Virus record (IMG/VR): IMGVR_UViG_3300046380_000010
Span: 1-41,625 of that record
Source of the DNA: a virus
Lineage: Duplodnaviria; Caudoviricetes
Direction: 5' to 3' (one strand)
Length of the DNA stretch: 41,625 bases
Positions 1 to 41,625 of the stretch are shown here, one piece after another. The translations under genes were made by a program, and so were the position numbers. Below the pieces are notes generated by a model. That model saw nothing but the letters and a program-made list of their open reading frames with translations. It made no database searches and had not been told where the DNA came from. The first letter of the stretch is position 1, and every line of letters begins with the position of its first letter.

Positions 1-585
1 CACGGTCGGCACGGGGGCCGACCGTGCCGCCGACCGTGCCGACCGTGCCGCCGACTCTGCCGCCGACTCTGCCGCCGACCGTGCCGCCGACCGTGCCGAC
101 CGTGCCGCCGACTCTGCCGCCGACTCTGCCGCCGACCGTGCCGCCGACTCTGCCGCCGACTCTGGTTCTCCGGTCAATAGCAGTTCAAAGTAGGCGATGG
201 TCAGGTTCAGACATTCTTCAACCTGCGACCCGTATGGCTCTGCCCACTCTGCGCGATGCTCTAACTGGCGCTTGTGACGCGCAATGGCGAGTTTCCACCG
301 AATTGGCTCCAGGTCAATTTCTGCCGGGATCGCCTCCCAAAACTGTTCCGGCCACTGCTGCGAACGCTCATCGCTCATGTTCTCAAACAGGGTGTCATTG
401 AGACGCAGTAGCCATTCATCACAGCCGCTCTCCTCTGCAAAGCGCGGGTGATCGTAATAGCCAGCGCTGCACCATATCGAGCAACCCTTGCCGTTCTCGC
501 CCGTCGCGCCCTTTACCAGTTCATCGGCCTGTCGGTGCATTCGCACGCGACCTAGGTATTTCTCTCTCGCTTCTGCTGTGACCAT
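1..585 (-). CDS. N-terminal part of a phage SAA-repeat protein; runs off the window start and is missing from the ORF track
   Basis: AAGGAG RBS then ATG at 585. My translation: MVTAEAREKYLGRVRMHRQADELVKGATGENGKGCSIWC...LLLTGEPESAAESAARSAAES..., with no stop before base 1. Confidence 0.85.
   Translation of the reverse strand, partial: MVTAEAREKYLGRVRMHRQADELVKGATGENGKGCSIWCSAGYYDHPRFAEESGCDEWLLRLNDTLFENMSDERSQQWPEQFWEAIPAEIDLEPIRWKLAIARHKRQLEHRAEWAEPYGSQVEECLNLTIAYFELLLTGEPESAAESAARSAAESAAESAARSARSAARSAAESAAESAARSARSAARSAPVPTV
17..163. repeat. Tandem 12/9-bp repeats (GCCGCCGACYST-like) encoding SAAE/SAAR/SAR on the minus strand
   Basis: Directly visible. Bases 17-92 are identical to 41508-41583. 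Confidence 0.95.
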
Positions 586-607
586 CTGTCTATTCTCCTT
601 TTCCGAC

Positions 608-841
608 CTACTTGGTAATCTGTGCTACCAACCAGTCCTGTGCGCTCGACCTCGCCCCTGTCCATACCGTTTCTACCATCGACGGCCAATAGTCTGGCGT
701 GTTCTTGTTCCAATAACGCGCCATGTCGATCATCAGCGGGTCGGCCTGGATGTGCTCGAAGCAGGCTTTCAGATCGAAACCCTTCAGCCCGGTGTCCGCA
801 AGGCGCTGGATGATCTCCTCCTCGAGGGTGCGGGGTTTCAT
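608..841 (-). CDS. Hypothetical early protein
   Basis: ORF MKPRTLEEEII...; its ATG overlaps the stop of the upstream gene (ATGA). Confidence 0.7.
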   Translation of the reverse strand: MKPRTLEEEIIQRLADTGLKGFDLKACFEHIQADPLMIDMARYWNKNTPDYWPSMVETVWTGARSSAQDWLVAQITK

Positions 842-1089
842 AGGTAGGATAAAACCTCCTGCCACGAGTTGTCGAAATCCTCCTGATCGTAGAAGACAGG
901 TTGTCCATCGTCGAACCCCTCACATGTGCAGTCGTGGAAACGGACCTTCCAGAACCGGGAGAAGAGCAAGACATCGTTCGTCGTGCCGTCTCCGAGGCGT
1001 TGCAGGATCTCCTCGTCGCTCATAGATACCTGCTTGTCGTGTGTGTCGCTGTTGAGTTCACTGTTTGCTGCCAAAATGTAGGTAATCAT
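838..1089 (-). CDS. Hypothetical acidic early protein
   Basis: AGGAG RBS before MITYILAANS...; coupled to the next gene. Confidence 0.7.
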   Translation of the reverse strand: MITYILAANSELNSDTHDKQVSMSDEEILQRLGDGTTNDVLLFSRFWKVRFHDCTCEGFDDGQPVFYDQEDFDNSWQEVLSYL

Positions 1090-1246
1090 TTCCCTGTCTC
1101 CTGTCCGCTTGTGATGATGATCTGGTTTCCGTCTGCCATCTCCCAAAATAGGAGGGCGGTTTCTGCGGCAGTCAGGCTGTCGGAGAAGACTTGCGCCTGC
1201 TCCAATCGCCTACTGCCGCGCTGATGGTAGGTGAGGGTGAACTGTT

Positions 1247-1426
1247 TCACGCGTACAGACCCTTTGGATTGTAGTCAGGCCATGCTGCTTCCATAAAAGA
1301 CTCGATAGGGCCGGACATGTAAAACAGGAAGTCTCTTGCCATCATGGAGGATGGCTCCGGGGTACCGTTACGCGTCTCTGTGTAGAATGTGCGCATGGAC
1401 TGCAAATCAGTGTAAGCGTGTTTCAT
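1247..1426 (-). CDS. Hypothetical protein, first gene after the strong early promoter
   Basis: GAGGAG RBS before MKHAYTDLQS... Confidence 0.65.
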   Translation of the reverse strand: MKHAYTDLQSMRTFYTETRNGTPEPSSMMARDFLFYMSGPIESFMEAAWPDYNPKGLYA

Positions 1427-1460
1427 CTGTCTTGTCTCCTCTGTGTTGGTTTGCAAACAT

Positions 1461-1499
1461 TGGCGCTTGAGGAATCGAACCTCGTATCCGGTTGCGCCA
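1461..1499 (-). ncRNA. tRNA T-arm-like minihelix in the early leader
   Basis: TGGCGC-aaccggatac-GAGG-TTCGATT-CCTC-aa-GCGCCA: a canonical T-loop inside a 6-bp closing stem. Confidence 0.5.
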
Positions 1500-1505
1500 T
1501 CAGTC

Positions 1506-1524
1506 ATTCAGTTGTCAAGGAACG
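1506..1524 (-). promoter_or_regulatory. boxA-like antitermination element
   Basis: GTTCCTTGACAACTGAAT resembles rrn-leader boxA (GTTCTTTGAAAACTGAA type) and lies just downstream of the promoter. Confidence 0.45.
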
Positions 1525-1547
1525 TCTTGTTCGAGTGAACTGTATAC

Positions 1548-1576
1548 ATTATACATGGTAACAGTTATGATGTCAA
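1548..1576 (-). promoter_or_regulatory. Consensus sigma70 promoter (major leftward early promoter)
   Basis: TTGACA (1576-1571), 17-nt spacer, TATAAT (1553-1548), in intergenic DNA. Confidence 0.85.
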
Positions 1577-1579
1577 TAG

Positions 1580-2215
1580 CTACGGCGAACTATTTTCAAT
1601 CTTTTTTTCTCGCCTTGCTTTGATGTACTCTCGCTGATACACAGGACACCATGATTTGTGAGGGATGCGGTCGCACGAGCAGGGTTTGAGTGTACGAAAT
1701 GTAGACGCGTGAGCAATATTTGCCTGTCCACTCGCCCGCTTCCTGTCGCTCTTTCGCTGTCCAAGGAGGGACATAGCTTTACTGATGATCTCGCTGTCTT
1801 CCATGTTGATACTCTTTCTGTGGTCGGTTGATTTAGTGTGTTTTTGCCCGTTGCATTTTCGGCATAACGGTTGTATATTCGTAATCGAATGCTGCCCTCC
1901 ACGGGAGAGAGGTATCACGTGATCCATTGTCAATGGCTTGCAACAGCCACAGGAGGCGCATTTGAAATCGAACAGAATGCAGATCAGTTCCCACTCATCC
2001 GATTTTACCTCTCCAGGGATGCCCATCAGAGCGACACGCCTGTTTTGAGTGCAGGCAATCGATGAGAAAGGGTTTAATTCTCTCGCTCGTTTCAGTGGAG
2101 CGTATTTGCACACCGAGCATACGAGCGATTTTGCGTTCAAATCCGACCCGTAAGGGTACAAATAGATTGATTTTATCTTGCCGCACACACGGCATTTCTT
2201 CCTGTGTTTTGCCAT
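1580..2215 (-). CDS. HNH endonuclease with Zn-binding CxxC pairs and a basic C-terminal extension
   Basis: CASCG..LTMDHVIPLSRGGQHSITNIQPLCRKCNGQK HNH motif. Confidence 0.85.
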   Translation of the reverse strand: MAKHRKKCRVCGKIKSIYLYPYGSDLNAKSLVCSVCKYAPLKRARELNPFSSIACTQNRRVALMGIPGEVKSDEWELICILFDFKCASCGCCKPLTMDHVIPLSRGGQHSITNIQPLCRKCNGQKHTKSTDHRKSINMEDSEIISKAMSLLGQRKSDRKRASGQANIAHASTFRTLKPCSCDRIPHKSWCPVYQREYIKARREKKIENSSP

Positions 2216-2234
2216 TTCATCCCCCTTCCTATAT

Positions 2235-2263
2235 AGTATACCTGATAACCGTTATCTTCACAA
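2235..2263 (-). promoter_or_regulatory. Leftward sigma70-like promoter for the HNH gene
   Basis: TTGTGA, 17 nt, TATACT. Confidence 0.55.
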
Positions 2264-2308
2264 TATACTTCAAACGTCTACGCGTTAACGGTGTAAAGTG
2301 AAGAGATA

Positions 2309-2338
2309 TTGCACTCTGGAAGGCTTTGGAGGTATACT
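2309..2338 (+). promoter_or_regulatory. Rightward sigma70-like promoter
   Basis: TTGCAC, 18 nt, TATACT; divergent from the 2235-2263 promoter. Confidence 0.6.
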
Positions 2339-2487
2339 GAGTGTGTCGTCCAGACTGGTTTACAATTTCATATCGTGTCGGGCTGATCCCCCGGCGCAGC
2401 GCCTCCTCGTCTCTCTGCCGGTCTGGACAACTTTTGAGAGTACGTAGGAGGCGCGTTCGTTTTCCAGACCAAAACAAGGAGTATCCG

Positions 2488-2733
2488 ATGTTGCTTTCGA
2501 GGAGAGAGATGCGCGATTGCCAGGAGTTGATGCCCGGCATCGACTGCGGAGAGGGCGACAGGTTGTTTGCCCCTGCCAGCGCCACACGTGAGCAGATTGA
2601 CGCTGTTCTGCGTTACCTGGTGGCCTATCGCTATCGTGTCAATGATCGCATGGACGCGTTCCGTCTGGCGATGCGGCTTCGGCGCTTCATGCGTACCGGA
2701 GAGCGATTCCCGCAAGAGGAGGGAGCGCTGTGA
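2488..2733 (+). CDS. Hypothetical protein
   Basis: AAGGAG RBS before MLLSRREMRDC...; stop overlaps the next GTG. Confidence 0.65.
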   Translation: MLLSRREMRDCQELMPGIDCGEGDRLFAPASATREQIDAVLRYLVAYRYRVNDRMDAFRLAMRLRRFMRTGERFPQEEGAL

Positions 2734-3407
2734 GAAGGAAGATCCGAACGCCTGTCATCGATGAATGTAGACTCGAAGGGATGCTCAGAGAGATCACAGG
2801 ATTAGACGCTCTGGTAATCACTCCAGAGGGCAAGGTATCGATGCCCGACGATTCCACTATTGACCAGGACTTAGCCGTCCTGCACGGGCTGCTGGACAGC
2901 CACGATGCCAGCGCAGTGCGGGGCCGGTTCCTCGCCGGGAACTTCGTCAACCAATTCTGCTTCCGACATGGTGACAAAGCCGCCATACTCCAGCACAACT
3001 TCTCCGATCACGATTACAACCGACTACGCAAGTTCGCCCGCGTCGCCGCTGCGTGGGGATGGAATCCCGGCCTGACATGGGGATGGAGCTTCTATGAGGA
3101 GACGGCGAAACTCAACAGACAACAGCAAACTAAAGTCGTCGCCAAGTGGCACATGGGCAAATACACCATCGTTCACTTTCGAGCCGACAAAGAGTTTAAC
3201 ACTGTTAAGTTTTGTCCGACGTCGGACAAACGAGATCAAAACACGCCAAATCCGACGCTCTCTAATACTAAATACGTCGGATTTGGCAGCGTAGAGGACG
3301 CTCTCAAAGCGCTCGTGCAGCAGAGCAACTACCAGACCGTACAGGCGACCCTGGATGCTCTCAGAGAGCAGGAGGAGACAGACCAGTTCGCAGAGGAGGA
3401 CGACTGA
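2730..3407 (+). CDS. Hypothetical protein, possible DNA-binding regulator; paralog of 34727-35635
   Basis: 225-aa ORF with RBS; shares RF..GN, HGDK and GWS motifs with 34727-35635. Confidence 0.7.
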   Translation: MRRKIRTPVIDECRLEGMLREITGLDALVITPEGKVSMPDDSTIDQDLAVLHGLLDSHDASAVRGRFLAGNFVNQFCFRHGDKAAILQHNFSDHDYNRLRKFARVAAAWGWNPGLTWGWSFYEETAKLNRQQQTKVVAKWHMGKYTIVHFRADKEFNTVKFCPTSDKRDQNTPNPTLSNTKYVGFGSVEDALKALVQQSNYQTVQATLDALREQEETDQFAEEDD

Positions 3408-3453
3408 CAGACTGCCACACCTGTGTAGGCGTACGTGCGCCTGATTAGCATGC

Positions 3454-3480
3454 CTCCTGTTGGAAAGATACCAACAGGAG
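3454..3480. other. Perfect 10-bp inverted repeat (hairpin or operator)
   Basis: CTCCTGTTGG-aaagata-CCAACAGGAG, with no U-tract. Confidence 0.6.
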
Positions 3481-3856
3481 ACTGTCTCCGCTTAGTCAAG
3501 TACCTATCCTAGGAGTCCGCATCCCTGACCTGACAAGGCGCTACGAACCTCACTGCATCCCCGCGAGCGGAGCGTAGCGCGAGGTACATGCTTCTACAGC
3601 GGACACTCTACGAAACAGACCTTGTGAGAGATACCCTCTCTTGGGTGCATCACTTGGCGAGTTTAGTAGTCTAGCATGCATGATACCTAGTGATACGATG
3701 CATACACATCTGTCCCGTGCGTGCGTGATACCATAGGGCGAGACGGGGGGGTCTGTTGAGTGCGGGAGGGGTGGGGGTAGAGCGAGGGGAGAGAGTGTCG
3801 CGTTCATATGACAGGTACAAATTTTATCTAATTCGGTATACTGTGAGAAAGGAGAA

Positions 3857-4252
3857 GTGATGATGAAGAAGCAGGGATGGTTGGGGGTGGATGCACCGGC
3901 TGCGGAGGAGGTTCGTTTACTAGATCATATCAGTGACGGTTCGTATGCTCACGAGGGCAGGCTACAGAATCTGGAAGCAGCGTTTCTTAATTTGTCGATC
4001 AGGATGACGGCGGTAGAGAATGCGATACCTACGTTGGTTTTGGATCGTTCTTCTAAGGGGAAGGTGACTTCTTCGGAGGATCGTGTAAAGCAGTTGGAGG
4101 CGATCATGGCAAGCAAGAATCGTGAGATCAGCAACCTGATGAAACTCGTCGAGGATCAGCGCAAGACCATTGCGGATCAGGACCATAGGCTTGAGTTAAT
4201 GACAAGGAGTGAGGCTTCCCACTATTCACCCGATATTCAGGAGGTATCGTGA
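3857..4252 (+). CDS. Hypothetical coiled-coil protein
   Basis: AAGGAG RBS; heptad-like segments; GGTATACT -10-like site at 3835-3842. Confidence 0.7.
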   Translation: MMMKKQGWLGVDAPAAEEVRLLDHISDGSYAHEGRLQNLEAAFLNLSIRMTAVENAIPTLVLDRSSKGKVTSSEDRVKQLEAIMASKNREISNLMKLVEDQRKTIADQDHRLELMTRSEASHYSPDIQEVS

Positions 4253-4926
4253 TGTCGGACGCTCTTATGGGGATGGTGGGGACGGGATTGTCTCTGATCG
4301 GTGGGATTGAGGGATTGATTTCGGGGGATGCGGCGAAGCATAGAGCGGAGGTTGCGGCGCAGAATGCGATCCGGGACTACCGTGGCAGTGCGAGTGCCGA
4401 GTTTCAGAACCTACTTGCAGGCGGAACTGCGGGTCTGGAGACACTGAGCGGCGGCTTGAACCATGCGCTTACTAATACTGGACGTTCTCTTGGCGCTTCC
4501 CTTGCTGGGGCCGGGGTTTATAATAGCACTGGCGCTGCTGGCGCGCTGGCGAACCAGGCGGCGGCTAATGCGGGTGTCGAGGGACAGTACTCCACCAATT
4601 TAGCCAATACCCTCCTGGGGTATAAGAACCAGACGGATGAGCATGCGGCGCAGATGCAGTACGGCTTAGCGACGAACGATCTGAACTATGCTCGTGAGCA
4701 GCAGGGCGGCAGTGTTGCGGGTCTGTCTCAACTCTTCGGGAACCTGGGTCAGATGAACTTCGGTAACGTCTTCGGCCATAATGGGGGTATGACCAATACA
4801 GATCCGCGTGCAACCGGCAGCGTCCTTCCGCCCACGAATGGTATCGTGCAGCCCATCCAGAACCAGTGGGGTGGCGGGGGTCTTGGTGGCGGGGGCGCGA
4901 TGACAAACGGAGGTATTTTGCCATGA
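4249..4926 (+). CDS. Putative ejection/pilot (internal virion) protein
   Basis: Gly/Ala/Asn/Gln-rich with a hydrophobic Gly-rich N-terminus, as in podovirus DNA-pilot proteins. Confidence 0.55.
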   Translation: MMSDALMGMVGTGLSLIGGIEGLISGDAAKHRAEVAAQNAIRDYRGSASAEFQNLLAGGTAGLETLSGGLNHALTNTGRSLGASLAGAGVYNSTGAAGALANQAAANAGVEGQYSTNLANTLLGYKNQTDEHAAQMQYGLATNDLNYAREQQGGSVAGLSQLFGNLGQMNFGNVFGHNGGMTNTDPRATGSVLPPTNGIVQPIQNQWGGGGLGGGGAMTNGGILP

Positions 4927-6431
4927 GTGACTTTCCCGCCATCCGGCCGCCCGACTACCCGCAGAACCCCTTCTCGATGATCATGGGCAAGATACCACCA
5001 CCAGCAGGAGTTGCTCCACAACCTGCACAGTTTCCTGCCGAAAACAGTCTGGACTTCGCGCACAGCATCCTGGCGATGGTGAACAAGAAGGCTTTGCAGG
5101 ACGGAAGTTACGACAGCACCGAAGATTTCAACAAGCTTCAGCAGGCTCTCCTGAAGGCAAGCACCGCGAAGTCTCCTTATGAGCTTCAGGCCGATAATGC
5201 CCTTCTCCAGGCGACGGAGGAGAACAAGCTTGCCGACTGGATGAAGAACAACCCGCTTGCGCCACCGGAACAATACAAGGCAGCGGAGAGCGTACCTCTG
5301 TCTCTGCCTGGAGTGCCGACCAATGTACAACCTCACCCAAATGGCCTTGCTAGCTTCGGGGCTGGAATCGCCGGACTCTTTGCACCCCGAGCGGCTGGCC
5401 GCTTTGGCGCAGAAGCTCTTTCCGGAGCAATACAGGCTGCCCAACGAGAGAATGCAGCAAAGCGAGAAAAGTACCAGTTCGACCTTCAACAGTCCCTCGT
5501 CAAGCATCAAGACGCCGTCCGAGAAGCCGACGCCAAAGCCAGAGTCGAAGCGCAAAACACGGCGCTCAAAAACACCTACAGCGCCGAGCAGCACAACGAC
5601 AACCTGAAGACGGCGGTCGAGCGCATGAATGCGGCGGTGAAGAGCGGTGAGGCAGGCAACCTGCGCAAGTTCATCGAGGGGAACCGGCCTGCGGAAGAGG
5701 CGAAGGCGCAGGCGCAGTTCCTGGAGCAGAAGATCAAGACCAGCAGTGAGCAGGCGAAAGAAGCTCTGGATCGTGCTGCAAAGGCGGCGGAACTGCAACT
5801 GAAGATCCAGGAGCAGCAAGACATTGCAACGAACCGGGAGAAGGACAGGTTGGCGGCGCAAGCGGAGACGGATCGCAAGAACAGAGAAGATGAGCGCATT
5901 CGTAACGAGAACCTGCTTCGTCAGCAGAAGGAAGACAAAGAGCGCGACCGCGACCGCACGTTCCGCGAGGGCATGGAGAACAGGCGTCTCGGCATCGAGT
6001 CGGGGCATCTCTCGGAGACGGAGCGCCATGATAGAGCGATGGAGGACAGGGCGGCAAGTTCGGCGCGTGGCGGCACGATGTACCACAAAGGGCCGCTCGA
6101 AATCTCTGCTGAGAAGGATATGAACTACAATGCGACCCTTGCACAGAAGGCACGTGCAGCCGCAGATGCAGTGTCGCCTGACAACGACACTGCGAAGGCA
6201 CAGGCAGAGCGGAAAGCCCTGGCAGCGGAGGCGCGTTACAACAAGTCGCGTGAGAACCTGATCAACGTTACGGCGCAGGAACACAACGACGAGGACATGC
6301 GGCGCGGAACAGACAGCAAGTTCTTCACCGACCCGACAACGGGCAGGCTGAAGCGCAGACTGCCGACCGCTCCCGGTACGGCCACCATGCGTTACAACCC
6401 GCAGACAGGGCAGGTTGAGGTGATCCGATGA
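4923..6431 (+). CDS. Putative ejection (internal virion) protein
   Basis: Ala/Gln/Glu/Arg-rich helical protein with a short hydrophobic Gly stretch; coupled to both neighbours. Confidence 0.55.
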   Translation: MSDFPAIRPPDYPQNPFSMIMGKIPPPAGVAPQPAQFPAENSLDFAHSILAMVNKKALQDGSYDSTEDFNKLQQALLKASTAKSPYELQADNALLQATEENKLADWMKNNPLAPPEQYKAAESVPLSLPGVPTNVQPHPNGLASFGAGIAGLFAPRAAGRFGAEALSGAIQAAQRENAAKREKYQFDLQQSLVKHQDAVREADAKARVEAQNTALKNTYSAEQHNDNLKTAVERMNAAVKSGEAGNLRKFIEGNRPAEEAKAQAQFLEQKIKTSSEQAKEALDRAAKAAELQLKIQEQQDIATNREKDRLAAQAETDRKNREDERIRNENLLRQQKEDKERDRDRTFREGMENRRLGIESGHLSETERHDRAMEDRAASSARGGTMYHKGPLEISAEKDMNYNATLAQKARAAADAVSPDNDTAKAQAERKALAAEARYNKSRENLINVTAQEHNDEDMRRGTDSKFFTDPTTGRLKRRLPTAPGTATMRYNPQTGQVEVIR

Positions 6432-9400
6432 GCGACATCACCGTAGCGATGCCGGACGGGAACGTGATCTCCTTCCCCGCAGGAACCGATAAAGACACCA
6501 TCCAGCGTGTCGCGCACGACTACGCCTCCAAAAATCAATCAAGAGTGAATTCTCCAAAGCCTGCCCCGACGCAGGACTTCACGAAGAACCTGCGTACCCC
6601 GCAACGCTCGGGGCCGGAACCGGGAAGCCTTGCTGATACTCTATCAAAGCCGATCTTCATTGACGCTCCCCGCGCCGACGTTGACAAGTTCAAAGCCGAC
6701 TTCTTCAACACGTTTAACCCGGACGCGAACGCGCCTATGAAGGCGGCGGTTGCTCTGGCGAAGAATCCCAACGATCCGAAGATCAACGCACAGATTGAGA
6801 AGATGCACCCTGTATCGCGTCAGGCGATCCGTGAAAAGGCGGCAGAGTTCCGTTCCACGTCTCAGATGCAGGTGCATCCCTTCTCGCCTCTCTCTACGCC
6901 TCCGACCTTCACCGACCCCGACACAGGGCAGATAGCGCCTTCCCCCACCATAGGAGACGCCACCGCCGCCCTGATTCATGGGCCGGAAGGTGCGAACCAA
7001 CTGGCGACACGCCCCGGCGCGGCGGCAGAGGCCGAACGGTTTGCCATTCATGCAGGCGACCCGGAGAGCCTTGCGTTCATAGCAGCGGCAACGGCGATAG
7101 GAGGTATGGGCGCAATAGCTAAAGTCGGATCAACGGTCATCAAAGGTTCTCACCTCGTAGAAGGTGGTTTCGCCGGTCTGTCCGTTCAGCAGGCCGTACC
7201 TAAGATAGCACAGGGTGACTACGGCGGCGCGGCAGTCGATCTGTTTGCAGGCATTGGCCTTCCTGCCGCCCTACACGGTGCAGGCAAAGTCATCGAACCC
7301 ATACGCGCGGCAGGCAAAGCGATTCCTGCTATTACTGACATTGGAGATCCAACACTGACCAGAGGCGCGACACAGCGACTGAGTGCCAAAGCAGAGGCAA
7401 GAAAGGCGATAGCAAATGAACCCGGACAACCAATCAATGATGCAGAGCGCGATAGCGGTAAACATGGCGCAGAAGTGGGAGCAGGCACTCCAGCAAAAGA
7501 ATCTAAATCAGTTCCTCAAGTGGATGACGCCGCCGTTCCCGCAGCATCGCCCGTTCGAGAGACTGCTTCCAACGAGGGTCGGAATAGCGACGCTGGATCT
7601 GGGGTCAAACTTGGAAAGATAAGGCCGAAGGAGGGGGCGACAGAGGCACAGAAGCAGGAAATCGCAGCCCACAACGCCGCCCTGGACGCAAAGCGTAAGT
7701 TCTCCATAGATCCGGAGAAACAGCCTGCCCCAGAATCCCCACATGGGGATTCTGCCAATCAGACGAAACTCGCCAACGAGCATGTCAGCGAGGAACGGAA
7801 GCGGTACGGGTTGGACAGCTTGCCCGATGCGATCCCCGACAGTCACGCATCCGCCTATGAACGCGCTCTCGCAACCGGAGAGCATAACAAGGCGCTGACT
7901 ACCGCGCAGGAGGTTCTGGATAAGTCGAGGGCTATGACCATCGAAGAGGCTGCCGGGAACTCCATGAAGCAGCATGAGGTCAAGAACACGGTCAACGATT
8001 TGGCGAAGAAGATTTGGGCAGGAGTGGACGCAGGCACCGACACGACCGAACTTCAGGCGCAGTACGACAGCGCCCGCGAAGACTTCCGCCTCCTCACGGA
8101 TGCCTCAAAGAGAAGCGGCACCCTCCAATCGCAAGCCTTCTCCTTCCGGCAGGAAGTTATGGACGACTACTCGCACAACAACCTGATGCAGCGTCTTGAA
8201 GAGGCGAGACCCGAACAACCTCTCACCCCGCAGGAGACAGAGAAGGCATCGAGGCTGGCGGCAGAGACGGAGAAAGCGACCGCAGAGCACGAAGCGACGC
8301 AGACCGACGAACGTAAGTCGCAACTTGCGGCAGAGGAGCATGTCGAGAAACTTCAACGTGAGAACCGCCGTCAGGTACGCACCGAGACGAAGGCGAAGAT
8401 CCTCAAAGACCGCGAAGAGATCCAGCGCAGGTTCATTCAGAAGTCAACGAAGTTCCATGCGGGAATTGATCTATCGCTCGTCAAGGAGATAGGTGAACTG
8501 GCCGCCTCTCATGTCAAAGAAGGTGTCCTGACGGTGGAGGATCTGGTAGACAAAGTACACGAGTTCGTGTCCGACCATCTGCCTGATGTGACAAAACGCG
8601 AAGTCAGGGACGCTATCTCCGGTTACGGTTATGACAAGCCGATCCGACCCGCAACTGTGTTAGGCGACCTGAAAGAGCAGGCGCGGCTGATGTCCAAGAT
8701 TGAGGACGTTCACGACCCTCTGCCTCCCGGCACGCCCCGTGTCGTCTCCGATGCGGTCATGAAACTGAGGGAAGAGTACAAACAGGCAAAGGAGAAAATG
8801 TCTCCCGAAGAGAAGGCGCTCGTTGCCACAAAACAGCAGATAGAGAACCTTCAGAAGAAGATAAAGGCAGGAGATGTGTCGGGACCGAAGCGTCTTATCA
8901 CTGTAGATACCGAAGAGATGAGGGCGGCGAAGAGGCAGTTGAAAGACACGCGTGCGAAGTACAATGCTCTCGTGAAGGCAGCGAAAGTGGCGAACATGGT
9001 CGTGCCGCCCGATCCCTTTGCCAATTACAAAGCGAAACTCGACACGAAGATTGCCGATATTGAAAGGCAGATTGCAGCAGGCGTGAAAGACCCGCCGAAG
9101 ACGAAGGCGCGCCGCGTCTATGATGCGGAAGTCAACCAGAAACGTGCCGAAGTGGAACGGTTGAAGAAGATGCAGGATCAGATGGTAGCAAGCCGCAAGA
9201 CGAAGACGCGCCTACAGAAGTTCGCACGCTATCACCGTGCCGTCATCCTCTCCCGCGTATCCACGCTCGGTAAACTGGGAGGCGCAGCAGGCGAGCGCCT
9301 TGCATTCGATCCCCTGGAAGACGTGGCCGGGAAGATGCTGGAAGCCATACCGGGTTACGGCAAAATCGCCCGCATGTCTCCCAACGCAAGAGGATCACTG

Positions 9401-10555
9401 AGAGCGACCACAAAGGGCTACAGCACGGCATTCAGCCGAGACGCGATAGCAGAAGCACGCGCCGCCCTGAAAACAGGTATGAACCGCGCCGATGTCTTGC
9501 ACGGTGGACACGACCCTGCGTTTGCGGAAGCTCCATCCGTGGCGAACTTCCCCGGTCGCGTTCACAAGGCGATCAAGACGCCGATCCAGCTTGCCGCCTA
9601 TGAGAAGAGTATAGTCAAGCAGGAGGCATGGGCACAGCGTCGGGGCCTTGACATCGACGACGACGGCGTAAAGGCGGCGATGGAGGCGCGCGCCTATCTG
9701 GAGAGCAAACGTGCTATTCTGATGCAGGAGAACACGGTAACGAACCTATACAGCAAGCATGTCCTCCGGGCTTTAGAGAGAAGCGGTACGCAGGCAGGCC
9801 GTAACGTCGCCGCAGGACTCCGTACCGCTATGCCGATCGTCAGCGTCCCGACGAACTTTGCCGGAGAGGTGGGGTTGCATGTTGGAGGCGCGGGACGTGC
9901 GGCGTTTGAAGTAGCGATGGCGAAGGGGATCGACAACCTCACTCCGGAGCAGGCCGACATCGTGACGCGCGCTCTGAAGAAGCAGAGCGTCGGCGTGGCT
10001 CTAGCGGCTATCGGGTGGTACAATTACAAACAGTTCGGCGGCTACTACACAAAGGGCGGGAACAAGACAAACGACCTCGATCCCGGCAGCGTGAAGATCG
10101 GCGTAAAGATCATTCCGACACTCGCAATCAAAGACCGCCGTCCTTCTATTGCTTGGACAAACGAGATCCCGCACACTTTCCTTCACTCTCCACAGGTGGA
10201 AGTGATGACGATGTTCGCAGACCTTCACCAGCGATATGACAACTGGAAACAGACAAAGAGTAGCGAGACACGCGTAGGAGACTCTGCCCTGAAGACGGCG
10301 GAAGGCTTCGGAGAGAGCATCCCCTTCCTCGAAATCTTCAGTGAGTTCGCCAAAGCCGAAGAGAGCCCGAAGGCAGGCGCGGTGAAGTTTGGGGCAACCG
10401 TTGGCAGTGTGACGATCCCCGGCCTCCTTCCTGACGTGGCTTCGATGGTGGACAAGGACAGCAGAGGCAAGACACGCAAGCGTCCACCGCAGGGCGGTAT
10501 GGACGCGCTCAAGATAAGCGCAGGACTCAGGACGCTCGTTCCGGAGAAGAGGTAG
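6428..10555 (+). CDS. Large putative ejection/DNA-transfer protein (1375 aa)
   Basis: Largest ORF; N-terminal MPDGNVISFPAGT motif, Gly-rich hydrophobic segments and long coiled coils. Confidence 0.6.
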   Translation: MSDITVAMPDGNVISFPAGTDKDTIQRVAHDYASKNQSRVNSPKPAPTQDFTKNLRTPQRSGPEPGSLADTLSKPIFIDAPRADVDKFKADFFNTFNPDANAPMKAAVALAKNPNDPKINAQIEKMHPVSRQAIREKAAEFRSTSQMQVHPFSPLSTPPTFTDPDTGQIAPSPTIGDATAALIHGPEGANQLATRPGAAAEAERFAIHAGDPESLAFIAAATAIGGMGAIAKVGSTVIKGSHLVEGGFAGLSVQQAVPKIAQGDYGGAAVDLFAGIGLPAALHGAGKVIEPIRAAGKAIPAITDIGDPTLTRGATQRLSAKAEARKAIANEPGQPINDAERDSGKHGAEVGAGTPAKESKSVPQVDDAAVPAASPVRETASNEGRNSDAGSGVKLGKIRPKEGATEAQKQEIAAHNAALDAKRKFSIDPEKQPAPESPHGDSANQTKLANEHVSEERKRYGLDSLPDAIPDSHASAYERALATGEHNKALTTAQEVLDKSRAMTIEEAAGNSMKQHEVKNTVNDLAKKIWAGVDAGTDTTELQAQYDSAREDFRLLTDASKRSGTLQSQAFSFRQEVMDDYSHNNLMQRLEEARPEQPLTPQETEKASRLAAETEKATAEHEATQTDERKSQLAAEEHVEKLQRENRRQVRTETKAKILKDREEIQRRFIQKSTKFHAGIDLSLVKEIGELAASHVKEGVLTVEDLVDKVHEFVSDHLPDVTKREVRDAISGYGYDKPIRPATVLGDLKEQARLMSKIEDVHDPLPPGTPRVVSDAVMKLREEYKQAKEKMSPEEKALVATKQQIENLQKKIKAGDVSGPKRLITVDTEEMRAAKRQLKDTRAKYNALVKAAKVANMVVPPDPFANYKAKLDTKIADIERQIAAGVKDPPKTKARRVYDAEVNQKRAEVERLKKMQDQMVASRKTKTRLQKFARYHRAVILSRVSTLGKLGGAAGERLAFDPLEDVAGKMLEAIPGYGKIARMSPNARGSLRATTKGYSTAFSRDAIAEARAALKTGMNRADVLHGGHDPAFAEAPSVANFPGRVHKAIKTPIQLAAYEKSIVKQEAWAQRRGLDIDDDGVKAAMEARAYLESKRAILMQENTVTNLYSKHVLRALERSGTQAGRNVAAGLRTAMPIVSVPTNFAGEVGLHVGGAGRAAFEVAMAKGIDNLTPEQADIVTRALKKQSVGVALAAIGWYNYKQFGGYYTKGGNKTNDLDPGSVKIGVKIIPTLAIKDRRPSIAWTNEIPHTFLHSPQVEVMTMFADLHQRYDNWKQTKSSETRVGDSALKTAEGFGESIPFLEIFSEFAKAEESPKAGAVKFGATVGSVTIPGLLPDVASMVDKDSRGKTRKRPPQGGMDALKISAGLRTLVPEKR

Positions 10556-10565
10556 AGGATAAAAG

Positions 10566-10763
10566 ATGATCGATCAGAGGTTTGTCAAGTTAACCCACGC
10601 GGGAGAGTCGGGCTATTCCAACGCGAAAGTTTATCTGGATAGAACGACGAAACTGGATGCATTGGTGAGGGGAATCTGCTTCACGGAGATTTACTTCAAC
10701 GGTCAAAAAATACACGTACAGGAAACGCCGGAGCAGATACTCAATATGCTCTATGGAGATTGA
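10566..10763 (+). CDS. FlbD/SwrD-like small protein (copy 1)
   Basis: FVKLT...IHVQETPEQILNML matches the FlbD-family pattern. Confidence 0.6.
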   Translation: MIDQRFVKLTHAGESGYSNAKVYLDRTTKLDALVRGICFTEIYFNGQKIHVQETPEQILNMLYGD

Positions 10764-11058
10764 CATGATTGGCGAATTGACAGGTTTCACGTCGGCAGAG
10801 TGGGTAGGTGAAGACACACAACCCAAGAGTGATCGCAGTCTATGGAAGTCCTTCGGTGAAGAGAAGCCGGAGGATGTGACCTATGTTCTCGTTTACGACC
10901 CGAAAACAGCAGCGACAGGTCTATACCTCTACTGTGAGGATGCAACCGGAGCAGAGCGTCTTGACTTGCAGAACGTTCTCAACCACAGTACTCCTACAAC
11001 CTGGGATATAAACGACCGGTGGCTCTGGATGATCTTCTTGCCGCCTGCGGAGGAGTAG
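10753..11058 (+). CDS. Hypothetical protein, DUF551-like
   Basis: W.S..EEKPED..YVLV...WM..LPPA pattern. Confidence 0.5.
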   Translation: MEIDMIGELTGFTSAEWVGEDTQPKSDRSLWKSFGEEKPEDVTYVLVYDPKTAATGLYLYCEDATGAERLDLQNVLNHSTPTTWDINDRWLWMIFLPPAEE

Positions 11059-11060
11059 CT

Positions 11061-11390
11061 ATGCAGAGTATCGAGCAGTCGGTATATATCCCCGGAGAGG
11101 AGATCGTCTTCAGTGAGTGGGCAGGAAGAGCGGACGGAAGTTGCAGGCGCATCATCCTCTGCACCGCCTGCGCCCTCCATCACGAACTCACGCGGAGTGA
11201 CACCTTCGCCGGAAACATATCCGAAACCAACAAGGCGGAGAAGGTTGCGCTTCAGTGGATGATAGAGCGCGGTTGCAAGCACATCACGCGCGGCCCCGGG
11301 ACGAAGTCCCTCTCACCCTCTGAGATCGCAGGGGAGATAGGCAAGGGCAAGTCACGCGCAGCAGGCGCAAAAGGAGCAGCGAAGAAGTGA
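11061..11390 (+). CDS. Hypothetical protein with CxxC
   Basis: GGAGG RBS before MQSIEQ...; stop overlaps the next start. Confidence 0.6.
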   Translation: MQSIEQSVYIPGEEIVFSEWAGRADGSCRRIILCTACALHHELTRSDTFAGNISETNKAEKVALQWMIERGCKHITRGPGTKSLSPSEIAGEIGKGKSRAAGAKGAAKK

Positions 11391-12634
11391 GGTATGAAGA
11401 GTACACCTGCTGTGTGGTCGATAACGGCCTGTTTACGTCCCTGGCGCAACTCCTGACGAAGGATTTTGGTCAGGTGATGTACGCCTCTCCGTGGGTATGC
11501 GCCTTTCCTACCACAAACATGCTTACAATCGGAGACGGCATCTCTGGAGTGAAGCGCATTGACAGCATATGGGAGCATATCGACGACATAGACCTCTTTG
11601 TATTTCCGGACATTAACGACGGGGAGCTTCAACTCTACTTGGAGAGTATCGGGAAGCGTGTCTTCGGCAGCAGGCGAGGTGAAGAACTGGAGAACATGCG
11701 AAGGGCGTCTAAGGAACACCTATCGTCTCTAGGGCTTCATGTTGCGCCCTACAAGGTCGTTCACGGACTACCTGCGCTCCGGACCTTCCTGAAACGCAAT
11801 GAAGATCAGTATGTCAAGATCAGCAGGACACGCGGAGACGGCGAAACCTTCTTTGCAAAGAATTACATGAACATAGAGCCGCGACTTGACACGCTTCAAA
11901 TGAAGGTGGGTGCGCTCGTCAATGAGATGGAGTTCATCTGTGAACCGAAGATCAAAGACGCCTGCGAGGTGGCGTTTGACGGCTACTGCATCGACGGGCA
12001 GTTCCCCTCTCAAGCCTGTTACGGCCTGGAAGCCAAAGGTCGCGCCTACGTGGGACACTTTACTGACTATGACAACATGCCGGATCAGATTACAGAGCCG
12101 AATGCAAAGATAGCCCCAACCCTCAAGAGTTACGGCTACCGAAATTTCTTCGCAATGGAGGCGCGCATCACCGCAGATGGCACTCCCTGGATCATCGACC
12201 CCTGTATGCGCTTCGGCTCTCCTCCTTCGGAGATGCTGCAAGTCATGTATTCCAACCTGGCAGAGATATTTTGGGAGGGTTCTGCCGGAAATCTGGTGGA
12301 ACCGGTTCCTGCCGGAGAGTGGGGAGCAGAACTTGTCCTGCACGCGACATGGGCGGAAGAGAACTGGCTTGAGGTACAGTCCCCAAAGGATCTTGAGCCG
12401 TTCGTCAAACTGCGCAACCTTACAATCGTGGACGGACATAAATACATCGTGCCTTCCGGAACCGGTATAGGAGCCGTAGTTGCTGTAGCAGAAACCCAGC
12501 AGAAAGCGATAGATCTCTGCATAGAGCGTGCCGACAAGATCGAAGCGTACACTCTGGAGTATGCAAAGGAAGCCTTTCAGGAGATCGATGAGCAGGCGAA
12601 GCTCATGAAGAAGTACACCGGAGTAACTTTCTGA
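11387..12634 (+). CDS. PurD/GARS-like ATP-grasp ligase
   Basis: 415 aa. VFGS...ELE..R..SK, YVK, FICEPKI..ACEVAFDG and IDPCMRFGSP parallel GARS motifs (IFGP...LE.SK, VVK, IEE.L.G.E, EFN.RFGDP). Confidence 0.7.
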   Translation: MRYEEYTCCVVDNGLFTSLAQLLTKDFGQVMYASPWVCAFPTTNMLTIGDGISGVKRIDSIWEHIDDIDLFVFPDINDGELQLYLESIGKRVFGSRRGEELENMRRASKEHLSSLGLHVAPYKVVHGLPALRTFLKRNEDQYVKISRTRGDGETFFAKNYMNIEPRLDTLQMKVGALVNEMEFICEPKIKDACEVAFDGYCIDGQFPSQACYGLEAKGRAYVGHFTDYDNMPDQITEPNAKIAPTLKSYGYRNFFAMEARITADGTPWIIDPCMRFGSPPSEMLQVMYSNLAEIFWEGSAGNLVEPVPAGEWGAELVLHATWAEENWLEVQSPKDLEPFVKLRNLTIVDGHKYIVPSGTGIGAVVAVAETQQKAIDLCIERADKIEAYTLEYAKEAFQEIDEQAKLMKKYTGVTF

Positions 12635-13047
12635 TGAGGTCTCCGCGCGGCCCTAAGCCTGATATAATCGAAGAACTCAACTCCTCCTCTGGCGGCCTCC
12701 TTACCGACGACCACTATGAGAAGATGATTGCCTCCCTGAAGAAGCGCAGTGAGGAGGGCGATCCGCACGCCACGAGGCAGATGCTGGACCTGTACCAGCA
12801 GGCCGCAGCCTCAAAGGCGATGGACTTTGTTTTAGAGGTGACGCCCTACGACATCCCCGACAGGAAGCTAGGAGAGATCATCAAGCAGGCCGATGCTCCG
12901 GTAGTGATGGAGATCCTTGCAGGATTGGCAGACCGTCTCCTGGCAGACCGTTTCTCGGTTGCGACCTGTCAGACCCTCGTAGCGCTGCAACGCCTCTTCA
13001 GTGAGGAGGCAGAGCGCATCTATGCCCCACCGAAGGAGGATGAGTGA
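12634..13047 (+). CDS. Hypothetical protein, candidate terminase small subunit
   Basis: Helical 137-aa ORF with L.KR..EGD..A motif, upstream of TerL. Confidence 0.4.
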   Translation: MRSPRGPKPDIIEELNSSSGGLLTDDHYEKMIASLKKRSEEGDPHATRQMLDLYQQAAASKAMDFVLEVTPYDIPDRKLGEIIKQADAPVVMEILAGLADRLLADRFSVATCQTLVALQRLFSEEAERIYAPPKEDE

Positions 13048-13048
13048 T

Positions 13049-13633
13049 ATGGACGAACCATACAGCGGTAAATTTTCTAAGGAAGTCAGGGACGCTTGGC
13101 TTGGACGTAATGCGTCCTTTCATCCGGAGATAATCTCTCCTAGTGCATCTCTATTGGAAGCGGTGGATTCTATATGGCCTAGCGTTAAGGGGGACACGGT
13201 GAGATTCAGAGACAAAGCAAGGAAGGTTTTCATTGACATACAACGCCATTGTGTTGGCAGTGACCATGCTATCAGTAAGATAGAAGCGGCGATGGATGAG
13301 GCATACAAAGAAGGTCTGTCGTCGAACTTCGGGGAGATGCGAATCAGTCGTACAATTGGTCTATTAACCATGCGTAACCTCGACTTCGCCTTGACGGTGT
13401 ATTGCGACCACGGATACAGGTCTGTGGAAGGTGTGGAGTATTTCCAGATCACGTCCGTCAACGAGGAGGGCAAAGAGCATTTTCAGGGGGAAATGGCCTA
13501 CCTTGCATCTGAAAACATGGTCTGGTGTTGTCTCGGAAAAGACGTGGAGACGCTGACAGCATATTCCCTGATAGAGGCGATCAATCAGATTAACGACGCA
13601 CACCGGGTGAGGAGCTACGTATCCGTTGAGTGA
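13049..13633 (+). CDS. Hypothetical protein
   Basis: AGGAGG upstream; fills the gap to the terminase and overlaps its start. Confidence 0.6.
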   Translation: MDEPYSGKFSKEVRDAWLGRNASFHPEIISPSASLLEAVDSIWPSVKGDTVRFRDKARKVFIDIQRHCVGSDHAISKIEAAMDEAYKEGLSSNFGEMRISRTIGLLTMRNLDFALTVYCDHGYRSVEGVEYFQITSVNEEGKEHFQGEMAYLASENMVWCCLGKDVETLTAYSLIEAINQINDAHRVRSYVSVE

Positions 13634-15020
13634 CCTGCGGCGGGTGTCTATGCGGTGTACGGCGGCGCAGAGGCTATTCCTTGCCCTTGCGATCTATGCC
13701 ACATGGCAGGTAAAAGTCGTTGCATTCGGGGGAAGCCGTTTTGGAGGAAAAACCCACATGGGGTGCCTTGTGGTTGTATTGCGCGCCCTCCTATTCCCCG
13801 GCACGAAGCATCTATGTCTGCGGCAGGTACTCTCTGCGGCGGATGCCAACATAGGCGAACAGATCAAACAGCACCTTGAATCCTTCGGCCTGAAATTAGG
13901 TCTGCGCTCTCGTGGGCTGATTTCTTTCACCGACAACAAGTTCACCTTTCCGAATGGATCGGTCATTCAACTTGGATACGGCAAGCGTGAGAGTGATTAT
14001 GAGATCCACGTCGGTACGCAGTGGGACACGATCTGGATCGAGCAGGCGGAACAGTTCACGAAGAAGTTCTTCGACAACCTGCGCGGCTCCAACCGTAAGA
14101 GCAAGGACACCGAGTGCGTGCCGATCTTCCTCCTCACCTTCAACCCCGGCGGCAGGGGCAGCGAATGGCTTCAGAAGCATATCGTCGAAGAGAAGACGCG
14201 CGACATGCACACGGTCTTCGTCAAGAGCGTCATCCGTGAATGCCTTGCAACCTTAGAGCAAGATCCGAACTACATCCTGCGCTCCCTGAACCGCATCAGC
14301 GACCCGATCCGGCGCGCGCAGTGGCTGGAAGGGGACTGGGACGCAAAGAGCGGCGCGTACTTCCGCTTGGAACCGAAGAACCTGGTTGTGATGACGGTGC
14401 CTCCGTGGGCGGATTGGTACGGGGGTGTGGACTGGGGCCGTGCAGCGCCCTTCTGTTACCTTCAGGCAGCGCACTGGCAGGAGCAGGGCGACAAGTGGGG
14501 CAATCCCGGCAGGCGGCATATCCACATCGCAGGGGAAGTCTACCAGCGTCACCTCGATCTCGACATTCAGGCGCAGCGCAGCCTTGAGCAGGACGCGGCC
14601 CTGCGGCGCTCTAACCCATTCATGCACGAGATCGAGATACGCTACGCCGATCCCCGTGTCTTTGACAGTATCGAGAGTGAGAGCAACGACGCAACCAGAA
14701 GCAAAGCCGATGTATGGGCAAAGCACGGCTTCTTCGTCTATCCGTCTCTGCGCTATTCCCGCGTTGCCCGTTGGGAACTGATTCGTTATCTGTTGCGGCA
14801 TGGTATACTCACGATAGACCCGGAAGCCTGCCCGAACGGTGTCAGTGAGTTCCGAAAGGCAATCTACAAAGAGGGCGAAGAAGACCTGGATCAGAAGAAG
14901 TGCATGGATCACTTCCTAGACGCCCTGTCCTACGTGATATGCCCGCTATTCGGTCTGGACTACAGCGAGGAACAGCCTGTCATGCCAGGGTACGGTCAGG
15001 TAGAGTTGAGGATCGCATGA
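13626..15020 (+). CDS. terL: Terminase large subunit
   Basis: Walker A GGSRFGGKT, Walker B IWIEQAEQF, coupling motif TFNPGG, nuclease motifs GVDWG, YADP and DHFLDALSY. Confidence 0.93.
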   Translation: MSDLRRVSMRCTAAQRLFLALAIYATWQVKVVAFGGSRFGGKTHMGCLVVVLRALLFPGTKHLCLRQVLSAADANIGEQIKQHLESFGLKLGLRSRGLISFTDNKFTFPNGSVIQLGYGKRESDYEIHVGTQWDTIWIEQAEQFTKKFFDNLRGSNRKSKDTECVPIFLLTFNPGGRGSEWLQKHIVEEKTRDMHTVFVKSVIRECLATLEQDPNYILRSLNRISDPIRRAQWLEGDWDAKSGAYFRLEPKNLVVMTVPPWADWYGGVDWGRAAPFCYLQAAHWQEQGDKWGNPGRRHIHIAGEVYQRHLDLDIQAQRSLEQDAALRRSNPFMHEIEIRYADPRVFDSIESESNDATRSKADVWAKHGFFVYPSLRYSRVARWELIRYLLRHGILTIDPEACPNGVSEFRKAIYKEGEEDLDQKKCMDHFLDALSYVICPLFGLDYSEEQPVMPGYGQVELRIA

Positions 15021-15241
15021 ACCATTCGGAAGTGAAACTGATCTCGTGGGGATTCGGGGCCTATCCGATCTGCTCCTGTGGCTGGCATGGCACGGTACAC
15101 AGAGGAACGGACAGTAAGCAGGCCGCAAAAGACGAGTGGAGACAACATGTAAAGGAGCGACAGAGATGCTTAGAATTGACAAGATTAACTTCAACCCTGA
15201 ATTCAAGTACAGGTGCGAAGTCTGCGGAAGTGAGAGAGTAA
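15017..15241 (+). CDS. Small hypothetical protein (CSCGW motif)
   Basis: ATGA overlap with the terL stop; CSCGWHG...W.QH. Confidence 0.55.
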   Translation: MNHSEVKLISWGFGAYPICSCGWHGTVHRGTDSKQAAKDEWRQHVKERQRCLELTRLTSTLNSSTGAKSAEVRE

Positions 15242-15381
15242 CGAATATTCCGGACAGCAGGGAGTTTTGTAATCACAGCAGGCTTCCTGATACTATGGCT
15301 GTGCGTATGGCGTATGTTCCCTCCTATTCTCCTGAATTGGAAGAGAAAATGCGTCAGTTTATAACTTCTCCGGAGGAATAG
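15166..15381 (+). CDS. Small Zn-ribbon-like hypothetical protein
   Basis: AAGGAG RBS; YRCEVCGS...FCNH. Confidence 0.55.
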   Translation: MLRIDKINFNPEFKYRCEVCGSERVTNIPDSREFCNHSRLPDTMAVRMAYVPSYSPELEEKMRQFITSPEE

Positions 15382-15382
15382 A

Positions 15383-15577
15383 ATGCTAGTCATCCTGAGA
15401 CTGACCGATCTGAATGACATCTGTCGATGGTACAACATTACAGATATTCGTATTATTGATGCTTGCTTGAATCTCGGAGGGAGTACCCTTCGTTATTCGG
15501 ACGGGCAAATACTGAATGTTAAGGAGTCTCCTGACGAGATAATGCAAATGGTTCGCAAGGAGGTCAGGAATGCCTAA
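15383..15577 (+). CDS. FlbD/SwrD-like small protein (copy 2)
   Basis: ILRLTDLN..WYN..DI..I....STLRYSDGQILNVKESPDEIMQMV. Confidence 0.65.
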   Translation: MLVILRLTDLNDICRWYNITDIRIIDACLNLGGSTLRYSDGQILNVKESPDEIMQMVRKEVRNA

Positions 15578-16022
15578 ATATCGCTATGAATGCCCCGTCT
15601 GTCAGAGGATCGTCCTCCGCTACAAACGACTAGCGAATCTGGACGAAGAGGAGTACTGTGTTCACCTTTACGTACCAGATCACCCGGAGCAAAATGTAGC
15701 TTACCCTATGCGCCGCCTCTTCACGGCATCTTTTCAGATCATCGGCAGACCTCAGAAGGATGAGAGGGAAAACGATCTGTACGGTATCATCACGAATGGC
15801 GGGGATGCGGGAGACAGACTGAAAGCCATGAGGAAGGACGCCGAACTGATGGAGCGAGACGCCGCATCTATGCCCGACGCCCCGAAGCCCTACGGTACAG
15901 AGGAGATGCTTGACAGTGGCCTCTTGCAGGCAGCAAGGTGCGGCAACTCCGGCCTGGACAAATGGTGTCAAGAACAGATCGTAGAGCGCGAATACAAGGA
16001 AGACGAGGCGATCACAGCATGA
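15570..16022 (+). CDS. FmdB-like zinc-ribbon protein
   Basis: MPKYRYECPVC start and later MRRLFT motif; typical position near the portal. Confidence 0.65.
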   Translation: MPKYRYECPVCQRIVLRYKRLANLDEEEYCVHLYVPDHPEQNVAYPMRRLFTASFQIIGRPQKDERENDLYGIITNGGDAGDRLKAMRKDAELMERDAASMPDAPKPYGTEEMLDSGLLQAARCGNSGLDKWCQEQIVEREYKEDEAITA

Positions 16023-16204
16023 ACCTGAATGAGCGGTTTTTCAAACTGCATCACGCGTCGGGAAAGACATTCTGGTTGTCGCGTGCTGTAAAAGTAGATG
16101 CCATACTCGCAACAGACGGGGGCTGCATGATCTATTTTGCGGGAGATTATGCGGAAGTAAAAGAGACACCGGAAGAAGTCTATGAAGTGATGGAGAAGCA
16201 CTAG
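16019..16204 (+). CDS. FlbD/SwrD-like small protein (copy 3)
   Basis: FFKLHHASGKTFWL...MIYF...EVKETPEEVYEVM; ATGA overlap. Confidence 0.6.
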   Translation: MNLNERFFKLHHASGKTFWLSRAVKVDAILATDGGCMIYFAGDYAEVKETPEEVYEVMEKH

Positions 16205-18211
16205 GTGCCTGAACTCAGCAATAACGAAATTATCGGTAGGGTGCGTTACGCTTCGGAATGGTTGAAGATGTTTCGGCAGAGCGACCTCACGGCCTCAAAC
16301 CAGTATATCGACGCTAACGGCAGCACGTACGGCGACGATATGGGGTGGGACGATGAGCGGGGCGATCCGTTCCGGGATATTGCCGATGTGCCTGATGTCG
16401 TTCCGATCGGTCAGCCCAACTACATGGCGATCAACCTGGAGATTTCCGCCGCCGCCCTCTCCTCCCAAACTCCCAAGCTCCACATCCGCGCCGATGAGGC
16501 TCCGGACGGCTTCCCCAACTCTCCCGCCATTGTGCAGCAGGCATGGCAACAGACGTGGGTAAACGGCGGCTTCAAGCGGAACATGCGCGCCGCCTGGATC
16601 AAGCGCAAGATATGCGGATTGGGCTGTCTCTGGTATCGGTGGGATGAAAACCACGGATTTGTCATCGAGCACGTCACCTCTAACCGCTTCTTCTTCGATC
16701 CTCACTGCACCGATCTGTCTCTGAGGAGGGTTCGTTATGCGGGTGTGGCTATTAATATGCCCGTATCGGAGGCGATCCGTCGCTATGACCCCGATGCAGA
16801 GCATGACTGGTTCACCGTTTCCGACAACGACCCCGACGCAGGACCGCCCGATGGAGCCTTCAAGCGAGCGCTCTCCCGAATAAAGGAGGCGTTCTCCTTC
16901 ACTGGCAGCGGGGAGAGTGACGCAAACGGGTACGCCTCGCAGGAGAAGACGACCTGCCGCATCTATATCTACTTCGACATCGACCGTGAGGTTCACATCT
17001 ACAACGATCAGATCGTTCTGGATAAGAAGAACCTGTACGGCAAAGTGCCGCTACTCTTCAAGGGCCTCTTCATCGATCCCCGTGACCGCATCCTGCCTCT
17101 GGGCATGAACGTCTTCGCACGTGGCCTTAATCAGGCCCTCGTGTGGCTCTCACAGATCGCTTGGAACACCGCAAAGAACGGCGCTCCGATCACCTTCTTC
17201 GACACGAATATCATCAAAGGGCCTGAACGCACCGCCCTTGAGAACGGCTCTGCATCCCAGATGGTAGGCGTTGGAACGCCCCTGAACAAGGACCGCCCTC
17301 CCGTAATCCGGATCCCGGGTGAACAGTTGCCTCCTGCATTCGGGACTGCGCGGATGGACAATCAGGTGGCGCTGGACAGCATCATGGGAGCCTCTTCAGG
17401 GATGCGTGGGGAGACGCCTGCGGGGGTGACGGCGACGGCGGCGATGCTCTCTGAGAGTAAGTCGAACGCGATGATGGTGGATGAGCAGTTCGAGTTCGAG
17501 GAATGGTGCAGTGACGTGGCAACCGCCTTCGTGATGTGTACGCAGAAGTTCGGAGGCCCGGAGAAGGGCAAGGATACTCCTACAGAGGTAAAACTGCTCT
17601 GGCACGCTTTTATGGCGGTGAAGTCTATAGGCGTCGTAACCGGCAGTACCTCCTTCTCTAATCCGGCAACCGAACTGCAAGCCTCCATGCAACTTTACAC
17701 TACGGTAAATCAGTCGATCGAGGGCTGGTTGGGATTGGCAGCAAAGGGGTTGGTAACCAAGATACCGAATGTCGAGGCGATCTTTGAGGATATGCTCATT
17801 GCCTTTAATCGCACAAATACTGATCTGTACTGGAAGCCTGCGCCGCCTCCACCACAAGGCCCGAGCACGTTGCCTCCCGACATTGTGAAGTGGATGCAAT
17901 CGAACTACGACGGCGCACCGGAGGACGTGAAGCGACAGATCGAGCAGGCAGTCGGCTTGAAACCCTCTCAAATGCCCGTACAGCAGGATGACGGCGGCGC
18001 GGCGGCAGGACAACAGACTGCACTGCTTCAGGCGCGTATGGAGGCTCTGAGGATGCAGCATCAGACGGCAGAGCACCAACAGGACCAGGTGCATGACTAC
18101 CGCATGAAGGCTCTCGACACGGCCTCTCAGATTGCCATACAGCAGCACAGAGCGGCCACCACGCCGCCGAAAACACCTGCAAATGGTGCAGCAAGCAGGA
18201 AAAAGCCGTAA
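16205..18211 (+). CDS. Portal protein (P22-like, with Gln-rich C-terminal barrel)
   Basis: 668 aa between terL and scaffold; ICGLG, FFFDP and GVTATAA motifs; Pro/Gln-rich tail. Confidence 0.85.
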   Translation: MPELSNNEIIGRVRYASEWLKMFRQSDLTASNQYIDANGSTYGDDMGWDDERGDPFRDIADVPDVVPIGQPNYMAINLEISAAALSSQTPKLHIRADEAPDGFPNSPAIVQQAWQQTWVNGGFKRNMRAAWIKRKICGLGCLWYRWDENHGFVIEHVTSNRFFFDPHCTDLSLRRVRYAGVAINMPVSEAIRRYDPDAEHDWFTVSDNDPDAGPPDGAFKRALSRIKEAFSFTGSGESDANGYASQEKTTCRIYIYFDIDREVHIYNDQIVLDKKNLYGKVPLLFKGLFIDPRDRILPLGMNVFARGLNQALVWLSQIAWNTAKNGAPITFFDTNIIKGPERTALENGSASQMVGVGTPLNKDRPPVIRIPGEQLPPAFGTARMDNQVALDSIMGASSGMRGETPAGVTATAAMLSESKSNAMMVDEQFEFEEWCSDVATAFVMCTQKFGGPEKGKDTPTEVKLLWHAFMAVKSIGVVTGSTSFSNPATELQASMQLYTTVNQSIEGWLGLAAKGLVTKIPNVEAIFEDMLIAFNRTNTDLYWKPAPPPPQGPSTLPPDIVKWMQSNYDGAPEDVKRQIEQAVGLKPSQMPVQQDDGGAAAGQQTALLQARMEALRMQHQTAEHQQDQVHDYRMKALDTASQIAIQQHRAATTPPKTPANGAASRKKP

Positions 18212-18214
18212 ACG

Positions 18215-18223
18215 TGTTATAAT
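18215..18223 (+). promoter_or_regulatory. Extended -10 promoter for the scaffold-capsid operon
   Basis: TGTTATAAT (TGn-TATAAT) immediately after the portal stop. Confidence 0.6.
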
Positions 18224-18394
18224 AGCGTTTGAACATGGCTCGTCGGCTGTGACCGGTAAAGCAGGGATAGATTCCTGCGCGAGCCCCATAATTTAAGCCT
18301 CTGCACGAGCGACCATGCAGAGGCATTCGCCCTCACCATCGTTTGACCCCCGATGAGGACAGCACAAGTATACCCACACATAAGGGGAAACTGT

Positions 18395-19372
18395 ATGTCC
18401 GATACCGCTCTAGCTCCTGACGAAGTAATCACCGACGATTTTGGCGCTTCCACCTGGGAAGGCGCTCTCTCTGATAACGTGTCCTCTTCCCGTTACTCCG
18501 GCCGTGATAACCTGCCCGATACCATCCCGGAAGATCTGCTGGAGATGCCGACTGATTGGAAACATCTGGAAGAAGATCCCCGCGACGAGAATTACGATCC
18601 TGACGAGACTATCGAGCAGGCGACGGCGCGGGAGGAGCGCGAAGCACAGGAGGCCGCAGATAAGGCAGCAGGCAAACAGCCTGAAGACAAGCCTACTGAC
18701 AAGGTTCCTGCCGAGACTGCGCCTGCACAGGACGCGGATGTCAAAGCGAAGGTTGAGGCGTGGGATACCTTCGCGGACATGCTTCAGAAGAATCCGGATG
18801 CGGTCGTAAAACTGGCGATGGAGCGGATGTCGGAGGCGCAGAAAGAGCGCCTGCTGGAGACTATCGGCACTGCTGCACCTACTGCAAAGTCCGCACCGCT
18901 TCCGGACCTACCGGAGGACTACGAGCCTTCTGAGGGGATGGAGGAGGTGCTTAAGGCACGATGGAGCCACATCCAGGCGATCCCGGAGATGCAGAAGCAG
19001 ATCGCAGAGATGTCCACCGGCCTGGACGCTCGGATGCGGGAGAGTATGCGGGAGTTGCACTCTCCGATCGGCGCGGCGGTGGTACATGCGGAGATAGGGC
19101 TTGCCAAACTCGATGCGATCTGCGAGGCGCTCGGGCTGGATCTGCCGACGCCCGACATCACGGAACTAGACAAGATTTTGAATGATGGTCGCACGACCGT
19201 GAAGAGTGCCGTCAAGCGACTGACAGAAGCGCACTACAGAAAGAGCCTTGCGGAGCACAAACAGTCGCGTGCAGAGAGGCCGAAGACCCCCGGCAATCAA
19301 AGCACGCGCAGTCCCAAGTCCGATGAACCTGCCGATATGGTGCAGATTATGCGCGAGATGCGCGGATACTGA
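18395..19372 (+). CDS. Capsid scaffolding protein
   Basis: Acidic disordered N-terminus and helical core; lies between portal and capsid; AAGGGG RBS. Confidence 0.7.
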   Translation: MSDTALAPDEVITDDFGASTWEGALSDNVSSSRYSGRDNLPDTIPEDLLEMPTDWKHLEEDPRDENYDPDETIEQATAREEREAQEAADKAAGKQPEDKPTDKVPAETAPAQDADVKAKVEAWDTFADMLQKNPDAVVKLAMERMSEAQKERLLETIGTAAPTAKSAPLPDLPEDYEPSEGMEEVLKARWSHIQAIPEMQKQIAEMSTGLDARMRESMRELHSPIGAAVVHAEIGLAKLDAICEALGLDLPTPDITELDKILNDGRTTVKSAVKRLTEAHYRKSLAEHKQSRAERPKTPGNQSTRSPKSDEPADMVQIMREMRGY

Positions 19373-19387
19373 AAGGGGTCTAAGTAA

Positions 19388-20521
19388 ATGGCATTGATAG
19401 CAGCCGACCTGCCGTCCGGTTTTAGTACCGCCGTACGCGACGCGTGGCTTTCCAGAAACTATATGAGCCTGTTCACGCAGCGCTCTCCACTATTCAAAAT
19501 GCTTGCCATGCGCGGCCAGATCAAGAAGGCCGGGTACGGCGTCATGATGCGCGAACCTCTGCGCGTCCCCGTCACCACCGGGCCGCAGTTGACCGGGGTC
19601 ACCAATGCGTACGCCTACGTTCCCCCGCAGCCTATGACGGGCTTCACACAGGCGGAATGGCCGCTTTCGGAGTATGTGATCCCGGTCTCTTGGCAGGACT
19701 ACGACAGCCGCCGCGCAAACGGTGAGGTTGAGATGGTGCGTTGGGTGCAGTCGATCTACGAGCAGGCCAACGATCGCACCATGAACACCCTCATGGATCA
19801 CCTCTGGTTCCCGCCTGAATCCCCCCTATCAATCGGTTCCCGGCAACAGATCGCCTCCCTGCGTACCTTCATCAACGGCGGCACGACAGCGGCGACAGAC
19901 GGCGGCGCTTCCCCGCATACGCAGGCCGGACAGAGCGCAACCCCGGTCGTCTCTGCCACGGGAGCAGTCGCACAGACCACAGTCGGCAACATCCCGCGCG
20001 CTGCATCCGGTGCCGCCTACTGGTGTCCCTCCATCTTCAACGGCGATCCCTTCGCCTCCGGTGCGGCTCCTCTGACTGTCCAGACCCTGAATGATACGAT
20101 GGAAGAGGCCATTCAGGAGGGTATGGATTTTACTCCGGACCTGATCGTCCTGCCCAGTCAGATGTTCGGCAAGCTCCAGAACCTTCTCACGGTCGGAGGC
20201 TCCAACGGTGGTCTTATGCTTCACGAGGGCGACACAGCACGATTCGGCTTCCACTACCTCTACTTCCGTGGCGCAAAGATCGTCGTAGACCGCCGCTGCC
20301 CGACATCCGGATTCCTCTCTGGAACCTCCACTGCGGTCGGAAACCACATATACTGCCTAAACACTCGCTACCTCACGATGCGTATGAGCAGCAACAAGCC
20401 GACGTTCAAGAAGGTCGTCGAAAGCAAACCGATTCAGGAGGAGTTGGGTCAGATCTACATGGCCTTTACCAGCCGACACCTCGGCAACCTGCACAGCCTG
20501 AACTATAACGTTACTGTATGA
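19388..20521 (+). CDS. Major capsid protein
   Basis: 377 aa after the scaffold; PDLIV...FRGAKIVVD...IYCLNT.YL motifs of HK97-fold coats. Confidence 0.85.
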   Translation: MALIAADLPSGFSTAVRDAWLSRNYMSLFTQRSPLFKMLAMRGQIKKAGYGVMMREPLRVPVTTGPQLTGVTNAYAYVPPQPMTGFTQAEWPLSEYVIPVSWQDYDSRRANGEVEMVRWVQSIYEQANDRTMNTLMDHLWFPPESPLSIGSRQQIASLRTFINGGTTAATDGGASPHTQAGQSATPVVSATGAVAQTTVGNIPRAASGAAYWCPSIFNGDPFASGAAPLTVQTLNDTMEEAIQEGMDFTPDLIVLPSQMFGKLQNLLTVGGSNGGLMLHEGDTARFGFHYLYFRGAKIVVDRRCPTSGFLSGTSTAVGNHIYCLNTRYLTMRMSSNKPTFKKVVESKPIQEELGQIYMAFTSRHLGNLHSLNYNVTV

Positions 20522-20534
20522 ACGGATAAATGTA

Positions 20535-20975
20535 ATGGCACTTGCCATCACGGCACAACTTGGGGCGATAGAGTACGGGGTCATAGCCTTTACCGGGCTT
20601 GCGACCGCCACCGGCCTTGTCGCCTTCCCTCCTGCAAGCGGAGCAGCAGACCCGCGCAACGGCCCCAGCACGGTTTATCCGGTCGTAACGAGCGTCACGG
20701 AGAAGGATCGTCAGGCGATGGCGCTCCTGATGAACGTGGCGGCAAACCAGACGTTCAACATCGACTACCAGTTCACTCCGGACAATGGAGTTACGTGGTA
20801 CGTGGGGCAGCAGATTGCAAGCGCTACGGTGACGGTGGACGGCGGTGCGGCGGGGTTTACGCAGGCGGCGCAGATGAACATTCAGGTCGGCTATCAGTAC
20901 CGAGTGCAGATCTATAACAGTTCAGGATCGACGATGAACGGCGCTTACGAATGGCGTCTTTACACAGATAATTAG
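20535..20975 (+). CDS. Beta-rich virion protein (decoration-like)
   Basis: Follows the MCP; DYQFTPDNGVTWY Asp-box-like motif; paralogous to the C-terminus of 27449-28900. Confidence 0.55.
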   Translation: MALAITAQLGAIEYGVIAFTGLATATGLVAFPPASGAADPRNGPSTVYPVVTSVTEKDRQAMALLMNVAANQTFNIDYQFTPDNGVTWYVGQQIASATVTVDGGAAGFTQAAQMNIQVGYQYRVQIYNSSGSTMNGAYEWRLYTDN

Positions 20976-20984
20976 GAGATAGAC

Positions 20985-21500
20985 ATGGCGGGAACGATTC
21001 TCACAACTCCCTACAACCTGATAAGCCCGGACAACCAGTTTTCGCAGGAGTATCTCATCAACAACGGGGATACGGTCAACAGCGGCGACCTGGTGGGCGT
21101 CGTCGTCGTAAGCGGCGTAGGCTATATCACCCCGGCGTCCAAGACACAGGGCGCGGTCGTCATCGCCTGGGGCATCGCCTTCTTCCCCGGCGTCAACTCC
21201 ACAATTACCTACCGGGTCGGAGACGGCACCACGCAGAAGTGCGCTATCGCTAGGAGCGGCATCCTCACTGGCGTCAACTCCACGCTCATTCCGGCTCTAG
21301 GGGCCGGAAAGCGTGTCTACCTGGGGGCGGTCGGATCGGCCACGGTGAGCAACTACACCTGCACGCAGACGACCACCAACGGAGACGCCTTGCAGCCTGT
21401 CGGGTACGTATCCAATGACGGCACCTACGTGGAACTCTTCATCGTGAACGGCGGCTTCCAGTACCAGACGGCTGGTAACAGCACCGTCAACTTCGCGTAA
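20985..21500 (+). CDS. Capsid cement/decoration protein
   Basis: V.SGDLV, A.GIA, G..VYL and QPVG pattern of beta-tulip cement proteins. Confidence 0.6.
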   Translation: MAGTILTTPYNLISPDNQFSQEYLINNGDTVNSGDLVGVVVVSGVGYITPASKTQGAVVIAWGIAFFPGVNSTITYRVGDGTTQKCAIARSGILTGVNSTLIPALGAGKRVYLGAVGSATVSNYTCTQTTTNGDALQPVGYVSNDGTYVELFIVNGGFQYQTAGNSTVNFA

Positions 21501-21510
21501 GGAGACACCT

Positions 21511-21906
21511 GTGTCTTTCGCTCCCACACATGAAGTAGAGGGTACTCCTGTCGTCATCAAACTAGAGGACGGCAGGAGTCGCGCCTACGACAAAGACGGG
21601 AATACCGTGCCGTGGAAGAGGCAGAATCTGAAGCCGTACAAGGCTCCTCCTGCCCCCGAAGCGCCTACACACGCCTACATCCACGCGGACGCCGCTATGT
21701 GCATTCTGAAGGCGTGTTGTTTTCCGCAGTGGGAGAACGCTGTGCATACCGCACAGTCTCCCCGTGGGGACGATGCACGTGTCTTGAATGAGCGTGGCCC
21801 CAATGGAGAGAAGGTAGTTCGTATCAGTGAGCGCAACCCTGACGGCAGGAAGACCTATAAGGTATTCGTGCCGAAGCAGATAGCCTTTGAGATCGCGGAG
21901 GACTGA
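21511..21906 (+). CDS. Hypothetical head-module protein
   Basis: AAGGAG RBS with GTG start. Confidence 0.65.
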   Translation: MSFAPTHEVEGTPVVIKLEDGRSRAYDKDGNTVPWKRQNLKPYKAPPAPEAPTHAYIHADAAMCILKACCFPQWENAVHTAQSPRGDDARVLNERGPNGEKVVRISERNPDGRKTYKVFVPKQIAFEIAED

Positions 21907-21908
21907 GG

Positions 21909-22691
21909 ATGAGCACGACCTACCTACAAGCGCAGGACCGCGTTATGGATCTCATCCGCTTGGGTGCATGGTCGAACTCCTTCACGCCTCCCGATCCCTC
22001 CTATCTCGTGAACTACGGGGCAGGAGAGTTCATCCGCAACACGAACTACAATCAGGAGTCGGCCCTCATACAGACGGTCGCAGGGCAGCTTGTGTACGGC
22101 CTTACCTCCGACCTTCCGGACTTCCCTCCTGGTTTCCCCCTTGGGCCGCGCAAGTGGTACTCGATCAACGATGACGCCCTCTGGCAGATCGTTCCGGGCG
22201 CTCCTGGATCTGCCTCCTACCTGCCGCAGACGACGCGGCAGAAGCTCCGGATGACAGACATTCAGTACCTGGACTGCCCCGCTTCCATCCCGCTCTGCTG
22301 GTACATCGCAAACGACCAGGAGATCGGCCTCTATCCGCCTCCCTCTCAGTCGGGCATCTACGTTCAGTTCAGCGGCAACCGAGACATTCCTGACCTTGTA
22401 GAGCCGGATGATACCTTCCCCTGGCACGATCGGTACACCGAAGCCTGCTGCCTCTTCGGAGCGTATCAGTTCGGCAAGACGATCGCACGCGGGGAGGAAC
22501 TCCAGACCCTAGGCAGATACCTGAAGGAGGCGATGGATCTCTGCGCGGAGTTCTCACAGGACTTTACCGACAAAGAGGCCGCACTGATAAACAGGAACAT
22601 TCAGCAGCCCTCACAAGACTACCTGCTGACCGGTAACATCGTTGTACCGAATTATCAGAGCCCAACCCAGTTCTTCCCAGGCTTGACCTAA
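21909..22691 (+). CDS. Head-tail adaptor protein
   Basis: TVAGQ..Y.L, IGLYPPP and P.L....D..P motifs typical of podovirus adaptors. Confidence 0.65.
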   Translation: MSTTYLQAQDRVMDLIRLGAWSNSFTPPDPSYLVNYGAGEFIRNTNYNQESALIQTVAGQLVYGLTSDLPDFPPGFPLGPRKWYSINDDALWQIVPGAPGSASYLPQTTRQKLRMTDIQYLDCPASIPLCWYIANDQEIGLYPPPSQSGIYVQFSGNRDIPDLVEPDDTFPWHDRYTEACCLFGAYQFGKTIARGEELQTLGRYLKEAMDLCAEFSQDFTDKEAALINRNIQQPSQDYLLTGNIVVPNYQSPTQFFPGLT

Positions 22692-25600
22692 TGGCAGACT
22701 TGCAGCCTATCCCCCTGGCAGGCTTCCACGCCCTCGACAACACCCACTTGATCCCTCTTCCGGAGGCGATTGTATGCTCTGACGGGTGGACAGACGATGA
22801 CTCGATGACGGGCAGATGCGGCCATCGCTCCGCTCTGCCCTCCTCCATCACAGGTTCCGGCACCGTCCAGTTCTTTAACCGATTTCGCCCCTCCGCGCAG
22901 TCTCAGCGCTTTGTAGCGGTCATAGGCGGCAATATCTACCTCATCACCGAACCAACGAGTGAGACGGCCTCCGATGGTTCTGCCGCCCTGCTCATGGCCT
23001 CTGCCTTCGGTGCATCCGATCAGGTTTGCGGCGCGCAGTTAAACAGTTCGTTCTACCTGGTAAACAATACCACTCCGGCCGTCGCCTACCGCATCACCTC
23101 AGACTATACTATTCACGCTCTCCTCTCGCTACCTCAAGCTGCGGTACCAACGTTCACGCTATCCACGCTGGCCGTCATCCCCCTACACGGACTATCTACC
23201 ACGGGTTCCACGTTGACTATAGGCGCGTCTGGCGTGACTGGGTGGGACAATATAAGCGGAACCATCGGAAACGTAGCCATCTACACCTTTGCCTCGACAT
23301 TTGATTGGAGTGAGATCACATGGTTAATGGTAGCCTGCTCTCCGGAGACTCTTTCAGGAGGAGGAGGAACGTTCAAGGTCGAAATAGGGACTGTCGGTGG
23401 AAGTTACGTCTCGATCGCAACCGTATCCGATCCGCCCAACACCAACGGCTCTCCGTGGGTGCTGTACGGCAACTTGCAAGGGCTTGATCCTACCGTCCTG
23501 TCTGCCATTAATAAGATACGGTTCACGCAACTCGGGCCGACGACAGATCCTTTTAGCGTCTACGGCGTGATGCCCATACCCACGGCCCCGGAGCCGGGAA
23601 CGGTCAACTACTATGTCACTTATTTTAACTCAGTCACGGGGGTGGAGAGCGTCCTTTCGACAGCCTTGCCTGTCGTGTACAATAACAACGGGGTGGTATT
23701 CCCGACATTTCTTGCGGGTCACTGGAACTACAATTCGTTCCAGAATATCGGGGTCAAATCGAGCAATCCTGATACGCAGAGTACTTCGGATGAGTTCAAC
23801 AAGGGCATTGGGCTGGCCCATCCTACCGCCGCCGACTTCGCCTCCGTCTACACCTTCACCGGCACTATCCCAAGCGCTGCTCAATTCCCAAATGCGGACA
23901 CGGTACGCCTCTATCGATCTACAGCCGTGGGCATATCTCTCGTCGGGAGCAGCGTGTACTCTACCGACGGTACGGCAGGTAACGCTAAACGGGCAGACGG
24001 TTCTGCCTGGACTACAGGCACAGGCACCAACTCCGACCTACCGGCCAACGTAAGCTACTGGCAATCGAGCGGCACCACGTGGGCCATTACTGACAACACG
24101 GGTTCGTCGGCCTCCGCAAATTCCACCTATCAAGCCGGTGGCCCCTTTCCACCCTCCACACAGATGACGGCCTATCAGGGCAGGTTGGTTTCGATATACC
24201 AGAATCAGGTCAATATCTCCTCGTTCACTCCGGTGGGCGTCTCCACCAACCCGGTCCCGGAGTGGCCTCCGATCGCTCTGATACAGGCCGATGGATGGAG
24301 CTTTGATGTTTCGCCCTCCCCTACCGAGATAGGACTGTGCGTGAACGGGGACGGAGATGCGCTCTACATCGGCACGTCGGCCTCTGTGCGCTCTATGAGC
24401 GACGTCACCCCAGACAGCCCTACCTTCACCGTCCTGCGGCGCGGGGTCATCGGCAGGCAGGCTTACGGTTACTTTGAGGATAAGTTCTTCTGGTGCGCGT
24501 GGGACGGCATCTACATGAGCGCCAACCAGTCCAACCCGACCGAACTGTCGGAGCGCATCCGTACCTACTACCTGACTGAGTTCCTACCCGACGCCTCCCT
24601 GGTAATGGCCTACCAGGAACGCAAACTCTTCGTCTTCAAAGGGCAGAACTACCTGCGATACGACTTCGTGAAGCAGCGGTGGTCAACCGGCACGATAGCA
24701 GACAGTGCGGTCGTAGCGCACTCCTGGTCGGATGTGACGGGCGTTCAGAACAACAATTTCGTGGTCGATACCTTCACGGGTGGGCCGATCACCCTTGCCT
24801 CTCATACGCCTGACGTGGGCGGCGCATGGACGCACATGGTGGCGGGTTCTCTGGCTGGAACAGCCGATGTCGGCGCGCTGAACAATGTTCGCGCCCATAA
24901 CGCTCTACCGGATGAAGCTGCCTTCTACTACAATGCGGCGGTGCCTCTAAACGCCGACTACAACGTTTCCATGCAAATCTATGTGGCATCGGCGGGTATC
25001 TACTCAAGCCCTGAGATTTGCGGACGAATGCTCAACTCTCTGACGGTCAGCGGGGGAACCTACTACGGCGCGTACTACAATCCTGGCACAGGAAAGTGGG
25101 TACTAGAGAAGATGCTCACGGGAACACCGACCACTCTGGGTACCTTCACGCAGGCTCTGACGGTCGGGCATACGTATCAGATGGAACTTGTTATGGTGGG
25201 TAATCAGATCAGTCTGATGATCGACAACGTGACTGTCATCGGACCTGTCACCGACTCCGGGATCTCCGCTGCAAACTTCGCAGGACTTCAGTTCTTCAAC
25301 AACAATACAAATTTCTCCGACACGACACAGATGATCGGCCGGAACTTCACCGCGGGGCAGGGACAGTTCAATCGCACGCGCGCCGATCAGTTCTGGTTCG
25401 TGTCGACGGATCGCTTTATAGGGCGCTGGCAGCCCAACTCCTGCTTTCGGGACATGCAGATCGGAACGGATACGACCACGGGATCCGCTATTCCTGATTG
25501 GGTATACCGTACTGGCTTCCAGATGAACAATGAGCCGTGGACGCCGAAAGCGATTATGCTTGACAGCAGCGGCCCTGTTCAAGTACAACTGTCAAAGGTA

Positions 25601-25795
25601 GCAAATGCCGTCGTACCTGTTTCTGCCCGCAACCTGTTTACCACACAAACACCCGGCCTGGATGAGTGCTGGTTTCCCGGCGCGTCAGACCTGCGTGGCT
25701 ATAAGATTTCGTTTCAGTTTACAGGGGCAAACCTCGTCACACTGCGCCGTGCGATGTATGAGGCCGAAGTGCTGAAGGGAACAAAGGGAGGCTAA
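22691..25795 (+). CDS. Tail nozzle / tubular-B-like protein with inserted beta domains
   Basis: 1034 aa, Ser/Thr/Gly-rich; follows the adaptor; propeller-like segments (AYQGRL, FFW...DGIY, ELSERI, YDF....WS). Confidence 0.65.
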   Translation: MADLQPIPLAGFHALDNTHLIPLPEAIVCSDGWTDDDSMTGRCGHRSALPSSITGSGTVQFFNRFRPSAQSQRFVAVIGGNIYLITEPTSETASDGSAALLMASAFGASDQVCGAQLNSSFYLVNNTTPAVAYRITSDYTIHALLSLPQAAVPTFTLSTLAVIPLHGLSTTGSTLTIGASGVTGWDNISGTIGNVAIYTFASTFDWSEITWLMVACSPETLSGGGGTFKVEIGTVGGSYVSIATVSDPPNTNGSPWVLYGNLQGLDPTVLSAINKIRFTQLGPTTDPFSVYGVMPIPTAPEPGTVNYYVTYFNSVTGVESVLSTALPVVYNNNGVVFPTFLAGHWNYNSFQNIGVKSSNPDTQSTSDEFNKGIGLAHPTAADFASVYTFTGTIPSAAQFPNADTVRLYRSTAVGISLVGSSVYSTDGTAGNAKRADGSAWTTGTGTNSDLPANVSYWQSSGTTWAITDNTGSSASANSTYQAGGPFPPSTQMTAYQGRLVSIYQNQVNISSFTPVGVSTNPVPEWPPIALIQADGWSFDVSPSPTEIGLCVNGDGDALYIGTSASVRSMSDVTPDSPTFTVLRRGVIGRQAYGYFEDKFFWCAWDGIYMSANQSNPTELSERIRTYYLTEFLPDASLVMAYQERKLFVFKGQNYLRYDFVKQRWSTGTIADSAVVAHSWSDVTGVQNNNFVVDTFTGGPITLASHTPDVGGAWTHMVAGSLAGTADVGALNNVRAHNALPDEAAFYYNAAVPLNADYNVSMQIYVASAGIYSSPEICGRMLNSLTVSGGTYYGAYYNPGTGKWVLEKMLTGTPTTLGTFTQALTVGHTYQMELVMVGNQISLMIDNVTVIGPVTDSGISAANFAGLQFFNNNTNFSDTTQMIGRNFTAGQGQFNRTRADQFWFVSTDRFIGRWQPNSCFRDMQIGTDTTTGSAIPDWVYRTGFQMNNEPWTPKAIMLDSSGPVQVQLSKVANAVVPVSARNLFTTQTPGLDECWFPGASDLRGYKISFQFTGANLVTLRRAMYEAEVLKGTKGG

Positions 25796-25897
25796 ATGCT
25801 CTGGTTTATTTTAGGATGTATCGCCGGTGGTATAGTTGTGGGTGCTGTTCTGTATTGGGCTATCGCTTACGGTATAGCAAAATCGTTAGGATGGTAG
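25796..25897 (+). CDS. 33-aa single-pass membrane peptide (not in the ORF track)
   Basis: GGGAGG RBS; MLWFILGCIAGGIVVGAVLYWAIAYGIAKSLGW; exactly fills the gap between two genes. Confidence 0.6.
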   Translation: MLWFILGCIAGGIVVGAVLYWAIAYGIAKSLGW

Positions 25898-26383
25898 ATG
25901 CAGAAAGTTAATAAGACAACCGGCGACAGAACGCTCGATGAAGACCTACGGAGGCTCTACAAGAGGGGTGACGATGTAGACACGGCGATAGCGGCTCTCC
26001 AGAAGGCCAGTAATGCCTCCACAAGCCCAAATCCGTCGCCAATATCACCTCTGCCGGGAATTGCCCCTGGAGGCCCCCCTCTGCCTGTTGCGGCGAATGC
26101 TGTAAGCGGAACCAGCACCGCATACTCACCGTCCGATCACGTGCATCATGGGGTACAATCATTTCAAGGCAGTGTCGTTATTGCCGCTCCCTCGGCAACG
26201 CTTGCGATCACACACAATCTTGCGCTGAACACGCCTTTCCTGGCAAGCGTGCAGGTCTATAGTTCGGCAGGAGTACAGCAGACAACCGCTGGAGCGACCT
26301 TCGTTTTCACAACCAATAGTGTTACCATCACTTTTCTCGCTGCGCTGGCGGCGGATACCTATTCAGTTCTCGCGCTCGGATAG
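25898..26383 (+). CDS. Short tail fibre/spike-like protein
   Basis: N-terminal helix, Pro linker, S.SDHVH motif and ITHNL...VQVY...NSVTITF domain. Confidence 0.6.
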   Translation: MQKVNKTTGDRTLDEDLRRLYKRGDDVDTAIAALQKASNASTSPNPSPISPLPGIAPGGPPLPVAANAVSGTSTAYSPSDHVHHGVQSFQGSVVIAAPSATLAITHNLALNTPFLASVQVYSSAGVQQTTAGATFVFTTNSVTITFLAALAADTYSVLALG

Positions 26384-26866
26384 TCTTCTAGCTTTGCGCT
26401 GATTAGATCTGGATCGAACGTTTCTCTCTACATGGCACTTTTTGCACCTTCTTTCGCCCCGTGGTAGAATGGTAACGTTGTCTGCTTCCAGGGCGTGACC
26501 TTTTGAACAATATGCCTTACGACTGTTAATCGATCCGATACCGAATCCACGGGCAAGGTTTTCTTTCTGTGTCACAGGCTCAAGATGTGCAGGATTAACG
26601 CATGATCTGTTTCGACAAAGATGGTCTATCTGTAAGTCGGCATTGTACGCACCCGACAAAAGCGTGTAAACAATTATATGTGCCCTGTTGGTTTTGAAAT
26701 CAACGTGTCTTGCAGTGCCGTACCCGCTGTCGTTTTTTCCTGCCGTCCATATCCAGCACGGCCCTTCGGCAAGGTGGTGCCGAGGAACGTCCAACACTTC
26801 AAACTTAGAGCGGATACGTTCAGGAAGGCGCGGATCGGTGGGGTCGAATGAGGTACAATTATCCAT
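26363..26866 (-). mobile_element. Free-standing HNH homing endonuclease inserted antisense in the tail module
   Basis: CWIWTA...GYG...RAH..Y...QIDHLCRNRSCVNPAHLEPVT..EN; AAGGAG RBS; own GGTATACT -10 near 26938-26945. Confidence 0.88.
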
Positions 26867-26959
26867 GAGGATCTCCTTCTCACTAAGGTGATTTTCCACG
26901 CCGGGGATCTCGCAAATCGCCCGGCATTTCTTCTATAAGTATACCCGAAAGGCGGAAAC

Positions 26960-27445
26960 ATGTCTGTCGCATTTCAGAAATTTAACAGCTACGTGCAAGA
27001 TGTTGGACAGGGGAAAATCAATCTCAACGCAGACACCCTCATGATCCTACTAACAAATACGTCTCCTAATGCTGCCGATACGGTGGTAGATACCACAACC
27101 ACTCCCTGCACGGTTAAGTCAACGTCTAATGCGGTTGAGATCGCTGCGGGTAATGGGTATACCAAAGGGGGCGGTCAAATAGTATCTAACGCCTATACTC
27201 AAGTGGCGGGTCTTGCGTCCTTGACTGGAAACGCAGTAACGATCACGGCAACAGGATCAGTAGGCCCGTTTCGTTACGCTGTGGCGTATGATAACTCTTC
27301 TGGAACTACCGCTACTAGAAGCGTAATAGGGTTTTGGGATAACGGCTCATCGGTCACGCTGGCGTCTGGGCAGTCTGTCATTATCGGGAACTCTTCCACA
27401 GGGGGAAACTGGACAACAAGTTTCCCGATACTTACCGATCAATAA
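26960..27445 (+). CDS. Virion structural protein (tail fibre-associated)
   Basis: FQKFNSYVQD..G...LNADTL..LTN, GNGYT.GG and GPFRYAV motifs of a common phage family. Confidence 0.7.
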   Translation: MSVAFQKFNSYVQDVGQGKINLNADTLMILLTNTSPNAADTVVDTTTTPCTVKSTSNAVEIAAGNGYTKGGGQIVSNAYTQVAGLASLTGNAVTITATGSVGPFRYAVAYDNSSGTTATRSVIGFWDNGSSVTLASGQSVIIGNSSTGGNWTTSFPILTDQ

Positions 27446-27448
27446 TCT

Positions 27449-28900
27449 ATGACCGCCTTAGACACATATTACACGTCGACATACGGTCCTTCCGGAACGA
27501 ATACGCTTACTCACTACTACCCTCTGAATGAGGCAGCAGGATCGGGAACTGCTATCGATTCTGTCGGATCTCAGAATGGTACGAACACCGGTATTGTCGC
27601 AGGAACAGCCGGGTTTGTGTCGGATGGATCGACATGTTATACCTTCGCCGCTGCGTCTTCCATCAATCTGGGAACGCCATTTGCTAACGGCTCATCGAGT
27701 CAGTGGTGTTGGGAGGGCTGGTTACAGTTCACAGCCTTGACGCTGTTCCAATCAATATGTCAAAACGGAGTAGATGCTCACGGTTTTAATATATGGCTCA
27801 ACTCCGGCCCACAATTTGCAGTGAGTATCGATAATACTACCAACACTGTTACCGGATCTCCAGGAACTACAAACTGGCACCATATTGTTGCTGGCTACGA
27901 CGGAACCAACGTCCACCTGTATATCGATAGCGTCAGTAAGATAAATGCAGCCCGAACAGGCGGGACTGCGCCCACCACAACGAACTATATTGGAAGATGG
28001 AACAATGTAGCTGACGGCGGGAGTTTTCTAGGTAAAATGCAAAAAGTGTTGTACTACAACACGATGCTCACCTCTACCCAGGTCACAAACAACTATAATG
28101 CCGGTCTCGTCGGACCTCCAACTAATATCAACGCATCGGCGGGTGTATTCAGTCTGTCCGGTAAGAATGCAAGCATCATTGTAAACGATGCCATTCTCGG
28201 CGGAGCAGGCTCTTTCACTCTCACGAGCGGGAATGCAACTTTCACGGTAAATGACGCCATATTAGGAGGAACAGGCGTCTTCACACTAAGCGGAAAGAAC
28301 GCGAATCTCACAATAAATACGACTGTCTCAGGGGCCGAAGGAAGCTTCACCCTGTTAGGCAAGAATGCGAGTATCGTCATAGACACCAACCTTTTGGCAG
28401 GTACGGGCGTCTTCGCTCTCACTGGCAATAATGCCACTCTCACCTTCAACACAGGCATCAACGGCGCGTCGGGGGTATTCGTACTCAGCGGCAAGAATGC
28501 ACAGATCAATTTCGCAGGGATCGCCCCGATCTCAACAAACGGGACAATGGAGGCGGGGAACGGCACGATCAGTAACCTGCTTCCCGGTGACTCTGAAACC
28601 ATAATGGGACCGATCTCCACACCGTTTCGGCCCTCATTTCGAGAGGTAGTCAACGTGCAGGGCAACGGCCCCTTCCGCCTTGACTACCAGTTCACAAGCG
28701 ACGGAGGAACGACCTGGTATCAGGGTCTGCAGGTTGCCTCAACCACAACCAGCGCAGACGGCACCACGACGACCAACAAAGCGCATGTGAAACTCAATGT
28801 GGGTGTATTCTGGCAAATCATCGTCTGGAATCCAGGACCGGGGTCTCTGGACATCACATTTGAGAGAAGGTTCATCCGGAAAGGGGTCACAGGAAATTGA
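27449..28900 (+). CDS. LamG/concanavalin A-like receptor-binding protein with repeat stalk
   Basis: YYPLNE..G..A.DS, WHHIVAGYDG...LYID, IG and F.GK LamG motifs; about six 21-aa G.F.LSG.NA repeats. Confidence 0.8.
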   Translation: MTALDTYYTSTYGPSGTNTLTHYYPLNEAAGSGTAIDSVGSQNGTNTGIVAGTAGFVSDGSTCYTFAAASSINLGTPFANGSSSQWCWEGWLQFTALTLFQSICQNGVDAHGFNIWLNSGPQFAVSIDNTTNTVTGSPGTTNWHHIVAGYDGTNVHLYIDSVSKINAARTGGTAPTTTNYIGRWNNVADGGSFLGKMQKVLYYNTMLTSTQVTNNYNAGLVGPPTNINASAGVFSLSGKNASIIVNDAILGGAGSFTLTSGNATFTVNDAILGGTGVFTLSGKNANLTINTTVSGAEGSFTLLGKNASIVIDTNLLAGTGVFALTGNNATLTFNTGINGASGVFVLSGKNAQINFAGIAPISTNGTMEAGNGTISNLLPGDSETIMGPISTPFRPSFREVVNVQGNGPFRLDYQFTSDGGTTWYQGLQVASTTTSADGTTTTNKAHVKLNVGVFWQIIVWNPGPGSLDITFERRFIRKGVTGN

Positions 28901-29259
28901 GCCTATCAACTATCCAAAACGCTAATCCGTTTGCAAATGATCTGTGGGTAAACACCAACCAGACCGCCACGCCCTCCAATAATATCAGGGCAGCCGCGAC
29001 GACGGTCTATCTGGTAACGGTGGACAATACCAACAACAGCGCGGCCACATTTTTACAACTTTTCAATAACGTCGCGCCCACGGTCGGAACCAGTGCGCCG
29101 GATGTCTCGCTGCTTGTGGCAGGCACGACGAAGAAGACCTTCCTGCTGGATCTGTCGGGTATTCCATTCGGAACGGGACTGTCTGTGGCCTGCTCGACAA
29201 CAGCAGGAGGCAACACCAACCCGTCATCGAACGTCACCGTGTATATCTACCTAACATGA
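28897..29259 (+). CDS. Beta-rich virion protein
   Basis: N.N.A.TFLQLFN..APT.GT..PD...GIPF.TGLS.A.STT pattern. Confidence 0.65.
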   Translation: MSLSTIQNANPFANDLWVNTNQTATPSNNIRAAATTVYLVTVDNTNNSAATFLQLFNNVAPTVGTSAPDVSLLVAGTTKKTFLLDLSGIPFGTGLSVACSTTAGGNTNPSSNVTVYIYLT

Positions 29260-29606
29260 CGACTTTATTTGGCTATATCAGACCCGAGAGCCTTAGCAGG
29301 CAGGTGGGAGAGCGGTTCTGCGTGGTGGCGCAGTTCAAGAACACGGCTGGACCGCCAGCGCCACTGCTCTATGTATCCTCGGTCTTCGACTGTTGGGACA
29401 GCCAGAATAATCATCTCGTCAACGCGGCCCCCATCAACAATGTCACCGATGCAGGCGGGTGGGTGACGTGCCGCTACAAGCTTCTCACCGGCCCGAATCA
29501 GGTCATTACCTCACCCGGAACCTATCGCTACATCGTGACAGTCACCCTCTCGGACGGCACAATTCAAGCCTTCGAGCAGGCCGCCTTGATTGTCTCCAAC
29601 CCCTGA
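29256..29606 (+). CDS. Ig-like/BppU-like virion protein
   Basis: PGTYRY.VTVT.SDG motif; ATGA coupling. Confidence 0.55.
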   Translation: MTTLFGYIRPESLSRQVGERFCVVAQFKNTAGPPAPLLYVSSVFDCWDSQNNHLVNAAPINNVTDAGGWVTCRYKLLTGPNQVITSPGTYRYIVTVTLSDGTIQAFEQAALIVSNP

Positions 29607-29619
29607 AATCGGGTACAAT
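29590..29619 (+). promoter_or_regulatory. Sigma70-like promoter
   Basis: TTGTCT, 18 nt, TACAAT. Confidence 0.45.
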
Positions 29620-29793
29620 AAGGCTGTAAATTCTCGAAGGAGACCGCCCTTGCGCGAAGTCCTTACAATCCATGTGGAAGGCCCACCCGCCACCGTTCTC
29701 GCTCGTACTCTGTCGTTGGGGTGCTGCCTGCCCCCTGTCCCGAAACGTCGCCTGTCTGTCGTATTCACATCTCTTGCCGAAGGAGCATCCATT

Positions 29794-30120
29794 ATGGCAA
29801 CCGTTGGTTCGCCCGTATCCGTCACTTTCCCGACCGTTCTGACCAAAGGTCAGCCGATCACCATTTCCGCCGTCGATCAGGACAACAATCCGACTACCCC
29901 AGTCGGCGTCACATTCTCTTCTGCAAGCCCCGATGTCACCGTTACTCCCGATCCTACGATCCCGTTCCTCTACTTCCTGAAGGGCGTCCCAGGAACTCCC
30001 GTATCTTCTATCGACGTCACTTTCACCGACGCAGCGGGTGATACTGTCGTCGTAACGGCTACCACGCAGGAACCTCCGGCATCCACCACGCTCATCGCCA
30101 CCCCTGGTACTCCCGTATAG
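29794..30120 (+). CDS. Ig-like Thr/Pro/Val-rich virion protein (alternative in-frame TTG start at 29650)
   Basis: AAGGAG RBS; AVDQDNNP...VTFSSASPDVTV resembles bacterial Ig-like domains. Confidence 0.65.
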   Translation: MATVGSPVSVTFPTVLTKGQPITISAVDQDNNPTTPVGVTFSSASPDVTVTPDPTIPFLYFLKGVPGTPVSSIDVTFTDAAGDTVVVTATTQEPPASTTLIATPGTPV

Positions 30121-30143
30121 CGTGGTGGTTCCTGCCCTGATCG

Positions 30144-30180
30144 ACACAGCCCACTTGAAATCAAGTGGGCTGTGTGTTAA
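30144..30180 (+). terminator. Strong hairpin after the structural module, probable terminator
   Basis: ACACAGCCCACTTG-aaat-CAAGTGGGCTGTGT, 14-bp stem; weak U-tract. Confidence 0.6.
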
Positions 30181-30228
30181 ACTAGCTTCATCCGAAAATC
30201 TGAATAGAACGACTAACTGAGGGAAAGT

Positions 30229-30516
30229 ATGCCGCCCACACCCATAGAACTCGCCTTGCTTGCAATCATCATCCCTACCGTAATCAGCGGTATTGCGGCA
30301 TACGGAAAACTGAGGGACGAAATGGCTACACTTCGCGCTGAGATCGTAGCGCTTAAAACCGAAGACACCCGAAACGCAGAGGCTATCAGGCACGAATCAC
30401 GCCGAAACGACGGGCAAGACCTCTCCATCGGAGTGATCCGAGAAACCATGACACGCATCGACACCAACGTAAAAAGCCTGCTGGAAAGAGACAGCAGGCG
30501 CGCGGAAGGACACTGA
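30229..30516 (+). CDS. Single-TM plus coiled-coil protein (holin/lysis candidate)
   Basis: N-terminal hydrophobic helix followed by a coiled coil. Confidence 0.5.
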   Translation: MPPTPIELALLAIIIPTVISGIAAYGKLRDEMATLRAEIVALKTEDTRNAEAIRHESRRNDGQDLSIGVIRETMTRIDTNVKSLLERDSRRAEGH

Positions 30517-30518
30517 AA

Positions 30519-30839
30519 ATGCCAGGATTTAACTTCGGTGGACTACTCGGCGGTCTTCTCTCAGGGGCAGAAGCGCCTATCATACACGGCATTATGCGCG
30601 GAATCGAGTTGGACGCCCAATTCGTCTCTGACTGGATCTGGGCGCAGGAACACTCTTTGTCAGTCGATCCCACGCCGTTGAACGAACTGCTGCCCATCGC
30701 GAAGATGAACGTCTCCGAACTGCTCGGCGCAACAGGCCATCTGCTTCCCACTATCGAAGGCGCAATACTGGGCGGCTCCGATCCCGCCGCTGGTTCACGG
30801 CACGCGTACGAGGTATGGAAGGCGAAGTGGGGTCGCTAA
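30519..30839 (+). CDS. Hypothetical protein
   Basis: AAGGA RBS; 106 aa. Confidence 0.6.
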   Translation: MPGFNFGGLLGGLLSGAEAPIIHGIMRGIELDAQFVSDWIWAQEHSLSVDPTPLNELLPIAKMNVSELLGATGHLLPTIEGAILGGSDPAAGSRHAYEVWKAKWGR

Positions 30840-31393
30840 CGGCAGAAGAAATCTTTTGCCCACTGGAACGGAATGCCTGCGTTAGCCGCACACTGCTCGT
30901 CTTCGGGCCGATCCCCGACCAACAGAGAGGCATCCCAGTCAATCAGGAAACCTGCATAGAAGGCTTCGACTTCCATCAGGACGAGCATTCCCACATCGGG
31001 CTTACGAAGCAGAGACCGTCGATTGTAGGGGAAGCTTGCCTTCTCGCCTTCCATGTGGAAGCAGGATTTAAGGGAGTGAAATGGCCCCATCCCCTGCTCG
31101 CTGCGCTTGAACAATGAGAACATCGCGTCGATTTCGGCATTGACTTGTTCGGGCGTTTTGTAGCCCATCGCAACGCCGCCCTGATTGGTCAGACCGAAGA
31201 TGAGGTATCCAGCGTCCCGATATTCCCAAATCTTCTCTTCGACACCGGGATAGAGCGTCACGTCATCAGGGCCATTGATGAATTTGTTCTCCCCGCGCTT
31301 GCTCAGCCGAACGGTACCGTCCAAGTCCAGGCATAAGGCGGGAACCGTCGAGCCGTTCCATATCACACCGTTGGCAGTTAGTAAGCCTTCCAT
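30836..31393 (-). CDS. HAD-IIIA phosphatase (GmhB/HisB-N/PNKP-like)
   Basis: DLDGT, TNQGG, RKPDVGM and VGDRPED motifs. Confidence 0.88.
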   Translation of the reverse strand: MEGLLTANGVIWNGSTVPALCLDLDGTVRLSKRGENKFINGPDDVTLYPGVEEKIWEYRDAGYLIFGLTNQGGVAMGYKTPEQVNAEIDAMFSLFKRSEQGMGPFHSLKSCFHMEGEKASFPYNRRSLLRKPDVGMLVLMEVEAFYAGFLIDWDASLLVGDRPEDEQCAANAGIPFQWAKDFFCR

Positions 31394-31418
31394 ATCTGAT
31401 TCCTTTCAGGAGTTCCTT

Positions 31419-31658
31419 ATGTCTTCTCCTCAAACTACACACAGTGATAAAGTTGCCGGGTGGTCCATCATCGGCCTCTTCGTGTTAGGCGTCGTAGCGG
31501 TCGTCGTAGGGGCATACGCGCCCCATCTGTCGGCGGCAGGTCAGACCGCCCTGTTTGTCATTGCTGGCAGTTGCGGCTCGGCGGTCGCGGGGAGTCTGGT
31601 CCCTCGTCCGTCAACGCCTCCTGCTCCGCCTGTCGATCCTCCCTCGCCTCTGACGTAG
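31419..31658 (+). CDS. Two-TM holin candidate
   Basis: AGGAG RBS; two hydrophobic helices and a Pro-rich tail; near the endolysin. Confidence 0.55.
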   Translation: MSSPQTTHSDKVAGWSIIGLFVLGVVAVVVGAYAPHLSAAGQTALFVIAGSCGSAVAGSLVPRPSTPPAPPVDPPSPLT

Positions 31659-31679
31659 GGAGGGCGCGGATCAGTTCGG

Positions 31680-31940
31680 CTAATTCTCAGAGGCATCTAA
31701 CCTACCATCGATCTTATAACTAACTCCGTCAGATTTGTAACCCGCTGACTGTTCTTCACGCTGGAACTCTGCCCAATTATCACATTGAACAGCGCACTTC
31801 TCCCGCATCTCCACCCGCCCGCGCTCCTCTGCTTCGCGGATTAACTCCACCAGGTCTTTTGCGTCAAAATCATCTATTGCCCATTCGTGGTTGATAACGA
31901 AATTCTCTACTATCTCCTCCACCGTCAGCTCTTTACTCAT
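31680..31940 (-). CDS. Hypothetical protein
   Basis: GGAGG RBS; EMREKCA..C phage motif. Confidence 0.65.
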   Translation of the reverse strand: MSKELTVEEIVENFVINHEWAIDDFDAKDLVELIREAEERGRVEMREKCAVQCDNWAEFQREEQSAGYKSDGVSYKIDGRLDASEN

Positions 31941-32578
31941 CTCGCAAGAAACCCTCCTCCGTTCCCATTGCTGATGTCTGGGTCGATGCTAATCCCGTTC
32001 CACGTGATCGACATGCCCTGCACGATGTTTGCTTGCGGCTTCCACGCCTCGTACTCTGCCCACCCGGTTGACTGGGCCAGCCATGTGAAGGATACGAGCC
32101 TCAACTCTTTGAGGATACGACAGGTAAGTCCGCTGCCGTAGTCGCCTACCTGGAAGATACCTCCCAGTCGCGGTTCAGGCGAGAGAGCTTCGTGCGTGAA
32201 CGCTTCTTTGATGCCTTGGAAGTACTGAGCAATGCCGCCGCGTATCTGTGCTTCCGTGGCATCGAAGTCCACGGCGAAATAGATCGGGCTGTTGTAGGGC
32301 TGCTGGATCACGTCCACGGCGTAGCGATAGGCCGCTTTGCCGTCTAGGAGGCCCTGTGCGTGCGAGAAATACCCCGCGTGATCCCCAGCGTTCTCGAAGA
32401 CCGCCACGAGGTAGATGCCCATGCCCGACAGGTGGAGTGCTTCCACGCGGGAAAGTTTCGTCTTGGCATGGGAGATCCCGGAGTAGTAGTATCTGGCGCA
32501 GAACTCATACCCGGCATCAAGGATCTGTTGGCCGTGTGCGGTGCAGTCTTGGGTACAATCGAATCCCTTATTGCTCAT
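31937..32578 (-). CDS. Endolysin, DUF1906 (Rv2525c/GH25-like) glycoside hydrolase
   Basis: KGFD, GYEFCARY, L...EA, PIYFAVDFD, G.YGS and W.AQS motifs; start reassigned to MSNKGFD. Confidence 0.85.
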   Translation of the reverse strand: MSNKGFDCTQDCTAHGQQILDAGYEFCARYYYSGISHAKTKLSRVEALHLSGMGIYLVAVFENAGDHAGYFSHAQGLLDGKAAYRYAVDVIQQPYNSPIYFAVDFDATEAQIRGGIAQYFQGIKEAFTHEALSPEPRLGGIFQVGDYGSGLTCRILKELRLVSFTWLAQSTGWAEYEAWKPQANIVQGMSITWNGISIDPDISNGNGGGFLAR

Positions 32579-32727
32579 GTCCTTCTCCCTGACGGATTGC
32601 TGGAAGTGAACCCGTCTGACTCCTTGAACCCCATTACGCAGTAGCCGTCTTTGACACCGAACTGATCGCCGTGGAGTATGTACGTAACCTCTACGGGAAT
32701 ACATCGCGCCCTCTGCTCTGGTGTCAT
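32575..32727 (-). pseudogene. 50-aa ORF resembling the C-terminal half of a DUF3850/ASCH domain
   Basis: VEVTYILHGDQFGVKDGYCVMG; coupled to both neighbours. Confidence 0.5.
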
Positions 32728-33068
32728 TATACGTCCACCTTCTCCTCTCCCACATTGCGCGGATCGAAGGTTGACAGGCGTTCCCGATGCTCCCCCTCCC
32801 TAAGTTGATTAATCTCTGTTCGGATATGCACCAGAGGTTGAGTTACGTATTCCCAACTCTCAGGATTCTCCGGGTAGAGTATCCCCCACAGGGCCGTATT
32901 GATCTCATTGATAGTCCGCCCGTAATCCTCTGACTGAGCCTGCGCCCTCTGGTATCCGCGCTCCTCCACCTTTTCTAGTATTTTTTCAAGCCTCGCCCTC
33001 CATTCGGTTTCATTGGCTCTGAAACTATATGCTATTTCGAACAGAGTCGTTTGATTGGTAACTTCCAT
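32727..33068 (-). CDS. Hypothetical protein
   Basis: 113-aa ORF in the early operon; GGAGG RBS. Confidence 0.65.
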   Translation of the reverse strand: MEVTNQTTLFEIAYSFRANETEWRARLEKILEKVEERGYQRAQAQSEDYGRTINEINTALWGILYPENPESWEYVTQPLVHIRTEINQLREGEHRERLSTFDPRNVGEEKVDV

Positions 33069-33275
33069 CTAACTCACCTCCTGCAAGGTTGGAACATGCT
33101 CATCCTGCTCCGTCGCCATGTTGGAAAGAATAAGGTTCTCGAATACCAGTGTCTCAGAGGCTATCTCCAGCGCGCGCTGCTTCTGCGGTATAGGGTCCCG
33201 CATGAAATCCGATGCTGCCTGCCACACCACATTCTTCGCAAGCGTTACCTTCGCCCTCTGATCTCTCAAACTCAT
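33069..33275 (-). CDS. Hypothetical protein
   Basis: AAGGGAG RBS; 68 aa. Confidence 0.65.
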   Translation of the reverse strand: MSLRDQRAKVTLAKNVVWQAASDFMRDPIPQKQRALEIASETLVFENLILSNMATEQDEHVPTLQEVS

Positions 33276-33317
33276 CGTCTGTCTCCCTTCTCTGCTAACT
33301 GATTACCACTAAAACAG

Positions 33318-33352
33318 GCATACTCTTCTCTGGAGAATTATGCTTTTTGTTT
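33318..33352 (+). terminator. Possible intrinsic terminator for + strand transcripts
   Basis: Imperfect GCATA..TTCTC/GAGAA.TATGC stem followed by TTTTTGTTT. Confidence 0.35.
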
Positions 33353-33360
33353 GCTTCCTA

Positions 33361-33592
33361 ACTGAACTACGATGAGTAGTACCGCGCAGGTTCGTACAGG
33401 GGCGCGGTTCCACTGATTACCTCAACATTCGCCACAAGGTACATAGGCCACGGTTTTACTCCCTTACCCGCTGGGAGGCTATACCGGGATTCCGCCCGGT
33501 CGGTTTTGTCGGCTCTCTGAACGGAATGCTCTGGCTCCATAAATGGAGGGGTTGTCCGGTGCAGGCGCAACACACAGCAAACCGACAAAAAC
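33361..33592 (-). ncRNA. Putative structured ncRNA
   Basis: Stems TTTTGTCGGTT/AGCCGACAAAA, CTCCAT/ATGGAG, ACCGGG/CCCGGT, CTCCC/GGGAG and ACCGCGC/GCGCGGT; ends in a 16-nt copy of the tRNA-like 5' end. Confidence 0.55.
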
Positions 33593-33602
33593 AGAAACAT
33601 AT

Positions 33603-33908
33603 TTAGCCGTCGCCGGAGCCGTAGCCGTAGCCGGAGCCGGAGCCGCCGCCGGCTCCGTAGCCGGAGCCGGCTACGGAGCCGTAGCCGTCGCCGTAGCCGT
33701 AGCCGGAGCCGGCTCCGTAGCCGTAGCCGGCTCCGGCTCCGTCGCCGTAGCCGTAGCCGTAGCCGGCTCCGTAGCCGGAGCCGGAGCCGTAGCCGGAGCC
33801 GTAGCCGGAGCCGGAGCCGTAGCCGGAGCCGTAGCCGGAGCCGTAGCCGGAGCCGTAGCCGGAGCCGGAGCCGTAGCCGGAGCCGTCGCCGGATTTTACG
33901 CCTTCCAT
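33603..33908 (-). CDS. Gly-rich (G-Y/S/D/A)n repeat protein
   Basis: AAGGAG/AAGGA before ATG 33908; MEGVKSGDGSGYGSG...; 6-bp GGCTAC/GGCTCC tandem units. Confidence 0.6.
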   Translation of the reverse strand: MEGVKSGDGSGYGSGSGYGSGYGSGYGSGYGSGSGYGSGYGSGSGYGAGYGYGYGDGAGAGYGYGAGSGYGYGDGYGSVAGSGYGAGGGSGSGYGYGSGDG

Positions 33909-34192
33909 TCCTTGACTCCTTTGATAATCTCCTCTGCCTCGGTGGTCGTGTCGATCACCTCGATGACTTCCAGCACAGTGATGCTGACAGGAACGGCGAA
34001 TTTGCAGTCGTTCGGAAGCGACGTGCCGTGTATCGCCAGCCCGGAGAGGGACGCTGCTCCTGCCCAATACCAGAGCCGCCGCGCATTTTCAAGCCGTGCT
34101 TCCTGTCCTTCACGCGAAACCAGTGTTCCTGAAAAACAGCCTGCGTTTTGCGTCCGAACGATTACATACTTACCGATCTGAGTGTCTGACAT
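33896..34192 (-). CDS. DUF6948-like small phage protein
   Basis: IGKYVIVRT..AG.F.G.L.....E..L.NARRLWYWAGAASLS.LA..G signature. Confidence 0.8.
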   Translation of the reverse strand: MSDTQIGKYVIVRTQNAGCFSGTLVSREGQEARLENARRLWYWAGAASLSGLAIHGTSLPNDCKFAVPVSITVLEVIEVIDTTTEAEEIIKGVKEWKA

Positions 34193-34230
34193 TTCTCTCT
34201 GTCTCCTTCTGTTGTTCTCTCTAAACGAAA

Positions 34231-34318
34231 CGTACCCTGCAAACTCTGATACTGAAGGGAGACGAAGCCGATCCAGGTGAGTTCACAGGGTACGCAGGAG
34301 TGGCAGAGAGTGAGCCAC
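34231..34318 (-). ncRNA. Structured 5' leader of the DUF6948-like gene
   Basis: GTGGC/GCCAC hairpin, then a long CGTACCCTG..AACTC/GAGTT..CAGGGTACG stem. Confidence 0.45.
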
Positions 34319-34373
34319 GACTGTTAAATTGTATCTTCGTATCACCTGGGTCAAACTAGCTTCGTCTACAGTA

Positions 34374-34402
34374 AATATACCCGCTATTCAGTTTTTGTGC
34401 AA
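34374..34402 (-). promoter_or_regulatory. Sigma70-like promoter
   Basis: TTGCAC, 17 nt, TATATT; same -35 as the 2309 promoter. Confidence 0.55.
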
Positions 34403-34420
34403 CCCTACGCCAACTCTTTT

Positions 34421-34564
34421 TCAGGAACGAGGAAATATTCGGTGCGCTCCGGCACCGTGTTCGTGGATGCGAAAGCATATTGGGCAGCAAAGCACAATCA
34501 GGTTCCAGAGTAGCCCGTCCGCACTCTTCTCTGCAAACGCCTGCACCTCTCGAATGTCAGACAT
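34421..34564 (-). CDS. Small CPxC..HxHGAG protein; short paralog of 35637-35855
   Basis: AAGGAGG RBS; MSDIREVQA...CPICFRIHEHGAG. Confidence 0.6.
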   Translation of the reverse strand: MSDIREVQAFAEKSADGLLWNLIVLCCPICFRIHEHGAGAHRIFPRS

Positions 34565-34688
34565 CAGATTCCTCCTTGATATGCTCGACAACCCCTTGTG
34601 CATCTGGTTTGCCCCACTTACGATCCTTATTGATTTCGAACTTTTCGTGCGCAACTGCTTCGAGATCAATTTGATTTCGGAAGCATAG
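34557..34688 (-). pseudogene. C-terminal remnant of a DUF550/MazG-like nucleotide pyrophosphohydrolase
   Basis: Frame reads IDLEAVAHEKFEINKDRKWGKPDAQGVVEHIKE, preceded by an in-frame TAG and no start codon. Confidence 0.55.
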
Positions 34689-34726
34689 CTAACGCCATAA
34701 CATCTTGCTTTCCCATGTTCATTCTC

Positions 34727-35635
34727 CTATGGCATCTGACATCGGATGACAGCGACCGTAAACAGGTCGCCCTCTTTGAGACACATACCCGCAGGTACGA
34801 TGCACCGAACGTGATCTATCTCCGGGTCTATGGTTCGCACCGCATGATTGAACAGGATCACAGGCCGTCCATTGTCCATCATTACAGGCGCTACGGCCCT
34901 CGTAGGAGGCTGATAGGTTCCCTGCTGGACGGTATCGCCCTCCACCTTGAACGAAGTCACAGGAGCAGAGAAGAACGATTCTTCCGGTGGTGCCAATGCC
35001 TTCGCCTTCTCAATGCAGGACATGCACAGAGTCCCATCATCGCCGCACGGCTCTCCACACTCGCACCACGGCCCCGGATTTACCGTGTTCGGAGCAGGAG
35101 GTAAAGCAGGCGTTTCAGGCTTGTATTCTGCCTCTATAACATTGTTATCATGTTGCAGCAAATCGTCCACGTGGACGATTTGAGATCGTTTTGCCGATAT
35201 TTTGGCATTTTGTGTGTCTTCATCCCATCTCTGAAGAATCGATTTGATGTGTTCGACAGTTCTGATTTTCTTCTGCTTGTACTGCTTGATGAGTTCGAGT
35301 TTTTGTTCCTTCGGTCTGGCGTAAGTCAATTTGTAGTGCGACCATGACCAACCTACGCTCTGGTCATATACCCACTCTCTTGCGATCTTCATACACTCCA
35401 TCATAAAGATAGCGCGCTCCCCGAAATGCTTCTCGCAGAAAGCGAATTTATCTCCATGCTCCAGGGGGACTTCAAGTAGAGTATTGCCAATCTCGAACCG
35501 TACAGCGACCGTCAATCCTGTTTCCAGGTTGAGGAGTTCACCAAGGTACTTTTTGTATTCCGGCATCGTCGGATTGTCCGAAGAGGGAACCGTAGTCAGC
35601 CCCAGACTGTGTATCTTCAAAACCAGATCGTTCAT
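34727..35635 (-). CDS. Hypothetical protein, possible DNA-binding regulator; paralog of 2730-3407
   Basis: 302 aa; RFEIGN..HGDK..GWSWSHY; internal CECG...CMSC. Confidence 0.75.
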   Translation of the reverse strand: MNDLVLKIHSLGLTTVPSSDNPTMPEYKKYLGELLNLETGLTVAVRFEIGNTLLEVPLEHGDKFAFCEKHFGERAIFMMECMKIAREWVYDQSVGWSWSHYKLTYARPKEQKLELIKQYKQKKIRTVEHIKSILQRWDEDTQNAKISAKRSQIVHVDDLLQHDNNVIEAEYKPETPALPPAPNTVNPGPWCECGEPCGDDGTLCMSCIEKAKALAPPEESFFSAPVTSFKVEGDTVQQGTYQPPTRAVAPVMMDNGRPVILFNHAVRTIDPEIDHVRCIVPAGMCLKEGDLFTVAVIRCQMP

Positions 35636-35636
35636 G

Positions 35637-35855
35637 CTATGATTTTCCCTTCACCATCAAATACGCACCTTTGAAGCACGGCGCATTGACTGACCTGTAC
35701 ATGCTCTCTATCGGAACGTCGTGCCCTCGGACGACCACTCCAGCACCGTGCTGATGCTTTCGACCGCAATACGGACACTCATTGACGACCAGCCACCACT
35801 TCCCGTCAACGTTTATCGCCGCTGCTTCCACCTTCGGAATATCGCTCAATTTCAT
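35637..35855 (-). CDS. Small Zn-binding protein (CPYC..HQHGAG)
   Basis: AAGGAG RBS; 72 aa. Confidence 0.7.
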   Translation of the reverse strand: MKLSDIPKVEAAAINVDGKWWLVVNECPYCGRKHQHGAGVVVRGHDVPIESMYRSVNAPCFKGAYLMVKGKS

Positions 35856-35888
35856 CTCCTTTCAAAGCACTTTGTGAAACATAGTGTA

Positions 35889-36034
35889 GCCCTTCGGGCC
35901 TGAGACTCACTCTCCCAACTCTCTCCCTCCCTCTGGCTGTAGGTTTGGGAACTTGCGTTCTTTGCCTACATTTCAGCCGTCGGTCGGTCGGTCGCAGTCT
36001 TCGTTCGCTCACCGCCTTTGTCAGAGCAAGGCGG
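35889..36034 (-). ncRNA. Structured RNA downstream of the tRNA-like element
   Basis: CCGCCTT/AAGGCGG hairpin; GGCTG..TGTAGG..GAAC-GCAA-GTTC..CCTACAGCC stem with GNRA loop; GCCC/GGGC hairpin. Confidence 0.5.
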
Positions 36035-36046
36035 AACCCCTTCAAT

Positions 36047-36150
36047 TCCCATCGGCAGGATTTGAACCTGCGAGTTCCCGCCATTGGCCCAATCGGATTG
36101 TACATATCCTATGCGGCGGCGGACGTTCTACCAGACTGAACTACGATGAG
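36047..36150 (-). tRNA. tRNA-like RNA with enlarged anticodon arm; identity undetermined
   Basis: Acceptor CTCATCG/CGATGGG, U8-A9, D-arm GTTC-AGTCTGGTA-GAAC, stem TCCGCC/GGCGGG enclosing 35 nt, variable loop AACTC, T-arm GCAGG-TTCAAAT-CCTGC; no encoded CCA. Confidence 0.75.
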
Positions 36151-36160
36151 CCAAACAGAA

Positions 36161-36289
36161 ACACACCTCCGAAATCATGACTAGTGAGGATCGGAGGTGT
36201 GTCGTAGACCACTGCGCTTGCGACGCCGGTCATTCTTCACGGTATGAAATTCTGTGTACCCTCACTAGTCGTATTCATTATACACAGAA
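36161..36289 (-). ncRNA. Double hairpin with complementary (kissing) loops
   Basis: 9-bp and 12-bp perfect stems whose loops contain GACTAGTGAGG and CCTCACTAGTC. Confidence 0.7.
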
Positions 36290-36308
36290 CTCTGATTTTT
36301 GGCAACCC

Positions 36309-36635
36309 TCAGTAACCGTACGGCTTCGTGATGTCGTAATCCTTGTCGATATTGCTCTCCTTCTTGCCTTCAACCACCGTCCTCATCGCCGCATCGAAAG
36401 CCGCATCCTGTGGCGTCTTCTGCTCCGATGGCAGGGGAGGGAAGGGGTCTGAATCGTCGATCAGATCACGTACAAGACAGACTTTCTTGCCCGTACCATC
36501 CCTTTGGAGTTGATACACCGCTTTATGTCCTAAATTGATCAGTGTATAGAACCGCTTGTTGGTTAGGACAAGGCTTGCGCTCAGGGTGGCGAGGTTCCCA
36601 TCGTGGAAATAGACCTCACTGCGTTTGGTTGTCAC
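36309..36635 (-). CDS. Hypothetical protein
   Basis: GAGGAG RBS with GTG start (TTKRSEVYF...). Confidence 0.55.
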   Translation of the reverse strand: MTTKRSEVYFHDGNLATLSASLVLTNKRFYTLINLGHKAVYQLQRDGTGKKVCLVRDLIDDSDPFPPLPSEQKTPQDAAFDAAMRTVVEGKKESNIDKDYDITKPYGY

Positions 36636-36951
36636 TTCCCGACTCCTCTCTGCCGGAAACAATATCCCAGAACAACGGATTATTGGCTTTTGGTTTGTCT
36701 CCTGACGGTCCTGAGATGACGGGTATGGGCAGGCTTCTTGAGTCGTTGAAATAGCCCACGATGTAGTCTCTGCCTGCAACGCGCTCTAGCCAGCAGTGCC
36801 GCGTGTAGTATGGTCCTTCTCCCCGCACCGCTTCGAGTGCTTTCTCAGGATTCTGCTCCGTCACGTCGATGGTGTTCCACGGATCTAATCCCTTTACCAG
36901 TTGACTGTTTGTCTTCAGAGTGGCGCCTCTCGGAATCGCTCGTTTTGCCAT
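36616..36951 (-). CDS. Hypothetical protein
   Basis: AAGGAG upstream; TAATG coupling; MAKRAIPRG... Confidence 0.6.
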   Translation of the reverse strand: MAKRAIPRGATLKTNSQLVKGLDPWNTIDVTEQNPEKALEAVRGEGPYYTRHCWLERVAGRDYIVGYFNDSRSLPIPVISGPSGDKPKANNPLFWDIVSGREESGSDNQTQ

Positions 36952-37337
36952 TATCTTAATGACTCCTTCCTTTCCATGATCCTCCCGACTGACTCTATCA
37001 CCCAGTCCAGCCCTTGCGGGATGAGGTAGATACTGGATCTGTGCGCGCTCCATGCCCGGAACAGGTTGCACAGGCTCTCCTCTGCCTCCTGCGCCGTTTT
37101 GAACTCGATCAGCAGTCCTGTCTCGTCTCCTGCCTTGTAATAGATTCCCACGGTATAGATGCTGTCTTCGTACCACTCCTGAGACTCTTTTCTTACCGAT
37201 CCGTCAGGATTGATACCCTTCCATTCGGAGTCTTTGACCATGCATTCAAGGGGGCGGCAGTCCACCCAGAGATGCCTCAGATCATCCAGACACACAAAAC
37301 AGAGAGGTTTCCCAAGGTGTTTGATCTTTACCCACAT
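36951..37337 (-). CDS. Hypothetical protein
   Basis: GAGG RBS; overlaps the methylase stop. Confidence 0.6.
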   Translation of the reverse strand: MWVKIKHLGKPLCFVCLDDLRHLWVDCRPLECMVKDSEWKGINPDGSVRKESQEWYEDSIYTVGIYYKAGDETGLLIEFKTAQEAEESLCNLFRAWSAHRSSIYLIPQGLDWVIESVGRIMERKESLR

Positions 37338-37951
37338 GCTATACCTCTGGAATTTGCCTCGAATACAGCGCGCGCAAACCCTTCAGGGGTCTGGCTGCGC
37401 AAATTCGACCTTTCTGATGAGGGAGGCAAAAGGTGCATTTTGCTACCTTCTCCCGGTATCACTCTGCGCTTCTTCGGAAATACAAACCCTCCTCCCGTCC
37501 ATAGGCATGTCTTCTTTGTGTAGGCGTCTCCATTGGGATTTAGATACCCGCCGAAGTCGCATGGATCGAATGAGTAGTCAGGCTTTCTCCAGTAGGTTGA
37601 CAGAGTGCTTACCGGGTTTTCCACCATGTACGGAGCCTCTGTCCATTCGCATATCTTGCGCGCCGCTTCCACAATGCCGATTGCTTCATGGAGAGCTGAC
37701 AATCCTTTTTCCTCAAACCACCTCGCCCCACTGACTGCAAGGTGCGTACACGGAGGGAAAGCGAAGCAGATTGCATACTCTCCGCGCGGCGGTAAGTAGT
37801 TGCGAATGTCTGCGTTGACAAACTCAATCCCCCCTCTGTAACCGTTCACGTGCTGCGTGTCTACGCATACACAACGATAGCCTGCATCTGCCCAAGGGCG
37901 CACCATGATTGCAGTACGGTCGCACAGGCTGATAACTATTTGAGGTTTCAT
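37328..37951 (-). CDS. Short phage Dcm-like C5-cytosine DNA methyltransferase
   Basis: FAFPPCT catalytic motif IV, ENPV motif VI, YTKKTCLW and RS.TP.GFA motif X. Confidence 0.8.
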   Translation of the reverse strand: MKPQIVISLCDRTAIMVRPWADAGYRCVCVDTQHVNGYRGGIEFVNADIRNYLPPRGEYAICFAFPPCTHLAVSGARWFEEKGLSALHEAIGIVEAARKICEWTEAPYMVENPVSTLSTYWRKPDYSFDPCDFGGYLNPNGDAYTKKTCLWTGGGFVFPKKRRVIPGEGSKMHLLPPSSERSNLRSQTPEGFARAVFEANSRGIACG

Positions 37952-38967
37952 GTCGCTATCGGCTCCTTCGGACTGGTGACGCGCATCGCCTTGATGCAGT
38001 TGACGAGTTCGCCTTTGGGAAGCGCGGCGGCGTCGAGGAAGTCCTGCGTTGTCCAGGCGTCAGGGTTCAGTTTCGGGTTGATAACTAACAGCATCTCCTT
38101 GTACATCGCCACGTTCGCCGATTCCCATCCGGCCTCTGCCATCTGCGCCTTCAGGAGTGCGGACGCCTGCGCCTTGTTGACGGTCGGAGCGGGCTGCGCG
38201 TCCTGTACCTCTCCGCTCTCCTGCACTTCGGCAGGACGGTATTCCGCCTCGTATGTGTCCTGATGCGGCGGGGTGGGTCGCTGCGGCCTCTGCTCCTCCA
38301 TGTCCTGTGTGAAGAACTCAGAGCCGCCGACGGTGTTCAGGCAGACTGCGACGAACGCTCTCTTTTCCGCCATCTTTAGAAAGGTGTTCACTTTGTCGCA
38401 GATGTCCGGGTCCGGGATCTGCCCGACAGGTTGCGCTTCGATCTGCCTCCAGAGATCACTGTTCTGCCCGAACGTTGCCCCACATCCCTCGATCTTCTTC
38501 CAACAGTAGAAGGAAGGATTGTCCTTTGAGCGGTTGATCGTCGGCTTGCCACAGTTAGGGCATGTCTTCTTCAGGGGAATGTACCGATACTTCTTCTCCC
38601 AGCTATTACACGAGCCGTCGGCGTCTCCCATGAACTTCTCGCCCCGATAGACCGAGCATTTGATGAGGTAGTAGAAGAAGGGTTCTCCGCCGTGGTCTGC
38701 CCCCGTCCAGTCCTCGATTTTGTCCACGACGGTGTAACGAGCCGACATGCCGAACGCCTTGATAAGCTTTTCGGCACCCGACTTGTACAGCACCTTTTTC
38801 TTCGTGCCGGGCAGCACGCCATAGTCGCCTTCGCCGTTCTCGCCTTCCATTAGAATACGCGATGCATAATCGTTCATCATGTCGCGACGCGCTATCGCCT
38901 CGTCAACCGTCATCACTGGCAGATAGTTGTCTGCCTCCGTCCGTACAACCAATTTCATATCAGACAT
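37948..38967 (-). CDS. Putative ssDNA-annealing/recombination protein with Zn-ribbon insert
   Basis: DYGVLPGTKKKVLYKSGAEKL, GSCNSWEKKY, NT.LKMAEKRA.V and FTQD.E motifs. Confidence 0.65.
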   Translation of the reverse strand: MSDMKLVVRTEADNYLPVMTVDEAIARRDMMNDYASRILMEGENGEGDYGVLPGTKKKVLYKSGAEKLIKAFGMSARYTVVDKIEDWTGADHGGEPFFYYLIKCSVYRGEKFMGDADGSCNSWEKKYRYIPLKKTCPNCGKPTINRSKDNPSFYCWKKIEGCGATFGQNSDLWRQIEAQPVGQIPDPDICDKVNTFLKMAEKRAFVAVCLNTVGGSEFFTQDMEEQRPQRPTPPHQDTYEAEYRPAEVQESGEVQDAQPAPTVNKAQASALLKAQMAEAGWESANVAMYKEMLLVINPKLNPDAWTTQDFLDAAALPKGELVNCIKAMRVTSPKEPIAT

Positions 38968-39258
38968 TTGTTTCCCCCCCTCTGCTCTCCCGAGAGCCTT
39001 CATTGAAAGTTCATCGGCAATCTCTTGTAGTCTCCAGTAGTCGTCACACTTCTCGTCATGTGAGCATTGCCAGCACGATGCGTCGTGAGTAAATACCCGC
39101 ATGTGTTCCTTCAGAGCCTTATACATGTCCGGCGCGGCTTTCAACTTGTGTAGCATCTCATCCCCGCAAAAGCATTGCGCGACCGTGTGACCATCGTCAA
39201 AGCAGAGGAAGGTTCCATTGCCTCCGCGAGATATTTCCAGTTCGTCATTTTTGCTCAT
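38968..39258 (-). CDS. AAPDM..AL-type small phage protein, in frame with the downstream gene and lacking a stop
   Basis: GAGGAG RBS and ATGA coupling at 39258; ends KALGRAEG at a G7 run. Confidence 0.6.
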
Positions 39259-39809
39259 ATCCCATGCTCCTCTTTCAGTCTTGCGACTGCTGCCTGCCCG
39301 ACCTTTGCCAGTCGGGCCTCCGTGATTGCTCTCTCTGTCGCCTGCACTGCCGCCCAGACTTCCTCCCACGACCGGCAGATGTAGCTGCCGCCCCGGTCGC
39401 ATAGCGCCTGCTGTGCCTCTCTGACGGGCGTAGAAGAGCCTTTTAGCTCCACGGCGACAAATACCCCTACCGGCCACTCTTTGCCGCGTATAAACAGGTC
39501 TGGCAGTCCTGGCGTGTTGCCCTGCCATCCGGGATGAGGGAGGACGTTGCCGCATTTGCCGCAAGTTTGCCCTCCGCGTGGCTTTCCTGTCTCCATCACC
39601 TCGTATCCCTCGAACTTCAGGCGATCGATAACCCCCTGTTGGAGGTCGGCCTCCAATACCTTTTCTTTCGGTGCGGCTTGCCTCTCGTATCCTTTTACGT
39701 GTTCGGCGTTGGTCTTTGTGGTCCCGTAGCTGCATCCGGGCTCCATGCAGACGAGCAGGTATCCCATTGGAGTGAGGGCGACTTTGTGAATTGGGCATAT
39801 CGCTGTCAT
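39255..39809 (-). CDS. VRR-NUC / PD-(D/E)xK nuclease
   Basis: LEADLQ..V, PGLPDL, VELK, Q and RSWEEV motifs. Confidence 0.8.
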   Translation of the reverse strand: MTAICPIHKVALTPMGYLLVCMEPGCSYGTTKTNAEHVKGYERQAAPKEKVLEADLQQGVIDRLKFEGYEVMETGKPRGGQTCGKCGNVLPHPGWQGNTPGLPDLFIRGKEWPVGVFVAVELKGSSTPVREAQQALCDRGGSYICRSWEEVWAAVQATERAITEARLAKVGQAAVARLKEEHGI

Positions 39810-40045
39810 CGCTTGCTCACCTCCTGATAGATTTGCGTGATTACGACACACAGTCCGGTGGCGCCGATCAGCACGCAGAACAGAAACCAGCAGAGCCGGT
39901 CCCGGCGCGCCTGCCTCTCCTGGCCCCTGAGCGTCTCCCTCTCGCGCCTGCGGGTCTGCTGCTGCACGATCTCGGTTGTGCTGTTGGGCCACTTTTCTTC
40001 GTCGTAGGTAAAGCCCTGTGATGGGCTGCCGTCGATGTCATTCAC
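39806..40045 (-). CDS. Small membrane protein
   Basis: C-terminal hydrophobic helix; AAGGAG RBS. Confidence 0.65.
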   Translation of the reverse strand: MNDIDGSPSQGFTYDEEKWPNSTTEIVQQQTRRRERETLRGQERQARRDRLCWFLFCVLIGATGLCVVITQIYQEVSKR

Positions 40046-40484
40046 CGTCGTTCTCCTTTTTGGGGTAGATGCCGCCGTTTCGGATCTCTCCAGGGTTCAG
40101 TCCATCTATGATGAGTTTGCCGAGCGAATCCAGAGAAAATACTGTCACGTCGGCGAATGAGTAGCATTTGCCTCCTCCTGCGAAATGGACGATACTGAGG
40201 TATTCATCCGACGCGCCACGACAGGTAAACAGCAGTCCATCGATCTCGCAGACCATAACGATAAGGCCGGCTGTACCGGTGTTGGATGCAAATGCGGGAA
40301 TGGAGTGGACGGCGATCCTGCTCACATCGATGTCGAGAGTGTTCGTGCAGAGCGTTCTCAGATGCTCGATATGCGCCTGCCTTGCTTTCGACGCTGCTTC
40401 TGCCTCTTCGTGCCTTTTGCGCTCCTGTGCTGCCTCGTAGGAGGCAATAGCGCGTTGTTTTAGTGTTTGTGGTATGCTGTTCAT
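40038..40484 (-). CDS. Hypothetical protein
   Basis: AAGGA RBS before MNSIPQTL... Confidence 0.65.
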   Translation of the reverse strand: MNSIPQTLKQRAIASYEAAQERKRHEEAEAASKARQAHIEHLRTLCTNTLDIDVSRIAVHSIPAFASNTGTAGLIVMVCEIDGLLFTCRGASDEYLSIVHFAGGGKCYSFADVTVFSLDSLGKLIIDGLNPGEIRNGGIYPKKENDGE

Positions 40485-40517
40485 GCAAGCACAATCCTTT
40501 CTGTTCTGTATCACTTC

Positions 40518-40545
40518 CCCGGCCCTCAAGAGCCGGGGCTTTTTC
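40518..40545 (+). terminator. GC hairpin with U-tract on the + strand
   Basis: CCCGGC-cctcaaga-GCCGGG-gc-TTTTT. Confidence 0.5.
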
Positions 40546-40858
40546 ATGCTCTCAGTGCGAGAGAGATCAGGCTGTCGCGTACGCTCAGGGAGGGACTACC
40601 GAAGGGGGAGAGATCCCCACCCGCCTCTTTTGCCTGATTGTAGAGTTCTCCTAGTAGGTCAGCCCGTGCTGATAAATAGGTCCGCGTGATTTCTGCTTCA
40701 TGAGTTTCACTCTCAATCAGTGCTGCCCCCTCTTCCCATTTGTCCCTATCGTTGTCATATAGAGGATATATCGCCTCCCATTTCTCCGCGTTGTCGGCGA
40801 TGACAGCCTCGTAATCGGCCCTTGCTTTACGATACGTTGCTTTGGTTATCGGTCGCAT
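40544..40858 (-). CDS. Hypothetical protein
   Basis: GGGAGG RBS; 104 aa. Confidence 0.65.
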   Translation of the reverse strand: MRPITKATYRKARADYEAVIADNAEKWEAIYPLYDNDRDKWEEGAALIESETHEAEITRTYLSARADLLGELYNQAKEAGGDLSPFGSPSLSVRDSLISLALRA

Positions 40859-41063
40859 TCTTTGCCTCCCTAGCTTTCTTCCGCATGTCGCTGTTCATCG
40901 CCTGCTCGATGAGATGACTGACGAACAGACTCTCGCCTCCGAACTGCTGCGCCTGTGTCTCTACCCACTCCTTGACGGGTTGTCGGACCCGTGTGTGGAT
41001 GATACTACCCCGCAGTAGAGAAGGCGCTTTGCGGGGCTTCTCTCTCCAATTCGCTGATGTCAT
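40827..41063 (-). CDS. Putative ribbon-helix-helix DNA-binding protein
   Basis: IHTRV...VKEWV...A...G..S.FV..LIEQAM pattern; GAGGAG RBS. Confidence 0.55.
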   Translation of the reverse strand: MTSANWREKPRKAPSLLRGSIIHTRVRQPVKEWVETQAQQFGGESLFVSHLIEQAMNSDMRKKAREAKNATDNQSNVS

Positions 41064-41072
41064 TGGTTCTCC

Positions 41073-41300
41073 TCAGTGGAATAATCTGGCACACGTTTTA
41101 CAAACCTGTTCCGATTGGAACTCCTCTGCCAGTTGGTCAAGGGAACGCATTGCCGAGTTCGTAAATTTCTCGACCGAAACCCCAAATCGACGATTGCAGA
41201 GTGTTGTGAGAGTTGTCGGAGGTTGATCCTCGTACCCCTGTTCAGACCAAATGGCATGTACCCTACCGCCGATCCTTTTTCGCCATACTCCAAATCTCAT
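41073..41300 (-). CDS. Hypothetical protein (H..C..CxxC)
   Basis: ATGA coupling to the SAA-repeat gene stop. Confidence 0.6.
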   Translation of the reverse strand: MRFGVWRKRIGGRVHAIWSEQGYEDQPPTTLTTLCNRRFGVSVEKFTNSAMRSLDQLAEEFQSEQVCKTCARLFH

Positions 41301-41625
41301 GCGTTTGCCCCTTCCAGCCTCAGCAATTCGAGGAGTGTGTCAGCCTCCCATTCGTGATAGGCCGACTCTGCCGCCGACCATGCCGCCGCCCGTGCCGACC
41401 ATGCCGCCGACCATGCCGCCGCCCGTGCCGACCATGCCGCCGCCCGTGCCGACCATGCCGCCGACCATGCCGCCGCCCATGCCGCCGACTCTGCCGCCGA
41501 CCATGCCGCCGACCGTGCCGCCGACCGTGCCGACCGTGCCGCCGACTCTGCCGCCGACTCTGCCGCCGACCGTGCCGCCGACCCGGCCGACCCTGCCGCC
41601 GACTCAGCCGAAGACTCTGCCGACG
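41297..41625 (-). CDS. C-terminal part of the SAA-repeat protein
   Basis: ...SAAWSARAAAWSAAESAYHEWEADTLLELLRLEGANA-stop; in frame with 1-585 across the 76-bp end overlap. Confidence 0.85.
   Translation of the reverse strand, partial: SAESSAESAAGSAGSAARSAAESAAESAARSARSAARSAAWSAAESAAWAAAWSAAWSARAAAWSARAAAWSAAWSARAAAWSAAESAYHEWEADTLLELLRLEGANA
41360..41625. repeat. Tandem 12/9-bp repeats encoding SAAW/SAAE/SAAR/AAAW
   Basis: Directly visible. Confidence 0.95.

Follow-up and report, generated by a model that had tools for sequence, protein, structure and literature searches.

In a tailed phage from a soil metagenome, a minus-strand noncoding cassette carries, in the order of transcription, a promoter motif, a predicted pseudoknot, a tRNA-Pro-like fold with a greatly enlarged anticodon loop, and a trailer that leads into a protein gene. 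We tentatively favor an explanation in which the fold is a non-decoding tRNA tag at which host RNase P and a 3′ nuclease would cut to yield a ~120-nt knotted RNA together with a stable tRNA-shaped RNA. A sequence-only reading of this DNA had proposed three abutting structured modules spaced about 10 nt apart; two of these, the 5′ module and the tRNA fold, are solid, and the third, the trailer, is weak. The spacing was right, at about 10 nt between the last 5′ hairpin and the tRNA and 5-12 nt between the tRNA and the trailer. The cassette lies between a stop codon at 36309 and the start (35855) of a gene for a 72-aa Zn-ribbon protein, with the following features:

36277..36305, minus strand: predicted sigma-70-type promoter motif, TTGCCA-17-TATAAT (11/12 consensus matches)
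36281..36289, minus strand: upstream arm, pairing with 36258-36250 (9 bp) only in read-through RNA and overlapping the -10 box
36260..36270, minus strand: leader strand of an 11-bp helix (13 bp with wobble), pairing with the hairpin loop 36189-36179
36155..36255, minus strand: body of the 5′ module, with a closing helix (36255-36250/36160-36155), two short hairpins, and a 12-bp hairpin
36047..36150, minus strand: tRNA-Pro-like cloverleaf (C1:G72, A73, 17a D-loop), CCA not encoded; Rfam tRNA, 45.4 bits, E 1.2e-6
36082..36118, minus strand: 37-nt anticodon loop with 30 extra nt, including an inner hairpin (36109-36095) with a palindromic loop
36012..36041, minus strand: trailer hairpin (7 bp) and possible small H-type knot (4+6 bp), weak, there being 146 such knots in the window
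35966..36008, minus strand: two short frames resembling tmRNA tag starts (ANEDCDRPTDG and a stop from 36008; ATDRPTAEM and a stop from 35995), probably chance
35885..35978, minus strand: 3′ part of the trailer, with a stem (35978-35935) around an inner hairpin capped by GCAA, with a purine-rich stretch, and with a final hairpin

Results

Genome setting and coding potential

The window, by which we mean the whole 41,625-nt stretch analyzed, is a virus record rated complete, and it encodes a terminase, portal, capsid, SU10-type adaptor, and bacterial-type endolysin, a gene content that identifies it as a tailed bacteriophage. Most relatives of one early protein belong to Acidobacteriota genomes, and at 35-49% identity they are too distant for naming the host. 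Genes for an integrase, reverse transcriptase, RNA ligase, or Ro60 were absent among the scanned ORFs, and the only candidate for a tRNA-repair or defense-related function identified is a stand-alone HAD-IIIA/PNK 3′-phosphatase-like gene (30836-31393, minus strand), for which a ligase partner was not found. The same 9/12-nt GC-rich tandem repeat stands at both record ends (1-217 and 41349-41625), which suggests a circular or terminally redundant genome broken within the repeat. The proteins encoded at 2730-3407 (plus strand) and 34727-35635 (minus strand) match the same relatives and are probably distant paralogues; an Atlas hint of DUF3102 for this pair fell below its bar. Behind the DUF6948 gene is a Gly-rich GSGYG repeat gene (33562-33945), the source of many false hairpin matches, and upstream of DUF6948 is a structured leader (34375-34190, minus strand) preceded by a weak promoter motif, with two crossing helix sets (9+8 bp and 9 bp; rough z about -5) and no credible Rfam match.

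The position of the promoter motif predicts a transcription start at about 36271-36269, and among the sites listed in the 17.6 of 41.6 kb scanned this motif is the second best. The RNA would consequently be shorter than the ~420 nt originally proposed, the first ~35 nt being the promoter motif and the remaining ~385 nt the predicted RNA. The view that the cassette contains no credible CDS agrees with our findings: four overlapping ORFs that were looked up are absent from a protein collection in which the downstream gene is present, although the test is imperfect in that both start versions of the upstream gene are likewise absent. A 99-aa ORF gave three weak matches, all to repeat-containing proteins, of which two were aligned and neither held up; with only these spurious-looking matches, the idea of a protein product of this ORF was rejected. 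The assembled letters agree with the likely source sequencing run with zero variants, which is not independent support, and a second DNA run has zero coverage over the cassette.

An Rfam scan of the flanks, which the sequence-only reading had proposed as a check on novelty, returned nothing credible at E up to 10, and across the whole window Rfam found a single family, the tRNA at 36150-36047. Folded alone, the modules are only moderately better than shuffles (z -1.6 to -2.0).

The 5′ module is a predicted pseudoknot

The leader segment 36270-36260 is an exact complement of 36189-36179, and the resulting 11-bp helix crosses the 12-bp hairpin 36202-36161 (pair probabilities 0.95-1.0; body z -1.99) in the strand order of an H-type pseudoknot; one of the two short hairpins in the body is GCAA-capped. 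Of 2000 shuffles, only 3 produced one helix of ≥11 bp, and none produced either a pair of helices that long or a crossing pair of ≥9+9 bp. The leader-loop duplex, at -23.1 kcal/mol, was reached by 5/2000 and 0/2000 shuffles. Crossing 9+9 helices occur in nine of 2076 genome windows, two of which are the 5′ module and seven a coding repeat. The predicted 11+12-bp pseudoknot is unusually long and belongs to no Rfam family, and its 6-nt loop would be tight for spanning 11 bp.

This module had been described as a kissing-loop RNA. The crossing helices are there; in RNA started at the promoter, however, they form a predicted H-type pseudoknot, and a true loop-loop kiss would arise only in read-through RNA because the arm that it needs (36289-36281) overlaps the -10 box. 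That arm could alternatively be an operator-type inverted repeat acting in the DNA. Among 127 analogous tRNA folds, none has a comparable upstream knot (two had crossing helices of 8-9 bp), which means that a knot does not generally accompany such a tRNA fold.

The tRNA-Pro-like fold is intact outside its anticodon loop

Rfam bears out the proposed aberrant tRNA, which has a 37-nt anticodon loop and no CCA. All 21 stem pairs (7/4/5/5-bp stems) and all 16 invariant or semi-invariant elbow positions checked are intact; position 46 is C, not G. The anticodon loop departs from the canonical 7-nt loop with U33 and a purine at 37 both in its length and in having G at 33, and with its 30 extra bases the fold likely cannot decode. 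A Pro-like TTGGG is displaced to 36092-36088, where prediction puts it out of register and partly in paired sequence. ARAGORN misses the 36150-36047 fold at default settings, and relaxed runs make many false calls. Compared with the tRNAs of ≤80 nt within 308 distinct calls from collected IMG/VR loci, nine of the 11 best scores are to tRNA-Pro, the top one being of undetermined type, and 10 of 12 weak blastn matches in annotated phages are to tRNA-Pro T arms.

No single excision yields a canonical anticodon arm, and of eight two-cut solutions two give Pro(UGG). At least two events would be needed to produce the swollen loop, a history that points to selection on shape more than to a single recent insertion, and we infer from these features that selection maintains the shape of this fold and that it takes no part in decoding. 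As in a t-element, the tRNA-like fold abuts other RNA ends. Nested folding of the whole 387-nt transcript, in a model that leaves out the pseudoknot and tRNA tertiary contacts, does not select the cloverleaf, which speaks against a tRNA-shaped product: the acceptor has a pair probability of 0.0, and the free energy is -136.7 kcal/mol when unconstrained versus -129.4 kcal/mol with the cloverleaf forced. Each competing pairing, taken singly, is no stronger than chance.

The trailer is weakly structured

In the trailer, the first 62 nt fold no better than shuffles (z +0.29), the final 121 nt outperform 198 of 200 shuffles (z -2.59), and helices of ≥6 bp are as numerous in 1066 of 2000 shuffles. 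The trailer had been called GNRA-capped; it has one true GNRA cap (35960-35949), but the final hairpin (35899-35889) is not GNRA. This hairpin lacks a U tract, and no terminator was found in the trailer. Probably the trailer belongs to the next gene, that for the 72-aa Zn-ribbon protein (35855-35637), as its leader or 5′ UTR. A search for HDV-like folds beginning close to the tRNA 3′ end was negative: none of 23 matches to a loose descriptor, built from the family features in PMC10879173 (in excerpt), begins at 36050-36030. HDV/theta, hammerhead, pistol, twister, and group II motifs were rejected after the Rfam and descriptor searches.

Related elements at 33361 and 1461

Elsewhere in the window are two elements that the sequence-only reading had linked to the cassette, and at the level of sequence the link holds, through a 16-nt copy and a shared T-loop motif:

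33273..33376, minus strand: second element, with an exact copy of tRNA nt 1-16 at 33376-33361
1461..1499, minus strand: third element, an acceptor-plus-T-arm minihelix with a T-loop motif, overlapping a gene-called 86-aa ORF

A shared word of ≥16 nt was obtained in 2 of 100 shuffles. At the 33376-33361 copy, the first bases pair with the region around the start codon of a 68-aa gene (33275-33069); pairing between the cassette leader and the 33361 region is not significant (329/2000). Use of the copy as an attachment site was rejected, no integrase having been found among the scanned ORFs. Directly before the 33361 element, a hairpin run (33600-33380, minus strand) occupies a probably noncoding stretch; the protein collection lacks the 77-aa ORF that covers it.

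The 1461 minihelix is preceded by a 12/12 promoter motif (1576-1548), and between the two lies a word (1523-1510, minus strand) that we take to be boxA-like, with a short hairpin before it; this word may serve rRNA-type antitermination. The window has only two T-loop motifs, where 0.21 are expected (1/100 shuffles), and each of them follows one of the two top-scoring promoter motifs (12/12 and 11/12) in the scanned sequence.

Swollen tRNA folds in other phages

No homologue of the cassette was found in any search, and this orphan status limits the weight of the finding. Searches of annotated phages and plasmids by blastn gave only tRNA T arms or chance words, and IMG/VR pattern scans gave seven chance matches for the tRNA 5′ 16-mer and two unrelated matches for the knot core. 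Several routes through neighbor proteins found nothing and one led to two short contigs with no cassette upstream, 139 loci from relatives of these proteins (one set being the best 80 of 104) held no cassette match, and the 302-aa protein family is absent from 3 x 401 sampled genomes. Relatives of the neighbor proteins do exist on long contigs, outside the nucleotide sequences searched for the cassette.

A pattern for long anticodon regions matched at least 120 IMG/VR stretches from 20 of 64 parts of the database, or ~400 overall by estimate, and a narrower pattern matched 24 in a full scan; 120 of the about 400, and 24/24 of the narrower set, were checked and showed no homologue beyond tRNA arms. 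These gave 126 distinct folds, with acceptor and T stems closed in 96. A single excision repairs 37 of the 96, against 17.4% expected from shuffled inserts, and 25 of the 96 (near-duplicates included) are like the window fold in having a closed 5-bp anticodon stem that is not repairable; 11 of these have a tRNA within 400 nt, and seven encode CCA. Judging from these sequences, the swollen-anticodon architecture recurs in other phages, and many such folds cannot be introns. Such genes escape default tRNA finders, yet an estimated ~400 IMG/VR stretches fit one narrow pattern.

The closest architectural analogues are L283 and L276, with Pro-like D and T arms, a closed anticodon stem, and an enlarged loop, in L283 with TTGG near its 3′ end. 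A different type, seen in L016, L019, L041, L042, L056, L065, L090, L091, L093, L120, and L125, carries an insert near positions 27-29 made up of a hairpin, a motif like ACAGCAA, and a pyrimidine tail; of 25 such closed folds, 14 regain a canonical arm (Thr, Lys, Ile, and others) on removal of a single 41-48-nt segment, and the type is either a small intron family or a handle displaying an anticodon arm. Six further genes (L023, L033, L055, L092, L100, and L110), probably from giant viruses, are tRNA-Tyr(GTA) with ordinary 37/38 introns; they served as positive controls and were repaired by the same single-excision test.

Discussion

A proposed processing tag and its alternatives

In the explanation that we favor, the transcript would start at the predicted promoter near 36270, and the knot may keep the leader off the acceptor strand, as the pairing tests suggest, such that the cloverleaf can fold. 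The fold has kept the elbow and acceptor features on which RNase P relies, and the host enzyme would cut at 36151/36150 to free the ~120-nt pseudoknotted RNA; the predicted cut leaves this RNA ending just past a strong hairpin, and that 3′ hairpin would resist exonucleases. CCA-less precursors are substrates of RNase Z, and cleavage after A73 (36047) would fall to a 3′ endonuclease of RNase Z or RNase E type and would give a 104-nt tRNA-shaped RNA with the inserted hairpin on display. What stays behind would be the trailer, as the 5′ leader of an mRNA for the 72-aa and 302-aa genes; another such tag, in reduced form, would be the 1461 minihelix. The original idea was that the tag releases functional RNAs on both sides. 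It remains the best reading of the tRNA fold and the 5′ module, but release of a separate functional 3′ RNA is unsupported because the trailer is weakly structured, has no terminator, and runs into a protein gene.

The main product could instead be the tRNA-shaped RNA, released as a decoy that binds ProRS, anticodon nucleases, or tRNA-sensing defenses, with the flanks a mere leader and trailer. The fold keeps C1:G72 and A73 and has a TTGGG word in its loop, all of which we take to be proline identity elements, and it is the sole tRNA gene match in the window; such a decoy and a processing tag do not exclude each other. The register and partial pairing predicted for TTGGG count against a decoy, as does the finding that, beyond the HAD 3′-phosphatase-like gene, no tRNA-repair or defense-related gene was identified, and we regard this possibility as rather unlikely. 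Decay of a tRNA-Pro pseudogene with local duplications, between an ordinary structured leader and a UTR, would account for the orphan sequence, for an insert made of short inverted and direct repeats, for two further tRNA fragments in the genome, and for a trailer at chance level; it is hard to reconcile with zero broken stem pairs or elbow residues, a 5′ knot far beyond chance, and a near-consensus promoter motif that has been kept, and it is unlikely. That the cassette is one large ncRNA of ~385 nt, similar to GOLLD or ROOL and with an embedded tRNA domain, was the second proposal of the sequence-only reading. The whole region does fold better than 99 of 100 shuffles (z -2.30); however, pairings of the tRNA with the leader (1776/2000) and with the trailer (468/2000) are at chance, terminator and Rfam match are both absent, and we regard the proposal as very improbable. 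A strand-exchange switch between the flanks and the tRNA was rejected for the same chance-level pairing.

Splicing to a working tRNA-Pro(UGG) would make the fold an intron-containing tRNA. With 25 nt removed after C32 and 5 others taken out as well, what is left is a Pro(UGG) loop compatible with the body (two of the eight two-cut solutions), and phage tRNA introns are reported (PMC6784885, in excerpt). Yet no single excision works here, as against 37 of 96 analogues repairable by one (17% expected by chance), and the loop has a 3-bp helix and a 4-nt bulge instead of a bulge-helix-bulge. The insert is too short for a group I intron, Rfam has no intron match, and no ligase or endonuclease gene was found among the scanned ORFs, leaving splicing only a slim chance. 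We give slightly less credit still to a trailer that is a tmRNA-type tag template (a pk1-like knot and a short frame), freed by the tRNA tag and interfering with ribosome rescue (for background, see PMC4236655 and PMC4131195, both in excerpt). The window's only match to an A-N-D/E-D/E codon pattern lies 3 nt past the small trailer knot, and a second frame, 16 nt past the knot with ACT before GCG, ranks 87 of 83,202 on a resume-site matrix. The pattern, however, is expected to match about once (0.97) per genome, and A at -4, present in 59/59 real tmRNAs, occurs in neither of the two candidate frames. HMMs from the 59 tmRNAs (called in 62 loci, with locus L317 left out) miss the trailer, and pairwise similarity is at chance (142/200 and 42/200); the knot descriptor recovered pk1 in none of five real tmRNAs. 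The fold has C3:G70 and a 4-bp D stem in place of an alanine G3:U70 domain without a D stem, and there is no Rfam or ARAGORN tmRNA call. Membership in the tmRNA family was rejected on the G3:U70, D-stem, and A at -4 features and by the profile and pairwise tests.

Several known RNA classes were also rejected: a Y RNA of the YrlA type has no Rfam match and no TROVE match among the scanned ORFs; a 521-aa protein considered as a Ro60 partner is not Ro60-like in Atlas; and for a C4/CI-type antisense RNA, complementary words outside the cassette are ≤11 nt and pairing tests are at chance.

Building on the processing tag, a bolder version would be a natural 'tRNA scaffold' system, in which tRNA-derived folds behind the strongest promoters have one transcript cut into three working RNAs (the long-stemmed pseudoknot, a tRNA-Pro mimic displaying a payload, and a tag template of tmRNA style that has no tRNA domain and disturbs ribosome rescue), and the 33361 copy links the mimic to translation of the downstream gene. 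We think it highly improbable that all of this is so.

Comparison with known systems

The arrangement is not described in the open-access literature searched, a coverage that leaves subscription papers mostly outside, and we see it as a variant, orphan in sequence, of t-elements and of 'enigmatic' phage tRNA inserts. GOLLD and ROOL are located near tRNAs (PMC5737381, in excerpt), but neither has a match in the cassette, and Rfam 15 has none in the flanks. Theta (HDV-like) ribozymes are structured RNAs directly 3′ of a phage tRNA (PMC10879173, in excerpt), whereas the cassette has no HDV-like fold near the tRNA 3′ end even with the loose descriptor. A model for the 5′ module is provided by T4 RNAC and RNAD, small stable phage RNAs of unknown function from a tRNA region (PMC3014915, in excerpt); the T4 tRNAs are canonical, however, and the 5′ module has no sequence match in annotated phages.

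Cleavage of phage RNAs by the host enzyme has precedent, as the phage P1 C4 and P4 CI RNAs are RNase P substrates, and those of P1/P7 and P4 are cut from a leader transcript by host RNase P (PMC5499578), as we propose here. According to the excerpted account, the C4 and CI RNAs lack a T loop and act as antisense RNAs, whereas for the cassette no significant antisense target and no Rfam match were found.

The Lak megaphage tRNA inserts, termed 'enigmatic' introns by Devoto et al. 2019 (PMC6784885), resemble the window fold in lying in phage tRNA genes, in adding sequence to the anticodon loop, and, in the excerpted text, in having no known removal route. In the entries examined they are called at positions 37-41 and are assigned an anticodon; the window fold differs in having a loop that no single excision restores, in being encoded by a lone gene of a 41.6-kb phage, and in its knotted leader. 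If the processing-tag explanation is true, such inserts could be tested by simple RNase P assays.

The t-elements of plant mitochondria are RNase P/Z signals (PMC1920247). They are organellar, whereas the window fold is from a phage, has kept a complete elbow, and carries a payload hairpin, and its cleavage is predicted. Similar in shape is the engineered tRNA scaffold of Ponchon and Dardel, which like the window fold keeps the acceptor, D, and T arms and has a hairpin payload in place of the anticodon loop; tRNAs with such payloads are processed and stable in E. coli (PMC3753655, in excerpt). The scaffold is synthetic, whereas the payload in the window is natural, without a known ligand. If the swollen folds are processing tags or payload scaffolds, phages would naturally be using a trick known from organelles and from biotechnology.

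What the first reader, a model, noticed from the sequence alone, without database searches (positions are those of the whole stretch)
36047..36150. tRNA body with a ~30-nt extension of the anticodon arm
Seen: canonical acceptor, D and T arms, but 35 nt inside the anticodon stem. These can fold as GCC/GGC plus a GGAT/ATCC hairpin with a 7-nt loop ATGTACA, resembling a displaced U-GUA (Tyr) anticodon loop. The insert is far too short for a group I intron and is not an evident bulge-helix-bulge. Inference: a tRNA mimic or decoy against anticodon nucleases, a Y-RNA-like molecule, or a new small intron.
Basis: partly seen in the sequence, partly recalled or inferred. Interest (0 to 1): 0.8.

Follow-up and report, generated by a model that had tools for sequence, protein, structure and literature searches.

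The report
Proline-tRNA look-alike that cannot decode
A small soil phage carries one tRNA-shaped gene, likely derived from a proline tRNA, whose codon-reading loop is swollen by 30 extra bases so it is predicted not to read codons; it likely makes a stable tRNA look-alike of a kind already annotated in phage T5, and likely serves as a decoy for host tRNA-binding proteins, though a recently broken tRNA gene is not excluded.

Summary
In detail: on the minus strand (36150-36047) an intact acceptor, D and T arm enclose 35 nt inside the anticodon stem. The tyrosine reading fails. The body is a phage tRNA-Pro(UGG): the old U33-UGG-G37 seems to survive inside the insert, and removing two pieces (25 and 5 nt) in a script gives an ARAGORN score equal to real Pro tRNAs. 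No single excision restores a tRNA, there is no bulge-helix-bulge, no Ro60 gene, and the insert folds no better than its shuffles. It is the phage's only tRNA-like gene, 130 nt behind a near-consensus promoter with three operator-like repeats; its first 16 bases recur 2.8 kb downstream in a leader predicted to hide a start codon. No homologue of the insert was found, so selection on this copy is untested. The design is common: 68 of 101 similar viral tRNA bodies are not restorable, one subfamily shows strong covariation, T5 RNA1/RNA2 are annotated examples, and this scan has reported the class before on other DNA. Best reading: a non-decoding, host-matured tRNA mimic (0.5); rival: recent pseudogene (0.28).

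The parts
36047..36150 (-). tRNA-Pro-derived RNA gene with extended anticodon arm (104 nt, no encoded CCA)
36144..36150 (-). acceptor stem 5' strand (C1); pairs with 36054-36048 (G72), discriminator A73 at 36047: bacterial tRNA-Pro identity elements
   Evidence: PMC11229370 passages
36125..36141 (-). D arm, 4 of 4 pairs, A14 G18 G19 A21 present; pair 11-24 is U-A where three phage Pro tRNAs have C-G
36118..36123 (-). anticodon stem 5' strand (27-31) plus C32; pairs with 36082-36077
36093..36117 (-). inferred 25-nt insertion between positions 32 and 33; holds the 4-bp hairpin (36109-36095), a 14-bp palindrome with one extra base
36088..36092 (-). likely remnant of U33-UGG-G37 (Pro anticodon) inside the arm
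   Evidence: chance in shuffled insert 0.026, any Pro type 0.077
36083..36087 (-). inferred 5-nt insertion at 37/38, the reverse complement of the five bases ending one base before it (covers the old anticodon)
   Evidence: sequence
36055..36076 (-). variable loop (C instead of G at 46) and T arm, the T arm identical to that of phage Tourach tRNA-Pro
36277..36305 (-). sigma-70-type promoter, 11 of 12 consensus bases, best of 7 sites in 30000-41625
36176..36320 (.). three copies of a 16-bp operator-like motif (36305-36320 -, 36258-36273 -, 36176-36191 +) around and behind the promoter
   Evidence: 3 matches, 0 of 100 shuffles reach 3; role inferred
36161..36202 (-). 12-bp perfect leader hairpin ending 10 nt before the RNA's first base
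33361..33376 (-). exact second copy of the RNA's first 16 bases, 2774 bp downstream in a non-coding stretch
33270..33278 (-). 9-nt complement of the second copy's start; holds the ATG of ORF 33275-33069 (68 aa) and is predicted to be paired (p 0.96-1.0)

Best explanation
This is a tRNA-shaped phage gene, likely descended from a tRNA-Pro(UGG), with an intact body and a 30-nt longer anticodon arm, that likely yields a stable non-decoding RNA and likely acts as a decoy for host proteins that recognise the tRNA shape. Shown: the cloverleaf body, the Pro-type acceptor end (C1-G72, A73), the insert, the absence of a restorable anticodon loop by one cut, the promoter consensus 130 nt upstream, and that it is the only tRNA-like gene in the 41.6-kb phage. 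Inferred: it is the first element of an early, probably repressor-controlled operon; host RNase P, 3' trimming and CCA addition cut it out, as they do for engineered tRNA scaffolds with a replaced anticodon stem-loop; it is poorly charged because G35/G36 are out of place, and it cannot fit the decoding site. The job (soaking up a tRNA-attacking defence protein or another elbow/acceptor binder early in infection) is the weakest step, about 0.4 given that the RNA is functional; serving as a cut-here signal in the early transcript is the next most likely job.
For: Body as sound as working tRNAs: with the two inferred pieces removed in a script ARAGORN gives tRNA-Pro(tgg) 120.4 against 119.2-121.1 for three real phage Pro tRNAs. 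Two separate insertions seem needed, which implies time since decoding was lost while 16 of 16 stem pairs of acceptor, D and T arms stayed paired. Near-consensus promoter. Class evidence: of 101 distinct viral tRNA bodies with a long arm and intact acceptor and T stems, 68 are not restorable by one excision; in a 13-member subfamily (0 of 13 restorable) 98.6% of cells pair and 6 of 7 acceptor pairs change on both sides, so anticodon-less tRNA shapes are kept by selection in phages. T5 RNA1 and RNA2 are annotated 'tRNA-like stable RNA with unknown functions' and fold on the same plan; the KVP40 pseudo-tRNA region is matched over at least 80% in 49 of 82 matching phage records. Scaffold precedent: PMC3753655 passages. 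Phage tRNAs from strong promoters counter tRNA-cutting defences: PMC11555353 abstract.
Against: No homologue of this insert, leader or trailer among 192 loci (best insert match E 0.83), in GenBank phages (0 of 466 matching records cover 80%) or in five phages sharing a neighbour gene (0 of 5 have any tRNA): selection on this copy is not shown, and it carries neither conserved insert motif of the class. The insert folds no better than shuffles. Three drifts from the Pro relatives (U2.G71, U27.G43, C46) fit relaxed selection. The two-insertion history rests on a 5-base match (chance 0.03-0.08). In a precursor with 45 nt or more of trailer or the whole leader the cloverleaf is not the predicted fold (acceptor pair p 0-0.17), though 3 of 15 T5 tRNAs and Tourach tRNA-Pro behave the same. 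In PMC11555353 the protecting tRNAs are complete, decoding ones. No binding partner is identified in the phage.
Confidence: 0.5

Rival explanations
1. A recently broken tRNA-Pro(UGG) gene: slippage and template switching lengthened the anticodon loop, the body has not yet had time to decay, and the RNA has no job.
For: Orphan insert; insert fold at chance level; insert begins with a CCG/CGC stutter and contains two palindromes, one an exact inverted copy of adjacent bases, as template switching would leave; three small drifts in the body; the second copy of the 5' end at 33376 looks like a further decayed duplicate.
Against: All acceptor, D and T pairs intact after what look like two events; ARAGORN-level score of a working tRNA; the same design is under clear selection in another phage subfamily.
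Confidence: 0.28
2. A regulatory pair: the RNA and the leader of ORF 33275-33069 share their first 16 bases and an acceptor-like stem, so one factor binds both; the abundant RNA would titrate it, or its 5' fragment would pair with the start codon and control that gene.
For: The 16-mer is the only exact repeat of 16 nt or more in the window outside the low-complexity terminal repeat; 0 of 300 Markov-shuffled windows give one; it starts exactly at tRNA position 1; a 9-nt complement 60-140 nt downstream occurs at 70 of 11000 positions; the span is 107 against 104 nt; the AUG is predicted paired.
Against: Site 2 has no T arm and no Rfam match at gathering score; in the predicted two-molecule fold (-66.9 against -61.0 kcal/mol) the AUG stays paired, so strand exchange does not switch the gene on; only 3 of 123 other long-arm loci show a 5' repeat of 12 nt or more, all upstream (flanks mostly 0.3-2.5 kb, too short to see a 2.8-kb spacing); the repeat may simply be a recombination or duplication scar like PeSL cassettes (PMC2839356 abstract). 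The insert has no antisense target above shuffles.
Confidence: 0.1
3. A pre-tRNA: an unknown processing route removes 25 nt at 32/33 and 5 nt at 37/38 and yields a working tRNA-Pro(UGG), like the 'enigmatic' tRNA introns of Lak phages.
For: The two-piece product scores as a perfect tRNA-Pro; CCA is the phage's rarest Pro codon (36 of 347 in 11 ORFs); Lak phages have predicted tRNA introns (PMC6784885 passages).
Against: No single excision works, whereas 19 of 22 metagenome/genome hits, mostly archaeal intron tRNAs, pass the same test; the arm has a 4-nt bulge and a 3-bp helix, not 3-4-3; a 5-nt intron has no precedent that I recall; no splicing endonuclease or RNA ligase family among the ORFs scanned, only a HAD phosphatase with a PNK3P match; ARAGORN's own intron call (Arg-CCG, 21 nt) uses a shifted stem and scores 91.5.
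Confidence: 0.07
4. A Y-RNA-like tether for a Ro60 (Rsr) protein.
For: Bacterial and phage YrlA RNAs carry a tRNA-like domain on a long stem (PMC4201824 passages).
Against: No TROVE/Ro60 match in 53 ORFs; no GNCGAA motif in the RNA; free ends are in the acceptor stem, not permuted as in YrlA; no YrlA match in Rfam at E up to 10.
Confidence: 0.03

Closest known systems
Phage T5 RNA2 and RNA1 (NC_005859 32959-33083 and 30501-30644; annotated 'tRNA-like stable RNA with unknown functions')
   Same: Acceptor stem, D-like arm and T arm around a long folded arm in place of the anticodon loop; no usable anticodon.
   Different: No sequence similarity found (one search included the T5 locus); T5's are 125 and 144 nt, have an extra hairpin before the T arm and lie in a large tRNA cluster; this one is 104 nt, has a fully canonical D arm and variable loop, and is the only tRNA-like gene of a 41.6-kb phage. 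Stability is annotated for T5, untested here.
Phage tRNA-Pro(UGG) genes (Mycobacterium phage Tourach gene 109, T4, T5)
   Same: C1-G72, A73, D loop, anticodon stem 28-31/39-43 and whole T arm; best three of 31 tRNAs compared; 34 of the 40 listed BLAST hits are annotated tRNA-Pro.
   Different: 37-nt instead of 7-nt loop; U2.G71, U27.G43 and C46.
KVP40 tRNA-Pseudo-4 and other long-arm phage tRNA bodies (subfamilies with a hairpin-ACAGCAA insert or a GG-UGAAG-GACC insert)
   Same: Intact tRNA body, long arm, often not restorable.
   Different: This RNA has neither conserved insert motif and no relative.
Predicted tRNA introns of Lak megaphages (PMC6784885)
   Same: Unexplained inserts in phage tRNA anticodon regions, no shown splicing in the passages read.
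   Different: There, isotype and anticodon could be predicted with one intron and the introns are identical across cohorts; here no single excision works.
Engineered tRNA scaffolds (PMC3753655)
   Same: Acceptor, D and T arms with the anticodon stem-loop turned into an insertion site.
   Different: Man-made; shows that such RNAs can be matured and stable in E. coli, not that this one is.
T4 species 1 RNA (rnaC) and YrlA Y RNAs
   Same: Non-decoding RNAs with a tRNA-like T arm.
   Different: rnaC has no canonical D arm in the predicted fold; YrlA is permuted and lies beside Ro60.

Membership tests
Decoding tRNA-Pro | C1-G72 pair and A73 | tested here: met
   PMC11229370 passages
Decoding tRNA-Pro | 7-nt loop with U33 and G35/G36 at the tip of a 5-bp stem | tested here: not met
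   37-nt loop region
Displaced tRNA-Tyr anticodon mimic | Y32-U33-GUA-R37 loop and Tyr-type body | tested here: not met
   loop has A32 and C37; body score against T5 Tyr 2.0, against Pro 33.5
Single-intron tRNA (any type) | one excision restores stem, Y32-U33-NNN-R37 and a 4-5-nt variable loop | tested here: not met
   positive controls pass (19 of 22 metagenome/genome hits); shuffled inserts pass in 18%
Bulge-helix-bulge intron | 3-nt bulge, 4-bp helix, 3-nt bulge; splicing endonuclease | tested here: not met
   4-nt bulge and 3-bp helix; no endonuclease family in scanned ORFs; BHB geometry recalled
Group I intron | catalytic core of well over 100 nt | tested here: not met
   30 extra nt; no Rfam intron match at E up to 10; size limit recalled
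YrlA Y RNA | Ro60 gene within 4 kb, GNCGAA motif, permuted tRNA-like domain | tested here: not met
T5 RNA1/RNA2-type tRNA-like stable RNA | tRNA body with a long arm and no usable anticodon | tested here: met
T5 RNA1/RNA2-type tRNA-like stable RNA | accumulates as a discrete stable RNA | not testable with these tools
   no RNA holder listed
T5 RNA1/RNA2-type tRNA-like stable RNA | shape kept by selection across relatives | tested here: inconclusive
   no homologue of this copy; shown only for another subfamily
Integration-site tRNA fragment (att scar) | complete and partial tRNA copies at the ends of an element with an integrase | tested here: not met
   partial copy is a 5' piece lying downstream; no integrase family among scanned ORFs and no joint across the 2774 bp in X1 or X2; PMC9897764 passages

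The most novel reading that the evidence does not exclude
The phage turned a proline tRNA into a two-part control device: an abundant tRNA-shaped decoy made first from a repressor-controlled promoter, and a tRNA-mimicking translational operator 2.8 kb downstream that shares its first 16 bases and acceptor stem and hides a start codon, so that one tRNA-recognising host or phage protein gates an early gene and is titrated by the decoy.
Probability: 0.1. Interest if true: 0.78.

Novelty: new variant of a known kind. Interest (0 to 1): 0.38.

Why it matters
Anticodon-less tRNA-shaped RNAs are annotated in T5 as stable RNAs of unknown function and are usually dismissed as pseudo-tRNAs; the searches here show they are common in phages and, in one subfamily, kept by selection. 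This copy is a compact test case: one such gene in a small phage, a traceable tRNA-Pro parent, its own strong promoter and a matching leader downstream. If it is a decoy it would point to a host defence that reads the tRNA elbow or Pro acceptor end rather than the anticodon. Without relatives, host or RNA data it adds an example, not a mechanism.

Tried and rejected
Leader pattern: 0 matches. The 16-mer: 7 viral matches, none tRNA-like. Expression: no RNA holder listed; X2 does not cover the gene. Antisense immunity RNA of the P4 CI or P1 c4 type (recalled): best complement of the insert 14 nt with G.U, within the 12-16 of 40 shuffles; no Rfam match. Kissing dimer through the loop palindrome: predicted duplex -13.6 kcal/mol, untested, not used. 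Leader pseudoknot: the 11-nt inverted repeat is better explained as the third operator-like copy; my duplex calculation for it failed. Theta/HDV ribozyme in the trailer: no Rfam match. Atlas look-up of the 68-aa ORF: nothing above 0.79. Literature: ten searches listed no paper that describes this RNA class or T5 RNA1/RNA2; PMC7162821 has no 'intron' passage and PMC3014915 no 'species 1' passage. Older subscription papers on T4 and T5 stable RNAs are outside the library, and no supplements were read (the Lak intron table could bear on the comparison).

Full report
Setting. The window is a whole 41,625-base virus record held by a soil metagenome run that may be its source. It encodes a terminase, P22-like portal, SU10-like capsid and adaptor, an Rv2525c-like hydrolase, a DNA methyltransferase and a HAD phosphatase, so it is a small tailed phage, by promoter, ribosome-binding sites and lysin most likely of a bacterium (inference). 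The finding lies in a non-coding gap of the minus-strand early region.

Observation. The RNA runs 36150 to 36047 on the minus strand. Rfam scores it as tRNA at 45.4 bits with an insert in the anticodon loop, the only gathering-level match in the window; ARAGORN misses it. Acceptor (7 of 7), D (4 of 4) and T (5 of 5) stems pair, A73 is present, CCA is not encoded.

Parent. The body is a phage tRNA-Pro(UGG). Of 40 listed BLAST hits 34 are annotated tRNA-Pro; the top three of 31 T4, T5 and Tourach tRNAs are Pro (33.5, 20.5, 13.0; T5 Tyr 2.0). Against Tourach tRNA-Pro the T arm and most of the anticodon stem are identical, and MAFFT places the Pro loop core U33-UGG-G37 on 36092-36088 inside the insert, leaving a 25-nt piece at 32/33 and a 5-nt piece at 37/38. 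That 5-base match arises in 2.6% of shuffled inserts (7.7% for any Pro anticodon), so it is likely, not certain. The 5-nt piece is the reverse complement of the bases just before it. Removing both pieces in a script gives ARAGORN tRNA-Pro(tgg) 120.4, against 119.2-121.1 for three real ones. C1-G72 and A73 are the main bacterial Pro identity elements, with G35/G36 also needed (PMC11229370, passages). The Tyr-like loop has the wrong bases at 32 and 37 and sits on a non-Tyr body; I reject it. Three drifts from the Pro relatives (U2.G71, U27.G43, C46) cut the other way and may show relaxed selection.

Not an ordinary intron, not a Y RNA. No single excision restores a stem with Y32-U33-NNN-R37; 19 of 22 metagenome and genome hits, mostly archaeal intron tRNAs, pass that test, and shuffled window inserts pass in 18%. 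The arm has a 4-nt bulge and a 3-bp helix, not a bulge-helix-bulge. ARAGORN's intron mode forces Arg-CCG on a shifted stem (score 91.5). No splicing endonuclease, RNA ligase, integrase or TROVE family was matched in the ORFs scanned (53, 25 and 30 proteins). YrlA needs Ro60 nearby, a GNCGAA motif and a permuted layout (PMC4201824, passages); none is met.

Surroundings. A promoter with 11 of 12 consensus bases lies at 36305-36277, the best of 7 in 30000-41625. A 16-bp motif occurs three times: just upstream of it, at the start site and inverted 80 nt downstream; 0 of 100 shuffles give three. I read these as repressor sites (inference). A 12-bp hairpin ends 10 nt before the RNA. The RNA's first 16 bases recur exactly at 33376-33361, the only exact repeat of that length outside the low-complexity terminal gene (0 of 300 Markov shuffles). 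There the copy pairs (p 0.96-1.0) with nine bases that hold the start codon of a 68-aa ORF, closing a 107-nt unit; such a complement occurs at 70 of 11000 positions. Site 2 has a degenerate D loop and no T arm. It may be a decayed paralogue, a recombination repeat like PeSL cassettes (PMC2839356, abstract), or a regulatory element; the predicted strand exchange leaves the AUG paired, and no excision joint is seen in X1 or X2 contigs.

The class. Patterns for a D arm and T loop 45-75 nt apart gave 27, 3, 24, 12 and 119 loci. Of 156 distinct matches (window included) 128 have intact acceptor and T stems; after dropping 4 with an inner T loop, 124 remain: 101 viral, 22 from metagenomes or genomes, and this one. 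Of the 101, 33 are restorable by one excision and 68 are not. Fifty carry a loosely defined hairpin-ACAGCAA insert, among them KVP40's annotated pseudo-tRNA; 13 carry another motif, none restorable, with 98.6% of cells paired and 6 of 7 acceptor pairs changed on both sides, above all 500 shuffles and all slid controls. The patterns select for intact D and T motifs, but not for the acceptor stem. T5 RNA1 and RNA2, annotated as tRNA-like stable RNAs of unknown function, fold on the same plan. Earlier notes of this scan describe many such RNAs on other DNA; they are leads, not support. The window's RNA belongs to neither motif subfamily and has no relative.

Mechanism. Most likely (0.5) the gene is transcribed first from the early promoter, cut out by host RNase P and 3' trimming, given CCA, and persists as a tRNA-shaped RNA that is poorly charged and cannot decode; engineered scaffolds of this layout are matured and stable in E. 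coli (PMC3753655, passages). The job I favour is a decoy for a host protein that recognises the tRNA elbow or Pro acceptor end; phages do use strongly expressed tRNAs against tRNA-cutting defences (PMC11555353, abstract), but those are complete tRNAs, so this step is an analogy. Against maturation, long precursors are not predicted to keep the cloverleaf, but 3 of 15 T5 tRNAs and Tourach tRNA-Pro fail the same way and the cloverleaf holds with up to 30 nt of trailer. Rivals: recent pseudogene 0.28, regulatory pair with site 2 0.1, two-piece splicing 0.07, Y-RNA-like 0.03.

Verdict. Ten literature searches listed no paper describing the class, but older subscription papers and supplements were not visible. 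Interest 0.38.

Noticed in passing
window 36176-36320: Three 16-bp operator-like copies around the strongest early promoter; ORF 40827-41063 (78 aa) looks by eye like a ribbon-helix-helix protein and could be the repressor, but matched no family.
   Followed up: partly
window 33270-33376 (-): Second copy of the RNA's first 16 bases in a leader predicted to bury the start codon and part of the ribosome-binding site of an orphan 68-aa ORF; a 7-bp hairpin ends 4 nt before it.
   Followed up: yes
L006, L014, L077, L087, L106, L127, L170, L173, L176 and about 40 more: Subfamily of phage tRNA bodies with a hairpin followed by ACAGCAA; in 16 of 50 one excision, mostly near positions 27-32, restores normal arms of different isotypes, which suggests a mobile insert or intron family in phage tRNAs.
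   Followed up: partly
L085, L098, L116, L122, L123, L132, L133, L146, L149, L166, L172, L177, L182 (alignment A4): Anticodon-less subfamily with a conserved T-loop-like insert motif and freely covarying acceptor stems.
   Followed up: partly
L021:1490-1599: tRNA-Pro(TGG) with a normal anticodon arm but about 30 extra bases in the variable loop.
   Followed up: no
L033 and L067: Archaeal-type intron-containing tRNA-Ile genes have a 12-14-nt copy of their own 5' end about 125 nt upstream.
   Followed up: no
L086: A 26-nt copy of the long-arm RNA's 5' end lies 288 nt upstream, perhaps a paralogue with a longer insert.
   Followed up: no
window 35880-36046 (-): Structured trailer: a 7-bp hairpin 13 nt after A73, whose 5' side can also pair with the anticodon stem and variable loop, and a second stem ending in CCTACAGCC; no Rfam match.
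   Followed up: partly
window 33603-33907 (-) and both contig ends: Gly-Ser-Tyr repeat ORF right after a DUF6948 gene, and an Ala-Trp-Ser repeat gene that spans the contig ends, which suggests a circularly complete genome.
   Followed up: no
L189:3744-3780: abiF RNA motif (RF03085, 47.7 bits) in a phage that shares the 339-aa neighbour gene.
   Followed up: no
window 30836-31393 (-): HAD-IIIA phosphatase with a PNK3P match (E 7.6e-10) but no kinase or ligase partner found.
   Followed up: partly
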